Of a DNA stretch of 64,000 nt, positions 1 to 64,000 are shown one piece after another. Position 1 is the stretch's first letter, and each line of letters starts with the position of its first letter. Source of the DNA: Podarcis liolepis (taxonomy: Eukaryota); the NCBI GenBank assembly GCA_965112155.1, contig OZ218098.1, one strand, 5' to 3'. The position numbers were made by a program, and so were the translations under genes. The notes under the pieces are model-generated. The model saw only the letters and a list, made by a program, of their open reading frames with translations. It searched no databases and was not told where the DNA came from.

Positions 1-216
1 TGTTGGCATTGACAATGCCTAGCCAATCCCCTCACTATCCAATTCCATATCAGGGGGTGAATGTTGGTATGTTTTGTTTTCCTTTGCACTTTAGTAGTCT
101 GTCTTTCTTACTTGAACCAACTAGTTGCACATCGCTGAAAAGTTCCTTATTGTAGAACCCTTTTTGACCTGCTTTATCTAGACTTCATGGTACACTATGA
201 GCCTGGAGATTTAAGC

Positions 217-359
217 CAGGGGTAGAGGAAACCTGTGGCCTTTCAGATATTGCTGGACTCCACCTTCCATCATTCCTGACTCTTAGCCAGGCTGGCTGGG
301 GCTGATGATAAGAGCTGGAGTCCAACAACATCTGAAGGGCCACAGGGACCCCATCCCTT
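217..359. mobile_element. Degenerate hAT-type palindromic MITE; further copies near 5713-5848, 13950-14062, 34090-34185 and 53771-53905
   Basis: Shared cagat(g/a)ttg..ggact.ca.ctcccatc / gatgggag.tg.agtcc..caacatctg inverted core. Confidence 0.75.
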
Positions 360-3300
360 TATAAAGACTGAAGTGATAAGGGTGATAAATGCTGAGGATT
401 ATGCTTCATAGCCTGGTAGCTTAGGGTAGCTGTTGAGATGGACACAGGTGGTTCTGACGTCTGCCTCTGTAAAGCAACAACTGCTGCATCAGATCTCTCC
501 TTCTCAAACTCCCACCTCTTCCTGACAGTCCTTTCCTCTCCATACTGTGTAGGCACCGAGTTGTATTATCCATGATGGAAGCAGGGCCCCCTCAACCTCC
601 TTTGTCTGTTTGATTTTGTAGAAATGTGGAAAGTGTTTAGCAGAGTTCTGACTACTTAAAGCTTTTGTGCTTAAATGGTTTTTTAGATGCAGTTTAACTG
701 AAAACAGAATGTTCACATGCAATCAAATATTGCACTGGGCAGAACAAGGATAGGTTGTTTTGGGGATAATCTGTCTATATAGGGACCCAAGTATTAATAG
801 AAACTGTTCCCAGCCTTTGAAAAATGCCAGCCCATTTGCAGAATTGTCTCCAACTAATTCACTGTCTCCAACTAATGGATGTGCAATATAAATTTTCAGG
901 CATGGAGAAACAGCAAGGCCTATTTTATGCATCTGTGCAGCACAGTCCCCACAATATCACCCTGGAATGTTCCTAAGCTTCACTGCCCATCTTCCATGTA
1001 GAACCCCATTCCATTTCCTTGTAAGGTTAGCAAAGGTTTCCATTCCTGGAGTCATTAGCATTCAAAGCACTTCATCCCATGTGCAAGGAAACATTAATGA
1101 TAATGGATGGGTTGTGAAAATCTCAAAGGAGTCCTTGCTTCATCTTTGGTATTTATGGCTTCCCCCTGCTCATCACGCATTCTGTAGTTTCAGAAGGTGG
1201 AAGATGTGCAGAAAGGAGGGAACTGGGATTGCATTTGCTAATGCTGAGCCTTTCATTGTTGGCCAAAGTCCCTGCGTGGCAGCCACATGGAAAATACTCA
1301 GGTGAATTGAGCCAAAAATCTGTTCAGGAAGGCTTGGCTCATCTTCCAGTTGGGTTTGGTATTCAGAATTGTTCTTGCTCCTCTCTCCTCCCCCACTCCC
1401 CTTTTTCTCACAGCTGGAGAACTTCTACTTCATACCTCAAGGAGTTCTTCATTTTGAAAAAAATTGAAAGGAGAGAACAGGATTTCTTCTCTGCAGTAAG
1501 GCTATACCCATCTACCTTAGATCTAGGCTAGCATAGCCATAGCAGTATCATTGTTAGGGATGCTAACAGTGCATAGATTCAGGTTGCAGTTCTGTACACA
1601 CTTTAGAGGAGGCAGGATAGAATTGCACCTGTCAGAACAGGAGTGAGGAACACTGTTCAGCCAGAGGGCCACACTCCCTTATGGGCAGCCTTTCAAGGGC
1701 CACATGCCACGGGTGGGCAAAGCAGAGAAAAAAGTGGGCAGAAGAAAGAATGTGAATTTTATTTTTGTACATTAGGCTAATTTCTACTCACACTCACACA
1801 CCCCTCTCTAACCTCCATCCAGACCAGTGAGAGGTGTCAAGGACAAATTCCAGCCAGGCCAAAACACTCAAGGAGGGTGCGAAGCCAGTGAGGGGTGTAG
1901 CCTGGGAAAAGGGGGGGCAGATGGGCAGAGCTCTGAGGGTTAAATAGAGAGGCCCAAAGGACTGTGTTTGTCCCATGGGCATGAGGTGACTCACCTGTGC
2001 ATTTGGCTGTACATAACCCTGCAGAAACTAACTGCACAATGATCTGCTCACCACTTTTGGCTGCAGAGGCCAGTGGCAGGAGAACAATGACAATTAATTT
2101 CTTCCTAGGGATAGAAGCACTTTCCGGTTGCAGGAAATTTCACTTCAGGTAATCTCTCTCAAAGCCTCCATCCCCCGAAGTATTTGATTGTTCTTGCTGC
2201 AATATGTTTTTGTTATCTGGCTGTAGACTGCCCAGATGTGCTTTGGTGCAAAGTGGCAGGGTATAAATATTGAAATACACAAATTTTAAACCATCAGTTG
2301 TGATACTTGTAATTCCCCAGGGCGATTCCATGAGCAGATGCCCATGCAAGTTCATGCTCGGGTTACCGAAAGTCTCAGTACTTTATTTTGCTTTGCTTAC
2401 TTTCTTTCCATCTGGGACTTCCCTCCCTGTTCTCAACATCTCCTTTTTCCGTAACATGGGAGACGAGAGGGATAGGATGAGAGAAATGGTCAAGTTTTCT
2501 CTTCATATACTATAAGCAAGCACAAAGAGCAGGAAGTGCAAATCTACTACTGCTTCCTGTTGCCCATTTATTAAGTAATGTCTGAAGTACTCCAGGATAT
2601 ACAGAGATACAAGCTGGGATGTAGGCAGATATTTGTTCAGTCTGCTTTTATCAGCTGTTGTAGCAGAGTGACGAAGGGCCAGGTGTGCAATGTATTTGCA
2701 TGCATCCTGTTAATTTAAGGGGGGGGGGGTTGAGGAACACACAACCAAACCCTTTGGGAATTCTGCCTAGCTGGAGTTTTTGTCAGAAAGAAGGGAAAAA
2801 ACATGGCCAGCACAGAGCAGTAGGTGGGTGGGACTGGAACGAAGGCAGAATATTCCTTATTTACAGATTTTCTTGCCATATTTGGCAATGGAGCTGCATG
2901 CAGAGTTTCTGGCACAGCAGTAATAAGTGTGTGCCTAGTGGTCAGGAGAAGCTGGCATGAAGTTGAGGAAGTCAGAACAAGGCAGGACAGATGGTAGCTT
3001 CATCGCCAGAATGCTAACCCGAGAGACACAGACAGAGAGAGTTGGGGTTTTTTCCCAGACAATGATGGTTCAGTTCTCAGTGATGTGCAAGATCTTCCTT
3101 TTCAAGGGGGTGGGGGTAGATAAATAATAAAAAGACTCTAATTCCCTTCCTGACTGCCACAAGAAAAGTGTGCCAGTTGGTTGCTTGAGCAACTTCCTTC
3201 TTTTGTAAAGTAGCTGGGGATGTTGTGTCGCAGTCTGGATTTGATCTTTTATTAACTGGATTAACAGATGTAGTAGGTAAGGAGCCAGCTACACAGCTGA

Positions 3301-3550
3301 AATGGCTGAGCTGTTGATCTTGGATGGTCATGTGAGCACATCTAAAGTTTACTCCCTTATCACCACCCCCCCACCCGGCCTGCTGCCTGTCCTGCCACTT
3401 GCTGGATGAAGAACTTGACTTACGGTTTCTGCTGTGGCATGGGTTCAATGGCATAGCAGGTGGTATGCATGGCTAAGCAAGAGAAGATTGGGAGGGTTGG
3501 ACTAGATGACCCTCTGGATCCCTCCCAACTCTACAATTTTATGATTTTAC

Positions 3551-3987
3551 GTTGAGCCACCCCTGACCTTTTTAAAGAGTAGAGCAGGTACCACTTTAAT
3601 GCAGCAAGCAAGAGGCATCTTTGGACTGGGCGAGCAAACGGGCACTCCTTCAAGAGGCTAGCAATTGAGCAGTCTCTTTGTACCATCATTTGGCACCTTC
3701 TCTGCGAGTGCAGACTCCTGGGCAGGAGGATGGTTCCTGCATGGAAGGGGACTGGTCGGAAGCATCTGATGACACGAGGGTGGGTACCTGCTCTGATAAC
3801 CTGCCTGGTCCTTCCCTGGGATCCAACTCTGCACCTGTGGCTTCTTCCTTGGCTGATTCCAAGGTTTCAGATCCTGACCTGCTAGGACCCTCCCCAAGGT
3901 CATTGGGCTTCAGGTCTTTGAGCTCATCTCCCCCTTCTGCCTGATCTGACCATCCCCTCCTGGAAAATCTCCACATGGCTTATGACA
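3551..3987 (-). mobile_element. Possible LTR-like repeat remnant
   Basis: GC-richer block that begins TGTCAT on the minus strand and encodes only low-complexity E/S/P-rich peptides. No TSD confirmed. Confidence 0.3.
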
Positions 3988-6900
3988 CTGTCCTTCCCTG
4001 GTGTACAAGCACATTGGAAGGGCTGAAACTCTGAAAGCAGCTTGTCTTTGCAATGTGCTTCTGCTGTCTCCATCCTCATCCCCGAATGAAGTAGCAGGAC
4101 ATGAGGGTGTGAGAAGGAACAGCCCACCTGAACCTGTGCTGTTTTTCCAAAGCAGAATTAGCATGTTTCTCTACTGATACTATAGCTGCAGCCAGAAACT
4201 GTGTCTGGTCATGTGTTGCCTTCTCTGGAAAATGTCAGGCTGCAGGTGGTGCGCTGCATGTATGCCAATCTTGTCTGGAACTAGAGTTTTGCAGAGTTCC
4301 TCATCCATATAGCTCCATATAGCACAAATCTAATCACTCCTCTTGGCAGTGGCTCCCCAATGTCTCACATAGAAACTTTCCCAATCCTGTGACCTAAGAT
4401 TGCTAGAGATGATTAAACCTGGGTCTTTTTGCATGCGAAGTATGTGCTCTATTACTGATCCCATCATTTGTGCGACGATCATCTTTACCATGAGTATTTT
4501 GCCTACAAAGACAGTGACTAACATGTCAGCAGAGAAACCAGGCAATAGCAGAACTCACTGCATGAGGGGATTCCCCCAGTTCAAGTCTGTCTGTAAAACT
4601 ATAAGAGAGGAGATACCCTTCCATCTTTTATTCCTAAAATGAAAGCTGGTATGTACAAAGGAGAATTTTAGCAGTGGATACCACTTCTAATATTCAGGTA
4701 CATAAAACTCATGAAATTTGTGGCAAAATCTCAAGATTTTGCAAGTGAAAATCAAGCAAATGGAGATATTCGATCTTGCCACCAATGAAAACTCAGGGCT
4801 TGTGTTTAGAGTTTGTATCCTTTCGGAAATGCGTTGCCTTTAAGCGTAAGTCACTGCTTTGTTTTCTTTCAGCTGAGCCAAATATCTTGGTCCACTCTGC
4901 CACTGGCAAATTGCTTCAGTACCCTTGCAAATGCATTTGGGCCAAGCTGAGGCTGGTCACATGGATGGGGCAATGCCAATGACTTTTCCAAAGATAGACT
5001 CTCTGTTACAGATGCTACATTGTTTGGCCAGAGCTTTGCCCCCACCCCCTTGAATTCCTGCCTCAGTGCTTCCTAGATGAGATGGGATTCAGAGTGGGGG
5101 GGGAGAGGGGTCCAATTCTGCTCAAGTGTTTATTAAGAGTCCCTTTGGCCTGGCAATAGCATAACTGGGATATGATGTCTAACTAGGAGTCTGAAAGATG
5201 GTGGTGGGGTTTGGGAGCACTACAAGAAACATGCCTACATACACACCATACCAACCTAGGAAAGAGCCAGTGCAATGGCATTGTAGCTGCATAGAACAGA
5301 GGCTGGCACTTGTCCAGAAAAGTGCCCTTTTATTCATCCTCCGCACTGAGAAGATGGTTCCCAGTACAGCGGTATGGTATGTGCTCTGCAAAATCTCAGC
5401 ACAGCCTAGTGCTGCTAAGCATCTGTAAAAGTTATTCTCCAGGGCAGAGTTCAGATTTCACAAGGGGTCTACCAAGAAGTTGCAATACTTAATCACAGAT
5501 TCCAAGGGGCCAGCCATGTTAATTTGCTCTAGTATACTAAGAAGAGCTCTGTGGCACATAAATACTTAAGATTAAATTGGTGCACAGAATACTATATTGC
5601 AGAGCCCAGTGTGAAAGAGTTATCTAAACACTGCCTAACTCACAAGAGTAATCACATTTATTATTATTATAAAAACACACAGTAGAACTCTCTTTCCATC
5701 AAACGTTGATGGCAGGGATAGACAATGTGGAGTCCCCAGATGTTTCTAGATTGTAACTCCCATCGTTCTTGACCTTTGCAATGATAGCTGGTGCTGATGG
5801 GAGTTGGAGTCCAGCAATATCTGGAGGGCAGCACACTGGTTCCCCCTGGTTTATGTCCAGGTTTTGGTTTAACCACGAACTACCATAGCCTTCATATGCA
5901 AATGCTACCAGGGACTGGGGGAGGCATCCAACCAAGTATCTCTGTTAATGCTAGGATTTATATTTTTGCAACCAAACTTCTCCCTCTCTTCCCCATGCCC
6001 CCTGGCCCTCCCCAAATCTGCTCCAGATGGTTGGGGGATACCCACCCACACCCCGAGCAGACTGGGGGCTGCAGAGAGTGGAAAGGAAGCTGCAGTTCCA
6101 TTGTGCAGCCAGAAAACTTTGTGCTAATGGAACTACCTCCCCACATGTTCTATTTACTTTTTGTCACTTAGTTATCTGTAATCTATCCCCATCCTAAAGG
6201 CTAGTGATGGTTAATGCTTCATTTAAACTCCAGGTGTTTATCTATTTTATCCTGTGGTAGCAAATCAACAGAGTGTTTTGTCACAGGGTGCCAAGAGTAT
6301 CTGTTGTTGTTTTTTGCGGCATAAGCTAGAGTGCACATCTACACTTAAGTTTACAAAAGCTTATGACATAATAAAACCGAAATGAAACTCCCTTTACAGT
6401 GGGAGGGATTTACACCAAAAAATAAGTTATCCGGTTTGTATTCAAACTTCAATCCAATACCATCTTGATCAACAGGTCCAATAGCATCTCCTCCTCCTCC
6501 TTCTCCGTGCGAATGTGTTTTCAGTTTGCTTTAAAGTGGCTCTAAGTGGTCATTAGGACAGCAAATTCAGTGAGGAGAAAAGGTATAATTGGCGGGATGG
6601 TGAACTGCAATCCCCAAAGGGTCTTCCTAAGAGGAATGCAAAGCTTTCTGCAGGTGCAGCCGTTTGGCAGGGATGCCAGAGCCCCCGCCCCTGTTTCTCT
6701 GAAATGCTGGATTAGCAGCATGAAGGATGTATCTCCGCTATCCCTGCGACAGGCTGCCAGAAGCAATCACTCCTGCTGCACTCTAATTACCCTGTGGCCT
6801 GGTGCCAGCAGACGTTCCTACCAGGAGAGCTTGTTGTGAGGCAGGCAGCAGCACAGCTTCTTGCTGCGTTTGTGTGTAGAAGGTAATTGTTTTTCTGTGC

Positions 6901-7197
6901 TGGGATCATAAAGTAAAATCAGGGTGAGGGTAAATCCATTTGGTTCTGCGCATGGCGGGATTCCCGGCAAGTCTTTAGCATGCATTTATCTCCAACCGTC
7001 TGTTGCACGCAGTGAAGCTCAAATAGCTAAGAATAATAGTGGGAACAACAACAACACCTTCATAATTCAGGCCTGCCACCTCATGGAAAATCACTTTGGA
7101 TTTTGAAATCTGCTGTTTGTAAGGGCATGCCTTGGTTTAATTAGTTCTGCTTTCTTCCTCTGAATTACAGTTTCATTAGTTCTGCCATTCACTGGAG

Positions 7198-7395
7198 AAC
7201 TAGCACAGTGTAGTGGATGGTGTGTCAGACTAGAACTGGAGTGGCACAGGTTCAAATCCCCACTCAGCCTTGAAGCTCGCTGAGTGATCTTGGGCTGGTT
7301 GTTATCTTCCAGCATGACCTACTTGACAGGGATGCTGAGAAGGTAAAACAGGAGGCAGAGATTTCCTTGGAGGAATGACTGGATAAAATTGTAAA
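7198..7395 (+). mobile_element. Older MIR/Squam3A-like CORE SINE remnant
   Basis: Degenerate A box, B box ggttcaaatccc and gtgatcttgggc core. Confidence 0.6.
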
Positions 7396-8057
7396 CAGTA
7401 GATTCAAAAAACTCTGTCAAATGCCTGGGAGAATTCCAAGGGCTGGCCAAAAGGAGAAGAGAGTGGAATTGCCCAACAGTGAGGGAAGGCATTGTGGTTT
7501 GCAAGGGGGATTAAACCACATAATGCTGATTAAACTGCAAGGTAGATGATCAGGAGACAAGGTTCCCTGCCTAGAATTTGCACAACTAGTTTTCTTGCGC
7601 AGTTAATTGGTTTCAGGAATCAGGGGTTTGGGGAATCCTCGTCACATTTTTGGTCTTTGTTCTCGGTTCCTTGAGTAAAGGGGAGATGACCTCCAGAGAA
7701 CACTTCATCTAAGAAGGGCAGTCCAACTTTTCATACGGGCCACAAGAGTGCTTTGAAATGGAACTCATAGACCTCGCACTGCCTTGTTGCACAGGGTGTG
7801 GGGAGCAAAGCTAAAATTTGACACACGCAGCCCAGCCCTCACACTTCCTTCCCAAGGCCTTGAGGGCTGCATGCATGTTGGACCACCCTGATTGAAGATC
7901 TTAAAAGTACCAAATATTCATTTGACGTGCTGGCTGAGCCTGATGGGAGTTATAGCCCCAAACACCAGAATGGTAAATGATGCTCTGTTGGAACATGATC
8001 TGCACTAAATCTCTTGATTCAAAAGGATCAGGAAGAATATTTAAGTTTACACAAATA

Positions 8058-8299
8058 CAGTGGTACCTCGGGTTAAGTACTTAATTTGTTCCAGAGGTCC
8101 GTTCTTATCCTGAAACTGTTCGTAACCTGAAGCACCACTTTAGCTAATGGGGCCTCCTGCTGTCGCCGTGCCGCCGGAGCACGATTTCTGTTCTCATCCT
8201 GAAGCAAAATTCTTAACCCGAGGTACTATTTCTGGGTTAGCAGAGTCTGTAACCTGAAGCATGTGTAACCTGAAGCGTATGTAACCTGAGGTACCACTG
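8058..8299. mobile_element. Tc1/mariner (pogo/Tigger-like) MITE
   Basis: Perfect TIRs cagtggtacctc/gaggtaccactg flanked by TA (8056-57, 8300-01), with internal taacctgaagc sub-repeats. Confidence 0.9.
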
Positions 8300-8460
8300 T
8301 ATAGACATTCCCAGAATAAATAGGATAACTTGGGGGAAATGTAATTAAAGTGAAGCATACATTTTTTTCTTCGGTGTATAATTTACAGAGATTGTGGCTG
8401 GAGAACTCAGAGGCATTTATAGTGTACAATTCTAAATCTTCATGGACTCTTCAGGATGAG

Positions 8461-8910
8461 TTAAAAATAGCCCCTTTCGTGTATTTTGGAAAGCATGTGT
8501 GATCCGTGTATCTGTGTGTATATATGTTGGTTGCTGTACACATGCTTGTGCTATAAACTAATACAGTAGCTGTCTGTTGTCGTCAGTGCATGTATATGTT
8601 ACATGAGGCTCTTTGCCTTCAGATGTTTGCCATGCTTTCCCCACTAAGTCCATATTGTTATTTACAGCCCACTACGTCGGTCCCTCCCCATCTTTGGTAT
8701 CATTTTTTTATTCACGGAGTTGAGTGCTTGGAGCCCTTGTAAATCATCTGCCTTCACACCAGGGAGCAGAGCAGTAAAGGGGGGCGGGATATATCTAGTT
8801 TGCCAGTGAGGTCACTGCGGGTTGTGGCGCGGAAAAGGCTCGCAGCAGCTGCTTGTGGCACAAGTGTCTTGTCTCTCTGGCTTGTTAATACCCACAGGGC
8901 TATAAATATT
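8461..8910 (+). promoter_or_regulatory. Candidate muscle-type enhancer or internal promoter
   Basis: Perfect MEF2 site TTAAAAATAG (8461-70), GC box (8781-88), E-boxes CAGCTG (8846-51) and CAAGTG (8861-66), TATAAA (8901-06), and local CpG retention. Confidence 0.4.
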
Positions 8911-9142
8911 GGTTTTAGGCAGGATTTCAGATATTCCTGTCACCTTTGTGTCACAGTGTGGATCAGGGCATGCCTAAACCCCAAGCTCCCTCTGTGGGTT
9001 AAGTTCCCTCCATCAGGCAGAAACCTATCACAACACCCCATGTTTGCACCCTACCCATATTCCCAGGATCACCTTGTGTCTCTTGCCCTCCATGTTTAAC
9101 ATTTGTCGCATCTATACCTTTTGGACAAGACTTTAAATCCAG

Positions 9143-9214
9143 GCTTGCTGCAAGAGCCCCCATCCAGTGCAATTACTGTCATGGCCCCAGCCTTGAGCTC
9201 AGACCCAGAGGAGG
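9143..9214 (+). CDS. TNS1: Candidate tensin-1 cassette exon (72 nt, phase 1-1): GLLQEPPSSAITVMAPALSSDPEE; alternatively a first exon starting at ATG 9181
   Basis: Strong donor AGG/gtaagc at 9214/9215 and a weaker aaatccag acceptor. Open frame that splices in phase onto exon 24713. Confidence 0.5.
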
Positions 9215-10091
9215 GTAAGCTAGGGCTGCTGTTGCACCAGCTGATAACTGGACCGGGATCTCGACACCGAACTTGTGGTTAATGGTCAACAGCTGGTAGA
9301 AGCCAAGTCTGGACTCTAGTGAGCATTTTCTTCCATGCCCTGAATCAAATGCCTCCCGCTACACTGTACCTGCCCAGCAGGAGGCTACAGAAAGAAAAAG
9401 TGCTAGTCTGCAGGCCTAGTGGGTGACCCATTAAGGATTCACAGTCTTCAGGGAAGCAGGTGGAGCTTAGGAGGGGTGCATGGGATGGACAGACTCACAA
9501 GGCCTCTGTTCACCTCCAGCCTTGTTGGAGCAATTTGCTTAGTTGATCTTTCTATGATGCTGTCTTGTCAATCCATCAATCCATCAGTACAATTATTAGG
9601 ATATGCTTTGCAAGAATCCATCTGCAAGAACACCGATTGAAATTTACGAAAACTGGAAAGACAGAATGAAACGTTCATTAAATCTATTGTTCAGCTCTAA
9701 AATGTAGCATCACTTAATATGTTTACTTCGAGCAATAAATTTAGAGAAGTAATCCAGATTAATATACACATATTATAAGAAATGATTATGGACCTTTTGA
9801 AAGTTGTTGACTTTCACCAGGATTTAAATTTCAGAGATAAAGCAAAGGAGCCGAAAATGCCTTATTTTTTTTATATACTTTTTTTTAGTAGGCATTTTCC
9901 AAGGACCATCAGAAAAAATTGGTTCTGCAGAAGTGTGTAGGATATATCTTCTTGCTGTTTGGTTGGGGGGGGGGCTAGGGTCTGAGATACAGACTGTGTC
10001 ATGCCTGCCATAAATAAGCCACACTGGGTATATCAATATTAGTTATTTAAAATGCACCACAAATCTTCCACACACTAACTGCTGCCTAACT

Positions 10092-10348
10092 GGAACCAAC
10101 TTGGTGTAATGGTTAAGAGCGGTGGACTCGTAATCTGGTGAAAGGGGTTCGCTTCCCCACTCCTCCACATGCAGCTGCTGGGTGACCTTGGGCTAGTCAC
10201 ACTTCTCTGTAGTCTCTCAGCCTCACTCACCTCACAGAGTGTTTGTTGTGAGGGAGGAAGGGAAAGGAGATTGTTAGCCACTTTGAGACTCCTTAAGGGG
10301 AGTGAAAGGCAGGGTATCAAATCCAAACTCCTATTCTTCTTCTTCTTC
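10092..10348 (+). mobile_element. Squam3-type tRNA-derived SINE, copy 1
   Basis: A box (tggtgtaatggttaag), B box (ggttcgcttcc), CORE-like ggtgaccttgggc and (CTT)n tail. Highly similar to the copies at 22540 and 35990. Confidence 0.85.
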
Positions 10349-10390
10349 CGCTCACTGTCCCATCAAGTGGTCACTAACTTGATATTTCAC

Positions 10391-10391
10391 T

Positions 10392-10426
<35 letters not shown>

Positions 10427-10427
10427 T
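10391..10427. repeat. (TTTA)n microsatellite
   Basis: About 9 units. Confidence 0.95.
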
Positions 10428-11736
10428 TATATATCCTGCTAAGCATAGCCTAGTGGAACCTTCAGGTAGGCTAACAACATGTACAAAAGAATGTGACAGA
10501 GAAGGAATTCCCCATCACCATTCATAGGACAGGTAAGAGGACAACCAACAAACTGAGATCACACCAGCTCCCAACTTGGCAAGGTGACCCAGAAGGATAC
10601 CAGTGGCTCATGGTACAAAAAGCAGCAGAGCAGTCCAAGGAAGTCAACAGATTCACCCTTCCTCCACAATAGAGATCAAAACAAGGCCCAAAGCCAGATC
10701 AATACGAAACACAATGACCAGTATCAAACAGCACTCCCTGGAAATTAGTTATCACTCCCATCTGACCATCTTGCTTGAGAATAGTATATTAGAAACTGGC
10801 CCCTAATTATTTTGCAACAGAAGGATAAAATGTGGGTACAGCATGTATTTGCTGATGGTCAGGCTAAGTCCCTGGTAAGAACCCCTTTCACATTCATTCC
10901 CAAACTATCCTTAATTTAATAAGCTCTATGGACTTGAAAATTCATCTCAGTCTCTTCTGCTACAGAGACAGTAAATAAATCTGGGCCTAACCATGCAGGG
11001 CCAATAGAAATAGATCTCCCAGAGTGAGTTTATTTAAGGGACTGTATCTGTAAGGCACCATATTTATCCTGTTTGTCCAGGGTTTTGTGGCTGCCTCTTA
11101 AATAGCATTTAGGGTCGGAGAAGAGCAGCAGCGAATGTAACCAAGCTACTGTGGGTTCCTAAATCATCCTGGGATACTGAGAAAGAGAAATGATCAGGGG
11201 GGCATTTGTGTGGGAAGGATGTGAATTTGAATATCAACAGACTGTCCCTGGCAGCCACTTCCATCTGTGTATTTGTGGCCATCCTGTGTTGTTGTGATGG
11301 CTGGCCATCTTGGGAAAGTGATGAGATCCTGATGTGCCTGTAGTATTTAAGGGGCAGTTGTGGTGGGGGGACGATAGAGAATTGTTACTTGCTACTCATT
11401 TTCACATGTCACTTTCTTGAAATATTGCAAATATAGAGCAGCAGTACTTCCTAGTATTTGGTTTGGGCCATAGGTCTGCTGAGCATGGATCTACAGAACA
11501 AAGAGAATGTACTATTTAATACAGCCAAAGATGGCATTTATTTTCTACATTCAAATGAAGCTTTAAAGAGGGATAATGAAGTGGCATTCGCTACCTTCGT
11601 AAGTGGTTTCTGCTGTGAAATTAACACAATGTGGATTTTTTTTGAAGTAGAGCTCCATTTTCCTCCATATGTTCTTTCATATCATCCTGTGAGTTGCTTT
11701 CAGTGACAGGGAAGTGGCTCTCCTGATTCTCTAAAT

Positions 11737-11869
11737 CAGGCATAGGGAACCTTTGACTCACCAGGTGTTGCTGAATTACAACTCCCACCATCCCTGGCCA
11801 TGCTTGCTGGGGCTGATGGGAGTTGTAGTTCAGCAACATCTGGAGGACCAAAGGTCCCCCACACCCCTG
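11737..11869. mobile_element. hAT-type palindromic MITE
   Basis: CAGG...CCTG ends, 8-bp TSD ctctaaat/ctgtaaat. Same family as the 48435 copy. Confidence 0.85.
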
Positions 11870-12008
11870 CTGTAAATGGTTTACTGAAGCCCTTTGAAAG
11901 GACTAAGAGCTGTTGGGATAACTAGTTTTTCACCCACGCCCCACTCAACAACTGCCAGGCCTTTACCTTTGGTTTCCCCACCTGCCTAATACTGCTGACA
12001 GACATATA

Positions 12009-12389
12009 AAGATAAAGGGACCCCTGACAGTTAAGTCCAGTCGCGAACAACTCTGGGGTTGCAGCCCTCATCTCGCTTTACAGGCCGAGGGAGCCAGCAT
12101 TTGTTCGCTCCCCAGACAGTTTCCCTGGGTCCTGTGGCCAGCATGACTAAGCCACTTCTGGTGCAACAGAACACTGACACCGGAGCAGCGCACGGAAACG
12201 CCGTTTACCGTCCCACCAGAGCGGTACCTGTTAATCTACTTGCACTTTTTGGCGTGCTTTCAAACTGCTAGGTTGGCAGGAGCTGGGACTGAGCAACGGG
12301 AGCTCACCCCATCGCAGGGATTTGAACCGCTGACCTTTTGATTGGCAAGCCCAAGCGGCTCAGTGGTTTAGACCACAACGCCACCCGCT
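12009..12389 (-). mobile_element. Sauria SINE, near full length
   Basis: tRNA-like head on the minus strand, typical body (ggaaacgccgtttacc...cggtacct...atctacttgcac) and aaaggg/ACCTTT-type tail. 8-bp TSD gacatata at 12001-08 and 12390-97. Confidence 0.9.
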
Positions 12390-15300
12390 GACATATACTT
12401 TGAAACAAATGAGCAGAAATCCATCCCGGTGTTGATCTCAGGGCAGCTCAGCTCAAAAAGGCCTTAAGAGGCCCTATATGTTCCCATCTTGCCTCCCCCA
12501 CTGACTCTTCTCTCTCTTTTCATCATCTGAGTGCCTCTCCTTTCATGCCCACAACACTCATTTTGTTCTTGGGATGTTCCCAAACAAAAACTTCACAAAT
12601 ATGTGGTGGGAATTGTGGGCTTGATTCCAGTACTTCATAGTCCTGAAGGTGTGTGTTCTGAATTCTCTTCCGTAGCTTGTCCCCTTGCTCAGCTACTCTC
12701 AGGGGTTCAGCTGTAACTAGAAGGATACAGGAGTGGGAGAGGGATGTGGAAGAGTCATTTTTGTAAGGAATTATGATTTATCATTTTATACTACTAATAA
12801 AAGGTGAAAAAAGTGGTGTGAAGTTGGCAGAAGGTAGGCTCAGTATCTCATTAGCATCTTTCTGTGTTGTTTGTTGAACGCAAAGAGTTCTTTCTCTGTT
12901 TGAACAGTGACTCCTTTGCCCAAATCCATAGTCTATCACCTTCCATGTCTATTTTTTGATAGTGTTGTTGCTGTTGCTTAAATCTCAAGCCAGGGAAAAT
13001 ATATTATTTAGAACCTTTTCTTTTCTGAAAACTCTTAGGAAATGTTCTTTTCAAAACTTTAAATATTTAATTTGCACTTGGAACCTCAAGATCTTTTGGT
13101 TATGACTGAGGCCACAAGTCATCCAAACTCTTTGTCTAAGAAAAACAAATGCTTGGTACGTATCTTTGTTTTTTGAGATTCCATAGTACTGCTCTTTAAA
13201 AATGAGTCGATGGATGTTTCTTTATATGCTTGTTTCAGTGTTGTATAGATTTTGATCTTAGCTGTTTAGCAGCTGACCTCTTGCAAAGCTTATCCTAATA
13301 GTTATAACAGTGAAGCTGAGCTCTTGTGATGACCTTGAGTTTACTCCAGTGCCACACAACTTGCTCAAAGGATCAACGTGCAACAGAAAATAGCAAAACA
13401 GAAGTTATCCTGTGCATGGATCTCATAGATTTCAGTAACAGCATTGTGTGGAGTGTACCACCCTGTTTTTCCCTTAGTGATCAATCCAGGGATCATCTTA
13501 GCACCTGCACAGTTTGTGAACCTGAGCAATGCCACTTATGTGCCCAGAGTCTCCGTCCTGTTTACTAAATGGCAGCCATTTCCCTTTTTCAGAATGGGCT
13601 TTAATTTTACATTTAGTCTGTGGCTGCTGCGTCTTCACTCGATGACAGTCTGACCTAATTTGGCACATATGACTAGGGGAACCTGCTCATCCATCTGGGT
13701 GAAGCAGATGGGTTGGCAAATATTGAAGTGCTGCTGGGAGCATGGGAATGAAAATATCCCCTTCTACAACTCAGAAATGAGAAAAGCAGATAGTGCCGTG
13801 ATGGTGAGCGCATGTGAAATACAAAGGATGCAAGCTGCCAGGCATACAGCTGTGCACATGAGTTTGCCTTGTGGCTGAAAAGGAGGGATAAACTGTGCGT
13901 TCGACACTGCCCATTTGAAGGGAACGTTTCCTCAAGGGAATGTTTAATGCAGGGAACAACCAGTGCGGTGCCTTTCAGATGTGGTTGGTCTCCCAGTTCC
14001 AACTAGCATGACCAATAGCCAGGGACAGTGGGAGTTGTAGTTCAACAACATCTGGAGGGCGCAGATTCTTACTGAAAACCTCTTGCCTTAGACTTCTCTC
14101 CTTCAGCTCACCTAAGCAGACTTGACAAAGAGTTCTCCTTTGGGAAACTTATCTATTGTGCTTCTGTCCCATTTTCTGCTTTTTAGTTGTCTGCAGCTCT
14201 TATTGATCCTGTCACTTTCTGTGGCTTTTGTTTAATAAGATAATAAAAGGGTCTTTTTGAAGGCAACCTGGGTCCTGTGGAGTACTATGGGTGCTGTCCT
14301 TTGATTTGCCACCCCAATGGGCATATGCGTCATTAGGAGCACAGCCCATTGCCCCAGCCCCCAACCCTAGGAACATTAAAATGAGAAGGGTGGTATTGGT
14401 CTCAAGCCCAGCATAAAGAAGGATGAACTCAAGAGTGAAAAGACCACAATAGTCAATACACTTTCAAACCACAGAAAAGCTGGCGGAGGTGAGTGATTGA
14501 CTGTCTTCACATTGAGTTGTGCCTTCTGTCTGCCTGAACTGCTAAAGCTATCGACAACCCACATGAAATTCCCATCAGCAGGCGTAAGGCTTTTGTTTTC
14601 ACCGTTGTGTCTGGCTCCTTCACTCTCTCTCCCCTCCTTCCCCCCCCCTCGCTCTTGCCTGTAGGGAGATGGAGGCCGTCTCCTTGCCTTTCAACAGCTG
14701 ACTAAAGCAAGAGGAATCTACCTTCTCTGCTCCCTCCCCCTTTTGTTGGCATGGACAGCCTCTACTGTGGTCTGAGTTTTCAAGGTGCAGAACTAGGAGC
14801 TGGCGGGAAGTCTTCTTGACTGCCGCAGTGCAGAAGCCTTTGCTGTGAAATAGGGACAGCCCTGCTCTGAGATATGGTGCATTGCAGGGCTGGCCCACCC
14901 ATGAGGCAAGGTGAGGCGGCTGCCTCAGGCAGCAGGATCCACAACCTCCAAGGATTGCATTGCCCACTGCTACTGCATTCCCCCCTTGTCCCCATTGTAG
15001 TTCTTCACCCCTCCCCCTTGTTTTTGATGTAGGTCTTCACTCACCCTTTCTTCCCTGGCGGGTGGGGAGGCATTCTGTGGTTTGTCTCAGGTGCCAAAAT
15101 GTATTGGGCCGGCCCTGGTGCATTGTGTGATATGATGTGGGAGCAACACCACCTCCTCTGAAAATACCTTCCAACTTTGGGGTTAAGCCTTGGACAATAC
15201 ATCTTTCCATATCTGCTCAGGCTGGACCATGCCCCCTGAATCTTTATGTCTTCTAAATAGGTACCCCACCTGCCCCACCACCATGGGTCATTGTTAGAAA

Positions 15301-18300
15301 ACCTCCCCACCTTCCATTCTAGAAGCTCTGCAGTTGTGCTCCAGGTGTCATCCTGAAAAACACTAGTAGAGCACTTCAAAGAAGGTGTCATTCCCATTGT
15401 GGGGTTTTAGTTTTAGAGTGATTTTGGCCCACTGGTACTTTGCCTATGCCAACCCAGTGGACTCACAACAAGTATCATCCTGAACAGCCATGATTCACAG
15501 AACTGTGAAATGCAAATGGATAAAAGTAGGAAGCAGGCATTCTTCTGTGCAGAGTGAGAATGACACTGGTGTTTGATGGGCCTTTCCCCAATCTTGGGGC
15601 CTCAGCCAACGGCCAACAACACTCCCCTGAGGAGCCTGCCCTGGCAGATGTGGGGAACATAAGAAGCTCTGTTATGCGGACCTCTGATCCATCTAGCTCA
15701 GGCTTGTCTACACTGAATGGTAGTGACTCTCTCAGATTTCAGACCTACCTCTCAGTCCTACTTGGAGATGCTGGGGATTGAACCTGGGACCTTCTGCAAG
15801 CAAAGCAGATCCTTGACCACTTAGTAAAGGGCCTTATAATGTCACCTTTCTTTTGCAGTTGCCAATACTCAGGAGAGCTCAAAATGTATTTAGAGTTGCA
15901 TTCTGCAAGCTGGCTCCACCTCTCAGGGGCAGACCCTGGCACTGTCCATTTGTCACCGAAGTGGTGAACGACATCATCAACCTTCCTCTGAAAGGAAAGG
16001 AGGCACTTTTTTTCTTGTTAGAACAAGGATATGAAAAACAAAACAAAACAAAGATGCTCTTTTTCACTTTCAAGATTCTCTTCAGTTGTAAGCCAGCCTG
16101 AGTAATAAGAGTGTATTTGTCTGGAATTGTTCTTTGGGGTTTTTTTTTGGGGGGGGCGAGAATGTGCACACTCTAGAGAGCTCCCTGTCTTGCATCTGAC
16201 TGTGAATACAGCAGGAGCATCAAATGATTATATCACTCAGTGTGCAACACTACTTTTAAAGCTTCAGCCTCTGAACAGTCTTGGAGAAAAAAGTTTTAAA
16301 GCCCCACTAAGCTACATGATTATGACGATGATGGTGATGTATTAAATTTATATACTGCCCTTCATCCGAAGATGGCAGATTCTGCTCTGCCCACCATGGT
16401 GAATGATGAGGGCTTGGCTTCAAACTAGGATATCTTTTCTGATGTACGGTAGGTTGCAAGGCAGCACCTCCAATCCCCAGGAACTGGGGTGAGGAGAAAG
16501 AATATGATGGGAGCTTATAAGAGAAGCAGGGAAGCAGCGAGACAGTGCTGGTGTCAAGAAGTGTGAAGGATCAATTACATTCCCGACTTGATATTTAGTT
16601 TTCTGATGGTCTAAACCCATCAGTCCATTAGTTTCAACGCAGCTAAAGGTGGGACTTGACCCAAACGGTGTTCTTTAAATGCCGTCTGCCCTTATTTAAA
16701 ACCAAGGCTGCTGGGGCGGGGGGTGAGGAGAGGAATTATGCCTTTCTATGTCTTCATTGTTCAGCAGCTGGAAAAATGCTGCTGTGGTTGTGTGAGGTCC
16801 CTCTGGAAGAAAAAGAAAAGTTTTGGCGAGTATGGAATGGAAAGGAATGATCTGGCTGTGTCCCTGGTCTCCTCCCCTTTGGGCAGAACTGTCTCTTTTT
16901 CTCTCTCCCTCTCTCCCTCCAGCTGCACTCTTTTTCCACTCCCTTCTGTCATTCTGCCTCTTTCCCCACCTCTTTCCCTCCCTCCTGCTCCCCCCACCAC
17001 CACTCCCCAACTCTCTGTGCCTCTCAGGGACTTGTGCTGAGCATTTCAGTGGCTGGGAGCTCCCAGCAGCCCTCCTTCTTCCATGCTCCGGTCACTCAGC
17101 CTCTTCTGTGATGTCATTTCTGAAATCACATAACTACGGGATGATAAGTGGAGCCCTCGGGATCTGACTGGCTGAAATTACAGACAGGGTTTTATCCCAC
17201 TCGCTTCCTACAAGCCAGGGGGAAAATAAACCTCACTCCCATGCCTGACAGATGGAAAGGCAGTGTGCTCCAGCAGGGTCTTCCAGGAGCAGCCACTGCA
17301 AACTTCAGCTCTGAAGAATAAATAGCCAAGCCCAGATTCTCTCCAGCTGCGGAGAGGCTTTCCTGTGCGGTGAGTTTACCTTCCCTGTCTTGGGGTTCAG
17401 TTTTTCTCTTGGGATGATCCGTGCTCAGAGTGTTCAGTCCTTCCCACCTGGGATGATGGTGGTGGGAGACAAGGAGCAGTTTCTTGGTATTGCAGCAGCC
17501 TCATAGCAGATGCTAGGCTGGGACTGAGGTTCAGAGTACAGAGTGCACACAGCTTTCCTGGTGGAACTGCGGCATAGCTTTGCCCCCTCAGGGTCTTTGC
17601 CTACCTACAAAGAGAGCATCTTGTGCAGGCCACTCTAACTGCAGGCAAACTGGAAATCTGTCAAGGGCAAGCCACTTTCTGATTATAATTATCGTTGGTT
17701 TTTTTTTTTGTTTTTTTGCAACATACACAAATAGAAGCCTTGTAGTATTAACTTGATTGAACTTGTGTGCGTTAATCTTCACAGCATGCCCACTCAAGGT
17801 GTTTTCGTTATCTGACATGTGTTAAGACTTGTCACACAGTTTCTTGGGATGGCACAAGGGTGACAGGATGCAAAAGCTTTACCTAGAGGTTTCTGGGTGC
17901 AAATCAGTACTCTCTGGGGTCAGTGGGGGCTGGCGGGCTGAATCATATCAAACGTACCTTTCCGGGTACTACTACATACTGAGCACAGGTTGAAAGCTGA
18001 ACCCAGTGCTAACTGCAGTCCTCAGGGAATAGGAACTGAACTCTGAATAATAAATCCAGCCTCCCCAATCCCAGCCCACCCAAAGCTGAATATTTGATCT
18101 TGTACTCTCTTGTCTTAGGGGTTGTTGTTTACTCCGACATGTAAACGATTCCTTCTCGTTCGTATTTTTACGCAGGGATGCAGCTGACGCCACCCAGGCT
18201 TGCAAAAAGTATATTTGGAATTGACTTTCATTTCATTTTCATTTCCAGAAAGCTGGACTCTGTGCCAATTGGCACCACTGCCTTTCTTACTGCTGCTTCT

Positions 18301-18955
18301 TTTTATATCTTTTGTCTATCAGGACATGGACTTGTTCCTTTTTGTATGTGGGGTGAGGGGTGCAAGATATGTGGCCAAGGATGCAGAGAGACATCTGGTA
18401 TATTATTTTCAATTTTGGTGAAAGAAGTGTGGCTTCAAAGGCTGGGTGTGGTATATGCCCACCTGGCTAGGCTGGTCAATATCCATCAGTGAAGCAGAGA
18501 GCGGGGGTGAGATCCGGAGGGGAAAGGGCTTGTTTTCTCCTGGTGTTGAGATCCCTGTTCTTGCATCTGAATCAATACAGATAGCTCCAGCTACTTCTTC
18601 CCCCTTTCATACCATCGCAGTATCAAATGCCTCTGACAGCTCTGGCAGCTGGGTCAATAAACAAATGGGTGTTCTTCCTCCTCCCTTCATGTCACTTGAC
18701 TGAATAGCTCTGCTGGCACTCATTACCGTAACAGAGGAGATGGACAAGAGGGGCACCTGTTACTAGTAAGCTGGGCATCGCAACAGGTTTTTGTTGTTGT
18801 TTAGCTTCTGGGGAATTGGCCCTTGTGTTAGCTGGAAACAATCACCGAGTGCGTGCAGGACAAACAAAATGTTAAAATAAATCTATTGACAGAGGGCATT
18901 TGAGGGTGGTTTCGACCTGTGGATTCCTGTTTGTGGCGCATATGGTGATTCTCCA

Positions 18956-18980
18956 TCATAATAGGGTGCCCCTATTATGG
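18956..18980. promoter_or_regulatory. Inverted pair of CArG (SRF) boxes: TCATAATAGG and CCTATTATGG
   Basis: Perfect CC(A/T)6GG at 18971-80 and a 1-mismatch inverted copy at 18956-65. Confidence 0.45.
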
Positions 18981-21900
18981 CGGTAATGTTGATCTCTCTT
19001 GGAAGAGCTCACAGAGATAGCAAACAGAGGCAATGAGGAGCACTGCAGTTGTTCACCTGCCTGGACCTTTCATTTCACTGTAGTTTCACAAGTCTGCTGA
19101 CTGGTTTTTGCCTATTGGAAGCAAAACCTTATATTCAGGAGGCTCAAAAAGCATGAACTTTGGAGGTAGAACCCATGACTTCTGCGGCAGCTGTTTACCT
19201 GTGAGAGCAGCCTGTGCAGAAAGACAGCGGGGGGGGGGGGGAGGAGAGAGAACACACAATGGCCTTTGTGCTGGGTTAGTAGTTGCCTCTAGGGAAGGAA
19301 GAGGGTGCCAGAGGTTTTTATGTGGCTGGGCCCCCATTGCTCGATGCACTGGACCTCTGTGTGGTCCAGTATCCCCTCTGGATTAAGTCTGAAAATGCCA
19401 ATGTGAAAGCAGACTTAAACTGCACATCGTTTCTGTACCATAATGCCACCTCTAAGGAGAAACATAGACAACCCAAATTTTGTTGATTTTATCTATAACT
19501 TTTGATAAAACACTTTACAGTATTTTATGTAAACTGCTAAGATGCTTTTCTTTTTCTTTTGATCAAGTGGTCCATTGCATTTTGTTAAGTAGAATAAACA
19601 GCCCCAACAGTTTCCCGCATCTGCTGCTGTTATGTAAAACAACAAAATGGTGGGCACTCCTGATCATAGATGCTGAATTGCATCTGACTTGGCCATGATC
19701 TGTCATACCTTGATGTGAACTTCTTGCTCGCCCATTTTCATCCTCAACAGTGAGGGTACACAGCAACGTAAGCCCTATGGAACCGAGGCACCCAGCACAT
19801 CCTCAAGTTCCCCCACCCTTCTTTTGCTAAGTGGCCTGTGGCATGTTCAGACTGGCAGGATGGTGGTCGACTAAGTTCTACTCAAAGTAGACCAGTTGGT
19901 ATTAATAAACATAACATAGTGGCGCTAATTAATTTCAGTGAGTTGACTTTGAGGAAAGCTTAACGGAATACCATCCTCAGTATTTTGTGGGAGGGATTCA
20001 AGTGTCTGCCGGAACTTTAGGTTTGCACAGTTAAAGTGGATTACAGGCTTCTGTCACCCTTGCATAGCAAATCCACTAAAAAGGGAAAAGAACCCCCCCA
20101 AAAAACTTTTTGTGATTTGGAAAGTGATGGAGAAATGCGTTGAAAAATGCATGAACACATGTGAATCAGGTTGAATGCTCATTGCCATATAACTGTTCTG
20201 TAACACATTGGAACAAGTGCTGAATAAAGACCAGACATAGTCTAACGGCTGGGTAAGCTACGTGTAAGCAGATCAGGGTGAATGGTAAATAAACAGATCC
20301 TCTTAATGTGCTCTTTCCCCTCTGAAAATGGCATTGCAGGGGAAAGGGATGAGTCTCTTTCCTCTGTGTCCCCTACTAATGTTACTGTGGGCCTTTCAAA
20401 TAGGATGACACTCAGGGTGCATTCTGGGATGTTTTCTGGCTGTGTTTGCAATTTAAAAATAATCACTTGAGCTTGGCAGAAGGATAACTTTGAGAGGGTT
20501 CTACTGGCACCAATAGGCGGATGCTGGTCCCATTGACCAAATAAAGATACATGTGTCCCCCCCCCCTTTTCTTTTGTTCCTCTGTTTCCTATTGGTGCCT
20601 CCTGCCCCATGTGCTTAATACAGCAGCAACACCAAGAGACCTGGACAAATTCACCCATGGCCACAGTTCCATCTTTCTCCACACAAACTAGCTGAGGGAG
20701 GTGGTTAGAGATCTGGAGAGCTGGTGTTCCTTCAAGAAAAGTGGGGAGTGGAGTGAACTTTCTCCTCCAGTATTACTTTGTGGCTTCCCCACAAAGTTCA
20801 CCAGTTGATTTGAAGGCTATGTGTGTGGTTGCCCAGCCCTTGGGAAGAATGTTAGAGCTTCGTCCCATCCTTTTTAAAGCGAAGTGGGAGGCATGCCAGC
20901 CGATGGGCAACCTGGGCTACAAATAACCATTGTGGGAAAAGGTCAGTTTAGAGAAGCTATGTGTGGAGAGCTGCTTCTCAAAAGGGGCCAGAAATTATTT
21001 GATAGTCTTGGGTCAGCTGGATACATAGAAAACACTGGGAAGTAAGCTAGTATTATGGCTGCAGCTTGTGAATACATATGTCTGCGTTCTCTGGAAAACA
21101 GTTACTTTAAATAAATTTTGGAATGGTGCTGAATGTGTATCTGTACCACTGTCCCATAATTGCTGGTGTATGAAAGAATGTACGTTATGTGCCGCTGCTT
21201 CTCTGGGCATATACTGGTTAAGCACTACTGTCTCTGTGTGTATTTCTTGATGGTTACTCTGTGTATACACATATAAAAAGTGTGATTGTTGCTTTTGAGT
21301 AGTATTTTATATGCAATTGGTGGTGGTGGTTATTCTGAGTCCATGTCTGTTCCCGTTTGCTGAATATCTGTGTGTGTCCACATGCACTGTTCTGCTACAC
21401 CCACCCACACCCCTATAAACACCCAAGTTTGGTATTCTCTTCTCACAGCTTTAGTACCTAAGAAAGAGGGGAATGAAGTAGGGCATGCTCTCAGTGAAGA
21501 CAACACAACTTTACTTGGTTGTCTGCCTTGTGTGATGGTTGGTCTAAACCTATTTTCATTTTATGCCCCCTGCTTCTGTGTGTTTGTGTGCACACATGCT
21601 TTTGCTTAGGTAGTGTTCTGTAGGAAAGAAATTGGGCTTCCTGCTGGCAGGTTAGAACTTCGAAGCAGTTACGGAAGTGCTTGCTGTTTGCAGATAGGAG
21701 CCCTATGACTTCACACTCTTCCATTAGGCCATCTTCCGTTCCTGAAGTCAATCCTTGGCTTATTGCCAGATAGAAGTCACTTTTTCCCCCTAAATGAAAG
21801 CATTCCATATTGTGGTGCAACCAGTTCCAGGAAACCTCACAGGAGACCTAAGAAAAAGGCAGAACGTTTCTGTGTGAGAAAGAAAGGATCCTCCAGTATG

Positions 21901-22539
21901 AGCTGGAACTCATGTTGAAACAATCCTATATCCCAAATTGCTTTGTTTTCTGTGCAATTAAACATTGCCTTTTTATGTTTCATAAGCCCACTTCATGCAT
22001 GCTTAAAATCCCTACATGGAGCAGTCCTGAAACCTCAGCTGCAAAGAGAAAGTTATGTGTGATCTAATGAGACCATATAGTTTTCCATTGATGACTATAC
22101 AAGCACAAGAGTATAATAAAAAATGTTGTTGTTGTTGCTACGTAATAATGTATTAGATGCCATGGTTTTAAGTCATGGCTTCTTAAAATGATTAAAAACA
22201 TATAAACAGCATAATCACAGTCATGGTAACAGCAGTAAAAGTATTGTAGATCAATAGTTCACAGCCAACTATTTAAATGTAAGGCTATAAATTGAAGTTT
22301 GCTATCTATAAAATCACCTTTTAAAAAGCAGTCCTGAACAAAGACCTTTTTAAGAACCCGGGGGGGGGGAGGGGGCTCATCATTTATCTGGGGGTGGGTG
22401 GGAGAGTAATCCATAGTTTTTGGGCTGCCTCAGATAAGGTCTCATCTGCTGTACCAGCTAGGCAGCCTGACCTCCCTTCCTGGTGGGCACATGAACAGAA
22501 CTTTGGTGGCTGATCTCAAATCCTTGACAGGTTATCCTT

Positions 22540-22792
22540 GAGAGCCAGTGTGGTGTAGTGGTTAAGAGCGGTAGTCTCGTAATCTGGGGAACCGGGTTCG
22601 CGTCTCTGCTCCTCCACATGCAGCTGCTGGGTGACCTTGGGCCAGTCACACTTCTTTGAAGTCTCTCAGCCCCACTCACCTCACAGAGTGTTTGTTGTGG
22701 GGGAGGAAGGGAAAGGAGAATGTTAGCCGCTTTGAGACTCCTTAAAGGGAGTGAAAGGCGGGATATCAAATCCAAACTCTTCTCTTCTTCTT
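22540..22792 (+). mobile_element. Squam3-type SINE, copy 2, apparently inserted in an old L2 remnant
   Basis: Starts gagagccagtgtggtgtagtggttaagagc, has A/B boxes and a (CTT)n tail. Confidence 0.87.
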
Positions 22793-24712
22793 ACAGTACA
22801 GGTCACAGGTGCCCCTTTGATTTACTTGGTCCCAGATGTTTCAGGAGGACTTTAATGGTCACTATTAGGGCATATAGGCAGACAGTGCAGCTGAGGCAAA
22901 GTAGGTGGGTCCTCTGTGCCCACATGAACTGTCACCAGTGTCTTGACTATAATAGTATAATAGACTATAAGACTATAATAGATTGTCCAAAGAAGGCGGG
23001 GAAAACCTGTTGCTGCATAATTCCATGACTGAGGAGATCAAATATCTCCTCAAAACATTGCTGCCTTACCTTGCAAACCACCTGCAGCATAAGGTTCATC
23101 TCTAGATCTGTCTATACAATTCTTTAGTGCCCGTGATGCTAGTGGAAATTAGATGGACCTTCCGCTTGCTTGTTTGTTCATTCATTCATTCATGCATGCA
23201 TTTAACATGATTTATATACCGCTTAATCCAAGAAACCTCCAAGTGGTTTATACAAAACAGTCTTACGGTGAGCAAAAGTGTAAAATGTTCTCCGCCACAA
23301 ACACACACATTTCTTAAAAGCATTCCCAGTGCTATTCATACCCATGTTTCTTTTCACTAGGTTGATATCATTTTATTTTATTTTATTTGGTTAGGTTCTC
23401 TTTTCTGAAGTGACCCCATCCAGTCAAGCACCACTATTAGTGAGTGCCAGGCTTGCCTAATTCCAACTGAATTCAGAGAGAAGGCAGTGCTTCCTGCATT
23501 GCATGACCCTCACTCTTAATGGGCATTTGTGGGGAAGGCAGAACACAGCAACCACTTAAATGGGTATGAAGAGGAAGGTAAATTCCTGCACTTGCAACAC
23601 TACAAACACTTTTTCTCCCTTTCAAGCTCCCTCTCTCATCACTGAAAAGAGGAGAAGAGGTGCCGATTATAGATTAAAGTGTTAGTGAGAAGTGCCCCCC
23701 TCCATTTTAACTTGGCCCTGGCCTTCAAAACATCTTAATCAAAAGCAGAATGAAATATTAGCAGGAGAGCTCTTTTTATCCCCATCAAGACCATTTGTTT
23801 TATTTTGGACTGCAAAGTGAACACAATGCTTTTTTTAGTTGGTGGAATCAGGTTGTTGTTGTTGTACTGCTGTTTAAAAAAGCATTGTTGCTTGAATTAA
23901 GGTAAAATGCCAGATGAATTTTCATGTTCCTCTGAGCAGGCACACTTGGGCTACTTTTGCTCTTACAGTAAAGTTCCAAACCTATAGAATGGAAGCAGGT
24001 GGTTGGCTTCCCTCTTATGAGAAGGTTGCATGTTCTGAGCCTTTGGTAGGAGGATCCAGCCTTGGTGCTACGTCAGGGTTATACAACATCAGGGCTGTAC
24101 GACAGGTGACTCACCAAACCTAACACAACCCATCAGCTGCATATTGGGGCCTGCCTGTGCCTAAAAGCCCCCCTGGTCATGCAGCAAAAATAGGATTATT
24201 GAAGTCCTTTGTCTTGGTGGGTCACAACTTGTGCAGACTTGACTAGAGGATCTTCTGGTCTCTGCCTTTTCATGGTGTCCCAACCATTCTCAACTTGCTT
24301 ACCTCTTGCTAAAGAGGTTTCATGTATCCTGGGATCAATACAGGTACATTTGCTACAAAACATGCTGTGTTTTGTAATAGCAGGTCAAGAAGAAAATAGC
24401 CAGCAAATGTGTTTTACTCCAGTAGCCGCCAGCACTTCTCTGGCTGCGATTAGGTCCTGTGGGAGCAGAACATGGCAGGGGCTGTGCTACCATCAGAGAG
24501 ACACACTGGCGTCTCTTGTCTTCAGAGGCCTGGAGGGCACAGGATGTGATAATGCTTGGCAGCTGGTTGGCAGGGTCGCAGTGTCCCTTCTCATTGTAGC
24601 TAAATGCAGACGACCAGCCCAGGTATTGTTTATGTCTTAATTGGAACACATAAGCTTTTGCAGCATAACAGCTATTGATTTTCCTGTCTCCCTTCTCTTT
24701 TCCTCCATGCAG

Positions 24713-26449
24713 AGGTTGGTCACACCCAAGGGCCTCTGGATGGCAGCCTATATGCCAAGGTGAAGAAGAAAGACTCACTCCACGGCAGCACCGGCACCGT
24801 CAACACCAACCGCATCACGCTCTCGGCTGCCCCCAACCACATTGAGCACACACTCTCTGTTAGCAGTGATTCGGGCAACTCCACTGCCTCCACCAAGACA
24901 GACAAGACTGACGAGCAGGCAGTGCCCACAGTCCCCGGCAGCAGCGGAGGAAGCAACCCTATACTAACCCCAGAGGAGAAGCGGGAGCTTGACAGCTTGC
25001 TCAGCGGCTTTGGCTTGGAGAACGAGGCCGCCATGCATAACCACAACCCCAGCGGGGGAGCAGTGGTTTCTTCCACCACCTCAGGCCGCCACATTGTTCC
25101 GGCTCAGGTGCATGTCAACGGGGAAGCTGCCAGCTTGGTGGCCGAGAGGGAAACAGACATTCTGGATGACGAGTTGCCCAACCAGGATGGGCACAGCGTG
25201 GGGAGCCTGGGCACCCTCTCGTCATTTGATGGCACTACCAACACCAGTGACATGGGCTACCACGAGGCTCCTCGGATGGAGAGCCTCAACTCCTTGCCCA
25301 ATGGGTCGTCCAACTTCAATGGCATAGACAAGCTGCACGATTCAGAGACGGTGATCAATGGTGGCTACCCCTACAACAACCAGAACACCTTGCGGAGCAT
25401 GATGGGACGTCACCCCCAGGACCCGTATGGGCACATCCGTCCTTCAGTGTCTGCCCAGGAGAATTTGGCCGACTACTACCAGCATGGCTTCCCCACTCCT
25501 GGCTGGTTGCAACCCCAGCCGCCAGCTGCAAGCCAGCAGTACCCTTACGGCTACGATCCAAATGGCATATACCGCTCGCAGTCCTTCCCCACAGCGACTG
25601 CTGAGAGCCCCCAGCTGCCCCAGGCACCAGCCCGGAGCACGAGTAGCCGGGAAGCTGTCCAGAGGGGACTTAACTCTTGGCAGCAGCAAAGTGGAGGCAG
25701 CAGACCACCTTCCCGCCAACAGGATGGTGCCCGAGACAGCCAAAGTCCCAGTGTTTCCAGTGCAAGCCCTCAGCCCAGCCCTTCACAAGCAGCACCCCCT
25801 CAAAGCATCAGCATCCCTGAATTCCCCAGGGTGGCCTCCCAGAAGGAAATAGAGCAGTCCATTGAGGCCCTCAACATGCTCATGCTTGACCTGGACCCTT
25901 CTGTCTCCATGATGCACAAGTCCCAGAGTGTCCCGGTGTCTTCCAGAGAAGATAAGCCACGCCCGGTGGCTCTTTCAGTATCTGCCCAGCCTGTGACTGG
26001 TCCTCAAGTGGTGCAGCCAAAGTCTACCAATCCTTTTGGCCCTATTCCAGGAAGCCCTTCCCACAACTCCATGGGCATCTCTGTGTCCCAGCTGCCTGAC
26101 CACCAGGCGCCTAAAGCTCATCCCACAAAGCTATTGCTCCACAATGCTGCAGAGCCAGAGTACCCCGCGCAGGATGACCAGGAGGCTTATTTGTCCTATG
26201 GCTATCCAAACCAGCAAGCCAGGAGCTATGGCCAGGCCGCAGGAAGCCCTCCTACATCTCCCAGGCCTCACGCAATGGCATATAAGCTCATGGAAGCTCA
26301 GCATCCCCTGCTGACCTCACCCCCATCCCCTGGGATGACAATTCAAGCCCAGGTACCAATAAAGAATGAGGAGAACAGTGAGGAACCTTCTCGCCCCACA
26401 GAGGAAGAGCCTTTGCATCTTGAAGGTCTGGTGGCCCACAGGGTAGCAG
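24713..26449 (+). CDS. TNS1: Tensin-1 large central coding exon (1737 nt, phase 1-1): (E)[19 protein letters not shown]...[10 protein letters not shown]
   Basis: Polypyrimidine tract with cag acceptor (AG 24711-12) and donor GCAG/gtagga at 26449/26450. Translation has tensin-1 hallmark blocks: [84 protein letters not shown] and [10 protein letters not shown]. Confidence 0.97.
25846..25896 (+). other. TNS1: LD-like talin-binding helix [17 protein letters not shown] within the large exon
   Basis: Conserved amphipathic motif matching the talin-binding site described in the tensin disordered region (established for tensin-3). Confidence 0.7.
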
Positions 26450-27094
26450 GTAGGAAGCCTTATTCTCTGTTTTCTTATGAGTCAGGGGTTTTTATCCTTA
26501 GGGTTCAGAAGTCCCCCACCCCCACATAATCTTTTAGGGCTGGTAGGAGAAGAATGCTGCTCCAGGGCCCCGGTTTGTTTCATGTGGCTTAGTCCAAAAT
26601 AGAATGGATAAACTGAACTGTTCCCACAGCAGTCCCGGGGGTGGTGTGTTGGGGGAATGCCTGGTGGGAGGGCTCTCACAACCACACTTGCAAACAACAT
26701 GCAAATGCCATAGGATCTATCTATGCCAGGGGTGGGTAGGTTTTTTGGGGGGTAAACATGCCATACTTAGGCATGTTATACCTTTAAAGCACATTCTTTC
26801 CCTCAAATAATTCTGTGCATTGAAGGTGGTTAAGAGTTGCTGGGAACTGCAACTCTTTAGTGCAACTGCTACACCCCATTCCAGATTATTTAACAAGAAG
26901 CATTTACCCTACTGTGAGGGGTAAACTGGTACCCAGAAATCTCTGGGGGGAAAGAATGTGCTTTAAATATATGGTGTGCACATAGCCTTAGACACAAAGT
27001 ATTTGTTAGTGCAAGTCTAGTGTGCAATATAGTCCTTATATAAAGTGTGTCATGCCCACCCTGATTGGCTTGGGGCAGTTTTGTCTCAAGAGAG

Positions 27095-27250
27095 GAGGGG
27101 CCACATGGAGGCCCATTGCAATAATCCAGTCTTGAGGCTACCAATGGATCAAAGTGGCTGTCTTGGTCCAGTAGCGGCCGTAGCTGTCTTACCAATCAAA
27201 GCTGGTAAAAGGCACTCCTAGCTGCCAGGGCAATTTGTGCCTCAAGTGAC
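27095..27250 (-). mobile_element. L2 LINE ORF2 fragment
   Basis: Minus-strand translation VRQLRPLLD...LVASRLDYCN contains the characteristic L2 SRLDYCN motif. Confidence 0.75.
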
Positions 27251-30200
27251 AGCCCTAGATCTCAGCCTCTCTCCCTGTTCCTTCAGAAGGTGCAGGGAGG
27301 CTTCCCTTCATCCTCTGCAAGAGAACAATTGTTGCTTTGGGGCAACTGAATGCACTTGTCTAGCTTTAGATGCATCTCCCCGAGTCCTGGTGGCTAATGC
27401 CAGGTTTCTGCAGAGCTAACTGCAAACCTGCAGCTTGGAACAGATGAAAGCCATCATGCCTGATTTGTAACTTACTGGTATTTGGCATTAAGGCATGGGA
27501 TGCAACATGCATGGCAGGGTTGGAGCTTAGGAATGAATTGCTCAGCAACTGCTGGGGAGACAGCTGTAAACAAGGCAGGGCTCTGACTTGATTTTATGCT
27601 CACTGAATGAGCGGCACAAGAGCCTTTAATGATTCTGCTGTGAGATGTTGAGTCAGGAAGGAAATGTCCACCACACCCACAAAAGGGTAATATTCCATAG
27701 CCTTTGGCGCTTCTTTCATGCCCTTCCTCTGAAGCCCAGTGCTCTGGCAGTCTTGGGCAGGACTCTGTGTTCTCGGCACCAAGGGAGCTAAAATTTACTC
27801 AGAACAAATTATGCACTTTTTCTTAAATGGGTGGGATTCATACAGTTCCTTCTGTGTATGGCTTTTGCAAGATTCAGGGCATTTTGTAGGGGCTCAGACA
27901 ATAATAAAAGGCAAGAAATGAGGGGAAGGCATGGAATGAAGAGGGCGGAGCAAGTGGAATTAGTCCTGGAAGCCACAGGGGGAGGCACCCAATCATCATT
28001 CTTTGGGCCTAGGGGCCCAATAGACATGACTGATACAGTCACTTTATGCTTGGAGCTCCTAACACCTTAATATTTTGGAAAAAGTCAACACAGGGAAGGG
28101 GGCAATTGAAATTGAAATGATGCCATGGGGGAAATGAGGCAGTTTAACCCTTTGCCTTCTCCACACCCCCAATTCAAATTAGCCCTCCCACAAAGTTGTT
28201 TTAATCCTCCGAGAGGAAAATATACAGGCTTTTTAAACTTGTGGGTTTTCCTCTCGGTACTTAGTAAGCCAAATCCAAATCAGCCCTCCATTCCCCTCTG
28301 GTCACTTTTTCAGAAAGAAAAAGGATAGTAGCAGCTCCAAGCGTGGAGCTCCCTTGTAACATCTGTTTGACCCATCCCTTCAAGCAGACATTGCTTGGCT
28401 TTTGGGGGGAAACCTTTCTCTAAGACCCTGAGGAATAGAAGCTTGTTATTTGAAAATAATCATAATAATCATAGACATATTTTTCTTTTAAAGCTGAGAT
28501 TCTAGATTCTACCTCATGCTGTGTATGAGTATAAAGAGCGCACATGCACAAATGTCTTTGTCTTGGGAACTTTCAGGCTCTTCTGATGTGTACAGCTGAG
28601 TCTCTTTTTTAATGGGTTCTAACTGGTTGTCCCAGAATGGAGTCTTTCCTCCATGTAATTCCCCTGGGCATCCTCACTAATTCTCCACAGGGCACACTGT
28701 AGACCGGGTTGCCCAAGCCTGAATTATGGGCAGTGATGGGAGAGGGGCACACTTTGCAAAATGATCAGTCTTTGGGAATGAGGCATTTGGGCTTTTTGAT
28801 AAAAACAACATCCAGTGTTGCTTAAGGACTCTTGTGATGTCTTGTATCCGGTATGCAGCCTCAGCCCTGGCAGCTCCTGGGATTGTAATTACACATAAAA
28901 GTTTTTAATTGCAGAGCTCCTCAGAAATGTCCTGGACATAATCCAGCCTGCAATGCCAGGCTCAGCTGCTGGGCTCTGTCCAGTTCAGCTCCTGGACCAC
29001 AGGCATTAAAAGCATTTGGCCAAAGGGAAATGGCTTGGTTCTGGGATAAGGAGGGCTGGAGGATGGGAAACCAAGCTGGAGGCTGAGTCACTGTGGCATC
29101 TTAGGGTGTATACAGAGGTACACATAGCGTGAGGAGCAAACCTGCTATAGAAATGCACTCACCACATTTTCTTTAGATGTACAATTTTCTTTTCCAGACT
29201 GGGCTCAGGGGAAATGAGTTCTTTGTGTCCATAGCAGAAGCTAGCTGTTAACAGCTCTGGTTTTCTGGAAGCTGGTGACATCATGTTTCCCATCCTCGCC
29301 AAACTTGCTTTTCAGCATTGTGCAAAATTGATTCCTCCTTTACTTATTTGTTTCTAAAATCTACACCTAGTGCTTCACAAGTATTACGAGAAAACAGGAA
29401 GACCACTTGAAGTGCAGAGGGGAGCACAAAGCAGACTGATGAATCAGTGTTTGATTTTATGTCCATTTTACTTTGCATTGCAAAGGCAGGGGGCAGCTGG
29501 GCTCAACCCGCGGTAAAGCAATAACAACATACTGCAGTGTGTGAGTTGAACCTTGGAGCCCTCCTGGGTCAGACCAATGAATGGCCCAGCTAGATCAGCA
29601 TCCTGCTTTCCACAGTGGTCATCCAAATGCTTCTGGGAAGTTCGCAAGCCACTGTATTTGCCATTTACACCAGCATTGAGCTGTCTCCCTCCCCCATGGC
29701 CATGCATGCACCCACACACTTCCATCACGTGGAGATGCTGATGTAGATGGAAGAGGACTAGATTTTTACCCCATTGCATGACTACATAGCAACACTCTGG
29801 TAGGGAGAGAAAAGGTATGGTGGATGGGCATATGTGAATCAGAACCATGGGAGGAAACTGGTGCAGAATTTCCTGCTTACAGTGGCATTTTCCAAATCAC
29901 CTGTTCCTGATTTGGGGGGACATGGCAGCCTTTCCGAGTGTTGTTGTACTGTAGCAACCTTCTACCTGAGCTGCACATGGACCAGTGTATAATCCTAAGG
30001 GACACTATGTCCTGAGATCCTGGGGAAAGAATAGCTGCTGTGGAAGCATGAACCTGCACTCTAGGTTCACAGTAATAAGTGTCCCATGATCACAGAACAT
30101 GGAGCGAAGCAAGAGATCTGGACAGTGCTAGAGAGAGAGGAGGAGGGGAGGGGAGCGAATGGAACTGGCCAGAACAAGCTGTGAGAGAGGGGTTGAGAGA

Positions 30201-31219
30201 GAGAGAGCTCAGGGGCCAGCATGTTATTTACAATGCATGCTACTATAAATTGCCTGTTTGTTCCAAGGCGAGTATGTGTGGAATTTCACAGATCATCATC
30301 CTCCCTGGTTCTCGCTATCATGAGAACTCAGATTTCCTATGCAGCAGGGTGGGAGCAGCCTGTAATGATTAAGGCAAAAGGCCTCTAGGAGGACACCCTT
30401 CCCAGGGAAAGCGCACCACCATCACCACCACCGCCCTCAACTGCTGCAAATCCTGCCTGGCGCAGAGACTCAGGGACCCTGAAATGGAAGCTCTGAAACA
30501 ATTAGCATGAGCCAGCTGAGTCAGAGATGCCTCCACAAGTTGTTTCGTTACTATTTGTGTGTTTTGTTTACCCAGTCTTGGAAATCCCTGTCCAAGCGGC
30601 AAAACAGGGGTGTTCCAGGGCTGCCAGCTACATCTGTGCCCTGGTGCTGTGCAGGTGCATCGGTGGGAGGGCAGGAGTGGTTCGGCCAGTGCTTCCCACA
30701 TTCTTGCAATATTTCAATTTCTACAGTCATTATGCTGCTGATTCTGCACATTAGACGAAGGAATGTTTCCTCCAGTTTCCAGACTGATAACTGAATTCCA
30801 GAAACAGTATACAGGGTAGATATGATTCTCATATGATTTTCTAGCTCCTCTTGAATCCAAAGAAAGCCAGGGAACTACAAGGGATTTATTACCCCACAAA
30901 ACATACTCCTGAGGTCAACCTATTCACCCAAGATCTCATGAAGAGTCTGGTAATTGACTTGGTTCAGTGGTATCTCGTATTCTGATGTCGACCCAGCTTC
31001 ACCCCAGATCACATTGTATTCAAGCCTGGGGTGTATTTCCAACTAATATTTTTTCTTGTATTTTCCCTCCCCTTTCTCCTTTGTCTGTTTGTGATGTTTG
31101 TTCTGTTTCTGACTACACACTCTCTTTCTCACTCTCCGTGACGGATTTTGTTTCATCCTTGGTTGACCTTCTCCTGCTGCTCTATTCCTACCCACCCTAC
31201 CTCCGTCTCCCCCTGTCAG

Positions 31220-31306
31220 AATACAACGCCAAACTCCGGGACATCCGGAAGAGCATGAAAAGCCCCCATCCTCCTCTTCACCGACAGCGATCCTTCTCCT
31301 TTTCTG
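31220..31306 (+). CDS. TNS1: Tensin-1 alternative cassette exon (87 nt, phase 1-1): EYNAKLRDIRKSMKSPHPPLHRQRSFSFS
   Basis: About 190-nt AG-free pyrimidine tract ending in ctgtcag, donor CTG/gtttgt. Open frame continuous with the flanking exons, and CpG-rich codons unlike the surrounding intron. Confidence 0.8.
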
Positions 31307-34300
31307 GTTTGTTCTGTTGCTGCTTCTCCTCCTTTCTCTTCAGCCTCCCCTGCCATGGATCTCCCGCATGGTTGCTGTTTCCCTTGCTGTTGCATGGACA
31401 CCAGGACAGAGAGCTGGGGTGGCTGTTGAGAGTCCATTCCAAAATGGTGCCAGAAAAATCCAAAATGGTGCCAGAGTAAGGTTGTATCCTAATTTGTGTG
31501 CGGAAAGGCAAGAGAATGTGATTTCCTGCTTCCCACCCACATTAGCAATTACCTCCAATACTGCCAGGTCCTTTCCTCACATGTGACAGCTGTGCATTCC
31601 CAGTGGATAAAAAAATGTGCCTGTTGGGAATTCTGGGAAGGATCTGACCTGGTTTTGGGGCCTGTCAGGTTTGGACTCTACAGCCTTGCTCTAACTCCAA
31701 AAGCTCCTTATTTATTTATCTTTTAATCATTGGTTGTGCTTCCTCCTCCTTTTCCCTTGCAGTGTGTGGATTCATTTGCTACGTGTGGTGCTCATCTGTG
31801 GTATAACCAGAAGTCACTTGCAAAAGGATTAGGGGAGGGGGCTTGTTTATCTCAGTGGCCACCACACTCACCGCTGCTTTGTTGTTGGTGCTATGTCAGG
31901 TGTCTCCATAACACCAAGGGGAGGTTTTTGCATGGGTGGAAGTTGGGGCAGAAAGGAAGGCCAGAATCCAGGAATGGGATGATCACTCACTGTAGTGCTT
32001 GGCCAGCACACCAAGGTTTCTTTAGGGGCTATGTGTGTTGTACAGGCATTGCTGGGGTGTTTTACTTCAGATCTTTCTGCTGTGGCTGGCGATATTGACT
32101 GGAAGCAGGAGAGGGGCTTCTAGCATGGCTAGCAGAAGGGGTGAAGTGTGTGTGTGTGTAAATTCTTGGAATCTTACTCAGCAGGTTGCTCTGGAGAAAG
32201 GAGCCTCTTGATGGATTTCAAAGACGTGGTTGTTCCAAAGCATCTCTCTTGCATGCTTGGTATTTATGGAACATGAGCTCTTGGAGCCAGAAGAGGAGAG
32301 ACAAGTTTTCACCAGAACCTCATATTCAACAAGGGCTCCTGGGTGCTTGTTTTGTTTTGTTTTCTGATCTCTTTCATTGGTGCAGGTAGCCTCAGTATAT
32401 CAGAGTTAACAGCCATTTCCACAGTGGCCTTAGGACTACTTCCGAAATCATTGCAGATGTGTGACATCTCTATACCCCTGCAAAAAAAGTATGGGTTGCC
32501 ATTCCAACAGAAGATGCTGTTTTTTATTATTATTCTATGTGTTTCATTTGCCCCAATACAGGATACTTGGCTCTTCTGAATCCACCCACCTCTCTCCCTA
32601 CAGGTTTGGAATTTGTACTCCTGTAAAATTTCACAGTGCTTTGGTTGACTTGGTCACTGCCTTTTGCCACCCCCCACCCTGGCCCCCAAGAAAATATCCC
32701 ATAGACATTGCCTCTAGCTCTCACACTGCTTCAGGATTAATGCAGCAGCATGGTGTATGCTTGATATCCTGTCACTCTGGCTTATAGTCCCCCCTTGAAA
32801 CAGTGACCTGTGGTCTATGCATACAATGCCCAAATTCTAATGGAATGTCACATTTAAAAGAGAGCAGCAGACTAGAAGGATGGGCTCCTGTGCACACATT
32901 CACTGCTTTGGGGTTGCATGGGATCCTCATGCTCACTTGCTTTATATAATGTTCCTACAGGAACGTAAAGTTGAAAGAGGTATTTATTTGTTTAGTTTAA
33001 ATGAGAGAACTTACTAATATTGTTGGGGAGTTCCTAGAGACATGCTCTGGGCTGTCCTTGTAATAGGCCCAGATGACATTCCACAAGTCCATTCTGATAA
33101 ACCATGGTTTATTGCATTGAGAGCAAGCTGTGTGTTCTTACACTCCCTTCTCTCCTCCCTTCTTCTGTCCTCGTGCACCCAACTTCAGTGCTTCTACCCT
33201 GGCTTGTCACTTTTCTGTGACATCAGAACCAGTTTTGTTTGCAGATGTTAAACTGAAGATATCACGGGAAACTGTGGAGTGTGAGGCCACGCAGCTCATT
33301 CTCAAGCCAATAAACAATGGTTTACCAGGCCAAGATTGCTATCTCTGAACTTAGGCTATAAAGTTCCTCTGGATGTTAATCTATTAATAAGAAACCAGAC
33401 TCTAAACTATTTTAATGAAAGAATGTTTCCTATGTGCACAAGAGTGGGCTTGTGAATTAAACCTCTGTGTTCTCATTTCTTGTGAATAATCTTTCAGTTT
33501 GAGAGTGGAGGAGTTGCTGTTGGAATATTCCTTTGGCATCTCCTCCAAAATGCCAGAGTAAGTTTTGATACAAGTATTGCCCACACAAAAGGAAAGATAC
33601 AAATTGAAAAATAAAATATGCTGTCTGAATCCTTGCAGAGTCAAGTAATATAACATAAGATTCACTCAGTGATTGTTATTAGCCATGGTACAGCTACCTG
33701 GAAATGTCTAGAGGCAGCCTATGGCTGAATACCAGTTGTTGGGGGGCCAAGAGTAGGGGAGAGCGGCTACCTTCATGTCCTACCTGGTGGCTTCCCAAAA
33801 GCACCTGCCCGACTCCTATTGCAAACAATCAGTTAGATGGACCCTTGGCTAATGTAGCAGTGCTTATCTTATGTACTATAGTGCATCAACCGACTATGCT
33901 TTCTTTGCAGTTGAATGGTAAAAAGAAAGTAAGGTATGGTTTTCCCCAGGCCATTGGGTGTAATAGTGTGCAGTTTACCCAGAATGCTTAATTAAGCAGC
34001 AGCAGAAGGAACTTGCCATCCATTCAAAAAGCAAAGCTATGAATTTACTTACATTTACATGTCTATAAATGCATATGTGAGTGTCTGCTGCTCAGATGTT
34101 GTTGGACTGCAACCCCAGTCATTCCTGACCTTTTGCCATGCTGGCTGGAGCCGATGGGAGCTGTTGTCCAACAATACCTGGAAGGCTAGTCTGAGTGGCA
34201 GCAGCTATCCAGGGACTGAAGGAGCCTTTCCCATAACTCCTAACCTTATCATTTTTATAATGGATATGCCCCGGATTGAACCTGGAATCTTCTGCATGCA

Positions 34301-35989
34301 AACCACATCCTTTACCTTCCATTGCTTTCAGTAATTTTCCACCTGCCCAGTTTAATTCTAGTATCAGACCTGAGTGTAGTACATCAAGTGGGAAAACACA
34401 GCGAGGCAGAGACACCGAAGAGGGGAGATGGTTCAGCTCCCCTGCCCTCCCCTCCACTTCATATGAATAATAGATCCTTTCTCCCTAGAGTTGTAGGTGA
34501 ACAGTGCAGGTAGGTAAACAGTGCTGGCATGCCTAGCTTGGCCCCGGTAGGAAGGGTTTTCCAGTGCCATCTTGATGAGTCACCTTGAAGCTGTCCTCTG
34601 ATCCAAAGTTTCATGATGGCACTTGCTTGTTGTTGGATTCCATTAATGCTGGGAAGGAACTAATCCTCCCCTGTGTGGCTGAAGAACTTGGCTGCAGGTT
34701 ACAGAAGATGGTAGCCTCACTCTAGGGAAGGGACACTCTGTATCTTCTCAGCTTAGAGTTTTGCTAGTAAATATAGCACAGGAGGAGGAGAGTGCCAGAG
34801 AGATAATTTTGTTGAGCAGCGCTGTTGCTAATGCCCAGCTTTTCCTGCTCCTCAGCCATTCCAGGGAGCCTGGTCACCCTGAGCCAAGGTGTCACCACTC
34901 TTGGCTCTGAAAACACTGGTCTCCTTCTTCCTCCCCTCCTTCTGCCTGCTTTAAAGAGAAGAAGGAAATAAGGCATATAATAAAAAGGCCAGAGGAAGTA
35001 GAGGGTTTCTAAAGTTTGGTGCAAAGGTTTTGAAGCCTAGGGCGGAATACGTTTGAAATGTGCGTGCAGCAGCAATACAGAGGGAACTATGGCAGCCATT
35101 CTCTGGGTGTGGGAGTTATATGGAATGCCTTGAATCAGAGGGCAATGGCTTCTTTCTCTGCGCACATTAGCAGTATCAGTCTGAGTTTTGCCCACATTGC
35201 AATTGGCACTGACCTTTGCCCGTATCTCACTGCTTCCCAATGAGTTTCCCACTCAAGCATCCAGCAAGGCTGTTGCTTTCTTGCTCTCTTCCCCTCCTCC
35301 TCCTTCCTGTGTGCCATGCTCCTTTCGCTTCTCAGCAAACAGACTCGTGCCTTTCCTCAAGGTCTCCTGGTACTGACAGCTGGCATCTTGCTTGTATGTT
35401 GTGCTCATTGTGTTCGGGATAAAACTTAAAAGTTGCAAAGGGCTTGTGTTGGCCTTCAGGCTTATGCCAGCAACTGCAAGAAACTATGATTCAATAGGGA
35501 TTAAGGGTTTTAGAAAGGAAGCCAACTTCTATGCATCTCCTGCTTGTTGATGCCAAAGGATGGGAGTATGAACAGAAGGGGGTATTATCCCCGAAAATGC
35601 ATTATCCCCAGCTTCAAACATTCAAGGAAGTTCAAGGAAGACAACACAGTGTGGCGATAACTGGAACCACCCACTTCCACTCCCAGAGGCCTGATAGATC
35701 TAGATCCAGATGCTGCTCATCGGATCCCTTCCACTTCTGCAATTCTATAGGAGAAATATTGTGCCTCTCCAGTGACAAGGCTGCAGGGAGGGATAATATA
35801 CACACTTTGCATATATTAGTTCACTGAAATGAGGATGATCTTGAAACTTAACTGCTGAAGCTTAACTTGAAAAATGACTGAAATATTTTTGGGTTTAAAA
35901 CCAGACAGGTAACAATCCTTGCAGAAAGGGATTTGTCTCCCTTAGAGGCACTGCCTGCTTTGAGGTGGGGGGGGGGCCCTCTGGGCACT

Positions 35990-36241
35990 CCAGTGTGGTG
36001 TAGTGGTTAAGAGCGGTAGTCTCGTAATCTGGGGAACCGGGTTCGTGTCTCCGCTCCTCCACATGCAGCTGCTGGGTGACCTTGGGCTAGTCACACTTCT
36101 TTGAAGTCTCTCAGCCCCACTCACCTCACAGAGTGTTTGTTGTGGGGGAGGAAGGGAAAGGAGAATGTTAGCCGCTTTGAGACTCCTGAAGGGGAGTGAA
36201 AGGCGGGATATCAAATCCAAACTCTTCTTCTTCTTCTTCTT
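35990..36241 (+). mobile_element. Squam3-type SINE, copy 3
   Basis: Nearly identical to copy 2, with a (CTT)n tail. Confidence 0.87.
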
Positions 36242-37933
36242 CCCTCCCTGGTGCTCTGCCTTGACTTCTTTTATTTTTTGTTGTCATGGTTGCCTTGGTG
36301 GCAACCATACATTTCTCCCTCCCTGAGTGGCTGGATAGGTAGGAGGCAGATGAGGACAAAGTTGTTGGCTAGCACATGCTACAAAGTGGTGCTGCACCAG
36401 CCAATTACTCTAAGGCTTAAACTGCCCACCATTATTTTTTTTTTAAGTACTAACCCCAGGGTGAGAGTGACAGGGAGCTTTTCTAGTCAGAGGCCAGCTT
36501 CATGGTCATATGGCCAATGAGAGCATCACTGTAGCAAGAGGATGAGCCAACTTCCCTTAACCTACTAACCTTGCTTCTCTCATTGGTCCTGCACCCCCAA
36601 CGGGGTGGCTTAGCTCCCTGCCACTACTGTCCTGGGCTTAGCAATTGTTAAAATCAAAATGGTGGGCTGCTAGAGCCTTGTCTGTCTGTGCAGCCATTCG
36701 CTTCCTATCTTGGGGGGAGTCTTTTGGAATGCTTGGGAGGCCAGTGAGCTGTGCAGTGGCGGAGTCTCTGGGCTTGAACCTGTTAGTTCAGCCTTAGCAC
36801 CACTTGTCCCTGTTTTTACACACACACAAAATGCTGCTGCTTTACTTTAAAGAGTTTTGTGTGTGGTGCTGCTTGAGCTCACTGCTCTTTTCATCAATGG
36901 ATTTTCCTTAGTTCCGGATGTTGTATTGTGGTTGCTTCTGTTGCCATGGATTCTGGCTCCCTCCTCTTTCTCCTCCCAAGTGGGTTTCTGTTTTGGGAAT
37001 CTCAGAACGCTGCCCAAAATCTGTGCATTCCTGTTCTTTCCCTCCTTTAAAGAAAAAGAAAAGAAACTTCCCTTTTCTTTCAGCTGTGTGAAAAGCAAGG
37101 CTCTCTGCAGCTGAGAAAATGGCATAGCTGTTACTAATCAGGGAGAGATCCAGATTAGCCAAGGGACTCAAAAGCAGCCCCAAAGCCCCATGAGTTTTAG
37201 AAACTTTTTAAGGACATCTCCCTGCGACCAGTGCCTTAAAAAATAAATTAAAAATCATTCAAATGTGTTTGTGGGGTGGGTACAGGAAGGAGGGAATTCA
37301 GTCATTGCTGCTTATATAAAAGAAGTGGGCTCTTTTCCCTAGTTGGGGTTTGAATGTGCTGACATGTAGTGTCTCCAAAGCTTACATCTGCAAATCTTAA
37401 GTAAAGGAGGTGGAGTGAGCTTACCCCATTTAGTGAATGAGACCCCTCCCTCTGGCAGGTTTCTTTCAGGAAAAGAAGAAAGAAAGAAAGAAGACCAGGC
37501 ACTGCAACAAACACATCATTATACAGCTTCACAACTGATGAGAGTTTGGTGTCTCTCGCTTGCTCTGACCGCCTCTGTTCCCTGGCACTGCTGTTTCGTT
37601 TCACAGCTGCAGGGCACAATTTGAAATGTTGCAGGTGCTGTTCCCAGCTACAAAGTTTTCATGTTAACAAAATCCAGTGCTGCAGATGACTTTCAGGATT
37701 TCATTGTTATGCATCAGTTGAAATCAGAGACTCAGGTTGACATCCGGGCACATCTGCGCCGCTTGACATCTTAAGGTGTTTATCTGTACCACAGACTTCA
37801 ATCTCAGTTTGAAGCAGGCTCACCTAAAACAAGCTAATTTGGATTTGATTAGAACAGGTCCAAGCTGAGCTCATTCTTAGCTATAGCCCAGTCACAGTTC
37901 TGAGTCTTCTTTCACTCCCAGTGATGTCATTGG

Positions 37934-38333
37934 TAGGGATGGGAAATAAATTTGATTCAGTTCAAAATTTGCAAAACAATGTGTGAAGCGAAACACAACC
38001 GTCTTTTGAAATAGGCACTTCCCTGAATTTTGCAATGCTCTTCTCCTGCCAAGTAATGTGTACAAAAATGCACATACTAATGCAAAGTGTGCATATAAGT
38101 GCATATATTAGTGGAAAATAACATACAGAATGCATAATTTCAGGATAAATCGCTTTACAAAAAAACAAAGTGTGTAAGAGGAGAAATTCACCCTAAAGTG
38201 CTGATGAATCTGCATGAGGACTTAAAAAATAATAATAATTACAAACGGGCATGGAAAGGTGGAAAACCTGATGTCAAGCCTGGATAAATGAGAAACTGAG
38301 AGGAAGCAAAATTGACAGATTCGCCCATCCCTA
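37934..38333. mobile_element. Non-autonomous hAT-like DNA transposon (400 bp)
   Basis: TIRs tagggatggg/cccatcccta with 8-bp TSD gtcattgg/atcattgg. Confidence 0.85.
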
Positions 38334-38907
38334 ATCATTGGGAACTCAGTGAAGCCTGAAGATCTCCCAACGAGCCCCCCCTCCCCGCTTGTTGCAGTAA
38401 CCACTGCAGCAACCTTGAATAGGCTTTAAAAGGTTGCAGCAACAATTACCTGAGCTTTGCTTGGGCTTCTCAGTAACAGAACTACATTTCCCAGGTGTCT
38501 TGGCACCCACAATGCTGCTGCTGTGCTCCAGGGCCCAATAATGGCTGCAGCAGCAAGTCTTCTCTATGCTGATGCTAACAAGTGAGTTTCAGCAGGAAAG
38601 GGGAGAGGCCTATGGTGGTGGCAGCCAGAGCAAAGCTCACTGTAAGCCAAGCCCAAAGTGTGGAAATGTTTGCGATTAGTTCAGAAGTTCCAAATTAGGG
38701 AAGTTTGCACTCTGAACCCTCCGTTCCAATTTTTGGCAGCATCACGTTCATAAACAAGTTTAATAGACTAGGGATGGGTGTGGGTATGTGGTGTGTATGC
38801 GCACTCCACAGACCACTAAGAGAAATTTATCAGCACCCACATCAATCAACATTTCCCATAATTAATCCAGGGAGTGTATACTGTTAGGAGAAATAAGAGC
38901 CAATTAA

Positions 38908-39110
38908 ATTATTATTTATTGTTACATTTATACCCTACCTTTCTTCCCAGGAGCTCAGGGTAGCATACATGGTTCTCCTAATTTACAACAACCCTGTGAG
39001 GTAGGTTAGGCTAAGAAACTGCCACTCACCCACCTAGACTCAAGGCTAAGTGGAGATTTGAACCCTGGTCTCCCAGGTTCTATCCCAGTGCTCTAACCAC
39101 TGCACCACAC
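38908..39110 (-). mobile_element. Older MIR/Squam3A-like CORE SINE remnant
   Basis: acaaccctgtgaggtagg core, gatttgaacc (reverse B box) and taaccactgcacca (reverse A box). Confidence 0.65.
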
Positions 39111-40130
39111 AAAAAGCATATATCTTCAGAGACTTGAACTTTCCTCTCTGTTGCCTTAGATTGACTCTGAAAGTTGAAGAGGATAAGAATAGCAAGCAGC
39201 CTTAGATCTCTTTTCTGGACCACGTTAGCCAGTGGCCTTGGGGTTTCCCCCCTTCCTTTCTCCTTCAGTGTGTGGCTTTGCTCAGTTGCTTGAGTCGCCT
39301 GGACCTATTCCCCCCTCCCAGCACACACACCCTGCTTCTGGCTCAGTGCGGTATGGAAAGGATTGTATACGAGGATCCCTTCCAATTCCTTGAGCTGGCT
39401 TTTCTCTTGACCTGTATCTGCCTTCTCCTGCCAACTACTTCCTAGGTCATTGTATGGAAATGTTGGAGCAGGGAGAAGGCCTGAAGACAAGGAGGGGAAT
39501 ATATTACTGTGGTAGAGATGTCTTAAGTTGCCTAAGAATATGTGGTAATATTAGGTGAATGGAAGCTGATCACCAAAAAAGGGAAAGAAAGGAAAAAAGT
39601 AATCAGGCTGTTAAGTTTGCCTGCTCTAAGTACACCCTACGTAAATCAGTGCTTTGGTTCATGTTAATAAATCCTACACACAGATCACATGCACACACCT
39701 ATTACAGCCAGGTAAGAGAAGTAAAATACGGTGCAGGGCATCCACACCAACGTCTTATCCTCCAGAAGCCCAGCTCAGGAGGGGAGGAAGGAAATGAACA
39801 GGGCATCTTGGGGATTTTTGGCTTCAGCATGAACTCTATGCTTTCTCCAATGCAGCTGCTTCATTATGCAGGGATTTTTAAATGTATGAACTGGGGTGTC
39901 ACAATTTTGAGTTGTGCTTGTTGGGTTGGGTTTGGTTTTCACTATAATCTGCTGGTGGAAAGTGATGGATTTGCCCATTTCCCCTCTCCTGATTAATTGA
40001 TTCAGTTTCTTTCCAAAGCCAAGACACAGCCCAAAGATCTGAATATTGGCTCATAAAGACTTTCTAAATGTATTGAAGCTCTTCATGTGCTTGGAACGCC
40101 ACTTTTCTCACAGTTCAATTGAACTTTCAG

Positions 40131-40330
40131 GAGTACAGTCGCCACGGGAGAAGTCACCAGAAGAAGCCGAAGCCCCTGTACGGAGACGTACCACCAGTGA
40201 AGGCCAGTATGAGAACAGTCCCCAGGATCCTAGTTCACCACGAAGCCCCACAGTTCGTTCTCCAGTTCACTGTGTCTCACCGGAGGTGGTCAGCACCATC
40301 GCTGCCAACCCTGGAGGAAGGCCCAAGGAG
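40131..40330 (+). CDS. TNS1: Tensin-1 coding exon (200 nt, phase 1-0): [12 protein letters not shown]...GQYENSP...ANPGGRPKE
   Basis: Acceptor ctttcag/ and donor GAG/gtgctt. Matches the TNS1 RRR..S(D/E)GQYEN and NPGGRPKE motifs. Confidence 0.95.
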
Positions 40331-41243
40331 GTGCTTTTCTTTTTCTTATTAAAACACTATTTTCCCTTCTGGCCTTTCCATGCTTGCATGCATGGAAACA
40401 CAGAAGGGGATATATGTCTCTTTGACCCCAGCACTTGATAGTAGGTAGGGAAGGGCCAGGGTTAGGAATGGCAGTGAATTTAGTTTGGCAGTAGAATGGA
40501 TAAAGTAAATGGCACATGCATGGGTAGGCCTTCCTAAGTATTCCTTGGGTGGAAATTGCTTCTTCAGTTTTGGAAGAGGTTGCAATGGTTTGGGACTCAG
40601 AAATGTCCATGGTTGTTCTCATGTCCAACATGATGGAATACCAGTTGCAACCTGTGTTGCTGAAACTGGGAAGAGCCACCATCAGTCCCTCCTATTCTGG
40701 CCACTTGCTGGAAGCCTCTGGACCGTCACTATATTCTGGGACAGATTCAAGTGCATGTTGGAAATTTAGACCTGTGCAATCAAAGTGGATGAAAGTCCTC
40801 TGTTGCTCTAGTGCCACAAACCCACTTTTTAATTTTGGGAATGGACTTTTGCAATTAGGAAAGTGACAGGGAAGTGCACTGAAAATGTGGGATCAATGAC
40901 TGACAGGAAGATGCAAATGAATCAGAATGAATACTCAGTAAAGCAAATTATTATGAATGCTCAGTTAACGGGTCATCTGTAGGAGCTGTTTCTGACAGTA
41001 TGGGGAATGGAAGCCAACTACAGAAGCAGAATGTTTTCTGAAATTAGGAGCGGGAGAAAGGGTCATAAAGGCAAGAAAAGGAAGCATAGGAGCAAGCAGT
41101 TTAAAATTGCAACCAGACCAGGTGGGAGATGGGGGAAGCATCTGGCAAAGAGAAGGCAGGCATTTCTCCTGCCCCAATTTGTGGGGGAGAGGTCAGGAAG
41201 GTCCTGAATTTTGATAACTGATTCTGCTTTCCCTCTCTTACAG

Positions 41244-41319
41244 CCCCATCTCCACAGTTACAAAGAGGCCTTTGAAGAGATGCAGGGGACCTCTCCAAGC
41301 AGTCCACCTTCCAGTGGTG
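41244..41319 (+). CDS. TNS1: Tensin-1 coding exon, short form (76 nt, phase 0-1): [25 protein letters not shown]
   Basis: Acceptor ctctcttacag/ and donor GTG/gtgaga. [13 protein letters not shown] is a conserved TNS1 block. Confidence 0.93.
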
Positions 41320-41382
41320 GTGAGACCTCTCCCCCAACCCCTGCCTTCCCTGTCTCACCACAAACCCCTTACAGTAACCTAC
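41320..41382 (+). CDS. TNS1: In-frame exon extension through an alternative 5' splice site (63 nt): [21 protein letters not shown]
   Basis: Second donor TAC/gtaagt (consensus) at 41382/41383, same phase (1) as the first donor, with no stop between them. The peptide contains the tensin-family PTPAFPVSP motif. Confidence 0.8.
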
Positions 41383-43947
41383 GTAAGTTCCATGGCAGGG
41401 GATGGGAGAGGGGGCATTGGTGGGTGGCTTGGGCAAAGCCAGACTTAAGAGGCAGTCGGTCAAACCGTTCTCAGCGTCCCAACACCCACCACCATTTTAA
41501 TCACCCCTTCACTTTCTCGTTTCTCTCTGTCTGCCAATCTTGGCTTCTTCCCCCATCACCTTTCATCTCTGCTTGCTGTAAATTTCTCACAGTGTCACCA
41601 ATAAGTATGCATTCGTCCATGATAATTATCATCACGACAGCAAAGTTTTGCAACTCTTGGGGGGATCGATTATGGTTAGAGCCATTAGCTACCAGCAAGT
41701 GGTGAAGAGGAGCCACAATTTCTGAATGTCAGCATAAACCATAGCAGCAGAGTCCTGTGCTGTCTTCTACACTCTCCTTCTCATTGTCTGCCAGACAAGG
41801 AGGTTCACAATTGTTCATAAATTGTTCACTTTCCAAAGTGTTGGCTGTGCTAGCTAGTTACAGCAAAAAACAGTAAAGAGCCTTGCAACTCCTTGAAGAC
41901 TGTTTGCTGATTTTGAAGATGCCACAAGGCTCTGTTATTATTGTATAAAAGTTCTGCAGTTAAGATAGCAGAACTGCGCAACTTACGGCCTGCTAAGCTT
42001 AGTGAAGCCCTCTAGCCGTGTAGGGCAGCCTACTTGGGGCTTGATAATATTTCTGTTCTTGCTGTCAACTAGCGATTGCAGGATTGGAGTTGGGTGTGGC
42101 TTGTTAAACCACAGCATATGCCTGGTGGGTTCATTTGGCTATGTAGGTCATCCATTCTGCAGGCCTATTTTAGAGAAACCCATCCAATGTTTTTGGTACA
42201 CAATATCTGCCTTCCTAGATGCCAAGGGGAAAAAGTTAAATTAGCCTTGCTCTCCATAGCATGGACAAATACACAAAGTTGGATTAACAAGAATGTCACA
42301 TGGCCCTGACAGTAGTTTCCCCATATCCATCAGCAACACTTAGTAGTTATGTATATGAGTTATGTAATGCACTTATAACAATGACATGATTTATGAACCT
42401 CTATGAAAACACTTACATAGGCAAATTTGCTTCCCTGCTGGGGGAATTTTATACCACACTGTGAAGATTCCCAGTTCATAAATTCTAGATGGTACATAAG
42501 TTCAGGTTTGTTATTATGAATGAAGAATTCCCCATCCTGTGAAGCATCTGGCAGGATCATGGACTTAAATTAGTAAGTACATTTCCCTGGCTGACAATTA
42601 AAAACATATCTGCAAGCCCTGGTGCATAAACTGGAGAAATCCCTTTGGTCTGATCATTCAGAGATACTCTGACCAGTGTAATGTTCCAGGGATTTTTTTA
42701 AAAAAAGTTTTTTTTTTAAGGGGGAGCGGAATCACATACTGTACCTATAAACCTGCCTATCACATGTGTCAGTCAGTTTCAGCACTATTAACTGCTTTTC
42801 TAGACAGAAAAACAGTACCCCAAATCTGCCAAAGTTGATGGGTTAGAAAAGGCAAACAGTCCTGGTTATGCCTAACACCTGAGCTGAGCTGTGGAATGTC
42901 CCAAAGGAGAAGTATTTAAAATTTAGGTTTTTGGCACACAGATCCTACTTTAGGCAATTTTTACGTGGCTTCCTCTCTTTATGGGAGAGGGAGAGAGAGG
43001 CAGCTGTTTTCTGCAGGTGGGAGGAAATAAAAATTAACCCAAGCCCTAAAGACACCCTTGAAATACCTCCACAACAGGACACGGGCTTATGCAGAACAGA
43101 TGGAGGGATGCGTCAGCTCTTTCGCATGGAAAGGTCCACTGTTCTTCCATCCCAAGCGCCCAGCGTTCAAGGCCCTTTGCAAGTTCGTTCTGCCTTCTGT
43201 TTGCACTGACAAAAACTGATGGTTGTAAATTGGGACCAGATACTGCAGTGCACAAAATCTTTCAAAACTGATGTGTGCCATTTAAAGCAGGACCTATGGG
43301 CTGGATGCAGCCCCTTGGCCTCTCCATCTGCCCTGCTGACCTCTCCTGTGCAGCCACATTTCTCCCATTGCTCAGCTGTTTCTGCCAGTCAGCTGAGTGG
43401 TGGCAAAGGAGGTGGGAGATTGCAGGGAGGTTCAGACCTCGTCTTCTGTCCTATCCCACTCCCCTCTCAAAAACACTGATCATGAGGAACAATGGAGCAA
43501 TGAGGGAAGAGATGCAACGGCTGCAGAGTCCCACTGCTTCCACTGGCAGCTTGCTGCATTTCTGTGCTGAGAAAAAGGAAGCTCATTTCTCAGCATCCCA
43601 AAATGAAATGTGACCAGGATGTATGGATATGTGTGAATCGTGGAGGGGTATGCGTATGAATGGAGGTGCAATTGTGTGAATGGGAATAGTGTGGGGATAA
43701 GCGGATGGGTATGAATGGGGTATGCATATGTAGATAACTGTGAATGGCGTGTGTATTTGTGTATATAGCTTTGGCCCACCCCTGGCATATGCCCCTCCCC
43801 CTAAGCAGTTACAAGGGAATGCAGTCCCTGGACTGAAAGAAGTCCCCAACCCTGGTATTGGGTAGAAAGTTCAGATACAAATTTAACGGATAATAGCTCC
43901 CACTCCCTTCTGGGCAGTTTTGTAAGGAAGGACAGGGTATATATTTC

Positions 43948-44324
43948 TCTTTTTTAATAATTTTTTTTATTCATTTTCCAAACATGTTTATAGAATTAAC
44001 TCATATTAACTCTCACATTCATCAATTTTTGACTTCCCTCAGTTTCTCTGCCAATCTTTCGTTAAATTTTCTATTGTTAACGCATTTCTGAACTTATTAT
44101 TGCCTTTAACCATTCCTTTTCTTTTTTACAATATTTCTTAATTTTTCACAGAGACTCTTCAAAACCAACAAGCGTTGTCTGTGCATCACATATGCTTTTC
44201 AGATAATCTGTAAATTTCCCCCAGTCCTCGATAAACTTTTGGTCTTTCTGATATCGAATCTTCCCAGTCAGACTATCCAATTCCGCATATTCAGTCAGTT
44301 TCATTCTCCATTCTTCCACTGTTG
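43948..44324 (-). mobile_element. 5'-truncated L1 LINE insertion
   Basis: Perfect 18-bp TSD ggacagggtatatatttc (43930-47, 44325-42) and an A-rich tail on the minus strand. The minus frame reads TVEEWRMKLTEYAELDSLTGKIRYQKDQKFIEDWGKFTDYLK...*, resembling the squamate L1 ORF2 C-terminus. Confidence 0.88.
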
Positions 44325-45235
44325 GGACAGGGTATATATTTCATACATAGAGTGCATATACTGCAGAGGCCACAACTTATTCCATAGGTGTGGACATATG
44401 TGCACACGCACACACCAAATGAGGAATGAATGGTTTTCATTCTACAAAGATACAGCTTTAGGGCATTTGCTGCGTTGCACACCTGTTCCTCCTTCAGTTC
44501 TCAAATGAAAGTGAACAACATGTAGATTTGCTTCTCTTTCTTTATTTCTTTTTTTAAAATGCAGTCTTCGCCATTTTAAGAAAGAAATGGAAATTGAGGA
44601 CAATAGCAAAAGCCCACACCAGCAGGGATTCTATTGCACTAATAGGTGCAAATGTGCCTTTTTAATCCAAAGGCCAAAGAGGTGCATGTACTCTTTGGTC
44701 TGTAGCTCTTCAGTGGAAGACGTAAATCTAGCTGCAAATTTATGTGTGTTTCAATGTAGGTATGTGTGTGTTTAGATCTGTCAGAGTTTGAAGGGGCTAA
44801 TGGGGACTGAGAGTGTGTCTTCAGAGTTACGGTGAGACCCTTTGACGTCCATTTGTAACCAATCGAAAGCTGTTTGCAGCTGATCTGTGCTGTCAGCAAA
44901 AAACAAACAAACAACCCCTTGTAAAGGAAGAACCAGGAGTTCACTGAATGCTCCTGATTTTTCCTTTGTAGCCACATCCTTTCCTGCTTCACACCTGACA
45001 TTATATTACATTCAAATAGTTTATGTGTTTAGATAATATTTGATATTGTTGTTTCTCTTTGATAGAACACATTCAAAGTTGCATCGGGGCAATGAGGAGA
45101 CACTGTGCAGTATACCATTTAGCTGAGTCAGTAGTTAACTTGATCTCAACGGACAGGTGTTCCACTCATCTGAGAGGGAAATTCCAAAGTAGTAATGCCA
45201 CACGCAACCAAACTACGGTGTGATAGTAGCTTGTA

Positions 45236-45485
45236 CAGTCGTACCTTGGATCCCAAACACCTTGGTACTCAGATGTTTTGGCTCCCGAACTCTGCAAACC
45301 AGGAAGTGAGTGTTCCGGTTTGCAAATGTTCTTTGGAACCCAAACATCCAACATGGCTTCCATGGCTTCTGATTGGCGGCAGGAGCTTCCTGCAGCCAAT
45401 CAGAAGCCGTGCTTGGGTTTCTGAATGTTTTGGAAATCAAACGGACTTCTGGAACGGATTCTGTTTGACTTCCAAGGTACAACCG
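45236..45485. mobile_element. Tc1/mariner (Tigger-like) MITE
   Basis: Imperfect TIRs cagtcgtaccttgg/ccaaggtacaaccg flanked by TA, with internal palindrome ggcttctgattggc...gccaatcagaagcc. Confidence 0.85.
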
Positions 45486-48434
45486 TACTTATGAAGCACA
45501 AGCAAAATATTAGAAGTATAAGTGTGTAAAATGAATCCAGGCTGTTAACCGTGGCACATCTGGTCTGTTTATGCCATGGATACTGTTGTTGTATGCCCAG
45601 GCCTTATAATCCACAGATGCCTTGAGATTTCTGTGGTACCTCAGCTTCTGAGGCCGTGGGTGAAAACCTGGTCTTTAACTTCCTCTTGCATGCTCTGTCT
45701 TCCTTACTTTTCTAGTCAAGCATGCCTCTGAATGACTAACCCCTTGATAACTTGGTGGTGGGTTTTTAAATGTAATTAATTTAGCTTTGAACAGTTCTGC
45801 CAATATTTCATCTGGCAGTGCTAACATGGCTAAGTGCATACCAACAGCAATGAGCCAGTGAGCAGCTGGGAAACAGCAAAAATCTCAAAAGTAGCAGACC
45901 AAAATTTTCAGAACATTCTGATTCCAAACTGGAAGCATCACTGTTGCTTCCAGAAGAGGCTGGCTCTTATTTCAGAACAGAACTGGTACCCCCATTTATT
46001 AACACCCCAGTTTTTAATATCTACTGTCAGTTATCATTCATAGATTTTTTAGCAGGGCCTTTAAAAATGCATCCACACTGGTCTTCTTCCCAATGCAGAG
46101 TGAATTGTGACAGATATGTTTATGGAAAACTAAGGTGAATGAGATCCTGAGCAATAATAGCAAGAAGTAGCTTAATATTGGTCCCCAAAGAATAGGTAAA
46201 ATGAAATCCTCCAAGTTTCAGCTGAGCCTCATTCATTGATGTTAATATTTAAAGGCCACATCCTCAATGTGCTTGTTTCAAGGGTTAGATGAAGAGTACT
46301 TCCAATCTTCACAATCCTCTCTTGGCTAAATATAATTTGCTTGGGAAGCACATCACTGTCAGTGCAGAAAGTGTCTTGGGAGTGCCAGGGACATTTTTGT
46401 ACTTTTAGTTGCATAATACAAGAGCAATTAACACAATTTAGCCATGACTAAATGTCATCCCATTGATTTCATGGGAGCACACAGCTCAATCCCATGCATA
46501 TTCACTCAGAAGTAATTCATAGTGATTTCAGTAGGATTTACTCCCAAATAAATGTGCATGGGATTACAGCCTTCATCATGACTGACTCTTCCTTCACATG
46601 TACAGACATGCTGTGAGTTGCACATTCATTCTGGTTCTGTTGAGCCAAGAATGACATTTCAAATCCTTCCATAGACTCGACCTGCTACATATTCTTATAG
46701 GGCTGAAGGTATCTCTATAGGTAAGCATGTGACTCTATAGCTTTTTCCTACAGAACAGTTACAGATCCACTATGTGAACTGATTTGGTAACAATGCCTGT
46801 CATCTTTGCCAGCAAGCTGAACAAGGCACTTGAGGTGCTATCAGCAAAGCCCACAAAGAGCCTGCTGTACAGGCTCTTGAGGATGCAGGCTGAGCACTGA
46901 GCTATATGATATTCCAGACATGGACTAGCTGCTTTTGGAATTGCTTGTTTCCCAGTCATTCATTGGTACTGAGCCATTAATCCTAGCCAGCCTAGCTAAT
47001 CCATGATGAAATATATGCTCTTGGTAACTGGCTTTCCTTTAATGCTCCTGCCTCCCTCCCTCCTCCTGCTGTGTCCCCGGCAAGGGTGCCCATCTGAAGC
47101 TGTAAGTCAGAGGATTGCAATGCAAGTAATGGAGAATGTGTCGAATTTTTCCTTAATGGACAATATAGTACTTCATTTGTCTGTGTACGCCCACTCTGCA
47201 AGAGAACTTGAGTTTCAAGTTAGAAAGCCTGAATTGTTTGGAGCTGGTGAAATATGATATCACTTGCAATGATAGCAGTACACTGAAAGAGGAGAAAAAC
47301 CCACATTGGAGTTTTTGTGAGACTTGCTGTTTGGAACACATCTCACGTATACATCTACATCCATTGCTGCTTGCTGTATACATATATATATTAAGTGTAT
47401 ATATGCATGGCTATCCTAAATGTTGTTCTCCTTTTTGATTGGGTAGATATAAAACGAGATATATGTGGATGCAGTCATTCCAATGCTTTGTTGATATGCA
47501 AGTTATACATATAGGCATCTACATATATGATGTATGTTATTTATGATATACAATGCCATTCGTATGCAATGTTTCGAATCCTTCTTGTCTCATGATCCCG
47601 ATCTTTGCAGATGCCATCTCTACCTTGTGGCAAAAACTCAGACATATAAGATGACATACATTATCTATTCATTCATTGCTGTTCTTCAAACATCCTGGTA
47701 ATGGGATGGGGATGCTGCGGTCATTTGCTACCAAGGTTCTCTCTATTGGGTTGTTCTCTTGGGCTTGTAAAGAGAAAATGAGAAGTTGCTATGCTTCAGT
47801 TTCTGCACTAACCCTATACTCTCACAAAAAGCCATAAATGGGAAGGATGGTGATGATTTATTGAAGAAAAGAGGGAGATGGAAACGTGGGTATGTCATCC
47901 CTGTAGATATTTTCTAAGGGATGTTCCACAAAGAAGAAAAGAGGCAGAAAGATCACGGTCCCGTGAAATTATCAGATGCATTCCAGAGACAGCTACCAGT
48001 CCTCCAGTCCTGCTATGTAACATAAGCACCTAATTCCTTGCCAGTGGGACTTTGACTGGTTGCTGCTTCATCACAGGCTCAGTACAGCATCTGAATACAC
48101 ATCTGTAGTTATATCCTTGCTACTGGAGCAAACTTAATAGGCTAAATGTCAGGCCAAGGTTTAAGCTGGAGAAGCTGGGGGCATGATTTTCTTGAAATAT
48201 GGATCTGACCTGCTGAAAACATTATCAGTGTGAAGTAAGTTGTCCACAAAAGCTACTTAAAACAACAACAGCCAACCTTGCTTGCCACACACCTATTAGC
48301 TGTAGTCAATGCTGGGAACATTAATAACTTGAGAGATAACAAATGTCTTTGACTAGTTGTGCTGAGTTTAGTAGTTTGGTGCAAACACAAAGCAAGGTGT
48401 TAGAGTTGGCTGTAGAGTTGCTGTAGCTCCAGCA

Positions 48435-48570
48435 CAGGCATGGGCAAACTCGGTCCTCCAGATGTTTTGGGACTGCAACTCCCATCATCCCTGACCACTG
48501 GTCCTGTTAGCTAGGGATGATGGGAGTTGTAGTCCCAAAACATCTGGAGGGCTGAGTTTGCCTGCGCCTG
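48435..48570. mobile_element. hAT-type palindromic MITE (136 bp)
   Basis: CAGG...CCTG ends, about 58-bp inverted arms, 8-bp TSD ctccagca/ctctagca. Confidence 0.88.
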
Positions 48571-49208
48571 CTCTAGCAGGTGGTCCTGTTTGGGGATGGT
48601 GTAGAAGAGTCCTCTCAGCTACATGCAAACCTTTGAGAGTTAACATTGTTGGAAGAGCTTGCCAAGCTTTCCCCTGAGGAAATCCAGTCTTTGCCACTGA
48701 ATCAGAGCAAACATCAACCAGGTTTTCTCTGGATTGACGTTTCCTCTGATTTTTCACTAAAGAATGGGTTTTCTGGGGGAAAGTGGTGAGGCAAGGGGGA
48801 AAATGTTCAGACCCATGCTTTTCTAGACATGGGACAAGTGCAAGCCTGGATGGAGCCCTAAGTGCTTCAGCCTTCCATTTTGTAGATCCACTGCTCCACT
48901 TGCCTTAAGAAATCACACACTACTGAAGAGAGGGCAATCTTTGTCTCTTCTCAACAGAGAAGCTGTCTGAGACGGGGGGCCTGCTACTGGCAGCCAAATT
49001 CCTGTGGTTTCAGCACACCAATCATCCTGAGTATTTCCAGCCATACATGTATATAGCTAGGATTCAGTTACAACCCTGTTTAGCTATAAACTGGTATTTA
49101 AAAACAAACCTGGAAATGCCTGGATTTCTTCTCCTTTACATTTAATCCACCCTTTTATGTTCTGTTTTGTTGATGCATTTCTTTCGCTCTCTGTATTTTT
49201 GACAACAG

Positions 49209-49301
49209 TGCGCTCTCCACCAGGACTGGCTAAAACTCCGCTTTCAGCACTGGGCCTGAAACCTCACAACCCAGCAGAGATCTTGTTGCATCAAACAGGA
49301 G
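49209..49301 (+). CDS. TNS1: Tensin-1 coding exon (93 nt, phase 1-1): (V/L)[30 protein letters not shown]
   Basis: Acceptor tttttgacaacag/ and donor GAG/gtaagc. Near-identical to the known TNS1 segment [22 protein letters not shown]. Absent from the ORF track. Confidence 0.96.
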
Positions 49302-50360
49302 GTAAGCAAGAGTAGTATAGTGATGGAGAGACTGGTACTATGGAGAATAGCAGCATCGTCTTTTGTACAACCCACTGTCCTGTTGCCAAGATAGAAGGCC
49401 CATGAAGTTTGTATTAAGTAGTTTTAAAGATACCCACTGCACACAGACTTTAAAATAGATTTTAGCTCTGGAGTATAAGTATATATTTTATTCCTTCAGT
49501 TACATGGCATCAGTTGTTTTAGCAAATGGCATTGCTGTTCTCACAATCACTTTTCAAATCTTACCAAGCCCAGACCTTGCTATTGCCTTAAGGTGGTGAT
49601 TTCCATCAGCCAGCATCATTTTCTGTGCTCTAGAAAAGTGCTTCCTTTCCTCAGTTCTGCTCTTGCCAATTTTGTATTTTTAATGTACATCCTTAAGTTG
49701 CTTGTATAATGAGCCTCCTGTTCATTTTCATTCATCATTTTTAATTATGGATGACAAGGAGAGATAAATCTTATTTATAGAGCTGAGGCAGATTTGAAAA
49801 AAAAGTACAAATCTGATTTGAACTTCTTCTTTTTGTCTATCTTGGATTCCAAATGTCGCAGAAGTTGGATTTCAACCATAAGGCTAAAATTTTGGAGTCA
49901 CATTCTGCAGTTTGCACTGAGTCTGAAAGTCTGGCTCCAGTTTTTCTGTACAAATTGAATCAAGTGTGAATCTTCTATGGCCCTTATCCAATTCAAATAA
50001 TCTGCAACTAATTGCATGTAATAACTAGTAGTGTCTGGATAGGGAACCACATCCCAATATGCTTCAAAAGACACAAACAGATCATTCCCTGTGGCTCAAA
50101 TAAGTATTTCATTGGGGATACAGATGAAGACACAAATGCAGTCTTCCATATGTAACTCTTCCTTGCAGATTTGAGGCACATATATTTAATTTTAAAAGGA
50201 ATGGCATCTCTCAAATTTCCATATCTGGGGATTTACACTTACACGCAGATTATAAATTGTAGGATTATTCAGTGTGACGCTGCATATAATATTCAGTGTT
50301 GTTACAGTCTTTGAAATTACACAGATCTTGAGTGCTTGTTGCAGTAACTGAAATATGCTG

Positions 50361-50499
50361 GATTCAGGTAGGTAGATGTGTTGGTCTGATGCAGTCGAAA
50401 TAAAAAAATTAAAAATTAAAAAAATTGTCCAGTAGCACATTAGAGTTGGTCTCTTAGTTGGTCTCTAAGGTGCTACTGAACATTTTTTAAAATTTATTT
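50361..50499. mobile_element. Short fold-back Penelope-like retroelement insertion
   Basis: 12-bp TSD tgaaatatgctg (50349-60, 50500-11) and inverted arms cagtagcacattagag (50430-45) / ctctaaggtgctactg (50463-78). Family assignment from memory of squamate Penelope-like ends. Confidence 0.7.
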
Positions 50500-51610
50500 T
50501 GAAATATGCTGCTTAGTTTAAATTGCTCCAGTGGAATATATGTCATCCCACTCTTTAACATAAAATGTTAAGGCCCCATAATGCTTCTACAGTTTTAAAA
50601 TTGAGTAAGTTTTACACTTGCCACTGGCTGGATAGAGGAGCTGCCTGCTGGGGTGGGGCAGCCATGTAAACTGAACTGGGATTCCTGAAGGGTAAGAATA
50701 ATAAACATATTATGACAAACTGTCACAGGAATGATAGTGATTGCAATCAAGAAGCAAACTAGGAGATGTGAGATAAACTCCCACAGCGGAAGAGTAGGGA
50801 GTGAGCCCCATCATGACAGTTTACAGTCTAAACCGAATATTCAGGTGCAGAGTCAATATTTGCAGAGGTTTACATAAGCATGTGAGCTGCCTGCTACAGA
50901 TTTTTTCACAAGCATGAACTTGCTAACCTGACTCAAGCTGAAGCTGATTAGGAAAAGTAGAAACTGATTCCTAAGCAAGCCTGAAATGCATTCCCCCCCC
51001 CCAAGGTTATCCATCCCATCAGTATAACCAGCCACTTCATGCTATAGAAGTCTATTGAACATATCAGTCCTTTTAAGAACAACAACTGCAGAGTAAGAGG
51101 CTTGTAGTTAATACTAGAGACCACGATCAGTGTATTGCATAATGGGAAGCTACCAGGCTTTGCACATGTCCAGTTTGAGGAGGCATTTGGTGGAGCAGAT
51201 TGGACAGTTGTTTTCATGAATGTTGCATCTCAGAGCTTGCATGGGGTGGAGGTGGGGACTCTAGGCTAGAAGCCTTCCGTTTGACTCATAAATGTTCCAT
51301 GTGTAGAGAGATCCTTGGCACCATAACATTTTTAAACAAGTACTCTCCCCCATGATGTGATATTGTTGCTCCCCGCCCCAGTCAGGATTCACTCACATGC
51401 CCATAAATTCAGGATGTGCAATTATAGTTAATTGGGAGGTCTTGCACAATACACTCACTTCTCCAAAAGATTGGGCTGTATGTGATAAAGAAAGCGATGG
51501 AAAATTCACTGGAATGTGTGGAATAACACTTGGTGTCATCTCACCTCCACCTCTCCTTGTATGTATTTTCTGTGATTTAAGCAACAGGGTCTCTTTCTCT
51601 AGCAATATCT

Positions 51611-51870
51611 TAATAATAGCCTGCTGGATCAAATCAATAGCTCATCTAGTCTAGCATCCTGCTCTCACAGTGGCCAACCAGATGCTTGCTTGGAAAACAG
51701 GGAGCAGAACGTGAACACAAGAGCACTCTCCCCGCCCATGGTTTCCAACAGCTGGCTTGGAAGCGTTACTGCCTCCAACTGGGAAGGTTGGATTCCCTTC
51801 TCTTTGATAGCCTTCTCCATGAATTTGACTAATCCTCTTTCAAAGCCATATCTTCTGTGGTTATGCTTGT
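51611..51870 (-). mobile_element. CR1 LINE 3' end remnant; others near 3491-3546 (+), 29550-29660 (-) and 33670-33875 (+)
   Basis: Minus frame YGFERGLVKFMEKAIK resembles the CR1 ORF2 C-terminus, followed by a typical 3' UTR. Confidence 0.7.
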
Positions 51871-52321
51871 TGGTTTCCCAAATGTCTCTAAACATTTATT
51901 GCTTTTATCTGCAGAATATGAACACCTGGTTGAAAGGGGGTATAGTGTAAAAATCTAGATATGTGCCATCTTAGAGACTAAATAGGCTCTTTCTTTTCAT
52001 TTTCTTCTGACTCCCAGGCTAAGCGCTAGGTCTCTGAGTTGATTGAAGAGTAGTACAGAGTTCCCTTTTTAAAAGGCCAGTTCCTAATAATGTTTTTCAG
52101 GCATTCGGGAACCTTAAACGTAGATTTGTGGTGTTTATGGTCATGATTTAGACCAGAAACAACCTCTTCTGATATTTACAGTTGCTTAACATAAGAAATC
52201 CTGCTAATCTCTCTCTCTCTCTCTTTCTTTGTATGTCTCCTCCTTCTCTCCATTTTCATTACCTTGCCATTGTCCATCTTTTCCTTCCCAAACACTTCTT
52301 TCTTCCATGCTTGCCCCTCAG

Positions 52322-52357
52322 AACTAGATGGGGAGACAGTAGTTGAATCTGATGAAG
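52322..52357 (+). CDS. TNS1: Tensin-1 micro-exon (36 nt, phase 1-1): ELDGETVVESDE
   Basis: About 120-nt AG-free pyrimidine tract, ccctcag acceptor and strong donor AAG/gtaagg, in frame. Same position and similar sequence to the human optional segment EEDEGKVVVRLSE, recalled from memory. Confidence 0.8.
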
Positions 52358-53251
52358 GTAAGGAGGGAATTGTTTTCATTTTATATGAACTATTTGGCAA
52401 ACAACAATATGCCAGCAGGCCACTGTTAGTCCCAGTGGCTACAAGGAAGCTGCTGGGCTTGTGTGTGGTCAGAAGAGTTGAAGACCAAAACATTTCCCTC
52501 GCAGAATTTTGCTGCACCACAGATTGCCCAAGAGCTGCTGTACATGGAAACTGCAAATAAATGAGAGCAAAGACATTAGCAAGGAGTTGATTACTTTTTG
52601 AATAATAATAGTTTCAGCATCCTTGATACAAGTGTGCTAATACAAAGACATTTCTCCTTTAGAATTTCTTGCAAAAAAAGCAGATTTCCTGAGCCACTTC
52701 TGCCAAACTATTTATAAGTTTCATTATTTTGTCATTTACTGGTGGCAGAGGTGGCATTTTTGGAGATTACATCAATCTCGGTGAATTAAGATTCTGAGTA
52801 TCATTTCTGAATAACTTGTGAGATGAGCAGTGCATTCCTATGCAAGTATACATAGACGTAATCCCTATTGAGTTCAAGGGGACATCTTTCCAAGTAACTG
52901 CATAGGACTGCAGCTGGATGCCTGATAGAAACGTTATCTGTCCAGCATGGGAACAAAATCCAGATAAATCAAATCTCAGGCTAATCTGTGGACATATGAA
53001 AACAGGAACCTTGAGGCATAGACACAATTACATGGTTGCTCCTCATGCTAGCTTCACCTGGCAGGTGGTGCTAGCCATTTTCAGGTTGACATGGGACCAG
53101 AGGTATACATTTGCCACAAAGGTAAAGTCTGAATTTTGCAATGGCATTTTGCTCCTTCTAGTCATACTTGCATACTACATTACTTAGTGCCACAGAGGAT
53201 CCCTTTCCTACTCTCCTTTCTTCCCTTTCTCCTTCTTTCCTTTTGATACAG

Positions 53252-53293
53252 AAGTAACTGGGTTGATGCTGGAATACTACGGTATTTTTGAAG
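53252..53293 (+). CDS. TNS1: Candidate tensin-1 micro-exon (42 nt, phase 1-1): EVTGLMLEYYGIFE
   Basis: About 45-nt nearly pure pyrimidine tract, gatacag acceptor and donor AAG/gtatga. Length divisible by 3, open in the TNS1 frame. Confidence 0.62.
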
Positions 53294-54850
53294 GTATGAG
53301 CTACAGGTGTATGTCACATCCTTGTAGGCAGCCTTTTTAGGCAGCATTTTGTTGCATCACAAGCAAATTAGTGATCTCATTTCCTTTTTGCCTAATCCCT
53401 ACTTGTAGCAACAGTAACTGCTAGCAACAACACTCTATTGCTGCAAAGTGAGAACTAAACTATTCATGAAACTGAGTCCCTGAGATTTTAAGCACTATAT
53501 GAAGCTGTAAATTCTGCAGTCTCAGCAGTAAACATATGTAAGGTGTGGGGGGGAGAGTGGTTTTTTTTAACCCTTTGATCTCTGATAGTTATATGTTGAA
53601 AATTTTACCCACCAGCTTTCCAAAAGTCATGAGTAAACTGGAAATGGTTAAACTGAAAGGCCCCCTTCTTTAATATGAGTCTTCTGCAGCCCCATTTTGT
53701 AGAAATAAATTAAAACAGGAATGCAAGCACTGTACCACAACTCAACTTTGTGTGCCGTTTGCCCCTAAAGTAGGACTGGAGAATATGTAACCCCCAGATG
53801 TTGTTGGACTCCAACTCCCACAATCCCTGACCCACTGGCCACACTGACTGGGGTTGATGGGAGCTGGAGTCCAGCAACATCTGGATGTTCCTCATCTCTA
53901 CCCCAGATAATTGTTTCCTGTTACCCCAATAAGCATTTAGGCACTGCTCCATAACTGTTCAGAGGTCCTGCATTCCCAGTACTTCCCAAAATATGTGCTA
54001 CTACTGACCTTTAGGGAGTGAAAATAAGCAGAAAGCCAAGGAGAGAGTTCACAAGTTTAAAATGCTGCTTGGGACAGAACCCAGCTGGTATGAACCATAG
54101 CCTTTTGGAGGGCTGCTACATGTTTAGATATATCAAACAAACCCAACTGGAATCCAAAACATTATCTGAACAGGATGTACAGCTTTTTCTAGGTAGAATA
54201 GAGATGAAACTTGAGCAAGATGTTTATCGGGACTACCAGTCCTTGCTGGTCAGGCAATATTCACTTTGCACTGCTGGTCAGTGCACGCTCATCCCCATCC
54301 CCACCCCTACTAGTCTCTGTAATATCATCTCACCTTTGGAATTGTTTGTTATGTGTAGTTTTGCGCAGTTCAGATTGCGTTTGGGAGGGCTGCTGTCACT
54401 TCCCCAGTACACTCTTCTTGTTAGTCTAATCTGTTAGTCTAAAAGCACACAGCCTAAGATCACACTTTTCAGTTTATGCATTAAATCAGTTTCAGATTTT
54501 TTTTTTTTAAATACCCTCTACTTATATCGAGGCAATTATTATTTTAATATACAGTTTATTGAAGATTTTGTTTTCCCCCACAAACAAGGAATGCATCATA
54601 CAAACAAGGAATGCATCCCTTGATAAAACCAACCTGTGCTTTGAGAACTGCTGCAATGGTGGTGGGTGATGGTGGGGGCACTCTGCTCATGGTGCTACCA
54701 GTTGATGAGATCTTTGGTGCAGCTATCATTTCTTGGTAATGGCTCCCATACATTAAATAATGTATGTTAAGTCTGCATAGAGTCCTCATGTTCCTTAATC
54801 TACCACTGCTTCTTTTGGCTCTTAGACTCTTGTAACATAGTGTTAGCAAG

Positions 54851-54852
<2 letters not shown>

Positions 54853-54887
<35 letters not shown>
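54853..54887. repeat. (GT)n microsatellite
   Basis: About 17 perfect units. Confidence 0.98.
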
Positions 54888-54888
<1 letters not shown>

Positions 54889-56305
54889 ATCTGGAAATAT
54901 GGGCTATAGGAGATTGTAACTTGTGACGTCAAAATGGTTGTTTCATGTCCCCCAGCCTCATAGGAGTGTCTCTTGAGACTCTCCCTGTTTATTTCCTACA
55001 GCAGAACGAAATGTTTGCTTGCTTCACATAAATACAGAGAGGATATTTTTAGATTTTGTTTGATATGGCACAGGACTTGGAACTTTACCAAGTGATTCTT
55101 GCATGTCATCCAATAGTTCCATTTTCTCCTAGGTTTAGCATTTACAAATGGTTTGTTAATGCTAATTTTTCAATATCACTCAGATAATTTTCACACAGCT
55201 GGGCTTGAGAATTTAGCATATGCATAGGCTTTTATGAAGTGTGAGCAAGACTATAGCAACAGAGGGGGATGCATTATACAGCAGAAGGAAAAAATATTCA
55301 CAAAGGGAGACAATATCTTAAACTAAAGGCAGCCCACCCTTTATTCTTATATATGTGGAAGAAGACAAATACATGAGATACAACAACTTTACAGTCCTTT
55401 ATCCCTGAACTTCATGGTTTGGGGGGGGGGGGAGAGATTCCCACAATTTAACAGAAATTCTTGGCTTTTTCGGGGAGCTTCCCATTAGCCTCTTGCAAGT
55501 TAACTTGTGGATACAGAGCCATGCCATTTTTAGTTAGGGAGGAGTGCATGAAATGTGTTATCTATAACAGATGAAATCACTTTAAGTAGCATAACAGCCT
55601 ATTATGTGTTTTGCAAGTCTTTTGAGGCTGTAGTTCAGCCCAGTACCAAGACAGCCAAATGTCCATGGCCTCTCTTGGTTGGGTCAAGATTGTTGTTCTG
55701 GGCTTTTGCCTTGTGGAATGTTCAGTATGAAGAGGGCAGACCAGCCTTCTTTATCATCATTCCATTCCGTTCCTTCCTGCCTTGGTGGGCTTGGTTAACT
55801 GGCAAACACTGCTTTGAACACAACAGATAGGGCTTGGCCACCGGATTTTTCTGGCCAGTTTAGAAATCCAACTTCCATCTTCATAAAACCTGGTCCATGT
55901 TTATCTGTTTTCCAGATTAGAAGGGTTAAAAGTAATCTCAAAGTCCTGTTTACATACGTTTTACTCCACCAATTACAAGGCTCAGAAGAAGATTGCCTAA
56001 TTAACTACCTTGTATACTTTGCCCAACTGTGGAGCGGCTGCAACTTTGTTCCTAGTTTCCCCTCTGGTGTATCTTGGGGCATCTTTCATGCATTAAGGTG
56101 TTTGACAGCCTGTTGGAAGGAAAGTGAATGTTTTGACAGTAAGGGGTAGAATCAGCATTTCTATTTCCTGAGGCTACATGGATTTGAAAGTGAGTAAGTG
56201 GTGATAATATGGCCTTTTAAACTGGGGGTGGGTGTATTGTTTACTATTATCGTATATAGTTTGTGTTTTTATGTTGTAAACCTTCCTGTGATCCTCTTAT
56301 GAAGG

Positions 56306-56365
<60 letters not shown>
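56306..56365. repeat. (AAT)n microsatellite, probably the tail of an L2-like element
   Basis: About 20 perfect units. Confidence 0.97.
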
Positions 56366-57538
56366 GGATCCTTTTTATTACACATTCATAATGATCTGTG
56401 CTCCTGATGCTGTTGTTGGGGGCAGTCATACACAATCATGCTTTCAACTTGTTAAAACCCGCCCTGGGATCTGCTGGTGAAAGTCAGTTAATAATACTAT
56501 TTGCACCTGCAAAATTTTGGAGTGATCGCACAGTTTCATTTCCAGTCAGTGCACATCTTGCAACTTGCTGCTGAAATCTCTTAACATTTTATGCCACAAA
56601 TGTTCTGGTTTGTTTTTGTGCCTCTTTTGTTGCACTATAGCTCCTCCAGACAGTAATAATGTGTTGACATTGGGGAAGTATTGCAGAAGAAAATAAAGCA
56701 GAATAAAGCCACCAACATATTGCAGAATGCACCTACAATGAAACACCAATATGGAGGGGCCCTCTCACCAGTTTTAGCCTCACACAAGAAGAGAGGAATG
56801 ATGTTACTAAAGGATATGGAACTCAGTTGTTGTGTAAGGAAGCTGATGGAACCCAGTGTTCAGTATGGTTTACATCTAGGAAGGTGGTGGTAGATGAGGA
56901 AGGAGAAAAGCTGAATTTGCAGTGCAAGAGTCTGTCAGAGATTATTGATATTTACTTAAGACCAAGTGCATGCAGTGACATACTTCTGCATGCAGTACAT
57001 CCTGACCGGCTATCGTGTGCAGTATTGTAATGACATGGAAGATGTGCCCACAGGTCAGCCACAGCAACTCTACATGTCAGTGATTTTGGAGGTTCTGCAC
57101 TTTTATCAAGCCTCTATACTAACACAGATCCCTGCAGTTCTATCTCAGCATGGTTCAGGTCATCTGTTACATTCTCTCAACAATAGCATTGTGCACGGGG
57201 GGCTTGGCCATGTGAATCCAGCCCTTGCATGGAGAGATCATGAACAGAAGGCCCCAATGGCCCTTCTATTCTCTGGTTTTCAGGAGGGGGAGAAATTACT
57301 CTGATTTGCTCTAGGGACCAAGATGGTGATTAACTTTGATTTTAGTAATTTGGACTGCTACTAGCATGATGTATGTGTTTTATGAGCTTAGTTGTAACCT
57401 GCTTTGAGTTTTATCTTACAATACAAAACAATGTATACATATTCAAAATAAATTATGCTAATTGGAAATATTGGTTGTAAAAGCCCCACACCTTGAGGCA
57501 CCTCAGTCATCATCTTCTCTCTTTCCACCTCATTTCAG

Positions 57539-57734
57539 AGCCCCGGAGCTATGTGGAATCTGTGGCCCGTACAGCAACAAGTGGTGGCAGCGGCAGTTCT
57601 GTTGGGAAGCCCCAGGCACCCCTGGCTCCGCAGGCCTATAACACTGAGACACCAGTGAGGAATGGATCTTTCCCCAACTCCTTTGTTTCACCAAGCCCTG
57701 TCGCTGCCAGCAGTCCAATGCACAGCATGGATGG
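57539..57734 (+). CDS. TNS1: Tensin-1 coding exon (196 nt, phase 1-2): EPRSYVESVARTA...SSPMHSMDG
   Basis: Acceptor catttcag/ and donor TGG/gtaagg. Carries the EPRSYVESVARTA motif. Confidence 0.96.
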
Positions 57735-59159
57735 GTAAGGAAAGACAGCTGTAGTTTGCCATTCTCAACAGGCTGATGATGGCAGATGCTGCTGAACTAT
57801 GCAGGACTTCACTGTGACAGCTAGCAATAGGACTGCAGCCCTTTTGCTTACATATATAGACTCTTTGATGCATGATCTTGGGAGGCTGCTTTCCCCAAAT
57901 AGAAGACACAGGGCCATTCCAGCTCATACTTTTGGTGTCAACTGATCAGGAAAGCATTTGTGCTGCAGGGAGATTTCATGTTCAGTCATTATAGGTTCTT
58001 CTGCCCTTTCTTGTATCACTCATGGATTTGAGCAGGGATGGGCAATCTTTTTTCCAACTGAGGGCCAGATTACCTCAAGAGTGATCTGTTGAGGGCCACA
58101 TGCTAGTGGCCAGAGTTTATTATGGGCCCAGAGACAAAAGTATTCTGTAATTAAGAAACTCCCCCACTTCAGTTTTCTCCACCATAGGGGAGAGGCACTT
58201 TATGATGGTTCTTCCACTTCCTTAAGTCACATCACTGGACTTATCACATGGTTGTTCACCGTGATAATTGCTTCTTGCAACCTCAGGCAGAAGAGAGCCA
58301 GGCTGGGAGGAGATAAGAGGCTATGATCATTGTTGGCAAAATACAAGAAGCCTGAATGTATGAAAGTGCCTTTAAAAGGCCCCCAGATGGTTATCCATTA
58401 GGAAATGTGCCTCTTGGCTTGGAAAAGGTTTCCCACCCCCCAGTGTAGATATACAACTTTGTACACTTATGTGTGGATGGTAAGATGTTTCTGTACGCAT
58501 AGGTGAGATGTTTATCTTAATAGTCATTTGTCGACCTGGTATATAAGTGAACTTGGAAGAATTTATTGTGGATGGAATAAAGAAAGCTAAGATAAATAGA
58601 GTATGACACCAGTTTTTCTTGTGGGGTGGACGGGCAATTCCTTTTAGGAAGGTGATCACAGAAGAGGTGCCCATTGGTATACTAATAAAATTTTCAGAAA
58701 TGCAACCGAATTTCAAATTCTTATCACATCAGGAAAAGCCACTGTATTGAGTCAGATCATTGGTTCTTGCTGCTCATCACTGTCTGGACTGACTGGCTCA
58801 AAGCACAGAGGTATTTTCCAATCCTACTTGGAGGTGCTGGGAATTGAACCAGGAACCTTCTGCATTGAAAACATGAGCTCTATTGCTGACCTGTAGGCTC
58901 TCAAAATAGTTTTATTTATTTTATCAGGTTGCAGGCCAGACTTTCATGTTTTCTACTATGCTAGGTGCTCTTGTTTATGACAGTTCATGCCACAATAAAC
59001 CAATGCGCACAGAATATGTATGTTACCTTACTCTCTTTGCAGTCATTTTTCCTCAGGGGAAAAAAAAAACATTTCCTTTTACTGTATTCTCTGCAAATGT
59101 TATGCATTGAATGATCTAGCTTACAAAGGACAAGTTTGCCATGGACTGCACTAAACAGT

Positions 59160-59320
59160 GTCATCACTCATTGGTAGAGCAACTACTTTGCCTGCAGAAG
59201 GTCTCAGGTTCAGTCCCCAGCATTTCCAGGTAGGGCTGGAAATACCTCTTGTCTGAAATCCTGGAGTTCTGAGCTAGATGAGCCAATAGTCTGTCTTGGC
59301 ATAAACAGCTTCCTCTATTT
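59160..59320 (+). mobile_element. tRNA-derived SINE remnant; related minus-strand heads near 4375-4465, 15690-15820, 34240-34310 and 58740-58890
   Basis: tggtagagca...tgcagaaggtctcaggttcagtccccagcat is a tRNA-like head followed by a non-tRNA body. Confidence 0.6.
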
Positions 59321-59882
59321 CTATTATTAAATACAGTGCTGTTGTTTTCTTAGTAGGATTGTGGACAGAGGTTGCAAGTACTGGCTTTTTTGGGAGGAGG
59401 TGGAACAGCATGCTGACATACACATATTAACATTTGTCCATACAGAAAGGTCACATTCTCAGCTTCCTGTGAAATATTTTCCCCTCCGGAATGTTTTGCA
59501 TGCATAGAATCACATAATGGATTGCAAACTGTGAACTTACAAGATGAAGCAAAAATGACAGCCTATTCGGAAATGACCCAAGTCCACTCAAAGTTTGTTT
59601 CAAGAATGTGAACATTCTTTTGAGCAAATAAATGCAGTCATTTATCTGAGTGGACATCAAAGTCTGAATATGGCAGCTGGTTTGTTTAAGGTCACTGTGA
59701 CTTATAGCTTCATAAAGAGATCATGGGGCATTAGGAGAATCAAGAATTTGGGATAAGATGTTTGAACAAGGTGGGTTCTTCTTGTGCTTGAGTCTTAAGA
59801 GTCCTGTTACCTCCAGCTCTATATCATGTCTTACAGGAATGGGTTAATAACGGATTCTGCTCTCTCCCATTGCTTCCCCCAG

Positions 59883-60760
59883 GTTCTCTATAGGTAGCTA
59901 CCCATCAGAGAACAATGCCAGCATAGCCATTTCATCCCAGCCATCAGCTGAGTCCAGCTTCCAATCCACCAACCTTTCTCAGGGGCCATCGGCGAACAGC
60001 AGCTACCAAAACACCTCTACATCAACTCAGGGCCTTCCAGCCTATATGAGTGCCGACTTCCCTGATGGCCGAGCCAGCACTCAACAAGATAGCCACCCAA
60101 GGCCTCAACCCCAAGCCAATGCAGTTGGGGTCCATGTCATGCCTGGAAGCCCCCACTCCCTCCACAGAACAGTAGCCACCAACACTCCCCCTAGCCCAGG
60201 ATTTGGGCGAAGAGCTGTCAACGCTAACATGGGAGCCATTCCAGGAAGCCCGAGCATGAGCAGGCACGTAATGGCTCCGTACGGCAACCTCGCTGCATCG
60301 CCTGGGAGTCCAAGCCTGACTCGGCAGCAGCCCATAATGGGAGGCAGCACATCCATGGTCTCTGGAAGTCCCAATTTAGATCGGCATATCATATATGGAT
60401 ACTCAGCTCCAGAGGAGAAGCGCCCAACGCTGTCCCGCCAAAGCAGTGCCTCAGGTTATCAGGCTCCCTCTACCCCATCTTTTCCTGTCTCCCCGGCCTA
60501 CTACCATGGAGTCAGTAGCCCACATTCCTCGTCCCCTGACTCAGCAGTGTACCGGCAGGGAAGCCCCACCCCAACCCAACCACTGCTCCCTGAAAAGAGA
60601 AGGATGTCATCAGGGGATCGGTCAAACAGCCTGCCTAACTACGCCACAGTGAATGGCAAGACCTCTTCACCCATCTCCAGTGGCATGTCCAGTCCCAGCA
60701 GTGGCAGTGGCATGGCCTTCCATCATACTCTGCCTGATTTCTCCAAGTTCTCAATGCCAG
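59883..60760 (+). CDS. TNS1: Tensin-1 coding exon (878 nt, phase 2-1): FSIGSYPS...PGSP repeats...[12 protein letters not shown]
   Basis: Acceptor cttcccccag/ and donor CAG/gtaaaa. Contains [51 protein letters not shown] and [11 protein letters not shown]. Confidence 0.96.
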
Positions 60761-61378
60761 GTAAAATCTCAGTTCTTGCTGCTTCTCACTTGAGTAGTGG
60801 GCATCATGGGAATTGGGGAGAGGGCATTTCTGGGTCTTTAGTCTTCCTATTTTACCCTGCTAATCAGTACTTGATAGATGAGAATCTGATCATCATCAAG
60901 GATTGTCCTGAAATGATCAGCATCCTGTAAGTGTTTTGCAGTGTGTCATGTAGGCACCACTACCCTGGAGTGCAAGGCTCTCCTCATTTTTTTGCTTGTG
61001 ATACTCCATATTTGGCATCATTTGGTTGAACACAAGTATTGTTCTACATTGAGCATGGTATCAGATATGGAAGCACCTCTTCAGTTCTAACACTTCTTGG
61101 AGCTTTAACTATTGTTTAGGAGGCCATCACTTTATCACAGAATGATAGAACCTCAAAAAAATAAAATTGAAAGAGACCATCAAGAGTTATGACATGAGCT
61201 TGAGAAGGTGCTTTACAGGGTGGGATTCTCATTATTTTCCTTATTAGTAACCACAAAAGTACTATGGGGCATTACTGCAGATTAATCTGTTTGGAATAAA
61301 ATTGTCTTATCTTGATGAGACCCCATAAAATTTTCTTTCCTTGAGTTCTCCCCTTTTCATTCCTTCTTTGTCTCTTAG

Positions 61379-61465
61379 ACAGCAGCCCTGAGACCAGAGC
61401 TAACGTGAAGTTTGTTCAGGATACCTCCAAGTACTGGTACAAACCAGAGATCTCCAGGGAGCAAG
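61379..61465 (+). CDS. TNS1: Tensin-1 exon at the start of the SH2 domain (87 nt, phase 1-1): [29 protein letters not shown]
   Basis: Long pyrimidine tract, tctcttag acceptor and donor AAG/gtgggt. [20 protein letters not shown] is the tensin SH2 N-terminus. Confidence 0.97.
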
Positions 61466-64000
61466 GTGGGTCTCTGCCCTAGCAGAACAGAGTGGCTCAG
61501 CAGACAACACTTGGCAGTCTTACACTCAAGCATTCGAGTGACTTGGGGCTCGTCCACACTCTGCTTGTCCCATGCCTAGAAAGCGCAGATCTGAGAGGTT
61601 TTCTGCTTGTCCTGTGCTTTCTATGCACAGGTCTGAGAAGTTTTCCATTTGCTCTGCTTTCCCCAGGAAAACTCACTCTTTACTGCTGAATTGGAACAAA
61701 TGTCAATCAGTGGAAAACCCAATTGCTGTTTGCTCCGATTCTGTGATAAAGAGCAGGTCTTCCCCAGGGAAAAGCAGCCAACTACAAGCTGAAGTGTGGA
61801 CGAGCCATTGCTTTGGTCCTTGGCATTCAAAGAAATTGCAAAATCTGCAAGGACAAATCAAACACTTCCAGAACATTTTTCCTCCTCCAGGGGCCTCCAT
61901 TATGATAGAACTTAAAGTACGTCCTCTTGGACTCCTATTCCTAACCACAGTGGTTCTGCACTAGCCATGGGTAGTTAACACTGGCCATTTTACAGCACAT
62001 CTGCACCTAGTATGATAACATTCCCATTGCCACTTGGCAAAATGATACAAATGACCAGACTATCTCAAGATGAGAGAGCTTGCCACAGGAATAGTTAGGC
62101 TGTTTGTATATGGAATCATTGTCATTGGTGGCAGGAGAAACTTGGATACAGATTCCAGATTTGGTCTGTTTCAAGCTCCTAGACTGTGGTGGATGGTACA
62201 GTTATCATGTGCCAATGTAACCAAGTATTCCTCTTGCCTTCAACCTGTTAGAACACACATTCTCTTTATAGATGCTTTTTAAGATGTATATTTGAAAAAA
62301 AATAGTAGCTTGACTTGCCTCACTGCCCCTCAGAAACCTTTACAACTTTAGTCTAAACAGTCCTGGTCCCTTCAACCATTCCCTCATAGAACTGGTATTC
62401 CAAAAACCTAGCCTTCTTTGTTTCTCTCCTCTGAACCCTAGCCAGTTTGACAGTATTAAAAATAAAGTGCAATTAAGTAGCTTAATCCTTTGAAGGCTAT
62501 ATCCTTTCACCCGTACATCACTGCTTTGATTCACTCAGTGGCCAGTTGTGTCTGATGGCTATTTTAAGTGGTGATGGGCATTTCCAAAGCTATTAGATGC
62601 TACCTGTTCCTATACTCAGCAATGGAAAGTTTAGTTGTGCTCCTTTCCCTCCCCTAAATTAAATCCAAACAGTGAAAAACTTCTCTAATCTCAAGGGGAG
62701 TAGGAGTTGACTCTGAGACTTTTATAAGACCCTTTCTAGCCTAAAAGTGGAGTGGGTCTTTCTTTCTAACCTAACCTTTATCCTAAGGCAGGGTATCCTG
62801 TATCCCCAGCAGATGCTTGCCCAAATGTTTCTCACAATTTTCTCGGTAATATCCACTCCACAAGAACACACTCCTTGTTTAAACAATTGTAGTAATGGCA
62901 AGCTGGATAGGAAGATAGTGAACATGTCCCAACCTGGGGCCCTGAATGGCTGCTTTTGCTTCAAAATAAGAGGGGCCAGCTTAAGCCCATTTTATAAAAA
63001 GTTGTGAGTAATGTGAGGGGTAGTTTGATCCTTAGAGGCTGGGCTCTGTGTGTTTCATCTGCTTTGCCACATTACAGCTTCAAATTTTTCACAGATCACA
63101 TTTGTGCTAGAAATCCAGCGAATGACAACTGAAGAGTGATCAGTGCAGACTGACATTGCTTAGAAGTCTCTAACTGCTGGTTCTATAAGGGAGCAGCTAG
63201 ATGTGATATCAAACAAATGCTTGCCACTGAAAACAGTGCCCCTCTTTCACCAAAATGTTTACATATAGTTTGATGTCATCATACTCGGTTATATCAGCTG
63301 CTAGTTCTACTCAAAGTAGACCCACTGAAATTAATGCACATGACTAGGGACTATTAATGCAGTGGTCTACTTTGAGTAAAACTTAGTTGGATACAAACCA
63401 CTGTGCATTCCCCTGCTCTTTCCCATTAGCAGCTGATGATATAGAGCATGGATGAGGGTAAACACAACGCAATGAAGCCACCCCACATATTTCAGTAATC
63501 TGAGCACAGGATTGGGGGCTTTTTGGCAATGAACCTGTACTTGGCATTGTAACATTTAGGCCTAAGTGGATTTTAACCTTGGCCGCTGGCTGTGGGAAGA
63601 GAAATGCAAAGTGATCTGTAGAAAGATCCAGCAGTAATGTGAAATTGGAGCAAGACATTTCCCCACTTAGAGTGCCTTGAAATGTAGAGCCTTCTGGTGC
63701 TTGTGCTATCCCTTCAGCTTCAGAAGTGTACGGTTTCTTGCCCAGCACAGATTAACAATTCATCCTCACCTCTGTGCAATTTCTCACCTCCTAAAATAGA
63801 TGGTTCAGGTCCACTATTGACACGTGTAATAGGGGAGTCTGCCACAGACGTGACAAGTGCACACTTTGGATCCCTCTGTTGACATGTGGAGTTGCATGTA
63901 CTACAGAGTCACAGGGACTGAAAAAAGAGAGGCACCCACTGACAGAGAGTTAATGACTTCAATAGTACTGTGCAGTAGTGAATGTACATTTTTAAGAAGA

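Follow-up and report, generated by a model that had tools for sequence, protein, structure and literature searches.

Results

The TNS1 locus and its donor pair

The window analysed here, a 64,000-nt stretch of contig OZ218098.1 (assembly GCA_965112155.1) of the lacertid lizard Podarcis liolepis, contains the middle part of TNS1 (tensin-1), the two largest exons of which matched Podarcis, Lacerta and Zootoca tensin-1 at 97–99% in tblastn searches. The exon under study was linked to the preceding one by reads over the joint 40330–41244 (four in RNA run X23, four in X24 and one in X21). As the original prediction from the sequence had stated, two in-phase donors, GTGAGA at 41320 and GTAAGT at 41383, lie 63 nt apart, and the 21-aa optional peptide was confirmed in translation. 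The other claims at the level of letters were equally exact: CCTCTCCC (41326–33) and CCCCTGCC (41338–45) are the reverse complements of 41404–11 and 41394–401, respectively, and the four-run G-quadruplex (G4) motif at 41398–424 is present; across the whole window, the plus strand has three motifs of this kind. All features are collected in Table 1.

Table 1. Features of the TNS1 locus around the alternative donor pair
Feature	Position	Strand	Evidence and remarks
Upstream TNS1 exon	40127..40330	+	Start approximate; joins 41244; tblastn and reads
Constitutive exon portion	41244..41319	+	Sequence, tblastn, RNA reads
Upstream donor GTG/GTGAGA, giving the short isoform (SSG-VRSPPG)	41317..41325	+	Four X23 reads; X20 contigs; protein clusters
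Optional segment, 63 nt, 21 aa, Ser/Thr-Pro rich	41320..41382	+	Sequence, protein clusters, reads
Downstream donor TAC/GTAAGT, giving the long isoform	41380..41388	+	One read in X23, four in X24; X20 contig; clusters
Hairpin H1, 10 bp, 25-nt loop	41317..41361 (41317–26 with 41352–61)	+	Perfect inverted repeat; predicted
C-rich exon arm (5' arms 41326–33, 41338–45), mostly within the H1 loop	41326..41345	+	Sequence, folding
Nested hairpin H2 (predicted, weak)	41368..41387	+	Folding; lizard–fish comparison
Intronic G-tract, five G3+ runs (3' arms 41394–401, 41404–11; G4 motif 41398–424)	41394..41433	+	Sequence, folding
Proximal intron block resembling bird introns	41383..41505	+	Alignment to read-through translations
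Downstream exon, acceptor common to both isoforms	49209..49301	+	RNA reads

The TPxFPVSP motif of the optional peptide recurs in the large downstream exon of lizard, marsupial and fish tensin-1 (P0130 residues 1210 and 1530). The intron is 7.8 kb long; its proximal part (41383–41505) could be aligned to bird introns for ~120 nt by way of read-through translations; a stretch rich in CAC and in pyrimidines comes next. Interspersed repeats lie at about 44150–44300, 45250–45490 and 48440–48570, where many unrelated reads stack.

Both donors are used in transcripts and represented in protein models

Junctions were counted in about 12% of two bulk RNA runs (X23 and X24) from a near-identical organism. 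Both donors were spliced, with upstream-to-downstream counts of 4:1 in X23 (four reads over the joint 41319–49209, one over 41382–49209) and 0:4 in X24, a difference with a Fisher P of 0.048 on nine junction reads in all. Both junctions were of the GT..AG type and shared one acceptor, as defines an alternative 5' splice site event, and a splicing artefact was ruled out by the reads lying over both. No donor junction was seen in X21 or X16 (one single-cell run and one contig set). Contigs from a more divergent relative (X20) contained both isoforms, those of the short form stopping at the upstream donor and then continuing into the next exon; X20 and X23 both leaned to the short form. The alternative 5' splice site in lizard TNS1 is real.

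Among the protein-cluster members listed (147 in 10 clusters, mostly predicted RefSeq models), 89 were long, 51 short and one of another form, with six unclassed. Both isoforms occurred in nine of the ten clusters, spanning squamates, birds, turtles and a marsupial (+23 aa); the galliform cluster held long forms only, among the members listed. Models also show other alternative splicing close by (from 49301 onward; P0222, P0224, P0002 versus P0008): two turtle models omit exon 49209–49301, from either donor, and models differ by a short ELDGETVVESDE-like insertion behind that exon, the counterpart of the human ventricle-enriched insertion (PMC10592692).

The downstream donor had been described as the stronger of the pair. 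Its GTAAGT sequence is as stated, but greater strength was not borne out, the U1 duplex energy being −8.1 for the upstream versus −5.7 for the downstream donor. Among the papers listed in literature searches, titles and abstract openings contained nothing on the TNS1 donor pair or a structure at it; rMATS tables in supplements may list the event.

Copies of the locus in fish, mammals and other lineages

One pattern scan yielded one true orthologue at the DNA level, the teleost locus L002; no orthologous DNA was found in the metagenome contigs, viral contigs or prokaryote genomes searched, and a further candidate, L003, was rejected as a chance bacterial match. L002 keeps both donors 63 nt apart, with an optional segment of the same length, and teleost proteins carry this segment. 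No short-form fish protein was seen among the homologues, in searches biased towards the long form.

In all 15 mammal-type read-through ORFs (one of them named, Saguinus) the upstream donor is read as Gly-Lys, implying that it is GTAA; none contains the optional segment, and hence none has the partner strand of H1. From these 15 read-through ORFs, as distinct from genomes, we infer that the segment was lost in placentals. The splicing event is conserved across orthologues, with both isoforms in the protein clusters and both donor sequences in L002, and absent from the mammal-type 'GK' copies.

The exon–intron stem is predicted to be strong in this lizard and varies between lineages

The complementary arms had been proposed to form a 16-bp exon–intron stem with the downstream donor in a 48-nt loop and the upstream donor free at its base. 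A strong exon–intron helix is indeed predicted in this lizard, the inner helix (41338–45 with 41394–401) forming with P 0.89–0.99 in five fold windows, but the outer helix in the claimed register reached P 0.00–0.43, being outcompeted by a slipped register or other partners. The notion of a downstream donor free in a loop was rejected: this donor is predicted to be paired in a nested 8-bp hairpin (41368–76 with 41380–87; H2), the probability of being unpaired at positions +1 to +5 being 0.01–0.12. The upstream donor came out free only in the window 41300–41440 and was largely paired in three wider ones. The 3' part of the G-tract has further potential partners in inverted repeats that are imperfect or short (41295–41308 with 41419–41432; 41418–41426 with 41483–41491), and depending on the size of the window these alter the state predicted for the upstream donor.

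Compared with shuffled sequences, fold energy gave z −1.05 for 41300–41440 and z −2.73 for the fitted window 41320–41414. When only the intron was shuffled (200 trials), sequences folding as well made up 0/200 at +30, 4.5% at +35, 16% at +40 and 41–54% at +50 to +100. Two nested perfect 8-mers arose in 0.65% of 2000 intron shuffles and a single 8-mer in 35.5%. The exon–intron match beats chance only in windows cut to fit, most of the stem energy coming from C-rich Pro codons opposite an intron that is 55% G.

Conservation of the stem in orthologues was not upheld. L002 breaks eight of the 16 pairs, and exon–intron pairing there was no better than in shuffles. Birds were visible only as read-through translations (12 distinct stretches out of 39 ORFs), and all 12 force a mismatch in each helix, even the best possible back-translations giving at most 7/8 pairs per helix. 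Back-translated with lizard codons, they formed 21–26 exon–intron pairs in another register (41338–54 with 41394–412), mostly failing to beat intron shuffles (fractions 0.04–0.69); as these back-translations inherit H1 and H2 by construction, they were left out of the evidence on both hairpins. Sauropsids in general probably have a G-rich arm that can base-pair with the exon, and, judged from the translated stretches, this stem register and this G4 are not general among them.

The G-quadruplex and the effect of covering the G-tract

The G4 motif had a G4Hunter score of 2.15, and the isolated G-tract folded as a three-tier G4 at −7 to −15 kcal/mol. A toggle between G4 and hairpin, the core of the original prediction, did not survive the energy comparison: the best G4 state reached −19.2 versus −40.0 kcal/mol for the stem, about 21 worse under the rough G4 model of ViennaRNA, and with G4 folding allowed no G4 appeared, in any window, in folds holding the exon arm. 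At a predicted gap of this size the two states would not interconvert in the Bcl-x/INS sense, and the G4 was rejected as an unaided switch. The motif is not conserved either. The L002 intron has one G3 run, and runs 1 and 2 are impossible in 12/12 bird types because bases facing the fixed C's of Pro codons cannot be G; the pattern occurred in 2/240 bird back-translations, and another G4 register in birds is possible. At 5' splice sites, G4 motifs are reported to be over-represented on the sense strand, with only limited enrichment at lizard splice sites (PMC9065059).

Covering of the G-tract by a G4 or a bound protein was mimicked by forcing 41394–424 to be single-stranded. The cost of opening the downstream donor was left nearly unchanged (from 4.0–4.1 to 4.2–5.2 kcal/mol), whereas that of the upstream donor rose from 0.3, 7.3 and 8.2 to 14.1, 13.4 and 12.5 kcal/mol in the three windows used. 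These values speak against the claim that a G4 or protein frees the downstream donor from its loop. The general idea that covering alters the fold and the donor ratio stands as a prediction, but not by way of the downstream donor, looping-out or this G4. Since covering buries the upstream donor, any switch would act via that donor and hairpin H1. The candidate binder of the G-tract is presumably an hnRNP F/H-like protein.

A candidate hairpin over the upstream donor

H1 had no place in the original prediction and surfaced, post hoc, through the covering result. It is a predicted helix that covers positions −3 to +7 of the upstream donor, including the U1-binding nucleotides, and it scored z −2.74 in lizard and −2.87 in fish against shuffles, in fitted windows. 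In L002 all ten pairs are kept in the same register, six of them identical, three changed on one side to G-U, one on both sides (C-G to U-A) and none broken; an eleventh pair and a short extension are added there. RNAalifold applied to lizard and fish only returned H1 and the five outer H2 pairs, and not the exon–intron stem. The complementarity of H1 is present in both lizard and fish, and this comparison suggests that H1 is the conserved part and that the intron arm varies by lineage.

With the donor held fixed, a shared helix of at least 10 bp anywhere in the exon arose in 2/1000 synonymous shuffles under the gene's codon usage and 7/1000 under uniform usage (P 0.002–0.007, on two DNA sequences); in the upstream exon, used as a control, the shared helix reached 4 bp. 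Of the ten pairs in H1, some six or seven are dictated by the amino acids (null mean about 7/10). Given the lizard sequence, fish keeps all ten in 4–9% of shuffles, and the covariation score on two sequences was reached by 240/500 shuffles. Between lizard and fish, the upstream exon's four-fold sites are close to saturated (10/27 identical), so shared ancestry alone explains little of the retention of H1. Synonymous identity in the optional segment was 10/14 codons versus 24/56 (P 0.075; P 0.29 at four-fold sites, not significant).

Among 249 pattern-matching homologues, 229 were fully compatible with H1 at the amino-acid level; the other 20 must break one or two pairs (marsupial-type and some fish at the terminal pair, catfish at two pairs). 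In catfish tensin-1 copies (P0330, P0336–P0338) the upstream donor is read as Ser-Glu, which still allows a GT in the same phase, and an insertion ahead of SPQTP would weaken H1. Three near relatives (X3, X6, X7) had zero changes at 41194–41475 (P 0.13, not significant) and were therefore uninformative on covariation. One X20 contig showed 1 difference in 85 nt spanning H1 and its loop (41290–41374), against 5 in the 30 nt that follow (P 0.005, with boundaries chosen post hoc).

Within the exon by itself, opening the upstream donor cost no more than in synonymous shuffles, 53–73% of which reached the value; constitutive donors of the same gene cost 3.8–8.2 kcal/mol to open. In 41300–41440, H1 and the exon–intron stem were mutually exclusive in nested folds of the lizard sequence (−51.6 vs −57.6 kcal/mol). 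In growing transcripts H1 was predicted with P 0.76–0.94 at most lengths up to 41405 (0.23 at 41382, 0.21 at 41401) and was gone from 41411. In the stem state, the upstream donor still cost 7.3–8.2 kcal/mol in two wider windows, so it would be 'freed' only in a relative sense.

H2 is predicted to pair the downstream donor, with CUUAC 41368–72 against GUAAG 41383–87 plus 41374–76 against 41380–82 (−3.7 kcal/mol alone). In L002 its outer pairs are identical (5/5, none varying), and the three inner pairs can still form in X20 despite two changes, in sequence taken from a loose contig end. The fish downstream donor is predicted to lie in an intron-internal hairpin (L002:438–480; z −2.25, fitted window). 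With its −3.7 kcal/mol, no varying outer pair and a different hairpin in fish, H2 was set aside as a regulator and kept as a minor lead. The stretch L002:438–480 reads as the pattern 'F-P-x-x-L-T/A-E-G-x-V-E-L' found in many teleost read-through ORFs, which points to about 45 nt of intron being kept there in teleosts.

Discussion

Our preferred reading, held tentatively and at somewhat below an even chance, is that H1 masks the upstream donor and likely sets donor choice, and that the G-rich start of the intron would undo H1 by pairing with its C-rich loop. During transcription H1 is predicted to form first, hiding the upstream donor; once ~30 nt of intron have been made it would be displaced, the exon–intron stem winning by about 6 kcal/mol in the predicted folds, and the G-tract would be the invading anti-hairpin strand in lizard. 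A free G-tract would tilt splicing to the short form, and a protein-covered one would leave H1 shut and tilt it to the long form, with the additional Ser/Thr-Pro peptide. The effect of a G-quadruplex would have the same direction as that of the protein, but the G4 is too weak to achieve it unaided. Neither the exon–intron stem nor a short-form protein was found in fish (L002 and fish homologues), so the case for a toggle is limited to sauropsids. The candidate hairpin over the upstream donor of this ancient TNS1 alternative donor pair would be undescribed and of a known kind, namely Bcl-x-like structural control of competing donors.

It is also quite possible that proteins alone decide, the conserved purine/G-rich intron start acting as a splicing enhancer at which hnRNP F/H-like factors recruit U1 to the downstream donor, and the helices being by-products of Pro/Ser codons facing G-rich RNA. 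Such a reading fits a stem energy equal to the composition null in neutral windows, a stem register that differs between lizard and inferred birds and is absent in fish, a G/purine-rich tract that persists with an AGAGGG core common to lizard and fish, and the sense-strand enrichment of G4 motifs at 5' splice sites (PMC9065059). However, it leaves unexplained why H1 was kept at 10/10 pairs through four changes and, unless exonic enhancers lie there, why X20 divergence is low at 41290–41374; the lizard G-tract is moreover predicted to be almost fully paired, so that binding would not be independent of structure.

We consider it unlikely that H1 only damps a donor created by Gly-Glu codons, with the isoform ratio reflecting unregulated competition of two moderate donors. 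Fish keep H1 and GTGAG with only long forms seen, the read counts are tiny and X20 and X23 both lean short, as a static damper would have it, but the donor ratio differs between X23 and X24 (P 0.048), annotations include both forms in animals from lizards to the marsupial, and conservation of the intron start extends to birds. Conserved intron flanks are usual beside regulated splicing events.

Very unlikely in our view is the original prediction as a whole, a 16-bp stem that loops out the downstream donor until this donor is released by a G4 or hnRNP F/H at the intron arm, which has on its side the inner helix (P 0.89–0.99), the rarity of nested 8-mers (0.65%), the G4Hunter score of 2.15, long exon–intron stems in another register in bird back-translations, the Bcl-XS precedent (PMC5778605) and the same predicted direction as the H1 model (covered G-tract to long form), and against it the failure of covering to lower the cost of the downstream donor, a G4 ~21 kcal/mol worse than the stem, the breakage of stem and G4 in fish and 12/12 bird types in this register, and the limited G4 enrichment at lizard splice sites (PMC9065059).

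The preferred reading, in which H1 masks the upstream donor, has a bolder evolutionary version that is conceivable, if on the unlikely side. H1, written in synonymous positions, would have masked the upstream donor since the fish–tetrapod split; in sauropsids a G-rich anti-hairpin strand would have arisen in the intron, invading the loop co-transcriptionally and making an attenuator-like two-step switch; and placentals would have lost segment, hairpin and choice together. The outcome would be long in fish, switchable in reptiles and birds, and short in placentals.

If H1 is functional, it would be a compact (about 110 nt) coding RNA structure kept for >400 million years for donor choice, and an evolutionary series (kept, made switchable, lost) could be read in one gene. 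The optional peptide duplicates the TPxFPVSP motif, so including it may change how many copies of a motif for proline-directed phosphorylation or for binding this focal-adhesion scaffold carries. Medical reach would be small, as placental mammals appear to be without the event.

Comparison with known systems

Alternative splicing has been described in the same disordered middle region of tensin-1: human TNS1 has a ventricle-enriched EEDEGKVVVRLSE insertion (PMC10592692), and rat Tns1 exon 22 is controlled by RBPMS/MBNL/RBFOX2 (PMC12721327). The human event sits after the next exon and the rat event is an exon included or skipped; the TNS1 passages of these two papers do not describe the donor pair or an RNA structure.

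In Bcl-x exon 2, the upstream XS donor is kept in check by a stem-loop, which is in competition with a G4 (Q2) and hnRNP F/H (PMC5778605, PMC1540728). The likeness to TNS1 lies in two competing donors, an upstream donor within a stem-loop and G-tract states (paired, G4, protein-bound) that exclude each other. In Bcl-x the G-tract belongs to the inhibitory stem itself, so that a G4 or protein frees the upstream donor, whereas the putative inhibitory hairpin of TNS1 is wholly coding, and the G-tract, situated past the second donor, would act to open it; covering would therefore have the opposite effect to that in Bcl-x. The Bcl-x structure has been probed and mutated, whereas that of TNS1 is a prediction.

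A G4/stem-loop equilibrium operates in INS (proinsulin) intron 1, as cited in PMC5778605 and PMC13126168. It resembles TNS1, in the form given by those sources, in that a G-rich intronic element near the 5' splice site makes a hairpin/G4 switch read by hnRNP F/H; it differs in controlling intron retention instead of donor choice and in having no exonic hairpin over the donor. The TNS1 locus resembles both of these switches, yet departs from them in energy balance and conservation.

The MAPT exon 10 stem and SMN2 TSL2 are hairpins that bury a 5' splice site. Exonic stem-loops ahead of introns belong with them (PMC7293017). H1 and H2 are of the same type, a short local helix that pairs U1-binding nucleotides. 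The described hairpins act on cassette exons or retained introns; H1 is unlike them in that the optional coding segment itself supplies its 3' arm and in that a rival strand is predicted to displace it.
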